Shown one piece after another: positions 1 to 32,000 of a stretch of DNA of 32,000 bases. Each line of letters begins with the position of its first letter. Position 1 is the first letter of the stretch. Made by a program: the position numbers and the translations under genes. The notes beneath the pieces were generated by a model. That model searched no databases and was not told the origin of the DNA. It saw nothing but the letters and a program-made list of their open reading frames with translations. Origin of the DNA: Geotalea uraniireducens Rf4 (GTDB taxonomy: Bacteria > Desulfobacterota > Desulfuromonadia > Geobacterales > Geobacteraceae); assembly GCF_000016745.1 (NCBI RefSeq), contig NC_009483.1, forward strand, positions 4,830,001 through 4,862,000. Direction: 5' to 3'.

Positions 1-955
1 CGAGGAGATCCCCGTTGAAACCAGCGATGAAATCGGCACACTGGCCGAGGCGTTCAACAAGATGACCACCGTCATTGTCAAAAATCTCAAAGGGGAGATT
101 GACAAAAGCTCCAGGCTGATCGCCTCCATAAGGGAAGCCATAATCCGGTTGTCCAGCTCCGCCAACGAAATGATGGCCATCAGCGCCCAGCAATCTTCCG
201 GCGCCACCCAGCAGGCAACCGCCGTGCAGGAAGTGACGACAACCTCGGAAGAGATCGCCATTACCGCCAAGCAGATAACGGACAATGCCAAATCGGTCGA
301 GTCCATGGCAGAGGAAACCACCCAGAGCTGCACCGCGGGCACAAGCGATGTGACCAACGCTATTGAAGGAATGACCATACTGAAAACCCAGGTCCAGAGC
401 ATTGCCGAGAGCATGCTGCAACTTGGGGACAACAGCCAGAAAATCGGCGGGATTGTTGAAATCATCGATGAAATCAGCGATCAGACCAACCTGCTTGCCC
501 TCAACGCGGCCATTGAGGCTGCAGGCGCCGGAGAAGCGGGCAAACGCTTCGCCATCGTCGCACAGGAAGTAAAACGGCTGGCAGAACGGACCGTTGATGC
601 CACCAAGCAGATCAAGGGGCTTATCGAAGAAATCCAGAAGGCGACCAACAGCACCATCATGGTTACCGAAGAGGGGACCAAGGGGGTGGATGCCGCATCA
701 GCGTTGGTGGACAAGGTCCAGCTCTCGTTCAGCAACATCATCAACATGGTGGAAGAGACCGCCCGGGCCGCCAAGGAGATAACCCTCTCCACCCAGCAGC
801 AGACCTCAGCCTGCGAGCAAATGGCGGAAACCATGACCGAGGTGCGGGACGTGGCCCAGCAGGTGGCTACGAGCGCTACTGAAACCGAACGTGCCATATC
901 GGATATCATGGAACAGACGGAAAAACTGCGGGATCTGAGCGACAAAGAGGCCTAG
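1..955 (+). CDS. Methyl-accepting chemotaxis protein, C-terminal part (5' end outside window)
   Basis: The frame is open from base 2 and reads [23 protein letters not shown] (end of a HAMP domain). It continues into the conserved MCP signalling hairpin [39 protein letters not shown]. Stop is TAG at 953-955. Confidence 0.9.
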
Positions 956-3016
956 ATGCCGAACCTGAACAAATACCTCAAGATATTCTTCAAGGAAGCG
1001 CAGGAGCACCTGGAAGCTCTCCAGAAGGGGCTTCTCACCCTGGAAAAGGAGCCGGCCGACCGGGTGCTCCTTCGCGACCTCATGCGCAATGCCCACACCC
1101 TGAAAGGATCGGCGAAACTGGTGGGGCTGGAGGAGATAGGCGCCATCGCCCACCGAATGGAAGACCTGTTCGAGGAGATCGAAAGGGGGGGCAGGGAGGT
1201 GAACAGCCAGGTCATCGACCTCTTGCTTAAGGGATCTGACGCCATTTCCCGGCTGGTCACCGCCCGGATCAACAACGATGAGCCGCCGTTCGACGTGGAG
1301 AAATTCATCATCGCCTTTACACAAGGTGATATCACCCCCGAAGTGCTGGAAAGGAAAGTACTGCCCCAGGCTAACGAAGGAGAGGAAACGGTCCGGACCA
1401 ATGTTAAAACCCTCGACAACCTCATCAACCGCCTCGGCGAGCTGATCATAAACAAAAAGCGCTTCGAAGATAAAATTGTCCGGCTGAAGGGTCTGTGCGG
1501 CAAAACCGTCGACCAGGAATTCGCTCCTGCGCTCCAGGGATTTCAACGGGAGCTGGAGGAAGATGTCCTGTACCTCGATTACCTGGTTCAGGAGCTGCAT
1601 GGCGAGGCAATGGCTCTTCGCATGCTTCCGTTGCGTACCATTACCGACGGGTTTGAGCGCATGGTACGCGATCTGTCGCATGAACAGGGAAAGATAATCG
1701 AATTTAAGGTCACCGGTGCGCAGATCGAGATGGATCGGGTGCTCCTTGATGCTGTCAAGCCCATGATCCTGCACATTCTCAGGAACTCCGTGGATCATGG
1801 CATTGAATCCCTCGAAGAGCGCCTTGTGGAGGGAAAACCGCCAAAGGGCACCATAGAAATATCTGCCAGGCTTGATGGAGGCGGGGTACGTCTGGATATT
1901 CGCGATGACGGTCGGGGGATCGACCCGCAGCTGGTCAGAGAGGCAGCACTGCGCAAAAGGCTAATCAGCCGGGAAGACGCCGTTTCAATGGATGACAATG
2001 CCGCGCGCTACCTGATCCTCGAAGAGGGCTTCTCTACCAGGGATTTTATCACCGACACATCCGGCCGCGGCATCGGCATGGGTGTGGTGAAAAAAAACAT
2101 GGAACGGATGAAAGGGCATCTTTCCATCGTCAGCGAAGTCGGCCGCTTTACCGAGTTCACGCTGCAACTGCCGCTGACCCTCTCGATCATGGAAACCCTG
2201 CTGATCCTCTGCGCTGGAGAATGTTACGCCGTTCCCCTCTCTTACGTTCAGGAAACGATTAAAATCCGCAGTGAAGACATAACCACCGTCGGCGGCAAAG
2301 AGGTGATATCCCTGCGCGGCGCCACCATACCGCTGGTGTCGTTGCCGGCCCTCCTTGGACTCACAGAAAACAAGACCCTGCTGAAATCGGAGAGAATCAC
2401 GGCGATTATCGTATCCTTACGCGGACAATGCCTTGCCTGCACCATCGATGCAAGCCTGGAAAGTTCGGAGGTAGTGGTAAAAAGCCTCGGTAACCAGCTG
2501 AAAAATGTCACCTTCGTCTTCGGCGCCACCATTCTCGGCAACGGCGATCCTGCCCTTATTCTCAACGTGCCGGACATCTTCGCCAGGGCCGAAGGGGGCG
2601 CTTCGACCGGTTTCCGCGCGATGATCGAGGAGCGCCGGGCAACCAGGGCAAAGGGACACATCCTGGTGGTGGACGATTCCATCACCACCCGTACCATGGA
2701 ACGGAGCATTCTGGTCACCCACGGCTACGAGGTGGAAATCGCCATTTCCGGCGAGGACGCACTGGAAAAGGTGGCCGGCACAAGGTTCGACCTGGTAATT
2801 TCCGATGTGATGATGCCCGGCATCAGCGGTTTCGAATTGACCAGGAGACTGCGGACAATGGAAGATTATCGGGATGTGCCGGTCATCATCGTTTCATCCC
2901 TGGCCCGCGACGAAGACAAGCGCCAGGCTATGGAGTCCGGCGCCCAGGCTTACATTGTGAAGGGAACCTTTGACCAGGGAACCCTGCTTGAAACGGTAAA
3001 AGCCTTCCTCAGCTGA
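956..3016 (+). CDS. cheA: Chemotaxis histidine kinase CheA with C-terminal receiver domain (CheA-REC hybrid)
   Basis: HPt motif MRNAHTLKGSAKLVG. Kinase boxes ILRNSVDHGIE, DDGRGID and GRGIGMGVV. CheW-like P5 region, then a receiver domain (ILVVDDS...LVISDVMMPGISG...IVKG). The ATG directly abuts the MCP stop codon. Confidence 0.92.
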   Translation: MPNLNKYLKIFFKEAQEHLEALQKGLLTLEKEPADRVLLRDLMRNAHTLKGSAKLVGLEEIGAIAHRMEDLFEEIERGGREVNSQVIDLLLKGSDAISRLVTARINNDEPPFDVEKFIIAFTQGDITPEVLERKVLPQANEGEETVRTNVKTLDNLINRLGELIINKKRFEDKIVRLKGLCGKTVDQEFAPALQGFQRELEEDVLYLDYLVQELHGEAMALRMLPLRTITDGFERMVRDLSHEQGKIIEFKVTGAQIEMDRVLLDAVKPMILHILRNSVDHGIESLEERLVEGKPPKGTIEISARLDGGGVRLDIRDDGRGIDPQLVREAALRKRLISREDAVSMDDNAARYLILEEGFSTRDFITDTSGRGIGMGVVKKNMERMKGHLSIVSEVGRFTEFTLQLPLTLSIMETLLILCAGECYAVPLSYVQETIKIRSEDITTVGGKEVISLRGATIPLVSLPALLGLTENKTLLKSERITAIIVSLRGQCLACTIDASLESSEVVVKSLGNQLKNVTFVFGATILGNGDPALILNVPDIFARAEGGASTGFRAMIEERRATRAKGHILVVDDSITTRTMERSILVTHGYEVEIAISGEDALEKVAGTRFDLVISDVMMPGISGFELTRRLRTMEDYRDVPVIIVSSLARDEDKRQAMESGAQAYIVKGTFDQGTLLETVKAFLS

Positions 3017-3054
3017 TACTTGCCTGCAATGGAATAATTTAAGGTGGTCTGTTA

Positions 3055-4098
3055 ATGATAAAGGTTTTACTCACAGACGATTCGCTTTTGGCCAGGGAGA
3101 TCCTCAAGGACATTTTTCGCGCCACGAGCGACATTTTGGTTGTCGGCGAAGCGGTAAACGGCACTGAGGCTGTCCTGATGACCGAACGGCTGAATCCCGA
3201 CCTGATCATCATGGATCTGATGATGCCGGTTATGGACGGACTGACCGCCATCGAGGAGATAATGGCGCGATTCCCGACGCCGATCCTGGTCCTTTCAGCC
3301 ACCCTGGACGACAGTGAGATCAACAACGCCTTTGCCGCCATCAAAAGGGGCGCCCTCGACGTCATGGCCAAACCGGGGGGAGAGGAAATCAACGGGACGT
3401 CGGGAGGCTTCAGCGCAACGCTCATCGACAAAGTCAGGATGCTTGCCCGGATAAAGGTCATACGCCGCAGACCGAGTATCAGGCCCAAATTTATTCCAAA
3501 CAACACATTACCCTTACCGGCGGGCGACAGGCAGGTTCTTGCCATCGGCGCATCCACGGGGGGACCTCAGGCGGTGATGAGCATCGTCAAGTCGCTTCCG
3601 GCTGATTTTAAAGCAACGACCTTTATCGTCCAGCATATTGCAAGCGGCTTTGCCGACGGATTCGCCCAGTGGCTCAACCGGGAATGCAGCATATCCGTGC
3701 GCCTCGCCGCAGATGGCGATGAGTTCAAACAGGGTGAGGTTCTTGTAGCCCCCGGCAACCATCACATGATCGTCAGCGATGGGGTAATCAGGCTCACACA
3801 GGACAAGCCTGTCAACTGCTGCCGCCCCTCCATCGATGTCCTCTTCAAATCACTGGCCATGGAACAGGGGGCGCGGGTGGTAGGCGTCCTCCTCTCCGGC
3901 ATGGGAAAGGACGGAGCGCAGGGTTTCATCCATATCAAAGAACGGGGAGGATTGACAATCGCCCAGGATGAACGGAGCTGCGCCGTGTTCGGCATGCCCA
4001 AGGCGGCCATAGCCATGAACGCCGTGGACCTGATAGTGCCGCTCGCCGGTATTCCTGACACGCTCTCGAAAATATTCCACACAACAGGAGATAAATGA
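3055..4098 (+). CDS. cheB: Chemotaxis protein-glutamate methylesterase CheB (REC + methylesterase)
   Basis: N-terminal receiver (VLLTDDS...IIMDLMMP). Catalytic motifs GASTGGP, VQHI and GMGKDG. RBS AAGGTGG lies upstream of the ATG at 3055. Confidence 0.93.
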   Translation: MIKVLLTDDSLLAREILKDIFRATSDILVVGEAVNGTEAVLMTERLNPDLIIMDLMMPVMDGLTAIEEIMARFPTPILVLSATLDDSEINNAFAAIKRGALDVMAKPGGEEINGTSGGFSATLIDKVRMLARIKVIRRRPSIRPKFIPNNTLPLPAGDRQVLAIGASTGGPQAVMSIVKSLPADFKATTFIVQHIASGFADGFAQWLNRECSISVRLAADGDEFKQGEVLVAPGNHHMIVSDGVIRLTQDKPVNCCRPSIDVLFKSLAMEQGARVVGVLLSGMGKDGAQGFIHIKERGGLTIAQDERSCAVFGMPKAAIAMNAVDLIVPLAGIPDTLSKIFHTTGDK

Positions 4099-4101
4099 CC
4101 C

Positions 4102-4482
4102 ATGTCAAAACAGAGAATTCTGATCGTCGACGATAGCGAACTGGTCCTGGCAATGGCGCGCGACGCCCTTGAAGAGGCTGGTTATGAAGTGATATGTGCT
4201 CAGAATGGTTTGGAGGCCAATAGTTACATTTTTTCGATGAACAAACCGGATCTCATCATCCTGGATGTCATGCTGCCGATGCTCGATGGGAACAAGAAGG
4301 CAAAACTTCTCCGGGAGAAGGAATCCAGCTGCAAGATCCCCATTCTGCTCTTGTCATCCAAAAGCGAAGATGATTTGCGCCGCCTCACGGCTGAGTCGGG
4401 TGCCGACGGCTACATCGGCAAGCCTTTTACCAGCGAGGGGATAGTCGCCAGTGTCAAAAAGTTTCTGACCAAACCATCCTGA
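4102..4482 (+). CDS. Single-domain response regulator receiver (CheY-like)
   Basis: 126 aa with ILIVDDS, IILDVMLP, LLLSS and GKPF receiver signature positions. It starts 3 nt after the cheB stop. Confidence 0.85.
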   Translation: MSKQRILIVDDSELVLAMARDALEEAGYEVICAQNGLEANSYIFSMNKPDLIILDVMLPMLDGNKKAKLLREKESSCKIPILLLSSKSEDDLRRLTAESGADGYIGKPFTSEGIVASVKKFLTKPS

Positions 4483-4569
4483 ACGCCGGAGTGCCGGAAA
4501 CTTCTTCACAACGATGGTGCGTTATGCTAGATTTACCCTGCTTTTAATCACAATATTTCGAGGATTTTC

Positions 4570-6054
4570 ATGGCCTTGCGTGTATACAATACCCTTACGG
4601 GAACCAAAGAAGATTTCGTACCGATCGAACCGGGAAAAGTCAAAATGTACGTGTGCGGCGTGACGGTTTACGACCATTGCCACATCGGCCATGCCCGTGC
4701 CAACGTGGTCTTTGACGTAATTTACCGCTACCTCCGGTCACTGGGCCTGGAGGTGAACTATGTGCGCAACTACACCGACATCGACGACAAGATCATCAAC
4801 CGGGCCAACCGGGAAGGGGTGGCATACGATGCGATCTCGGAACGCTTCATCAAGGAGTTTGACCGGGACATGGCGCAACTCGGCCTCCTGCTCCCCACCA
4901 GTCAGCCGAAGGCAACCGAGCACATCCCGGAGATCATTACACTGGTGCAAACCCTTATCGATAAAGGGTTTGCCTATCAAATGGGAGGAGATGTCAACTT
5001 CTGCGTGGAGAAGTTCGACCCGTACCTCAAACTCTCCAAGCGAAATCTGGAGGATATGCAGGCCGGCGCCAGAATCGAAGTGGACGAGCGGAAACGCCAC
5101 CCCATGGATTTCGTCCTCTGGAAGGAAGCGAAGCCGGGCGAGCCTTTCTGGGAATCGCCCTGGGGCAAAGGTCGTCCAGGATGGCACATAGAATGCTCAG
5201 CCATGAGCATGAAGTACCTGGGGGAGACCTTCGACATCCATGGCGGCGGCAAGGACCTGGTATTCCCCCACCACGAAAACGAAATCGCCCAGTCTGAAGC
5301 CGCCTCCGGCAAGCCGTTCGTCAAATACTGGCTGCACAATGGCTTTGTCAACATCAACTCGGAAAAGATGAGCAAGTCTCTTGGCAACTTTTTTACCATC
5401 AAAGAGGTGCTGGATAAGTACGACAGCGAGGTCCTCCGCTTCTTTCTCCTCTCCGCCCACTATCGGTCACCGCTCGATTTTTCCGACCAGAACCTGACAG
5501 AAGCGGAAACCGGCATGGAGAGGATTTACAAGGCGCTGGTTGCCATCGACGAAACCTTGGCATCAAACCCGGCCACCGGCGGGGAGGAAATCGACGCGAG
5601 CTCTCTCGGCGAGGCCGAGCGCGAACTCTTCGACAAATCCGGCTCACTGCCGCTGCGCTTCCGGGAAGCAATGGATGACGACTTCAATACTGCTTTGGCA
5701 ATGGGGCACATCTTTGATCTGGTGCGTTGCGTAAACCGCGTTCTGAGCGAAGCCAAGGAGCGCAGCAACACCTTGTCGGCGCTCTGCGCCCAGGTTAAGG
5801 CCAATATCGGAAAGATCGCCGACGTCCTCGGCATTTTCACTTCCGAACCGGCATCCTTGCTGACAAGATTAAAGGATCGAAAAGCGAGCGAGCTTGATAT
5901 TTCTGTTGAAGAAATCGAACGGCTCATTACGGAGCGCGCAGCAGCAAGGAAGGCTAAAGACTTCAAGCGAAGCGACGAGATACGGGATTTTCTCCTCGGC
6001 AAGAATATTGTGCTCCTCGATTCCGCACAAGGGACAAGCTGGAGCGTAAAGTAA
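4570..6054 (+). CDS. cysS: Cysteine--tRNA ligase
   Basis: Class I synthetase motifs HIGHARANV (HIGH) and [10 protein letters not shown] (KMSKS). GWHIECSAM zinc-site region. RBS AGGA lies 6 nt upstream of the ATG. Confidence 0.97.
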
Positions 6055-6063
6055 AAATGACAC

Positions 6064-6091
6064 AAAAAAGGCCGCAATAGCGGCCATTTTT
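6064..6091. terminator. Bidirectional intrinsic terminator between cysS and the convergent small gene
   Basis: AAAAAA-GGCCGC-aata-GCGGCC-ATTTTT: a 6-bp GC stem flanked by an A-run and a T-run, so it reads as hairpin plus U-tract on both strands. Confidence 0.7.
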
Positions 6092-6112
6092 GTGGGTATG
6101 CAACCTGTTTCT

Positions 6113-6298
6113 TCAGGCCGCTCTTTGGGTCATCTCAAGTGCAGCAAGCCTTGTCTTAACCAGTTCCATCGCCTCTCTCATGATATCGGAAACACTCCTG
6201 TTGGTGGTATTGACGATCTGCTCCAACGTTTCCCTCTCCTCGTCACTGATTCTCATGGAGATTACATTGTACCTCGGATTTTCTCTCATTCTGCCCAT
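6113..6298 (-). CDS. Small (61 aa) ribbon-helix-helix-like DNA-binding protein; candidate HgtR-type repressor by context
   Basis: Strong RBS GGAGGA 4 nt before the ATG. NVISMRISDEERETLEQIVNTTNRSVSDIMREAMELV fits a beta-strand/helix/helix (RHH) pattern by eye. It has its own sigma-54-type promoter upstream and a terminator downstream. Confidence 0.65.
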   Translation of the reverse strand: MGRMRENPRYNVISMRISDEERETLEQIVNTTNRSVSDIMREAMELVKTRLAALEMTQRAA

Positions 6299-6346
6299 GG
6301 CGTCCTCCTATATTTTTGTTTTTGTTTTAACCGGATATCTCACTAA

Positions 6347-6363
6347 TTGCGATATGCATGCCA
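6347..6363 (-). promoter_or_regulatory. Sigma-54 (-24/-12) promoter candidate for the RHH gene
   Basis: The minus strand reads TGGCATGCATATCGCAA, i.e. TGGCAT-N5-TCGCA with canonical GG-N10-GC spacing (consensus TGGCAC-N5-TTGCW). It lies about 50 nt upstream of the ATG at 6298. Confidence 0.5.
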
Positions 6364-6458
6364 ACAGACGATAGCAACGCCACAAATATGTAACAAGCTG
6401 ATATTATGGAGTTTTGCGCAGATTACAACAGCCTAATCATCGGATAGCGTATACGTTT

Positions 6459-6476
6459 TGTGCCGCGTTTGGCACA
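6459..6476. promoter_or_regulatory. Perfect palindrome TGTGCC-N6-GGCACA; candidate enhancer (UAS) site
   Basis: TGTGCCGCGTTTGGCACA lies about 100-125 bp upstream of the -24/-12 element, the usual distance for an enhancer-binding-protein site. An extra GGCACA half-site occurs at 6551-6556. Confidence 0.45.
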
Positions 6477-6599
6477 CAGCAACCAAGGATGCGCTATTTT
6501 GTCCTAGCAGCAGCATAAAACCCGCGCGGCCATCATCGATTCCTCACCGCGGCACACCATAACCTTCCCGCCTTGATCGCGCAAAAACGCCACTTTGCC

Positions 6600-8867
6600 T
6601 CATGAATTCGCCCCACGCCCCTTTAAACCATGCTTATCCAGAAGACGGTAAAATGTCCTGCGGGGGATATTGGCAAGTTGTGCCGCTTTTGACACATTGC
6701 CACCGGCATCGGCCAGGTAACGCTGGATAAGCTTCTTTTCCACCCGCATGACGTGGGGCTCTCGCTCGTGCTTGAAGGACCTGAGATCAGGAACGTCATC
6801 CGCCTCTTCGGCATAATTCTCGGCAAAGACCAGCGGCAGATTGCCCAACTTGATGATCTCGTCGTGGGTAAGAACAGCAGCTCGCTCGATGACGTTCTGC
6901 ATCTCCCTGATATTTCCGGGCCATGAATACTGCATCATCGCCTTAACCGCCCGGTCCTCCAGGCCGACAATGCTCTTGTTCAGCTTATTACGCGCCTTTT
7001 CGAGGAAATGGTGCGCCAGGAGCGGTATGGATTCGACCCTGCTGCGCAGCGGCGGCATGGTGATGGCAAATACGTTGAGACGATAATAGAGGTCTTCCCT
7101 GAACCAGCCGTCCCTCACCCCTTCTTCCAGCTTTTTGTTGGTTGCGGCGATAAGGCGCACATCGACTTTTTTCGCCGCCGTCCCCCCCACCGGCCGCACG
7201 TCACCCGAGTCGAGGACGCGCAGCAGTTCAGCCTGCAACTTGGGGGTTATGTCGCCGATTTCGTCAAGAAAGATGGTGCCGCCGTCAGCAGCCTCGAAAA
7301 GACCCTTTTTATCGGCAATCGCGCCGGTAAAGGCCCCTTTTTTGTGGCCGAAGAGTTCACTTTCCAACAGCGAGTCGGTAATGGTAGTGCAGTTCACCGT
7401 AACCAGCGGTTTATCGTTTCTCTTGCTGTAACGGTGAATGGCACGTGCAGTCAGTTCCTTGCCGGTTCCCGATTCACCTCGGATCAGAACGGTGGTCGGC
7501 GTCGGTCCAACCTGCTTGATCAGGTCAAGAACTTCGTGGGTTTTCATATCTTCTCCGACGATGAACTCATCGCCGTATTCCCGGTCCAGTTCACGCCTTG
7601 CCAGCTCATACTTTTCGATCAGCCGCCCGCGATCCTCTTCAAGCTGCTGCAGGTTGTAGGGAAGACACATTTCCAGGTCGGCAAGCCCCTGAAAAACGGC
7701 AACCGCATACTCCCGGCAGGTACGATAACCACAAGCGCGGCAGTTCAGTTCGTCCTTCTGGGTAAACTTGTTCGTGGCATGCAGTACTTTTTTGACATCA
7801 CTCCCCTTTGGCACTTTAAACTTTGCATATTTATTGGCAAATGAACGCGTCAAAGGAAGCGGTTCCCGTTGCTCCAGATAATGGGGCGCCGTACGATAAG
7901 GGGCCTCGTTTTTAAAATGAGAGATAATCAGGTTTCGTTTGTAGAACTCGGTCAGTTCGGAATTCTTGCCCGGCCCGCCGATGCACCCTTCGTAACAGAA
8001 ACGGACGTCGACAATACGGGGGTTGATCCGCCCGGAGGCAAGGTCCCTGATGATCCCCATGACGTTGACCTCCCCCGCCGCGGTCACGATCTCGGTATCG
8101 AGAGGGTCTGTGGCAATGGAAAATGCCTTGAACGTACCTTCGGAAATGGGGAAGAGTCTTCCAAGGTGGGGCTGCAAGCCGTCAAACGGTTCTTCTTTCA
8201 ACGAGGCGGGATTGATCGCCCGGTTTTTAAAAATCTCCTCCAGTTCCCGATAGGTAAGGACCGTGTCGATGGCCCCCGTCGTCTCTTCGGCCTGGATTTC
8301 AAACTTGGCTGCAATGCATGAACTCAGATAGACCACCTTCACATCCGGACCGAGTACATTTTTCAGGAAACGGCCCATGGCCACCATCGGTGAAATGACC
8401 CCGACCAGATTTTTGATAAGACTCGGGTAGTGGCGCTCTATCAGATCGACAATAGCCGGGCAATGGGAAGAAATGAGCGAACCGGCGCTCTTTTCTATTG
8501 CCTCCGCATACCCCCCGGCAATCAGTTCGACCCCGGCGGCGCCTTCATGGACCTCGGCAAAACCGAGCTTTTTCAGGCCAGCCACGAGCTGCCCGGAAGA
8601 GACGGAATGGAAAAACGCAGGAAAAGAACAGCCAAGAACGGCAATGACCGTCTGGTCGGAGGCCAGGAGTTTCTCCGTAACCCCCACCTTGTCGGTGACG
8701 ACTTTGGCGTGCTGGGGGCAGTTACTGAGGCAGTTGCCGCAGCCGATACAGCGTTCAAAAATGATCTCGGAATAGTTTTTTTCAACCTTGATGGCCTTGA
8801 CCGGGCAACTCCGGACGCAGGAATAACATTTGCGGCATTTTTCGGTCAGGGTGATAATCGGTTCCAT
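6600..8867 (-). CDS. Sigma-54-dependent transcriptional activator with N-terminal 2x[4Fe-4S] ferredoxin and [FeFe]-hydrogenase-like sensory domain
   Basis: Ferredoxin motifs [12 protein letters not shown] and [13 protein letters not shown]-cluster-like motifs [18 protein letters not shown] and [11 protein letters not shown]. Extra Cys motif [16 protein letters not shown]+ core with GESGTGKE and GAFTGA. C-terminal Fis-type HTH. The start is placed at MEPIITL (8867) because GAGGA lies 7 nt upstream and the predicted promoter is downstream of the ORF-track start. Confidence 0.9.
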
Positions 8868-8907
8868 AACAGTCCTCGTAATGGCTGGATATGCATCTGT
8901 TCCGAGC

Positions 8908-8936
8908 AGCATAGCCTAAATAAAAAAAATGTGCAA
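8908..8936 (-). promoter_or_regulatory. Sigma-70-type promoter candidate for the activator gene
   Basis: The minus strand reads TTGCAC-17 nt-TATGCT. The -35 hexamer sits inside the 8930-8947 palindrome. Confidence 0.35.
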
Positions 8937-8976
8937 CAAATGGCACACATTTCAAAATTGTGCCGTTTGCTACACA
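8930..8976. promoter_or_regulatory. Two near-palindromes related to TGTGCC-N6-GGCACA
   Basis: TGTGCAACAAATGGCACA (8930-8947) and TGTGCCGTTTGCTACACA (8959-8976). Their centres are 29 bp apart, in the divergent spacer between the activator gene and the 9252 ORF. Confidence 0.4.
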
Positions 8977-9251
8977 TCGTTTTTTGAACAAAAAACACCC
9001 TAGTGACTAGGAGGGCAAGTCAGCTAGGGCATAATGAGGATCTTTCGATCCTCGCAACTCTTATCTTTGATTATAGTATACCGCTGAGGTCACATTGCTG
9101 CAAGCAAAAAAAATGAAGTCAACCTTCCTGACATATAACGGGCCAGCGGGTATCGGACACGGGCTCAAACCTTGCGTTTGGACTTTACAAGATTGCACTC
9201 TACGGCTCGATTGTGCTATAAATTCTAAATCTAATCAGAGGAGAGCACTTC

Positions 9252-9467
9252 ATGGATCTGAAACTTGATGAACAGAAACTGATTACCGAATTTCGCCACC
9301 TGCACAAGGAAAGACAACAGGAACTCCTGGATTATGTCGCCTTTCTGCTGAAAAAGCAGGACAACATGAACGATGAAGAACGGGCAGACGCTGATAACCA
9401 GTGTCCATTACATAAACACCCAGAGGAACGGCCCGAGGCAAAAAAAGAACCCATCTTCACAGAATGA
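9252..9467 (+). CDS. Small hypothetical protein (71 aa) with DUF2281-like N-terminal motif
   Basis: RBS GAGGAG lies upstream of the ATG. EQKLITEFRHLHKERQQELLDYVAFLLKKQ resembles the helix pattern of DUF2281/antitoxin-like small proteins, and the tail is acidic/basic. A possible TTGCAC-18-TATAAA promoter lies at 9193-9222. Confidence 0.5.
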   Translation: MDLKLDEQKLITEFRHLHKERQQELLDYVAFLLKKQDNMNDEERADADNQCPLHKHPEERPEAKKEPIFTE

Positions 9468-9529
9468 GCCCGGAAGAAGCTTTTAGCGTTCCACATATTT
9501 CGTATCGCTGCACGCAAGGATATAATCCA

Positions 9530-10987
9530 ATGTCGTTGTACCGCCAACTGTCCCTTTTTATCATCACCCTTTTTCTTGTTGTCTCCCCCCTCCTCTCTTT
9601 TGCCGCATCAATCCCGCGCCTGAGCGCCCCCCCTATTGGCGAACGCTGGTACAGCGTCAACATGGGCGATGAACGGGTCGGATTTTCCCATCTGAAAATC
9701 ACTGAAACAGCCGATGGCTACGAGATTTTCAGCGAAGGGAGCGTAAAAATGCTGGTAATGGGCTTTTCACGCGAGGCTGTGGCGCGGGAAACCTATCTGG
9801 TAAACAAGGATCTGTCGTTAAAATCTTTCAGCGTGGAACAGACCATTGACGGCAGCCCGATGAAACTGAAGGGTGAAGTTACCGGCAAAGGGGTAAAGGT
9901 TGTCATAGAATCGGCCGGGAATAAAAAGGAGAAGACCCTCAAGGCAAAGGGGAAACTCCTGCCGCCGCCCGCCGTGAACCTGTATCCGTTCATGCAGGGC
10001 GCTATGCCCGGCAAACCATGCCGTGTCCAGATGCTGGATGTGGAAGGGGTAAAGGTCAAAGAGGTAAAGATCCAGGTGATCGGGGAGGAGATTCTCCCTG
10101 GCGGCGTGAAAGCCATTCATTTCCAGAATGATTTATATACCTTTGTCGATAACGATGTCTGGCTGGACGCGGCAGGGAACACCATCAAAGAATCGGTGCG
10201 TGACGGCCTGGTTGTAACCCAGGCTGAAGATGCGCAGAGTGCCGGGAGATTCATTGCCGAGGCAGTCCTGGCCAAGAAGGACCTGATTTTAGACTTCAGC
10301 CTGATAAAGGTTGATACACCGATTAAAAATCCAGGGGAGCTGAAAAAACTCGAGATCTCTTTCTCAGGTATCCCCACCGCTATCCCGCTTCTGCAAGGAG
10401 CGGGACAAAAGGGGGACAGACTGGCAGACGGCAGCGTCAGGTTCACCCTGGAAATCGCCCCATATAAGGCAAAGACATCGCCTGCCGCCTATGACAAAAC
10501 GGCATTCGCCCCCTACCTGGAGTCAAGTGAGCGGATTCTCGCGGATAATCCTGAAATAATCAGCAAGGCAACGGAGATTGTCGGAGCAGAAAAAGACCAG
10601 TTGAAGATCGTGGAAAAACTCACCAACTGGGTCGCCACAACGGTGAAGGGAGCAGTAACCGACAGCCAGTCACCACTGGAAACCCTGAAGAAGGGGAGCG
10701 GCAACTGCCAGTCACACGCACGGCTCTATACCTCACTGGCAAGGGCCGCCGGCATTCCGACCAGATTCGTCTCGGGGCTTGTCTATGCGCCTGGGCAGGG
10801 ATTTCTCTACCACAGCTGGGCAGAAAGCTACCTGGGCGAATGGGTGGCCGTGGACCCCACCTTCGGCCAGTTGCCGGTTGATGCAGGCCACATAAAGCTG
10901 GTTGAAGGTGACTCCCCCGAAGATATGTCCCTGCTGGCCGGTGTCGTCGGCAAGCTCAAGGCCAGAGTGATCGAACAGAAATACTGA
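9530..10987 (+). CDS. Secreted transglutaminase-like (Cys-His-Asp) domain protein
   Basis: Signal peptide MSLYRQLSLFIITLFLVVSPLLSFAAS. C-terminal core GSGNCQSHARLYTSLARAAGIPTRFVSG ... YHSWAE ... VAVDPT. The start is placed at the internal ATG 9530 (AAGGA upstream) rather than 9464, which has no RBS. Confidence 0.85.
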   Translation: MSLYRQLSLFIITLFLVVSPLLSFAASIPRLSAPPIGERWYSVNMGDERVGFSHLKITETADGYEIFSEGSVKMLVMGFSREAVARETYLVNKDLSLKSFSVEQTIDGSPMKLKGEVTGKGVKVVIESAGNKKEKTLKAKGKLLPPPAVNLYPFMQGAMPGKPCRVQMLDVEGVKVKEVKIQVIGEEILPGGVKAIHFQNDLYTFVDNDVWLDAAGNTIKESVRDGLVVTQAEDAQSAGRFIAEAVLAKKDLILDFSLIKVDTPIKNPGELKKLEISFSGIPTAIPLLQGAGQKGDRLADGSVRFTLEIAPYKAKTSPAAYDKTAFAPYLESSERILADNPEIISKATEIVGAEKDQLKIVEKLTNWVATTVKGAVTDSQSPLETLKKGSGNCQSHARLYTSLARAAGIPTRFVSGLVYAPGQGFLYHSWAESYLGEWVAVDPTFGQLPVDAGHIKLVEGDSPEDMSLLAGVVGKLKARVIEQKY

Positions 10988-10991
10988 CGGT

Positions 10992-11840
10992 TCATTGCTG
11001 CTTTTCCCGCAGCGCCTCCACAATCTCACGCCGTGCCTCGCCGATGGTCAGCGGCACCCTTCCGAACGGCAGACGGTCCTCGTGCTTGAGCCGGTAGATC
11101 AGCTCGGCAATATGCGGCAGCCTGAGCTTGACGTTCGCCATCTCCTCCGGCGCGGTGAAGACCTCCTCCGGCGCCCCGCCCCGCACGACCCTACCCTTGC
11201 TCAAGATATGGAGCCGATGGAGAAAGATCGGCACCAGGTCCACACTGTGGGTCGCCATGACGATGGTGACCCCGTTTTCCCGGTTGAGCCTGGTCAGGAG
11301 TTCCATCATCCGATATTCCCCCATGGGATCAAGACCGGCGGTCGGCTCGTCCAGGAGAAGTATCTCATGCCCCATGGCCAGGAGACCGGCGATACAGACC
11401 CGCTTCTTCTGCCCGTAGCTCATGGCATGGATATTCTTCCCCCCATACTCGGCCATCTCCACCCCCGCAAGGGCCTCCTCCACCCGCCGCTTCACCTCCG
11501 ACTCTTCAAATCCCATGTTGCGCGGGCCGAAGGCCACATCCTCGAAAACGTTATGGGCGAAAAGCTGGTCGTCCGGGTTCTGGAACACCAACCCCACCTT
11601 GCGGTAGATGTCGCGGGGATGTAGGCGCCGCACGTCCTGGCCGTCCAGCAACACCTGGCCTGTGTAATCCTTGATCAACCCGTCCATGATCTTTAATAGT
11701 GTAGTCTTCCCCGAGCCGTTTGAGCCAAGAATGCCGGTGAATTCCCCCTTCTGCACATCGAGACGGATATCGGCAAGGGCAACGGTGCCGTCAGGATATT
11801 TGAATGCTTCTAAATTGACTGAAATCCTAATAGTATTCAA
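10992..11840 (-). CDS. cbiO: Cobalt ECF transporter ATPase component CbiO
   Basis: Walker A GSNGSGKTT, signature MSYGQKKRV and Walker B LLLDEPTAGLD. Last gene of the riboswitch-controlled cbiMNQO set. Apparent TTG start. Confidence 0.88.
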   Translation of the reverse strand: MNTIRISVNLEAFKYPDGTVALADIRLDVQKGEFTGILGSNGSGKTTLLKIMDGLIKDYTGQVLLDGQDVRRLHPRDIYRKVGLVFQNPDDQLFAHNVFEDVAFGPRNMGFEESEVKRRVEEALAGVEMAEYGGKNIHAMSYGQKKRVCIAGLLAMGHEILLLDEPTAGLDPMGEYRMMELLTRLNRENGVTIVMATHSVDLVPIFLHRLHILSKGRVVRGGAPEEVFTAPEEMANVKLRLPHIAELIYRLKHEDRLPFGRVPLTIGEARREIVEALREKQQ

Positions 11841-11855
11841 AACAAAACCTTTTAT

Positions 11856-11942
11856 GGGACACAGATTTTCAAGATGAACGCAGATTTAAAGACTCAAGCC
11901 AAATCCTATGATTTCGCTTTAATCCGCGTCAATCTGCGTCCC
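11856..11942. repeat. REP/MITE-like imperfect palindrome in the cbiQ-cbiO spacer
   Basis: GGGACACAGATT (11856-11867) pairs with AATCTGCGTCCC (11931-11942). The inner arms AACGCAGATTTAAAG and CTTTAATCCGCGTC also pair. The element is built from ACGCAGATT-type subrepeats. Confidence 0.5.
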
Positions 11943-11957
11943 GCCATGTTTTGATCA

Positions 11958-12716
11958 TTAAATCGTCCGCCAAACGATACCCATACCAACAACAAACAAC
12001 AAGGAAAGAATAATCTCTGCGGCTCTGAACGGCTTCTGCTTCAGCATCGGCATGGTGCCGTCATAACCACGTTGGACCATGGCGGTGGTGACGGTCTGGC
12101 TGTTGTCGAACGCCTTGATGACCAGCGTCCCCGCCAAGGTGCCGAAGGAACGCAGCCCCCGCCGGTAGCCGACATAGCCGAGCCGGTTCTTCTGGGCGCT
12201 GTAGACCACTTGGGCGTCATCGAAGAGGACGAACAGGTAGCGCCAGGCAAACAGGGCGATCTCGATGAACCCTCGCGGCACCCTTAGCCACGCCAGGGCT
12301 GCCATCAGGTCGGTAAAAGAAGTGGAAAAGCCCAACAGCGCCACCACAGAGACCGCGCCGGCGATCCTTGAGGCGATCCGGCACCCCTCCGCGAGGCCGT
12401 CCCGGTAGCCGATGATCTCGTATCCAAGGAGATCGACGGCGAAGAGCGGCGCCTTCCCGCTGAAGAAGGTCTTGAGGATCACCACCATCACCGCGATGAA
12501 GAGCGGCTCTGCAAAACGTACCGTCAAGAGCTTCAGCCGCACCCCCATCCCCAGGCAGAGCGCCACGCACATCCCCGCCACGAGGAGCGGGAAGGCGACC
12601 CCCTTGCAGCTCAACACCATTACCAGGAGCGCCAGGGCGCAAAGGAGCTTCACACGGGCGTCGAGGCGGGTGAGCGGATTGTCAGCGGCATGTGAGTGTC
12701 GAGTGAAATGGTGCAT
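11958..12716 (-). CDS. cbiQ: Cobalt ECF transporter transmembrane (T) component CbiQ
   Basis: Polytopic membrane protein with the LTRLDARVKLL N-terminal motif typical of CbiQ/EcfT. It lies between cbiN and cbiO. The start is placed at MHHFTRH (12716) with an AGGGA RBS. Confidence 0.85.
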   Translation of the reverse strand: MHHFTRHSHAADNPLTRLDARVKLLCALALLVMVLSCKGVAFPLLVAGMCVALCLGMGVRLKLLTVRFAEPLFIAVMVVILKTFFSGKAPLFAVDLLGYEIIGYRDGLAEGCRIASRIAGAVSVVALLGFSTSFTDLMAALAWLRVPRGFIEIALFAWRYLFVLFDDAQVVYSAQKNRLGYVGYRRGLRSFGTLAGTLVIKAFDNSQTVTTAMVQRGYDGTMPMLKQKPFRAAEIILSLLFVVGMGIVWRTI

Positions 12717-12737
12717 GATTCCCTTTGGAAGCACAGA

Positions 12738-12763
12738 GCTGCAGGGGCCGGAGCCCCTGCAGC
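12738..12763. other. Perfect 11-bp GC-rich hairpin in the cbiN-cbiQ spacer
   Basis: GCTGCAGGGGC-cgga-GCCCCTGCAGC. No U-tract follows it on the minus (mRNA) strand. Confidence 0.6.
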
Positions 12764-12772
12764 ACAACAAAA

Positions 12773-13117
12773 TCAAGCGCTGCCCTTCTGTTTCTCGGGA
12801 GCTTTTTCAGCCACAAGCATCCGCCAGTAGTACCCGGCCGCGAATCCACCGACTGCGCCTGCAAGGAGAAACACGAACAGAAGGAGGTCCCCCTGGTCGG
12901 TGTTGATAAAAGGCTCCCGCGCCTCGCGACCGTGTTCCCTGGCCATCTTCTCGACGACCGACTCGTCCACGCCGGTCCACTTTTCAGCGCTGGAAGCGGA
13001 GGACGAAGGGGTGAAAGCGCAGGGCAACAGAAAGAAAATCAACGCAAGCATGTAGGAGCGGCACTCTCGCCATACTCCTGCCGATCCCCGAACCCTGATT
13101 CCTTTTTCCTGACTCAT
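12773..13117 (-). CDS. cbiN: CbiN-like small membrane component of the cobalt transporter
   Basis: N-terminal TM helix, GVDESVVEKM...EPFI...GDLLLFVFLLAGAVGGFAAGYYW. This matches the two-TM CbiN pattern (G-x-D, then a C-terminal glycine-rich TM). ATGA overlap with the cbiM stop. An alternative start at MLALIFF (13051) is possible. Confidence 0.6.
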   Translation of the reverse strand: MSQEKGIRVRGSAGVWRECRSYMLALIFFLLPCAFTPSSSASSAEKWTGVDESVVEKMAREHGREAREPFINTDQGDLLLFVFLLAGAVGGFAAGYYWRMLVAEKAPEKQKGSA

Positions 13118-13869
13118 GCCGCCACCTCCTCTGCCTTCACTACTTTCATTTTTACCAGCAGATCCGGCCTCTTCCTGTACAAGAGCACCACCATCCCGCC
13201 GGTCATCGCCCCTTCCAGGATGCCCAAGGGCAATTGGGTCGGGATGAAGGCGAGGAGAATCTTCCAGAAGAGGGGAAGAAACGGCTCATCACCACGGATG
13301 CCGGAGGCAAGTTCCACAGAGGTGGTCAGGTAGGTGCCCCAGTCGGCTGCAATCCCACCGGCAAAGCCGGCCACCCCCAGACCAACCCTCATCCTGCGCA
13401 TCCCCCGGAAGACGAGCCAGCCGGCGAAGGAACCGACCACCCCCATGGAGACGATGTCCGCCCCCCAGGTGGAAAGCCCCCCGTGGGCGAGGAAGAGGGC
13501 CTGGATGAGGAGCGCCACGGCGGTAATGAGGATACTCACAAGCGGGCCGACCAGGATTGCCGCGAGTCCTGTGCCGCAGGGATGGGAGCAGGTGCCGGCG
13601 GTGGGGACCGGGACCGGCATGCAGGAGATGATGAAAACCACCGCCGCCATCAGCCCCACGAGGGGCTTGAAGGAAAGGTCCTCCTGCGCCAGGGCGTTTA
13701 GCCGCCGGATACCCAGCGCCACGAACGGTACCGCCAGGGCGAACCAGAGAGCCGCCCAGTTGAAGGGGAGAATCCCCTCGGAGATGTGCATGGCACGGGC
13801 GGAGCTTGCGAACAATAGAGTTGCAGCAAGCGTTGTCAAACAGACAGAAGATATTTTATCTACATTCAT
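13114..13869 (-). CDS. cbiM: Cobalt ECF transporter substrate-capture component CbiM (with cleavable leader)
   Basis: The leader MNVDKISSVCLTTLAATLLFASSARA is followed by MHISEGILP, the conserved CbiM/NikM N-terminus. RBS AGGAG lies 7 nt upstream of the ATG at 13869. Confidence 0.9.
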   Translation of the reverse strand: MNVDKISSVCLTTLAATLLFASSARAMHISEGILPFNWAALWFALAVPFVALGIRRLNALAQEDLSFKPLVGLMAAVVFIISCMPVPVPTAGTCSHPCGTGLAAILVGPLVSILITAVALLIQALFLAHGGLSTWGADIVSMGVVGSFAGWLVFRGMRRMRVGLGVAGFAGGIAADWGTYLTTSVELASGIRGDEPFLPLFWKILLAFIPTQLPLGILEGAMTGGMVVLLYRKRPDLLVKMKVVKAEEVAA

Positions 13870-13959
13870 TGTGTGCTCCTTTGAGGTTATTTCCGAACAT
13901 CGCTTCCCTCGCATAAGGAAATATCCTCATAGTCGCAGCGGATACGCACTGCTTCCCAT

Positions 13960-14160
13960 AAAACCCCCTTGTTCCCCTCGGTCGGAGTGGTTTTTTCACC
14001 TTCCAGCCAGGTCTCCTGGCTTGGGGATCATCCCGCCTGCCGCGCCTTCCCGTCATCAGACAGTGGCATCTCTGCGGCATCGGTCCCCCTTTACAGTTGC
14101 GGGGCAGCACCGGTCTTGCACCGGTTTCCCTTGACTGAAAGGTCGTTGTTTCAATTTTAA
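13960..14160 (-). promoter_or_regulatory. Cobalamin (B12) riboswitch upstream of cbiM
   Basis: The minus strand reads AGGGAAACCGGTGCAAGACCGGTGCTGCCCCGCAACTGTAA ... GCCACTG ... GGGAAGGCG ... AGCCAGGAGACCTGGC (B12 box). Confidence 0.9.
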
Positions 14161-14208
14161 ATTTCCGGTTTCCTCTGTGGAGCTCTGCCTCCTGATGAAA
14201 GAACCTTC

Positions 14209-15516
14209 TTAAACCTTGTCCCCGCGCAGATCCCCGGCAAACAGCTTCCCCGCGCCCCTTGAGGCGCAGAAATCGCCGCACATGGTGCAGGTGTCCTCGT
14301 CCTCGGGGGTGCGGCTGGCGCGGACCGATCGTGCATCTTCCGGGTAGAGTGCCAGTTCGAACTGCTTTTCCCAGTTGAGATCCCGGCGCGCCTTGGACAT
14401 CTCCTTGTCCCGGCTACGCCCCTTCTCCGGATACTTGTTCATGTCGCCGATGTAGGCGGCTATTTTCGCCGTCTTCACCCCCTGGCGCACATCCTCCTCG
14501 TTGGGAAGCGCCAGGTGCTCGGCCGGGGTGATGTAGCAGATCAGGTCGGCGCCGAAACGGGACGACTGGGCGGCACCGATGGCCGCGGTGATATGGTCGA
14601 AGCCGGGGGCCACGTCGGTGGCAATGGGGCCGAGCATGTAATAGGGGGCGCCGCCGCTCATCCGCTTCTGCAGCTGGATGTTCCCCTCGATCTCGTCCAG
14701 GGGCACGTGTCCCGGCCCTTCGACCAGCATCTGGCACCCCATGTCACGGCCGATCTCGGCCAGTTCGCAGTTGATGAGAAGCTCCTGGATCTGGGCCCGG
14801 TCGGAGGAGTCGTGGATCGCCCCGGCCCGCAGGCCGTTCCCCAGGGAGAGGACCGTGTCGTACTTCTTGAGAATGCCGACCACCCGGTCGAATCGCTCGT
14901 AGAGGGGGTTTTCACGTTTATTGGCGAGCATCCAGGCGACCATGCTCACCCCACCCTTGGAGACCAGTCCGCCGTAGCGGTAGCCCTGTTTCCGCAGCCG
15001 TTCGATGGTATAGAGGTTGATGCCGCAATGGACCGCCATGAAAGCCATGCCGTCCTCGCATTGCTTTTCGATCAGGTCGAAGAGCAGCTCCTCGTCCAGC
15101 TTGTTCGGATCGCCGTACTTGCGCGCCGCCTCGCAGAAGGCCTGGTAGAGGGGAACGTTCCCCACGGGGAGGTCGACGGCCGTAATCACCTCGCGCCTTA
15201 CCCGGTCCAGGTCGCCGCCGACGGATAGCTCCATCAGGGTGTCGGCCCCGGATTCCTGGGCGGCCCGCGCTTTGCGCACCTCCGCCGCATAGTCGACGAT
15301 GTCCGAAGATGTGCCGATGGAAGCGTTGACCTTGGTGGAGAGCCCCTTGCCGATGCCGACCGCCCGCGGCTGGCGGTTATGGTTCCAGGGGATGACAATC
15401 TTCCCCTCCGCCACCATCTGGCGTACGTATTCCGGGGTAACCCCTTCTCCATTGGCAACGGTTGTCATCTGGGGGGTGAGGACCCCCTGGCGGGCGAGTT
15501 CGATCTGGGTTTTCAT
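14209..15516 (-). CDS. bzaF: ThiC-family radical SAM enzyme; by context 5-hydroxybenzimidazole synthase BzaF rather than thiamine ThiC
   Basis: ThiC-like throughout, with the C-terminal CTMCGDFC cluster motif. Last gene of the cobU-cobT-cobS-cobC-cbiA operon. No TPP riboswitch in the 90-bp upstream spacer. Start is MKTQIELARQG (15516) with RBS AAGGAG. Confidence 0.75.
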   Translation of the reverse strand: MKTQIELARQGVLTPQMTTVANGEGVTPEYVRQMVAEGKIVIPWNHNRQPRAVGIGKGLSTKVNASIGTSSDIVDYAAEVRKARAAQESGADTLMELSVGGDLDRVRREVITAVDLPVGNVPLYQAFCEAARKYGDPNKLDEELLFDLIEKQCEDGMAFMAVHCGINLYTIERLRKQGYRYGGLVSKGGVSMVAWMLANKRENPLYERFDRVVGILKKYDTVLSLGNGLRAGAIHDSSDRAQIQELLINCELAEIGRDMGCQMLVEGPGHVPLDEIEGNIQLQKRMSGGAPYYMLGPIATDVAPGFDHITAAIGAAQSSRFGADLICYITPAEHLALPNEEDVRQGVKTAKIAAYIGDMNKYPEKGRSRDKEMSKARRDLNWEKQFELALYPEDARSVRASRTPEDEDTCTMCGDFCASRGAGKLFAGDLRGDKV

Positions 15517-15605
15517 AGACACTCCTTTTATTTTTGCCGCAGAGGCGCAAGTTCCGGGGAAAATCAATGATACGTTTTTTGTTTTCTCCATGTCTCCGTG
15601 GCAGA

Positions 15606-16988
15606 TTAGTTCTTGTATTTTTTGCAGTTCTCGACAAAGGTCCGGGCAAGGTCGGGGCAGCTGCCGAAGTGGAGGTGGATATAGGAGGCGAGGCAATTCT
15701 TAAAGCGAAACCCTTCCAGCCCCAGGTCGTTGCCCCCTTTGCGGACCTGGTAGCCTCGTTCCACGTGTGCCGGCATCCCCTCCATCTCCGAGTAGTGGAA
15801 TTCGTGACCCCTGGCCACGGTCCCCCGCGGGCCAATGATGGAATCGGCAACGGTTTCGATCTCCCGGTAACCGAGGGCCTTGCGCCGCGGCAGCATACGG
15901 GTGGTGACCGGAAAGATACCGACCAGTTCATGCAGGGAAGCGGCTTCGCATTTTGCATCGACTACGCCCCGGGTAAGATAGATAAAGCCGCCGCATTCTG
16001 CGTATGCCGGCATCCCGGCTTCAATGGCAGCACGGACCGCATCCCTCATGGCCCCATTGGCGGCCAGGGTGTCGGCAAAAACCTCCGGATAGCCGCCGGG
16101 AAGATAGATACCGCACACATCGTCAGGCAGGTGCTCGTCCAAAAGCGGCGAAAATTCCACGATCTCCGCCCCAGCCTCGCGCAAGAGCCGCAGGTTGTCC
16201 TCGTAGACAAAGCTGAAAGCGGCATCACGGGCCAGGGCAATCCGGACAACTTCCGGCTGTCCGGGTCCCTTTCTGTTGCCGTTTGCGGCTTCCAGCGACC
16301 AGCGCTGGGTGGCTACGGACCAAAGCATTCCCATATCCACCGAGGTGCGAATGGTCTCCACAAGGAGGTCAAGAAACTCCGGCGCCAAAGAATTTTCGTC
16401 TGCCGTCAGAAGACCCAGATGGCGGGAAGGTATATGCAACATCTCATCCCGTGGAATGCAGCCAAGGACCTTCACCGCCGGCAGAGAGCCCTCAACCGCC
16501 TCCCGCAGAATGCGGCCGTGGTTGTCGCTCGCCACATTGTTGAATATCACCCCGGCAAGGTTCAGCTCGGGATCGAACTCGGCAAAACCCTTTACCATCG
16601 CCGCAGCACTCCTGGCCATGCTCTTCGCATCGACGACGAGTATGACCGGTGAGCCGGTAAGCCTGGCGATCTGCGCGGTGCTCCCCTCGTCCCCGGCTCC
16701 GCTGATCCCATCGTAGAGACCCATAACCCCCTCGATAACGGCAATATCGGCGTCCTGAACATGACGGGCAAACGTTTCGCGCACGAACCCCGCCCCGCAC
16801 ATCCAGCCGTCCAGGTTGATCGATGGACGACCGGCCACCAGCCGGTGGTAGCCGGGATCGATAAAATCCGGACCGACCTTGAAGGGAGCGACCTTGAGCC
16901 CGCGCCTCCGCAAGCACTCCATGATGCCGAGAGTGACGGTGGTTTTTCCCGAGCCGCTGTACGGCGCTGCGATGATGATGGATTTCAT
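15606..16988 (-). CDS. cbiA: Cobyrinate a,c-diamide synthase
   Basis: N-terminal P-loop APYSGSGKTTVTLG and a C-terminal glutamine amidotransferase region with ECGG. The start is placed at MKSIIIAAP (16988). Confidence 0.9.
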   Translation of the reverse strand: MKSIIIAAPYSGSGKTTVTLGIMECLRRRGLKVAPFKVGPDFIDPGYHRLVAGRPSINLDGWMCGAGFVRETFARHVQDADIAVIEGVMGLYDGISGAGDEGSTAQIARLTGSPVILVVDAKSMARSAAAMVKGFAEFDPELNLAGVIFNNVASDNHGRILREAVEGSLPAVKVLGCIPRDEMLHIPSRHLGLLTADENSLAPEFLDLLVETIRTSVDMGMLWSVATQRWSLEAANGNRKGPGQPEVVRIALARDAAFSFVYEDNLRLLREAGAEIVEFSPLLDEHLPDDVCGIYLPGGYPEVFADTLAANGAMRDAVRAAIEAGMPAYAECGGFIYLTRGVVDAKCEAASLHELVGIFPVTTRMLPRRKALGYREIETVADSIIGPRGTVARGHEFHYSEMEGMPAHVERGYQVRKGGNDLGLEGFRFKNCLASYIHLHFGSCPDLARTFVENCKKYKN

Positions 16989-17067
16989 AATAAAACCTGT
17001 GAATGAGAATATGAGGAAATGGGGGATGTTCCACATTCTCTCATCCGCCCATCTCCCCATATGCGCA

Positions 17068-17670
17068 TTAGCCGTTGAGTAGCTTCACGACTGCCTTGCC
17101 GTCCTCGTAGTAGTCGATGACGTTGAAACCGCAGTAGCTCTGCTCGACATTGAACAGGGCCGACAGCGGCGCGCCGATGGCGTTGAGGAGAATGAGCCGG
17201 TTGACCCCGCCGTGGGCCACAATGAGCACATTTTCTCCCCGGTGGCGGGCGACGATATCGCTGACGACCGGCATCACCCGGTTGTTCACGTCAAGCAGGT
17301 TCTCACCTTCGGGAACCCGGTAGTTCACGATGTCGTTCAGCCGCGCCTGCCACTCTGTCGGGTATTTCTCCATCAGTTCGTTCCAGGTCTTCCCCTCCCA
17401 GATGCCGACGTTCAGTTCGCGCAGCTCTCTATGTTTTACCGGTTTCACGCCAAGGTGGCTGCCGAGCAGCTCCGCCCCCATGACGCAGCGTGTCAGATCG
17501 CTCGTGTAGCAGGCGCTGATTTCAATCCCGGCAAAGCGCTCTTTGAGCATTTCATACTGGGCCATTCCATGGGGAGTCAGCGCCACATCGGCATGGCCGT
17601 TATAGCGGCGTGTGCCGGCCCCCACCACCTCGCCGTGGCGGATCAAGTAAATGCGTGTTTTTGCAGTCAT
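17068..17670 (-). CDS. cobC: Alpha-ribazole phosphatase (histidine phosphatase family)
   Basis: RIYLIRHGE catalytic motif and a later AHGG. ATGA overlap with the cobS stop. Located between cobS and cbiA. Confidence 0.8.
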   Translation of the reverse strand: MTAKTRIYLIRHGEVVGAGTRRYNGHADVALTPHGMAQYEMLKERFAGIEISACYTSDLTRCVMGAELLGSHLGVKPVKHRELRELNVGIWEGKTWNELMEKYPTEWQARLNDIVNYRVPEGENLLDVNNRVMPVVSDIVARHRGENVLIVAHGGVNRLILLNAIGAPLSALFNVEQSYCGFNVIDYYEDGKAVVKLLNG

Positions 17671-18413
17671 AATTTTCCTCCAGCCAACGCCAGCAGGGCC
17701 AGCAGGCATAAAATCTCGTTCAATTCGTTCACACAACCGATGACATCACCGGTAATTCCCCCCAGCCGCTTATGAAACCAGGACTTCGAAATCCAGGTGG
17801 CGAGGCAGACAGCCACGGTGCAGTATGCCCCCCATATCCCCAGCAGCAGATAGCCGGCAACAAGGCTCACTACAAAGGCGATGGCGAACTGGGGAAGGCC
17901 GGCGCCGCCGATAAAGGCGGAACCGAGACCGTCCTGTCGTGCCTTTTTCGCCCCCACCGTCAGCTGAACCTGGCTGAAACGGGCGATCAGGGGAAAAAAC
18001 AGAAGCGCCTCGCGCTTATATTCCAGCGGGATGTTCAGCAGGGCCTGGTATTTGAGCAGGATGCCCAGCACCAGCCCGACAACCCCCACAGCGCCGGTAC
18101 GGGAGTCCTTCATCACCGAGAGAAAGCGTTCCCGCCCCCCCCGCGCGGCCAAACCGTCACAGACGTCGGCCAACCCGTCCAGGTGTAGCGCTCCGGTCAC
18201 CACCGCCAGCACCGTCACCAGGAGGAGATCGGTCACCGATCGCGGCAGGGCAAGACCGAGCACGTAGTCGATACCGGCCAGGAAAAGTCCGATGGTAAGC
18301 CCCACCAGCGGAAACAGGGCCATGGAACGGCCCAGGTCCTCCTCCTCGCAGCGGACGGAAAAAGGGAGCGGAATTATGGTCAGAAATTGCAGGGCGATAA
18401 GATATAGTCTCAT
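17667..18413 (-). CDS. cobS: Adenosylcobinamide-GDP ribazoletransferase (cobalamin synthase)
   Basis: Polytopic membrane protein starting MRLYLIALQFLTIIPLP, with the HLDGLADVCDG motif. Confidence 0.92.
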   Translation of the reverse strand: MRLYLIALQFLTIIPLPFSVRCEEEDLGRSMALFPLVGLTIGLFLAGIDYVLGLALPRSVTDLLLVTVLAVVTGALHLDGLADVCDGLAARGGRERFLSVMKDSRTGAVGVVGLVLGILLKYQALLNIPLEYKREALLFFPLIARFSQVQLTVGAKKARQDGLGSAFIGGAGLPQFAIAFVVSLVAGYLLLGIWGAYCTVAVCLATWISKSWFHKRLGGITGDVIGCVNELNEILCLLALLALAGGKL

Positions 18414-18417
18414 AATC

Positions 18418-18488
18418 GGGATCCGGGATCTGGGACCGGGAATCTGGAAGAGCCTTTACTGATCCCGGATCCCTGTTCCCCGATTCCT
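18418..18488. repeat. Heptamer-built palindrome occupying almost the whole cobT-cobS spacer
   Basis: Four GGGAWCN units (gggatcc gggatct gggaccg ggaatct) are followed by four inverted units (gatcccg gatccct gttcccc gattcct). A perfect 13-bp stem forms between GGGATCCGGGATC (18418-18430) and GATCCCGGATCCC (18461-18473). Confidence 0.7.
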
Positions 18489-18493
18489 GCCTT

Positions 18494-19555
18494 TCAGTAC
18501 TCCCCTTCGGCTACCCCGGCTTCTTCAAAGGTGGCCATCTCCTTCAGAATCTTGACTCCAGCCTCGATGAGTCCCATGGCCAGGGCTGCGCCGGTCCCTT
18601 CACCCAGGCGAAGCTTGAGGTCCAGGATCGGTTCCGCTCCGATACGGTCCAGCATGAAACGATGTCCGATCTCCACCGACTCGTGGGCGGCAAAGATATA
18701 CTCCTTCACGTGCGGGTTCAGCTCGGAGGCGATGAGTGCACCGGCAGTGGAAATGAAACCGTCAATCACCACCGGCTGCCGGTTGGCTGCGGCCCCGAGC
18801 ACGAGCCCGGCTATGGCGGCAATCTCCAGCCCCCCTACCTTGGCCAGCACGTCGAGCGGGTCGCGTGGATCCGGCTTGTTCACCGCCAGCCCCTGTTCGA
18901 TGACCCGGATTTTATGGGACAACGCCGCATCGTTGATGCCGGTGCCGCGGTGGGTGACCTCCTTGACCGTTTTACCGGAAATGGCGGCAATAATGGCGGA
19001 CGACGGGGTGGTGTTGCCGATCCCCATCTCACCGGTGCCGAGCATGGCCACCCCTTCGGCCTTTGCCCGGTTGGCCAGCCCGATTCCCACTTCTATCGCG
19101 GCAATCGCCTCTTCGCGGCTCATGGCCGGCCCCTTGGCAAAGTTGCGCGTCCCCTTCGCCACTTTATCGATGATCAGCCCCGGTGTCGGTTCGAAGTCGA
19201 AATCGACCCCCACATCCACAACCCGCACCTCGGCTCCCGTATGTCGAGCCAGGACGTTCACCCCTGCTCCGCCGCGGAGAAAATTGAAGACCATCTGCGG
19301 GGTCACCTCCTTGGGGAAGGCCGACACCCCCTCCTCGACCACGCCGTGATCACCGGCAAAGGTGAAGACAATCTTCTTGGCGGTATCCGGCTGCAGATCG
19401 CCGGTGATGGCGACAAAGCGGCGGGCGAACTCTTCCAGTCGGCCGAGCGAGCCGAGCGGCTTGGTCTTTTTGTCCAGTTTCGCCTGGGCCTTTGCCAGCA
19501 TGACGGCATCGACCGGCTGAATTTTTGCGAGTGCTTCCTGGAGCAGATTCATCAT
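18494..19555 (-). CDS. cobT: Nicotinate-nucleotide--dimethylbenzimidazole phosphoribosyltransferase
   Basis: GEMGIGNTT motif and an overall CobT-like sequence. RBS GGGAGGA lies upstream of the ATG. Confidence 0.93.
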
Positions 19556-19656
19556 TTCCTCCCGGCATAATTTTTAATTGAAAGCAGCCACCAACCGCAT
19601 GAATACGGATAAGGATTTACAGAACATTCGTGCTATGCGTGGCGATAAAACGCCTT

Positions 19657-20178
19657 TCACCCTTTCAGTTTCAACGGCAGCCCGGAAATGGTCACATACA
19701 CCTCGTCCGCCGTCGCCGCCAGCAGTTCGTTGGCCTCGCCCGCCAGGTCCCGGAAGGTTCTGGCCAGGCGATTTTCCGGGACGATACCCATCCCCACCTC
19801 GTTGGATACGAAAATAAGGGGGGTCGTCAAGTGAGGAAACATGCCGGTCAATTCCTTGACATGCGCCAGGGCGCGGGGTGCATCGTCGTACGCCAGGAGC
19901 AGGTTGGTGAGCCAGAGGGTGACGCAATCCACGAGCATTGCCTGAAAATAGCCGTCATGGCCGCGGACGACCTCCGCCAGCTGCAGCGGCTCTTCAAGGG
20001 TCTGCCAGTCCGGGCCGCGCCGCGACCGGTGGCGGGCAATCCGCTCCTCCATCTCCCCGTCACCGGACTGCCCCGTGGCAATGTAGCCGAGCGGCGCGCC
20101 GTGCTTCAGGGCAATCTCTTCGGCCAGGCGGCTCTTGCCGCTCCGGGCGCCGCCGGTAATGAAAATTATTTTTGACAT
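19657..20178 (-). CDS. cobU: Adenosylcobinamide kinase / adenosylcobinamide-phosphate guanylyltransferase
   Basis: MSKIIFITGGARSGKS P-loop and the FVSNEVGMGIVPEN motif. First gene after the riboswitch. Confidence 0.92.
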   Translation of the reverse strand: MSKIIFITGGARSGKSRLAEEIALKHGAPLGYIATGQSGDGEMEERIARHRSRRGPDWQTLEEPLQLAEVVRGHDGYFQAMLVDCVTLWLTNLLLAYDDAPRALAHVKELTGMFPHLTTPLIFVSNEVGMGIVPENRLARTFRDLAGEANELLAATADEVYVTISGLPLKLKG

Positions 20179-20209
20179 GAAAAAACCCCGTCTCCTGGAA
20201 GAGGCGGGG
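20179..20209 (-). terminator. Riboswitch expression-platform terminator that overlaps the cobU RBS
   Basis: The minus strand reads CCCCGCCTCTTCCAGGAGACGGGG followed by TTTTTT, then C and the ATG. The GGAG Shine-Dalgarno sits in the 3' arm of the stem. Confidence 0.6.
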
Positions 20210-20234
20210 TCGAAAACCGGCAATAGATACTATA

Positions 20235-20425
20235 CGGGCCTCGGCGCCTCTCCTGCGGAGGTTCCATTGAGCAATCAGCCTGGCAGGTTTCCTGACTTAC
20301 GGGTCACTTTACTTGCCGCGCCTTCCCGATTATATTCAGTGGCACATCAGCGGCTTTCATCACCGTTCACAGTTGCGGGACAGTGGAGGAATTACACCTC
20401 CTTCCCTTTTAACGCTCTTGTTAGT
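20235..20425 (-). promoter_or_regulatory. Cobalamin (B12) riboswitch upstream of cobU
   Basis: The minus strand reads AAGGGAAGGAGGTGTAATTCCTCCACTGTCCCGCAACTGTGA ... GCCACTG ... GGGAAGGCG ... AGTCAGGAAACCTGCC (B12 box). Confidence 0.9.
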
Positions 20426-20465
20426 GAGCGCACCAGATCGAATAACTATTTAATTGTAGGGACGA

Positions 20466-20494
20466 TTTTTATCAGAGAGCTGCTGGAAAGTCAA
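20466..20494 (-). promoter_or_regulatory. Sigma-70-type promoter candidate for the cob operon leader
   Basis: The minus strand reads TTGACT-17 nt-TAAAAA, about 40 nt upstream of the riboswitch. Confidence 0.4.
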
Positions 20495-20509
20495 ACACTA
20501 TCTGGCCGT

Positions 20510-21124
20510 TCAACTTTCAGCGCCCACGGCTTCCGTTTCGGCGCCGTAGAGCACCCCTTCGATCCGCTGCCAGATCTGATCCTTCCCTTCTTTCGAGAGT
20601 GCTGAAAAAAAATTAAGTTCAGCCATCTGGATGCCGATGGTCTGTGCAATTACCGCCGCCTGCTTTGCCCGTTCGTTTTTGGAAACCTTGTCGCACTTGG
20701 TGACGACGATTATCGGTTTGACGGAATAGGCACGCAGCCAATGGAGCATCTGCACATCCTCGGCCACGGGTGTTCTGCGGATATCCAGAATAAGTATGAC
20801 CCCCCGCAGATTTGACCTTTTGGAGAGGTAGGTTTCCATCATCGGCCCCCACTCTTTCTTCACCGCCAGCGGCACCCTGGCGAAACCGTAGCCGGGCAGA
20901 TCCACCAGGGTAAACTCGCCATTGACATCGAAGAAGTTGATGAGCTGGGTGCGTCCAGGGGTGGAGCTGGTGCGGACCAGGCTTTTTCTGTTAACAAGGA
21001 CATTGATCAGGGAAGATTTGCCTACGTTGGAGCGGCCGGCAAAGGCTATTTCAGGGAAATCCCCCGCCGGATAATGGGCGGGTCTTGTCGCACTTTTAAT
21101 AAATTCTACGTTTTTGATGACCAA
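20510..21124 (-). CDS. engB: Ribosome-biogenesis GTPase EngB/YsxC/YihA
   Basis: G1 [13 protein letters not shown]3 DLPGYG and G4 TKCDK. Apparent TTG start. Confidence 0.9.
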
Positions 21125-21419
21125 GGAATTTCACCGGCCCTTTCATTGCTTTGAAAGGCATTATAGACAGCCTCCTTTCCGCTTTCAATCTCTAAATCGA
21201 CTTTTGAAATCCAGGCGTGGATTTTGCGTATGGACGATAACAGGCTATAGAGCCGCCCATGGCTACGGGAGAGCTCAGCCGATCTTCCGGCAAAACAAAA
21301 TCATCTGGATGATTAAATATTTGTAGGGGAAGTGCCGAAAAGGAATAATACATAGTGGAACAGGATGTATCTCTACCCGGACCATCGCACGTCACGCAAC
21401 AAGATAATTGGAGCAAGCC

Positions 21420-22274
21420 ATGAATAAAGAACTCGAAACAGCCATCATGACCGCCGGAGACCTCCCGACCATCCCCATCGTGGCCACAAAGGTAATGCAG
21501 CTCATCGAAAGCGAAACCGCCACAGCAGAAGAGCTGGCGCGGATAGTTGCTTCCGATCCCGCCGTAGCAGCCAGGGTCATTAAAATTTCCAACTCATCCT
21601 TTTACGGCTGCCAGAGACAGATTCAAACCTTATCAAGCGCCATCGTCATACTTGGCTTCAATACGCTCAAGAGCCTTGTGGTGGCGGCATCGGTAAAGCA
21701 GGTCTACAAGCCGTTCGGCCTTACCGAAAAAATGCTTTGGGAACATTCCTTCGCCGCCGGCCTGGCGGCACGCATCATTGCCGGCAACACGAGGGCCGCC
21801 AACGAGGAGGAGTCCTTCCTCGCAGGATTGTTCCACGATATCGGCAAGATCATCATGAACTCCCTGGATAAGGATAAGTTTCAGGCGGTCATGCAGCGCT
21901 GCTACAATGAAAGGATATCATTCGAAGACGCAGAAACGAGTATCTACCCATTCAGTCATGACGAAGTAGGGGCTTACGTCATAAAAAAATGGAATTTCCC
22001 CGACGCGCTGACCAACGCCATCTTACAGCACCATAAGTTTAAATTCAGCAATCACGAGGACATCTACCAGGTCAACCTGACGGCGGTCGTGGGCCTTGCC
22101 GACATGTTCTGCCTGAAACTGGGGATAGGAGAGCGCCAGCCTGACGAAACGCTCGATTTAGACTCTTCCGTCTTCGCACAACAGCTCAAACTCGATGGGA
22201 ACCGCATCAACATGCTTCTGGAACTGTTCAAAGAAGCCTTCGATCGGGACAAAACTTATTTTGTCACCTCGTAA
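21420..22274 (+). CDS. HDOD domain signalling protein
   Basis: LPTIPIVATKVMQLI ... DPAVAARVIKISNSSFYG ... ILGFNTLKSLV ... LFHDIGK. The start is placed at MNKELE (21420) with GGAG 6 nt upstream. Confidence 0.85.
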   Translation: MNKELETAIMTAGDLPTIPIVATKVMQLIESETATAEELARIVASDPAVAARVIKISNSSFYGCQRQIQTLSSAIVILGFNTLKSLVVAASVKQVYKPFGLTEKMLWEHSFAAGLAARIIAGNTRAANEEESFLAGLFHDIGKIIMNSLDKDKFQAVMQRCYNERISFEDAETSIYPFSHDEVGAYVIKKWNFPDALTNAILQHHKFKFSNHEDIYQVNLTAVVGLADMFCLKLGIGERQPDETLDLDSSVFAQQLKLDGNRINMLLELFKEAFDRDKTYFVTS

Positions 22275-22360
22275 TTTCGATTAAATGCCGGCCACAGGGC
22301 AATATTTCTACAGAAAACACCACGCGGGACACATTCATGGAATAGAGTTTCCGCTCCTGA

Positions 22361-22570
22361 CTATTCAAGCAAATCATATTCGGCCGCAATCGGCTGCTCA
22401 GCCGCTGTCGACGCACTGCGCCGCCGGGCTTCATCAGAGATGGTAATACTGTCATGCTCCTCAGCCCGGCGCACCAGTCGTCCCTTCTTCTGTTCCCGGT
22501 CGGAACCACGTTTATCCGGGTCGATACTCAATGTCCCCGGTATTTTATTCACACTGTAGTCCATAGCCAT
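22361..22570 (-). CDS. Hypothetical 69-aa charged protein (coding status uncertain)
   Basis: Only an ORF in an otherwise empty gap. The RBS is weak. A sigma-28-like -10 element (GCCGATAT) lies upstream. The motif DSITISDEARRR vaguely recalls FlgM-type proteins, but the C-terminal part is too short. Confidence 0.35.
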   Translation of the reverse strand: MAMDYSVNKIPGTLSIDPDKRGSDREQKKGRLVRRAEEHDSITISDEARRRSASTAAEQPIAAEYDLLE

Positions 22571-22707
22571 GTCCGTTCGTCATTAATAATTTAGTGCCTG
22601 CACTTTTGTATATCGGCAAAAAGTCAAATATCTTCAGATTATTTTAAAAACCCAAACCTTGACATCTGAATCAAAAGGCCCTGCCTCCGGTCGCCGGGAC
22701 ATACTCC

Positions 22708-22736
22708 TTGTCTACCAGGGTACCCTGATGTATAAT
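22708..22736 (+). promoter_or_regulatory. Sigma-70-type promoter candidate for the kinase/regulator operon
   Basis: TTGTCT-17 nt-TATAAT, about 45 nt upstream of the ATG at 22779. Confidence 0.45.
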
Positions 22737-22778
22737 CACTTCTGTTTACGCATAATTACGAAAAAAGGTCGTTGATCC

Positions 22779-24209
22779 ATGAAACTCAATACAAAGCTGG
22801 TGATGATGATGCTTTCCCTGCTGATCATCGCCACGTTGATTCTTTTCCTCATGAACCAGTACAGCCAGAACGACCTGGTTCAGGAGATGCAGGAAAGCTC
22901 CACCGAGGTTTCCAAGGCTATCCAGTTGAGCGTTGAAGATCTGACATCCGAAACCGATGTGGAATCCTTGCGCCTGAAGGATTATCTGCAGCAGGCCAGA
23001 AACAAGGGTATCAATGAGGTAAACATCATCAACAACGAAGGGGAGATCATCAACTCGTCGGACCCTGACAAGGTCGGGAAAATGCGTGAGATCAAAAAAC
23101 TGGAAAAAGGCCTCAAGGCCTCGCGCAAGGGCAAAGGTGCCACAGGCTCACATTCCCTTCGCCCTTACGACCTGGTCGTCCCGGTTATCGTCGGCGACGA
23201 GCAGCTCGGCTACGTGCAGATCAACCTTCTGCTGGACAACATACGGGATATCCAGCACGCCAATTTTCTCCGCAGACTGGTTGCCACCTGCATGATTTTC
23301 ATGTTCGGCATTTTTCTCACCATCTTCCTCGCCAGAAGGTATACCGACCCCATCCACAGGCTGGCGGCGGGGGTAAAAAAAGTCTCGGCCGGCGACCTGT
23401 CGGTCACATTCCCGCTGGACAGCAAGGACGAAATCGGCGAACTGGCTGAAAATTTCAATGAACTGGTGGAGAAGCTTCGGGAAAAGGAGCATCTGGAAAA
23501 GCGCCTCTATGAGGCGGAGCACCTTTCCAAGGTGGGACAGCTGGCATCGGGAATCGCCCATGAAATCAGGAACCCCCTCAATTATATCAGCCTGGCCATA
23601 GATCACCTGAAAAGCGAACTGCTCCCCTCCTGTCCTGAGCGCGGCAAAGAATTGGAATCCATAGCCGACAACATCAAGGAAGAGGTGCGCAAGGCCAATT
23701 ACATGGTCCTCAACTTCATGAACTACGGCCGGCCGCTCAAGCTGCGTCTCCATGAAGTGCGCTACCCGGAGCTGATCTCCAAGGCCATGCCGCTTTTACA
23801 GGACAAGCTGAACGAACAGCACATCGAGGTGGTAGAGGATATCCCCGCCGACCTGCCGCCGATGCAGGTCGATCCCGAACTGATGCGCAACTGCCTGTTC
23901 AATTTCATAACCAACGCCGCTCAGGCCATGCCCGACGGGGGAAAGATAACCCTCGGGGCGGCCTTCGTCGCCGGGGACAACCTGTTCCGCCTCACCTTTG
24001 CCGATCAGGGGTCGGGAATAGCGCCCAATGACATCGACAAGATCTTCCAGCCCTATTTCACCACGAAAGAGGCCGGCATCGGCCTCGGGCTGGCCATAAC
24101 CGAACGCATCATCAAGGAGCACGGCGGCGAGATGGTGGTTGAAAGCCAACTCGGCAACGGAACGACATTTACCATCATCCTGCCGATGAAAAAGCAGGGT
24201 GAGGTTTAA
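22779..24209 (+). CDS. Membrane sensor histidine kinase (2 TM, HAMP, HisKA, HATPase_c)
   Basis: N-terminal TM helix, a second TM helix followed by HAMP (DEIGELAENFNELV), H-box GIAHEIRNPLN, and ATPase boxes (NFITNAAQA, DQGSGI, GIGLGLA). Confidence 0.9.
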   Translation: MKLNTKLVMMMLSLLIIATLILFLMNQYSQNDLVQEMQESSTEVSKAIQLSVEDLTSETDVESLRLKDYLQQARNKGINEVNIINNEGEIINSSDPDKVGKMREIKKLEKGLKASRKGKGATGSHSLRPYDLVVPVIVGDEQLGYVQINLLLDNIRDIQHANFLRRLVATCMIFMFGIFLTIFLARRYTDPIHRLAAGVKKVSAGDLSVTFPLDSKDEIGELAENFNELVEKLREKEHLEKRLYEAEHLSKVGQLASGIAHEIRNPLNYISLAIDHLKSELLPSCPERGKELESIADNIKEEVRKANYMVLNFMNYGRPLKLRLHEVRYPELISKAMPLLQDKLNEQHIEVVEDIPADLPPMQVDPELMRNCLFNFITNAAQAMPDGGKITLGAAFVAGDNLFRLTFADQGSGIAPNDIDKIFQPYFTTKEAGIGLGLAITERIIKEHGGEMVVESQLGNGTTFTIILPMKKQGEV

Positions 24210-24225
24210 TTTCAGGAGAATTTGT

Positions 24226-25590
24226 ATGCCCGGCAGTATTTTGATAGTAGACGATGAAAAGGGACAGCGGGAGATTCTCAGCGCCATCCTCCAGAAACAG
24301 GGATACCGTATCGTCACCGTACCGGGAGGCAGGGAGGCGCTCAAGGAACTCGAAAGCGCCGAATTCGACCTGATCCTCACCGACCTGAAGATGCAGGGGA
24401 TGTCCGGCATGGAACTCATGGAGAAGATCCTTGGCGAAAACAACCGGCAGTGCGTCGTGATGATGACTGCTCACGGTACCGTCGACTCCGCGGTTGAGGC
24501 AATGAAAATGGGGGCCTTCGATTATCTGGAAAAGCCCCTGGAGCGGGAGGATCTCCTGTTGACCGTGCAGCGCGCCTTCGAGCACATCAATCTTCTCCAC
24601 GAGAACACGCTGCTCCATAAAAAGCTTAAAGAAACCATGGCCCTCCCCAACATGATCGGCGAGCATCCGAAGATGAAAGAGGTCGCCCGGATCATCAGCA
24701 AGATTGCGCCGACCAGTTCCACCGTACTCATCTACGGCGAATCGGGAACCGGCAAGGAGCTGATTGCCAAGGCGGTCCACGACGGGAGCCCCCGGAAAGG
24801 CAAACCCTTCTTTGCCATTAACTGCGCTGCCATCCCCGACACCCTCATTGAAAGCGAACTGTTCGGCCATGAAAAAGGGTCCTTTACCGGCGCCGCAAGC
24901 CGTGAGATCGGCCTGTTTGAGGCTGCCGAAGGTGGTACGGTATTTCTCGACGAGATTGGCGAGATGAATGTGGCCATGCAAGCCAAGCTTTTGCGCGCCA
25001 TCCAGGAAAAGGAGATCCGCAGGGTCGGCGGCAAGGTCAATGTCCCGATAGACGTGCGCATCATCTCCGCCACCAATCGGGACCTGGAAGCAGAGATAAA
25101 AAAGGGGAACTTCCGCGAGGACCTCTTTTACCGGCTCAATGTGATACGGGTTACCCTGCCGCCCCTAAGGGAACGTGGGAACGACATCGCCGCCCTGGCC
25201 GATTTTTTCGTGAAAAAATACAGCGCGGCATCAGGCATCTCGTTGAAGGGGATTGCCAAACCCGCCCTCAAGATCCTCATGAACTACAGCTGGCCCGGCA
25301 ATGTACGACAACTGGAATCGGTTATCGAACGCGGGGTTCTCATGGCGGAGAGCGATTATATCCAGCCGGAAGACCTGCCGGCCGAAGTGCACGAAGAGAT
25401 GACGCACCTCGGCAAACTGCCCTTTGAATTCCCGCCGCAGGGCATTTCCATCGAAGAGCTGGAGCGGGATCTCATCCTGAAGGCCATGGAAAGGGCCGAC
25501 TGGATCATCAGCAAGGCCGCCCCCCTGTTGGGGATGAGTTACAAGACGCTGCAATACCGTCTGGAGAAGTTCGGAATCGAAAAACCGTAA
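24226..25590 (+). CDS. NtrC-family sigma-54-dependent response regulator (REC-AAA+-Fis HTH)
   Basis: ILIVDDE...LILTDLKMQGMSG receiver. GESGTGKE Walker A. GSFTGA (GAFTGA variant). C-terminal HTH. The start is placed at MPGSILIV (24226) with a GGAG RBS. Confidence 0.92.
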   Translation: MPGSILIVDDEKGQREILSAILQKQGYRIVTVPGGREALKELESAEFDLILTDLKMQGMSGMELMEKILGENNRQCVVMMTAHGTVDSAVEAMKMGAFDYLEKPLEREDLLLTVQRAFEHINLLHENTLLHKKLKETMALPNMIGEHPKMKEVARIISKIAPTSSTVLIYGESGTGKELIAKAVHDGSPRKGKPFFAINCAAIPDTLIESELFGHEKGSFTGAASREIGLFEAAEGGTVFLDEIGEMNVAMQAKLLRAIQEKEIRRVGGKVNVPIDVRIISATNRDLEAEIKKGNFREDLFYRLNVIRVTLPPLRERGNDIAALADFFVKKYSAASGISLKGIAKPALKILMNYSWPGNVRQLESVIERGVLMAESDYIQPEDLPAEVHEEMTHLGKLPFEFPPQGISIEELERDLILKAMERADWIISKAAPLLGMSYKTLQYRLEKFGIEKP

Positions 25591-25635
25591 CGTTGTTGTG
25601 ATGTTGGACCCGGCATTCAACACCTGGAGGCTTTC

Positions 25636-28200
25636 ATGAATTTCAGCAAGATTCTCCACAGGTTTACTGTTACCCCTTCCCTGCCAAGGGAATTGGCGGG
25701 GCTGCAACGCATTGCCTATAACCTCTGGTGGAGCTGGGAACCGGACGCCATCGAGCTTTTCACGAGGCTCGACCCCGAGTTGTGGCGGGAAACCCGCCAT
25801 AATCCCGTGGAGATGCTCGGCATCCTTCAGCAGACCACCCTTGAAGGGTTGAAGTCCGATGAAGGTTTCATCTCCCACCTGGCCATGGTTGACGACAAGC
25901 TCACGGAATATCTCACGGCCAAGACCTGGTTCGATAAGCTGCACAAGGGGGAAAAAAATCTCAAGGTTGCCTATTTCTCCATGGAATTCGGCCTCCACGA
26001 GTCGCTCCCCATCTATTCCGGGGGGCTCGGCATCCTCGCCGGCGACCATCTCAAATCGGCCAGCGACCTGGGACTGCCGCTGGTCGGCGTCGGACTCTTG
26101 TACCGCCAGGGATATTTTCGTCAATACCTGAACATCGAAGGATGGCAGCAGGAATTCTACCCGGAAAACGACTTCTACAACCTGCCGCTGCATCTGGAAC
26201 GCAGTGCCGACGGCGCCCCCCTTTCCTTTGAACTGGACCTGGCCGGGAACAGGGTGAAGGCACATATCTGGAGGGCGCAGGTGGGTCGCATCCCCCTCTT
26301 CCTCCTGGACACGAACCTGGAAGAGAACTCCCCCGAAGACCGGAACATAACGACCCGCCTCTACGGCGGAGATCAGGACATGCGCATCAGGCAGGAGATA
26401 CTCCTCGCCATCGGCGGCGTCAGGGCTCTTCACCTCATGGGGATCGATCCAAATGTCTGCCACATGAACGAAGGTCACGCCGCTTTTCTCGCCCTGGAGA
26501 GGACCAGTATCCTCATGGAAGATCGTAAGCTGAAATTCAGCGAAGCGCGCGAGGCGGTAAAGGCGGGGACGGTCTTTACCACCCACACCCCGGTCGAAGC
26601 CGGCATCGACCATTTCCCGTCCGACCTGATCGAGAAGTACATGGGGCGCTACTACCGCAGCCTGGGGCTTTCCCGCGAAGAATTCCTCGGCCTTGGGCGT
26701 CAGAACCCGAAAAACCCCCACGAAACCTTCTGCATGGCGGTCCTCGCCCTGAAGCTCACAGGGCATGCCAACGGCGTCAGCCAGCTCCACGGCGAGGTTT
26801 CACGGAAAATGTGGAAAAACATCTGGCCCGATCTCCCCGAGGAACACCTGCCGCTCACCTCCATCACCAACGGCGTCCACAACAAGTCCTGGCTTTCCCG
26901 TGAGATGGCAAGGCTCCTCATCCGTTACCTGGGGACCCGCTGGCTGGAAGACCCGACCGATGCCGGTGTCTGGCGGAGGGTTTCGCGGATTCCCGACGGA
27001 GAGCTGTGGCGCACCCATAAACACGGCAGGGAGCACCTCGTGGATTACGCGCGGAAGAGGCTCAAGGAGCAGCTCTGCCAGGTAGGAGCCACGGCCAAGG
27101 AGATTGCGGTGGCAGACGAAGTCCTCGACCCCGACATCCTGACCATCGGTTTTGCCCGCCGCTTTGCCACATACAAGCGGGGCACCCTGCTATTGCATGA
27201 CACGGAGCGGCTTGCCCGGATCGTTAATGATTCGCTCAGGCCCGTGCAGATCGTTTTTGCCGGCAAGGCCCACCCTGCCGACCACCAGGGGAAGGAGCTG
27301 ATCAGGCAGATTGTCCGACTCTCCCATCAGGAACGGTTCCGCCACCGCATCGTTTTCCTGGAAGACTACGACATGTCGGTTGCCCGACACCTGGTGCAGG
27401 GAGTCGACGTCTGGCTCAACACCCCCCTGCGCCCCCTGGAAGCCAGCGGGACCAGCGGCATGAAGGTGGCCTTCAACGGCGGCCTCAACATGAGCGTGCT
27501 CGACGGCTGGTGGTGTGAAGGATACCGGGGGAACAACGGCTGGGCCATCGGCAGGGGGGAGGTCTATGACGACCTGGACTACCAGAACGAGGTGGAAAGC
27601 AGGGCCATCTACGATCTGCTGGAAAAAGAGATCGTGCCGCTTTTTTACGACCGCGGCAGTGACGGAATACCGCGCGGATGGGTCACCTGCGTGAAGGCGT
27701 CGCTGCAATCGCTCTGTCCGACATTCAGTACCGACAGAATGGTGCAGCAATACGCGGAGAACTTCTATCTCCCCGCTTATGAACAGTGGCAGAAGCTCAA
27801 CCGTAAAGAATCGCTGCTGGCAAGGGACCTGGCGCAATGGAAGGAAAAAATCCAGCGGCTCTGGCACCAGGTAAGGATTGACGAGGTGGAGGCAGAACTG
27901 ACCCAGGAAATAATGGCCGGAACGAAGATCCCCGTCACGGCCAGAATCTTTCTGGGCGAAATCCCGCTGCAGGAAATTGCCGCAGATGTCTATTTCGGGG
28001 TGCTCGATTCCCGCGGCGCCATTGTCGGCGGCGAGATCGTCCCCCTCGAACCTGTTTCCGAGATTGACGACGGAAGCCATTCCTTCAGAGGCGAGCTGGA
28101 TTGCAGGTTTTGCGGCAGGCACGGCTTCATGCTGCGGGTCATGCCCAGGCACCATGAGCTTGGCACCGTTTATGAGCCGAAGCTCGTTCTCTGGGGTTAG
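25636..28200 (+). CDS. glgP: Alpha-glucan (glycogen/maltodextrin) phosphorylase, GT35 family
   Basis: 854 aa. GGLGILAGDHLKSASDLG, the EASGTSGMKVAFNG pyridoxal-phosphate lysine motif, and an N-terminal extension of the alpha-glucan phosphorylase subfamily. GGAGG RBS. Confidence 0.9.
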   Translation: MNFSKILHRFTVTPSLPRELAGLQRIAYNLWWSWEPDAIELFTRLDPELWRETRHNPVEMLGILQQTTLEGLKSDEGFISHLAMVDDKLTEYLTAKTWFDKLHKGEKNLKVAYFSMEFGLHESLPIYSGGLGILAGDHLKSASDLGLPLVGVGLLYRQGYFRQYLNIEGWQQEFYPENDFYNLPLHLERSADGAPLSFELDLAGNRVKAHIWRAQVGRIPLFLLDTNLEENSPEDRNITTRLYGGDQDMRIRQEILLAIGGVRALHLMGIDPNVCHMNEGHAAFLALERTSILMEDRKLKFSEAREAVKAGTVFTTHTPVEAGIDHFPSDLIEKYMGRYYRSLGLSREEFLGLGRQNPKNPHETFCMAVLALKLTGHANGVSQLHGEVSRKMWKNIWPDLPEEHLPLTSITNGVHNKSWLSREMARLLIRYLGTRWLEDPTDAGVWRRVSRIPDGELWRTHKHGREHLVDYARKRLKEQLCQVGATAKEIAVADEVLDPDILTIGFARRFATYKRGTLLLHDTERLARIVNDSLRPVQIVFAGKAHPADHQGKELIRQIVRLSHQERFRHRIVFLEDYDMSVARHLVQGVDVWLNTPLRPLEASGTSGMKVAFNGGLNMSVLDGWWCEGYRGNNGWAIGRGEVYDDLDYQNEVESRAIYDLLEKEIVPLFYDRGSDGIPRGWVTCVKASLQSLCPTFSTDRMVQQYAENFYLPAYEQWQKLNRKESLLARDLAQWKEKIQRLWHQVRIDEVEAELTQEIMAGTKIPVTARIFLGEIPLQEIAADVYFGVLDSRGAIVGGEIVPLEPVSEIDDGSHSFRGELDCRFCGRHGFMLRVMPRHHELGTVYEPKLVLWG

Positions 28201-28219
28201 GATAGGGACGAAACAGGTA

Positions 28220-28261
28220 ACTTGTTGACGTTCTTCGATCAGACCATGATGGTCAACAAGT
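28220..28261. other. 10-bp inverted repeat between the convergent glgP and DUF2442 genes
   Basis: ACTTGTTGAC-22 nt-GTCAACAAGT. There are no flanking U-tracts, so it is not a canonical terminator. Confidence 0.4.
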
Positions 28262-28307
28262 CACCAGCATCCTATCAGCCTCGCTAGGGAATCCCCCTGA
28301 ATACCGT

Positions 28308-28595
28308 TCATGCCAGATGCCATATCCCCGTGGTTTTGATAGCGTCATACATGGCATCGGGGGCAAGATCAATCTCACCCGGCCACGTCACGGCGCCATA
28401 TTCCACAAAAACCCTATCAAATACATTGGGATCAGCCAGCGCTGAAAACACGCCAGCGCTTTGGCTATGGATGAGTTCGTTCATCTCTACCCATCCTTGT
28501 AGCCCATCCAAAAAGCGGACTTTCAACCGAAATCCCGGGTAAGCGGTAACCTCGGCCACACGCCAGGGAGAGCGGGGATTAACAGGTGGAATCAT
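28308..28595 (-). CDS. DUF2442-family small protein
   Basis: WRVAEVTAYPGFRLKVRFLDGLQGWVEMNELI ... YGAVTWPGEIDLAPDAMY matches the DUF2442 pattern by eye. The start is placed at MIPPVNP (28595), which gives an ATGA overlap with the upstream gene. Confidence 0.7.
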   Translation of the reverse strand: MIPPVNPRSPWRVAEVTAYPGFRLKVRFLDGLQGWVEMNELIHSQSAGVFSALADPNVFDRVFVEYGAVTWPGEIDLAPDAMYDAIKTTGIWHLA

Positions 28596-28852
28596 GCCAA
28601 GGGTTGAATCTTTTTGGGGGTCTGATTCTGTTCGCATAGTTGCCAATCCTCCATTAACTCGGCGCGGTGCTCCTGCGCCCATTCCAACACCAATACCAAG
28701 GCTCTTTTGGGAATGTTTCCGGAAAATATCTCCAGGGTACGAATATCAATCAAGATTTCGTATTCTCCATACAAAGCGTGAAAATGCGGAGGAGCGTGTT
28801 CACGCCAGTGCATTTGAATTAAAATTCCATAAAACATGGAAATAGTCGGCAT
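28592..28852 (-). CDS. DUF4160-family small protein
   Basis: MPTISMFYGILIQMHWREHAPPHFHALYGEYE is the characteristic DUF4160 N-terminus. GGAGG RBS. Confidence 0.75.
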   Translation of the reverse strand: MPTISMFYGILIQMHWREHAPPHFHALYGEYEILIDIRTLEIFSGNIPKRALVLVLEWAQEHRAELMEDWQLCEQNQTPKKIQPLA

Positions 28853-28967
28853 GGTTATTTCCCTCCAAAAAACAGTTTGTTCAGCGCCTTATCTTCATAC
28901 GACACGGACGAAAAACAACGATTCCAACTTCTTAATTTTATCCCTACTTTTGTATTTGTTTTTGAGG

Positions 28968-28996
28968 ATAATACGGTTTTTATGAAGTGATTTCAA
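28968..28996 (-). promoter_or_regulatory. Sigma-70-type promoter candidate for the DUF4160/DUF2442 cassette
   Basis: The minus strand reads TTGAAA-17 nt-TATTAT, about 110 nt upstream of the DUF4160 ATG. Confidence 0.4.
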
Positions 28997-29066
28997 TGGC
29001 GAAGTGGGTGGATTCACTTTTCCTGCACCTGGGAGGTAATCATAGTCATCCTGGGTTGTCAATCTT

Positions 29067-30131
29067 CTATATCTTCCCTTTCAGGCTGTACACATATGCC
29101 AGTATCTCAGCCACCGCTGCATAGAGGGCTTCCGGAATCTCCTCACCTTCCTTGACCTGGGCATAGAGCTCGCGGGCGAGAAAGCGGTTTTCCACCAGGG
29201 TTATGTTGCTCTCTCTGGCTATCTCCTTGATCCGCTGGGCAAGGAAGTCCGCCCCCTTGGCCAGCACCACCGGTGCGGCCATTTTCTGTCTGTCATACTT
29301 AAGCGCCACGGCAAAGTGGGTCGGGTTGGTTACAACCACATCGGCAGTGGGAATAATGAGTCTCATCCTTCGACGGGCCTGCTCAAACTGCTTCTGCTTG
29401 ATTTTCCCCTTTATATGAGGGTCACCCTCGGAATCCTTGTTTTCATCCTTCACCTCCTGTTTGGTCATCTTCAGGTTTTCAATGAAGCGCCACTTGACAA
29501 AAATAAGATCGAGCACGGACAGGATGAACAAGGCGCCACAGGTATGAAGGACGATCTTGAACGAAATATGGCCGATGAACTCGGTTATCCCGCCGATATC
29601 CATATCCACCAGATAAATCAGATTATTTACCTCGTCCCGCATGACCCGGTAAGCCATGTAACCGACAATCACTATTTTCAGGAACGACTTGAGCACCTGC
29701 ACTGCCGCATCCTTGTTGAAAAGCCGCTTGACGCCCTGAACCGGGTTTAACTTTTCAAAATCAAAACCGATCTTCTCGAATGATGTTGAAATCCCTCCCT
29801 GGCTGATTTCGGCGACGAGCCCGGCGACGACAACCACCAGGAGAAACGGCGCAAGCACCAGTGTCGTGGTGAAAAGGAGCTTCAGCATGAGGGTATAGAC
29901 CCCAGCCTGGGTCATGTCCTGGGTAGCGATACCGGCCAACAGCTCCTTAGCGCTGCCTTTCAGGGTTGAAAACATGAAGCCGCCGGTAACATAGAGGGCA
30001 ATGATACCGGCCATCAAGGTAACCGTCGATGTAAGGTCGCGGCTTCGGGGGATGTTCCCCTTCTCCTTGGCATCGGAGATCCGCTTCCCCGTCGGTTGTT
30101 CTGTTTTTGAATGTTTGTCCTGTTCAGACAT
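29067..30131 (-). CDS. flhB: Flagellar export apparatus switch protein FlhB
   Basis: N-terminus MSEQDKHSKTEQPTGKRISDAKEKGNIPRSRDL, four TM helices, and the NPTH autocleavage site (VVTNPTHFAVALKY). Confidence 0.95.
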   Translation of the reverse strand: MSEQDKHSKTEQPTGKRISDAKEKGNIPRSRDLTSTVTLMAGIIALYVTGGFMFSTLKGSAKELLAGIATQDMTQAGVYTLMLKLLFTTTLVLAPFLLVVVVAGLVAEISQGGISTSFEKIGFDFEKLNPVQGVKRLFNKDAAVQVLKSFLKIVIVGYMAYRVMRDEVNNLIYLVDMDIGGITEFIGHISFKIVLHTCGALFILSVLDLIFVKWRFIENLKMTKQEVKDENKDSEGDPHIKGKIKQKQFEQARRRMRLIIPTADVVVTNPTHFAVALKYDRQKMAAPVVLAKGADFLAQRIKEIARESNITLVENRFLARELYAQVKEGEEIPEALYAAVAEILAYVYSLKGKI

Positions 30132-30140
30132 GGGGTAGGC

Positions 30141-30926
30141 CTAGGAGAGGAGCTTGAAGAGTGTCTTTATCTGCCCGTCTATGCCGCCGAACGCGTTCTC
30201 CAAGGTACGGAGGAAAGTCAAGAGCGACAGTCCGAGGGCCAGAAAACCGATACCGATGTTGAGCGGCATGCTTACCATAAAAATGTTCATCTGCGGGAAT
30301 GAGCGGGCCATTATGCCGAGGGCTACACTGGTGGCCAGCAACGCCACCATTATCGGCGCTGATAGTTTTATGGCCAGGATAAAGATCGCCCCGGTAGTAG
30401 TAATGATGAATTGCATGAGACCGCCGCTCATATGCCAAGCCCCCACGGGAATAACGCGGTAACTCTCCACGATGGCACGGATGAAAATATGGTGAACCCC
30501 CAGGGAGAGGAAAAGAAGCATTGCCAGTATACCTTGCAGCAGGGCCACGGTCGGGACATTTGCCTGGGTGTTCGGGTCGAACAAAGAGGCCATGGATATG
30601 CCCATCTGCATGCCGACGATCTGACCGCAGAATTCGACGGCGGCGAATATGGCCTGGGATATGATGCCGATGGTGAGGCCGATCAAGGTTTCGCGGACGA
30701 CAAGGAGACTCAGCGAGATGGAATCCGAAGGGAGGGGGGGTATCTGCGTCCTGATCACCGGATAGAGAAGGAGGGCCATCACCATGATGACAGCGGCCTT
30801 GACCCGTACCGGCACGGATTTGGAGCCGAACAGGGGAATTGCTGCGAATAGCCCGGCCATCCGCCCCACGACAAGACTGAATAGCGTAAGATCATTGATA
30901 GTGGATAAAGGGATGGCGGGGAACAC
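30141..30926 (-). CDS. fliR: Flagellar export apparatus protein FliR
   Basis: 261-aa polytopic membrane protein between fliQ and flhB. GTG start 2 nt after the fliQ stop, with GAGG upstream. Confidence 0.92.
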   Translation of the reverse strand: MFPAIPLSTINDLTLFSLVVGRMAGLFAAIPLFGSKSVPVRVKAAVIMVMALLLYPVIRTQIPPLPSDSISLSLLVVRETLIGLTIGIISQAIFAAVEFCGQIVGMQMGISMASLFDPNTQANVPTVALLQGILAMLLFLSLGVHHIFIRAIVESYRVIPVGAWHMSGGLMQFIITTTGAIFILAIKLSAPIMVALLATSVALGIMARSFPQMNIFMVSMPLNIGIGFLALGLSLLTFLRTLENAFGGIDGQIKTLFKLLS

Positions 30927-30928
30927 GG

Positions 30929-31198
30929 TCAGTGCCTCATATTTGCTATCATGCCGTAAATCTCGCGGGTAAAGTCACCCATGTAGCTCATCATCCATGG
31001 GAAGAAGATGACCAGGGCCACCATGACCGCCGCTATCTTGGGGGCAAAGGCGAGGGTCGCCTCATTGATCGAGGTAACCGCCTGGAAGATGCTGATCAGC
31101 AACCCGACGACCAGGCTGAAGATCAGGAGTGGAGCAGACAAAAGGAGCGTCGCCTCAAAACTGCGACGTGCCAGCTGGACAACCAGTTCGGGTGTCAT
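30929..31198 (-). CDS. fliQ: Flagellar export apparatus protein FliQ
   Basis: 89 aa with two TM helices and a typical FliQ sequence (LLLSAPLLIFSLVVGLLISIFQAVTSINE). RBS GGAGG at 31205-31209. Confidence 0.95.
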   Translation of the reverse strand: MTPELVVQLARRSFEATLLLSAPLLIFSLVVGLLISIFQAVTSINEATLAFAPKIAAVMVALVIFFPWMMSYMGDFTREIYGMIANMRH

Positions 31199-31221
31199 AA
31201 AAAACCTCCGGAAATCAGGTT

Positions 31222-31347
31222 CGAGGAACGAGGAACGAGGAACGAGGAACGAGGAACGAGGAACGAGGAACGAGGAACGAGGAACGAGGAACGAGGAACG
31301 AGGAACGAGGAACGAGGAACGAGGAACGAGGTTCGAGGTTCGAGGTT
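31222..31347. repeat. Heptanucleotide tandem array: 15 perfect CGAGGAA units followed by 3 CGAGGTT units
   Basis: Counted directly. Unit starts fall every 7 nt from 31222 to 31320 (CGAGGAA) and at 31327, 31334 and 31341 (CGAGGTT). A degenerate tcaggtt unit precedes the array. Confidence 0.97.
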
Positions 31348-31359
31348 ATTTTGTCCTTT

Positions 31360-31407
31360 ATCCTCGTTCCTTTATCCTCGTTCCTTTGTTCTCTATCCTC
31401 ATTCCTT
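31360..31407. repeat. Three inverted partial copies of the heptamer array
   Basis: ATCCTCGTTCCTT occurs twice (31360, 31374) and ATCCTCATTCCTT once (31395). TCCTCGTTCC is the exact reverse complement of GGAACGAGGA, which occurs in every register of the array. Confidence 0.85.
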
Positions 31408-31409
31408 TT

Positions 31410-32000
31410 TTATCCAAAACTCTTGACCAGTGAGCCGATGACGAGTCCCCAGCCATCCACCAGGACAAACAGGAGAATCTTAAAGGGGAGTGATATCATG
31501 ACCGGCGGCAGCATCATCATCCCCATGGACATGAGGACCGATGCCACAACCATGTCCAGCACCAGAAAGGGGATGAAAACCAGGAAACCGATCTGGAAGG
31601 CGGTCTTCAGCTCACTGACCATGTATGCCGGAATGAGGGTCAGGGTAGGAATGTCATCGGCGTTTTTCGGACGGGGGAGTTTCGAAAGGCTTAAGAACAG
31701 GGCAAGGTCTTTTTCCCTTACCTGCGAAAGCATGAATTTCCTGACCGGCGCAACAGCTCTTTTGAAAGCTTCTTCCTGGCTGATGGTCTGCGCCTTATAG
31801 GGCTGTAGAGCCTGGGTGTTGATCTGTTGCCATACGGGAGCCATGATGAAAAAGGTCAAAAACAGCGACAGACCGATGATGATCTGATTCGAAGGCGCCT
31901 GCTGCGTACCAATGGCATTTCTTAAAAATGACAGGACCACGACGATGCGCGTGAACGACGTGGTCATCATCAAGAGCCCGGGAGCGAGCGACAGAACCGT
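31410..32000 (-). CDS. fliP: Flagellar export apparatus protein FliP (N-terminus outside window)
   Basis: [47 protein letters not shown] ... is a conserved FliP sequence. The frame stays open to the window end. Stop is TAA at 31410-31412. Confidence 0.93.

Follow-up and report, generated by a model that had tools for sequence, protein, structure and literature searches.

In the flagellar export operon of Geotalea uraniireducens Rf4 (fliLMNOPQR-flhB), the gap between fliP and fliQ holds a heptanucleotide array of 15 perfect copies together with inverted partners, and I consider it somewhat more probable than a coin toss that this locus is a hypermutable VNTR inside the operon, a repeat hairpin driven by slippage with a passive or quantitative effect at most. 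The insert would consist of purine-rich 7/14-nt modules following the fliP stop codon and a pyrimidine-rich AACCTCG-type array preceding the fliQ ribosome-binding site, both of which would lengthen and shorten by slipped-strand mispairing, while the TTCCTCG unit may have been born by quasi-palindrome template switching and then have expanded without check in Rf4, where 15 perfect copies now stand. On the operon mRNA, the region from the fliP stop to the fliQ Shine-Dalgarno sequence (SD) would be carried as a long, interrupted hairpin that slides between registers. Such a structured spacer would take the place of a tight fliP-fliQ coupling, with possible consequences for re-initiation, for processing, or for the stability of the fliQ-fliR-flhB segment. 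According to the folding model the effect is not exerted via masking of the SD, and units past about the eighth are predicted to be surplus. The locus does show more than a purely neutral spacer predicts: two lineages 0.5% apart have independently expanded to at least 10 perfect units each, both finished Geotalea genomes have a large array (211 and 212 nt), and about 60% of the relatives at the level of the Geobacteraceae have kept an expanded gap. Length or variability may thus be under selection.

Anatomy of the fliP-fliQ junction

The anatomy of the junction can be read directly from the 32,000-nt stretch of the Rf4 chromosome that was analysed (the window), in which the genes concerned lie on the minus strand. 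The 3' part of fliP is found at 31410..32000 (Pfam PF00813 FliP, E = 1.2e-81), with its stop codon at 31410-31412, and the gene extends past the end of the window. The fliQ gene (30929..31198, 89 aa, Pfam PF01313, identical to G. uraniireducens Rf4 WP_011940972) starts with an ATG at 31196-31198, and is followed by fliR (30141-30926, Pfam PF01311) and flhB (29067-30131, Pfam PF01312), the final genes of the operon, which lie downstream of the array and have tight junctions of 2 and 9 nt. The fliP-fliQ gap occupies 31199-31409 and has a GC content of 49%; the spacing of 211 bp given in a preliminary description of this DNA is exact. That description also called fliP and fliQ normally almost contiguous, which holds for the outgroups, where gaps are mostly 6-24 nt, but not within the Geobacteraceae, where expanded gaps outnumber short ones.

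Read along the mRNA, a purine-rich 5' arm (31354..31406, minus strand) begins 4 nt past the fliP stop and reads GGAAUGAGGAUAGAGAACAAA, then (GGAACGAGGAUAAA)x2; seven AGGA motifs are found in this arm, within the 62 nt after the stop. On the plus strand the inverted partners are TCCTCGTTCC, at 31361 and 31375, and TCCTCATTCC, at 31396, and a block with a 14-nt period at 31354-31387 contains inverted partners (TRF). An A-rich spacer, CAAAAU in the mRNA (31348..31353, minus strand), separates this arm from three variant units, (AACCUCG)3 or (CGAGGTT)3 on the plus strand (31327..31347), which are followed by the main array (31222..31326), (UUCCUCG)15 in the mRNA and (CGAGGAA)15 on the plus strand, for which TRF reports 15.7 copies with 100% matches and a score of 220. 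A degenerate terminal unit, AACCUGA (plus strand TCAGGTT), closes the series at 31215..31221. The composition of 15 CGAGGAA units, 3 CGAGGTT units and three inverted partners given earlier agrees with both TRF and a unit-by-unit parse. The fliQ translation-initiation region follows at 31199..31214 (minus strand; mRNA UUUCC-GGAGG-UUUUUU, then AUG), its SD GGAGG corresponding to plus-strand CCTCC at 31205-31209, and the distance from the end of the array to this SD is 12 nt (AACCUGAUUUCC), as had been claimed.

The two arms are related to each other as inverted repeats (pairs I1-I7, arms of 46-53 nt, complementarity 71-78%). The unit of the perfect TTCCTCG run is derived, and complements GGAACGAGGA in the 5' arm exactly; since GGAACGAGGA is found 14 times in the array, the two arms can pair in 14 registers. 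AACCUCG, also present in other alleles of the Rf4 complex and in G. daltonii, is the ancestral heptamer. A chance origin of the array is excluded. Elsewhere in the 32-kb window CGAGGAA occurs only 3 times, no second copy of the array was detected there by TRF and unit parse, and the other tandem repeats in it do not exceed 3.7 copies.

A coding explanation for the array was also considered. The plus-strand open reading frames at 30932-31426 and 31008-31433, which would encode (EERGTRN)n, are antisense to fliQ; the length differences between alleles are not multiples of three and some units contain TAG, and a coding reading was rejected. Searches of the locus for a sigma-70-like promoter and for a sigma-54-like site found neither, no intrinsic terminator (GC-rich stem plus U-tract) was detected in 30800-31700, and no Rfam family was matched at gathering score, the E-value threshold returning only sub-threshold matches to hairpins of eukaryotic miRNA precursors.

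A second heptamer-periodic inverted pair is present in the window at the cobT-cobS junction (18414-18493), where 18414-18445 reads CGGGATC CGGGATC TGGGACC GGGAATC. The stability of its hairpin does not exceed that of shuffled sequences (z = -0.15).

Alleles in close and distant relatives

Copy-number polymorphism is observed directly when the locus is compared between relatives, a comparison which the preliminary description had proposed, and it occurs in both the Rf4 complex and G. daltonii. Contigs with an identical or 99%-identical FliQ have gaps of 17, 63, 77, 80, 101, 142, 164 and 211 nt, and the allele set of the Rf4 complex comprises nine sequences, one of them partial (L215/216). From 63 to 211 nt the series is graded in steps of 7 or 14 nt. 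The insert is found in most of the species complex and is missing in its most diverged member, which has the 17-nt gap (L124) and still keeps the CCGGAGG core around the SD. Other alleles contain 0, 1 or 3 copies of TTCCTCG, and in a lineage 0.5% diverged from Rf4 over 2132 nt of flanking sequence, (AACCTAG)10 replaces (TTCCTCG)15. Between two further alleles, L123 and L125, the divergence is 0.4% and the length difference 21 nt. The claim of a recent slipped-strand expansion is supported by this variation among close relatives.

The sizes of the two arms co-vary in five alleles (2/3.4, 3/4.4, 3/4.4, 5/5.4 and 9/11.7 heptads), a balance from which the two runaway alleles, with their 10 and 15 perfect units, depart. 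Wherever an insert is present in the complex, the 3' end of the array keeps the terminal AACCUGA unit, with the exceptions of L211/212/214 (AACCTTA) and L122/126 (AAACTG). Identical alleles recur between independent samples or assemblies (L122/L126, L211/L212/L214, L222/L223 and L219/L221), which implies that turnover is not extremely fast. Short-read assemblies break at the long arrays (L127, L128, L215, L216), so that the observed allele spectrum is biased to short arrays. An assembly artefact as the source of the Rf4 array itself is ruled out by the finished Rf4 chromosome, by the homologous alleles elsewhere, and by the identical flanks of L128, an independent contig that is 100% identical to Rf4 over 3.3 kb and ends inside the array.

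In the sister species, G. daltonii FRC-32, the gap measures 212 nt and contains about 17 RGTGATT and 9 AACYTYG units, while relatives with the same FliQ have gaps of 79 and 107 nt. The AACCTCG unit is also present, in variable copy number, in the G. daltonii complex, but the arrays are not complementary there (z = -1.35 to +1.35), and the SD is AGGAG, without GAGGUU.

Among relatives at the level of the Geobacteraceae an expanded fliP-fliQ gap is present in about 26 of 43, and the remaining loci, some 40%, have short gaps; at the same loci expansion is rare between fliQ and fliR (3/53) and between fliR and flhB (2/41). Tandem repeats of short units are present in many of the expanded gaps, frequently arranged in a pair of complementary arms whose repeat measures 6-9 nt and differs in sequence, and a significant hairpin (z <= -3) is predicted for 10 of the 27 long gaps folded, as well as for two further alleles of the Rf4 complex. 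Some lineages have a single array or an ordinary hairpin only (L136, L166, L224). The 5' arms of other lineages lack GGA, being built of units such as AGGTT, GGTAAA or GGTGATT. A scan of genome contigs for CGAGGAA repeats returned at least 120 stretches, with many phyla among the matches listed. In the Gemmatimonadaceae, hairpins built of this same heptamer stand 3-26 nt past stop codons, some of them between convergent genes in a terminator-like placement. The repeat sequence itself appears in no paper of the literature searched, which on tandem or heptanucleotide repeats in G. uraniireducens yielded only the G. metallireducens genome paper and surveys of MITE and REP elements.

Predicted fold and rival explanations

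A folding energy of -94.7 kcal/mol (z = -4.6 against dinucleotide shuffles; z = -5.1 for the gap alone) is obtained for the minus-strand RNA, which folds into a predicted hairpin of 11-bp perfect helices with small internal loops between them, in which the CAAAAU spacer and the AACCUCG units form the loop region. Comparable values (z = -4.6 to -6.5) are found in Rf4, L123, L125, L211 and L213. The folds and the 14 registers bear out the suggestion that the array can form a register-sliding hairpin with its inverted partners. A different outcome was obtained for the proposal that the CCUC and AACCUC units act as an anti-SD, with copy number tuning the translation of fliQ. In a partition-function series with 0-30 units, which as an equilibrium model leaves out ribosomes, RNases, S1 and any folding during transcription, the SD has a flat mean unpaired probability of 0.39-0.44 and its pairing probability with the array never exceeds 0.05; predicted SD accessibility is insensitive to copy number. 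The predicted partner of the SD is the fliQ codons in every allele, including the insert-less one, and the AACCUC/GAGGUU complementarity is not conserved, as G. daltonii retains an AACCTCG array opposite an SD without GAGGUU. Titration of the SD by the array was rejected on the basis of this series. In the same series the energy of the hairpin levels off near 8 units, and units 9-15 would contribute essentially nothing.

The polymorphism itself could be taken as a sign of an adaptive contingency or rheostat locus, a generalised form of what the preliminary description proposed, in which heptamer copy number heritably sets the expression of fliQ-fliR-flhB and so flagellation, the hypermutability being favoured by selection since motility is an advantage at some times and a burden at others. 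The long perfect tract with its strain-level variation, the independent runaway of different units in the lineages 0.5% apart and the parallel variation in G. daltonii are all consistent with this, and flagellar genes are phase-variable in H. pylori and Campylobacter, while a graded precedent exists in the hmw1A/hmw2A genes (PMC2424069). However, the tract lies outside reading frames and predicted promoters, its copy number leaves the modelled accessibility of the SD unchanged, the anti-SD complementarity is lost in G. daltonii, and identical alleles recur over independent samples; I regard such a locus as rather unlikely here. Alternatively, the array could belong to a Geobacteraceae class of intercistronic short-tandem-repeat elements that lie at orthologous junctions and share a function tied to structure or periodicity and not to sequence, ribosome hand-off, an RNase processing site and IHF/HU binding being possible candidates. 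The described example are the 49 Gmet_H4## elements of G. metallireducens, each made of the heptanucleotide GGGACCG/GGACCGG in four tandem copies (Aklujkar et al. 2009, PMC2700814), for which the authors proposed a role as regulatory RNA or in the binding of a global regulator, IHF/HU. One of them, Gmet_H443, is annotated between fliP and fliQ, and Gmet_H407/408 occupy the cobT-cobS junction, where the window has its other heptamer pair, resembling the H4 consensus. The complementary arms and significant hairpins in many relatives, and an expansion that is far more frequent at fliP-fliQ than at the other two junctions compared, also speak for the class. I nevertheless regard it as fairly unlikely, for each lineage has entirely different units, none of them those of the H4 consensus, complementarity is missing from the G. 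daltonii arrays, several lineages have one array or an ordinary hairpin only, short gaps are common, and shuffled sequences fold as stably as the cobT-cobS hairpin.

The hairpin could also act as a REP-like decay barrier, an RNase III site or a partial attenuator that shields or separates fliL-fliP and lowers fliQ-fliR-flhB. In favour of this, a very stable long hairpin of 11-bp perfect helices stands directly 3' of the fliP stop, the Gemmatimonadaceae hairpins of the same heptamer have a terminator-like position, and only three genes of the operon, the lowest-stoichiometry components among them, remain downstream. In the export gate, FliP5Q4R1-FlhB1, FliR and FlhB are present in one copy each, FliQ in four and FliP in five. 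FliQ is therefore required near the level of FliP, which does not fit a lowered output; the U-tract signature of a terminator is missing, the arrays of G. daltonii do not make a hairpin, and the insert-less allele and many relatives manage without one, so that I consider this reading improbable. The density of AGGA motifs past the fliP stop (or of 15 AGGAA, if the plus strand were transcribed) might suggest a cluster that binds or titrates CsrA, as CsrA/FliW systems control flagellar genes and recognise GGA motifs. However, the GGA motifs are predicted inside stems, not loops, and the 5' arms of other lineages do without GGA, which makes a CsrA cluster very unlikely. Insertion of a Chunjie MITE is hardly credible. 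As described in a review (PMC3184786), these elements are known from operons of Rf4, measure 178-235 bp with about -98 to -130 kcal/mol, and are defined by 21-bp terminal inverted repeats and a 9-bp target duplication. The Rf4 gap is comparable in size and energy (211 nt, -95 kcal/mol), but against the features given in that review, the ends of the insert match at 8/21 and form no 21-bp terminal inverted repeats, no 9-bp target duplication is seen relative to the empty site in L124, the GC content of 49% is not markedly AT-rich, and the alleles form the graded 63-211 nt series of 7/14-nt units rather than the presence or absence of a fixed element. The candidate was rejected for these disagreements in its terminal repeats, its target duplication and its size, as that review defines them.

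Significance and comparison with known systems

The slippage-driven VNTR that I favour could be one instance of a wider pattern, though this generalization is speculative and, in my estimate, unlikely: Geobacteraceae may keep heptad- or hexad-periodic modules at certain junctions such as fliP-fliQ and cobT-cobS, with a purine array after the stop and a pyrimidine array at the SD, whose sequence turns over while position, polarity and often arm complementarity persist beyond the genus, and the Gemmatimonadaceae may have a convergent CGAGGAA/TTCCTCG counterpart right after stop codons. Persistence of position and polarity despite sequence turnover would imply a function dependent on structure or periodicity and not on sequence, for example ribosome hand-off or coupling, or a processing signal. 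If this were true, the output of export-gate genes would be an evolvable rheostat in free-living bacteria. Contingency-type repeats have been studied almost entirely in host-adapted pathogens, and Rf4 is an environmental, metal-reducing bacterium; the literature searched yielded no motility phenotype for this strain, and in Geobacteraceae motility has been linked to locating insoluble Fe(III) and U(VI). Should copy number affect the output of FliQ, FliR and FlhB, it would provide heritable, fast-evolving control of motility in subsurface Geobacteraceae, and a first experimental handle on the Geobacter 'multicopy nucleotide sequences' catalogued in 2009. If neutral, the locus would still be a clean natural case of a repeat that expands in association with a hairpin, and would be useful for telling strains apart at high resolution in Geotalea populations.

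Several known systems share part of these features. Flagellar genes are phase-variable through homopolymer tracts in H. pylori (poly-C in fliP) and in Campylobacter (C. jejuni flhA/flgR/flgS), and like these simple-sequence contingency loci the Rf4 array is a hypermutable repeat at flagellar export or regulatory genes, with slipped-strand mispairing as its probable generator, a long perfect tract and copy numbers that differ between close strains. However, their tracts lie in reading frames, where frameshifts switch the gene on or off, or in promoter spacers, and the Rf4 array lies in neither. Intercistronic stem-loops and REP elements set the stability of mRNA segments, as at malE-malF in E. 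coli and in the puf operon of Rhodobacter. The position of a stable hairpin between cistrons, right after the upstream stop, is the same in Rf4, but those hairpins are fixed in sequence, without expanding tandem repeats or copy-number polymorphism. The cyanobacterial STRR are heptanucleotide tandem repeats with fixed units, dispersed as families over the genome, and they also form heptamer arrays in intergenic regions, within operons too; an inverted partner beside the SD is, however, not a defining feature of these.

In nontypeable H. influenzae, 9-28 repeats of 7 bp precede the start codons of hmw1A and hmw2A, and more repeats give less transcript (PMC2424069). Both there and in Rf4 a long heptanucleotide array with an isolate-variable copy number stands before a start codon, and in hmw the copy number grades expression without a switch of reading frame. 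The hmw repeats, however, are located in the promoter or leader of a surface adhesin of a host-adapted pathogen, with a measured effect on transcript, whereas the Rf4 array is intercistronic, has an inverted partner and stands in a core flagellar operon, in a free-living bacterium of the subsurface.

A close resemblance is found in the Gmet_H4 elements, which come from the same family and include one at the same operon junction. Many of them are +/- pairs (hairpins) that start at a stop codon (PMC2700814), just as the inverted pair of Rf4 lies near one. The period is seven in both, and on the mRNA the pyrimidine-rich heptamers of Gmet_H443 adjoin the fliQ SD as in Rf4 (AAACCTCC|GGGATCGGGGACC..., opposite strand). 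They differ in that the Rf4 unit is TTCCTCG/AACCTCG and that of H4 is CCGGTCC, the H4 arrangement of four heptamers being absent from the Rf4 locus, which has 18 units instead of a fixed four and for which copy-number variation at the strain level is demonstrated. In addition, H4 is a near-identical multicopy family, whereas the Rf4 array was compared within the 32-kb window.

The heptamer array between fliP and fliQ

The last 3 kb of the window carries, on the minus strand, flhB (29067-30131), fliR (30141-30926), fliQ (30929-31198) and, from 31410 on, the 3' portion of fliP. The four were assigned as open reading frames, with Pfam E-values from 1e-29 to 1e-127. The fliP-fliQ gap of 211 nt (31199-31409) reads, on the plus strand, AAAAAACCTCCGGAAA, a degenerate unit TCAGGTT (31215-31221), (CGAGGAA)15 (31222-31326), (CGAGGTT)3 (31327-31347), ATTTTG, and a pyrimidine-rich block with TCCTCGTTCC at 31361 and 31375 and TCCTCATTCC at 31396, followed by TTTT. 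On the mRNA, this gives a purine-rich 5' arm of 7 heptads after the fliP stop and a pyrimidine-rich 3' arm, (AACCTCG)3(TTCCTCG)15, before the Shine-Dalgarno sequence (SD) of fliQ. Re-parsing the sequence returned every count and distance of the preliminary description at the array, including the 14 registers in which GGAACGAGGA can pair and the 12-nt distance from array to SD. CGAGGAA occurs only three more times in the 32-kb window, where no other tandem repeat exceeds 3.7 copies. An assembly artefact is ruled out as the origin of the array, since the Rf4 genome is finished (CP000698; PMC8516083) and an independent Logan contig (L128), which stops within the array, is 100% identical to the window over 3323 nt.

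The hairpin proposed earlier between the array and its inverted partners is also obtained when the minus-strand RNA is folded (-94.7 kcal/mol, z = -4.6 relative to shuffled sequences). The idea that anti-SD-like units mask the fliQ SD fared differently. Upon replacing the 15 units in silico by n = 0-30 units and computing the SD pairing probabilities, I found a mean unpaired probability of 0.39-0.44 for the SD GGAGG and SD-array pairing of at most 0.05 over the whole series, which argues against masking. The SD pairs with fliQ codons (approximately 0.55-0.6) in every construct and every natural allele, the insert-free one included. The hairpin energy drops from -69 kcal/mol to -116 kcal/mol once n reaches 8 and then levels off (-125 at n = 15), so that about half of the units in Rf4 exceed what pairing can use. 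Scans of the gap for sigma-70-like promoters, intrinsic terminators and sigma-54-like sites were negative, and an Rfam search of it returned no family.

Rf4 alone has a C-to-U change (AACGAGG to AAUGAGG; 31360-31404, minus strand) that makes the gap's sole start codon and opens a 14-codon reading frame, MRIENKGTRIKERG, in the purine arm; no other allele has one, and it is probably meaningless. A perfect 8-nt inverted repeat (ATAAAAAA / TTTTTTAT, 31197-31204 and 31406-31413) connects the fliP stop region with the fliQ SD-AUG spacer. An A-run after the fliP stop and a U-run after the fliQ SD are present in most alleles of the Rf4 complex (defined below) and in some other lineages (e.g. L154).

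Alleles in Rf4 relatives and in Geotalea daltonii

Among retrieved contigs whose FliQ is identical or 99% identical to that of Rf4 (the Rf4 complex), the gap ranges from 17 to 211 nt, which bears out the copy-number polymorphism anticipated among close relatives. The shortest gap, 17 nt in L124, is without insert (TAA-TATCCGGAGGTTTATTT-ATG). L121/L129 (63 nt) have a single GGAACGAGGATAAA module and (AACCTCG)2, L213 and L123 (77 and 80 nt) GGATCGAGG within the 5' arm and its match CCTCGATCC within the 3' arm, L125 (101 nt) (AACCTCG)3(TTCCTCG)1, L122/L126/L127 (142 nt) (AACCTAG)10, and L211/L212/L214 (164 nt) nine 5' heptads and about 11 mixed AACCTCG/TTCCTCG units, with Rf4 itself at the upper end. 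The two arms are balanced in size in five alleles (2/3.4, 3/4.4, 3/4.4, 5/5.4 and 9/11.7 heptads), and strongly unequal only in the two whose perfect runs are long (4.1/12.4 and 7/19.4).

Across 2132 nt of flanking fliQ-fliR-flhB sequence, divergence from Rf4 is 0.5% for the (AACCTAG)10 lineage, 2.7% for L121, 7.1% for L123 and L125, and 9.1% for the insert-free L124; L123 and L125 differ from each other by 0.4%, and by 21 nt in their gaps. Such near-identical flanks with different long arrays imply that two or more distinct units each grew, independently, to at least 10 perfect copies. As assemblies and samples independent of one another yielded the same alleles, turnover is fast relative to substitutions, yet not chaotic. 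Long arrays break short-read contigs (L127, L128, L215, L216), and the recovered alleles are therefore skewed towards short arrays. A DUF4160/DUF2442 gene pair (window 28308-28852) separates flhB from the alpha-glucan phosphorylase gene in Rf4, L122 and L125-L128; in the 97%-identical contig L121 (5132-5139) the pair is absent and flhB directly adjoins the phosphorylase gene, a cassette-like indel.

In the sister species G. daltonii FRC-32 (CP001390, L220), the gap measures 212 nt and holds approximately 17 RGTGATT-type heptamers, then nine AACYTYG heptamers including (AACCTCG)3-4, then the SD, which is AGGAG without GAGGUU. Shorter gaps accompany the same FliQ: one of 79 nt, seen in G. toluenoxydans and one further assembly, and one of 107 nt. 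The AACCTCG array beside the fliQ SD in both species indicates that it is ancestral to Geotalea, with a copy number variable in both. No complementarity was found between the two G. daltonii arrays (folding z = -1.35, +0.8 and +1.35). The gaps of both finished Geotalea isolate genomes are nearly equal (window 31199-31409; L220 689-900) with different units, and all metagenome-derived alleles are shorter; this similarity may be coincidental, stem from assemblies disfavouring long arrays, or hint that a certain length is preferred.

The junction across the family

In a survey of 80 metagenomic FliQ relatives, gaps of 45-310 nt were observed at about 26 of 43 Geobacteraceae-level fliP-fliQ loci (FliQ at least 70% identical, gap measurable), and mostly of 6-24 nt in distant relatives. 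The neighbouring junctions are seldom expanded (fliQ-fliR 3/53, fliR-flhB 2/41). In many expanded gaps the Rf4 layout recurs with unrelated units, purine-rich repeats after the stop and complementary pyrimidine-rich ones up to the SD; the repeats found include CAGGTT/AACCTY hexamers (L132, L153, L154, L156), GGTAAA/CCTTTA (L159, L166), GCACGTY heptamers (L164), seven CRTCTAA (L136) and six CATGGGAAT (L134). Hairpins at z <= -3 were obtained for 10 of the 27 long gaps folded, and for the Rf4-complex alleles L211 and L213. Geomonas sp. RF6 has a plain hairpin, and the gaps of some relatives are short. Another, non-tandem insert of about 150-300 nt occupies the junction in L130, L131, L139, L142 and L217/L218; a GRCGTAGCGCTGCTACGCC-type palindrome, described by Aklujkar et al. 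as a 24-member RNA element family of G. metallireducens (PMC2700814), is clearly present in L130 and L131. The different insert types show that the junction gathers several kinds of repeat, and repeat modules at this one junction are a family-wide tendency.

Interpretation and comparison with known elements

In this study I show that the array is a real, slippage-type and strain-variable heptamer array, which folding models join to its 5' partner as a hairpin in the Rf4 complex. Such hypervariability among strains and species is unexpected for a core operon of flagellar genes in an environmental bacterium, and is directly testable. I somewhat favour a repeat hairpin of variable unit number between the two cistrons; any effect it has would be quantitative and act via spacing, coupling, processing or stability rather than via SD masking. 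TTCCTCG could have derived from AACCTCG by a change perfecting complementarity to GGAACGAGGA, template switching at quasi-palindromes being a textbook mechanism for such changes, and could next have expanded through slipped-strand mispairing. The arm balance may reflect hairpin-templated mutation, or selection that keeps one stem rooted at the fliP stop on one side and at the fliQ SD on the other.

Alternatively, the recurrence of the layout with unrelated units could denote junction elements that form a conserved class and function independently of their sequence, a possible though less probable reading that overlaps with the variable-number hairpin. An adaptive rheostat or contingency locus, in which the variable copy number would itself be of use, is rather unlikely, a decay barrier or processing site at the hairpin somewhat more so, and a cluster of CsrA sites very improbable. 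A MITE is hardly credible: the Chunjie MITE known from the Rf4 genome is excluded by 8/21 terminal matches, the lack of a target duplication relative to L124, 49% GC and the graded allele series.

The G. metallireducens genome paper lists 49 Gmet_H4 elements of four tandem heptamers (GGGACCG) each, many as +/- pairs beginning at a stop codon, among them Gmet_H443 between fliP and fliQ, Gmet_H442 between fliQ and fliR, and Gmet_H407/408 between cobT and cobS (Table S4, Figure S2; PMC2700814). On the plus strand Gmet_H443 reads AAACCTCC, GGGATCGGGGACCGGGATCGGGGACC, so that pyrimidine-rich heptamers adjoin the fliQ SD on the mRNA. The kind of element and its presence at fliP-fliQ are thus already recorded; this does not hold for the Rf4 array itself, nor for its extreme copy number or polymorphism, and a literature search for the repeat found its sequence in no paper. 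In the window, a heptamer-periodic inverted pair resembling the Gmet_H4 consensus (CGGGATC CGGGATC TGGGACC GGGAATC ... TGATCCC GGATCCC TGTTCCC CGATTCC) fills the 80-nt gap (18414-18493) between cobT (18494-19555, minus strand) and cobS (17667-18413, minus strand), the junction of Gmet_H407/408. Its pyrimidine arm reaches the cobS ATG on the mRNA, with no obvious SD there, and the pair folds no more stably than shuffled sequences (z = -0.15). Two cobalamin riboswitches (123 and 103 bits; 13989-14153 and 20265-20452, minus strand) lie on either side of the cobalamin-biosynthesis genes, and an atoC RNA motif (101 bits) at 8991-9082 (minus strand).

Among the matches listed for the CGAGGAA heptamer, Gemmatimonadota MAGs carry inverted pairs of the form (CGAGGAA)2-4 ... 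(TTCCTCG)2-4, with many such loci in each genome, in Gemmatimonadaceae (L003, L020, L023, L026, L051, L059, L071, L073, L082, L089) and in Gemmatimonadales STL-GEM5 (L005, L017, L034, L040, L081). Nine of the ten purine-first pairs among these matches lie 3-26 nt from the stop of an open reading frame of at least 90 aa, three pairs lie between convergent stops, and STL-GEM5 additionally shows the reversed arm order, around 60-460 nt. Each pair surrounds a locus-specific GC-rich inner hairpin, which gives a terminator- or REP-like look with heptad-repeat outer stems.

The array behaves like an SSR or VNTR locus, and differs in position from a classical phase-variable locus. By lineage and location it is nearest to Gmet_H4, from which it departs in sequence, and by unit size and upstream position it is nearest to the 7-bp repeats of hmw (PMC2424069).
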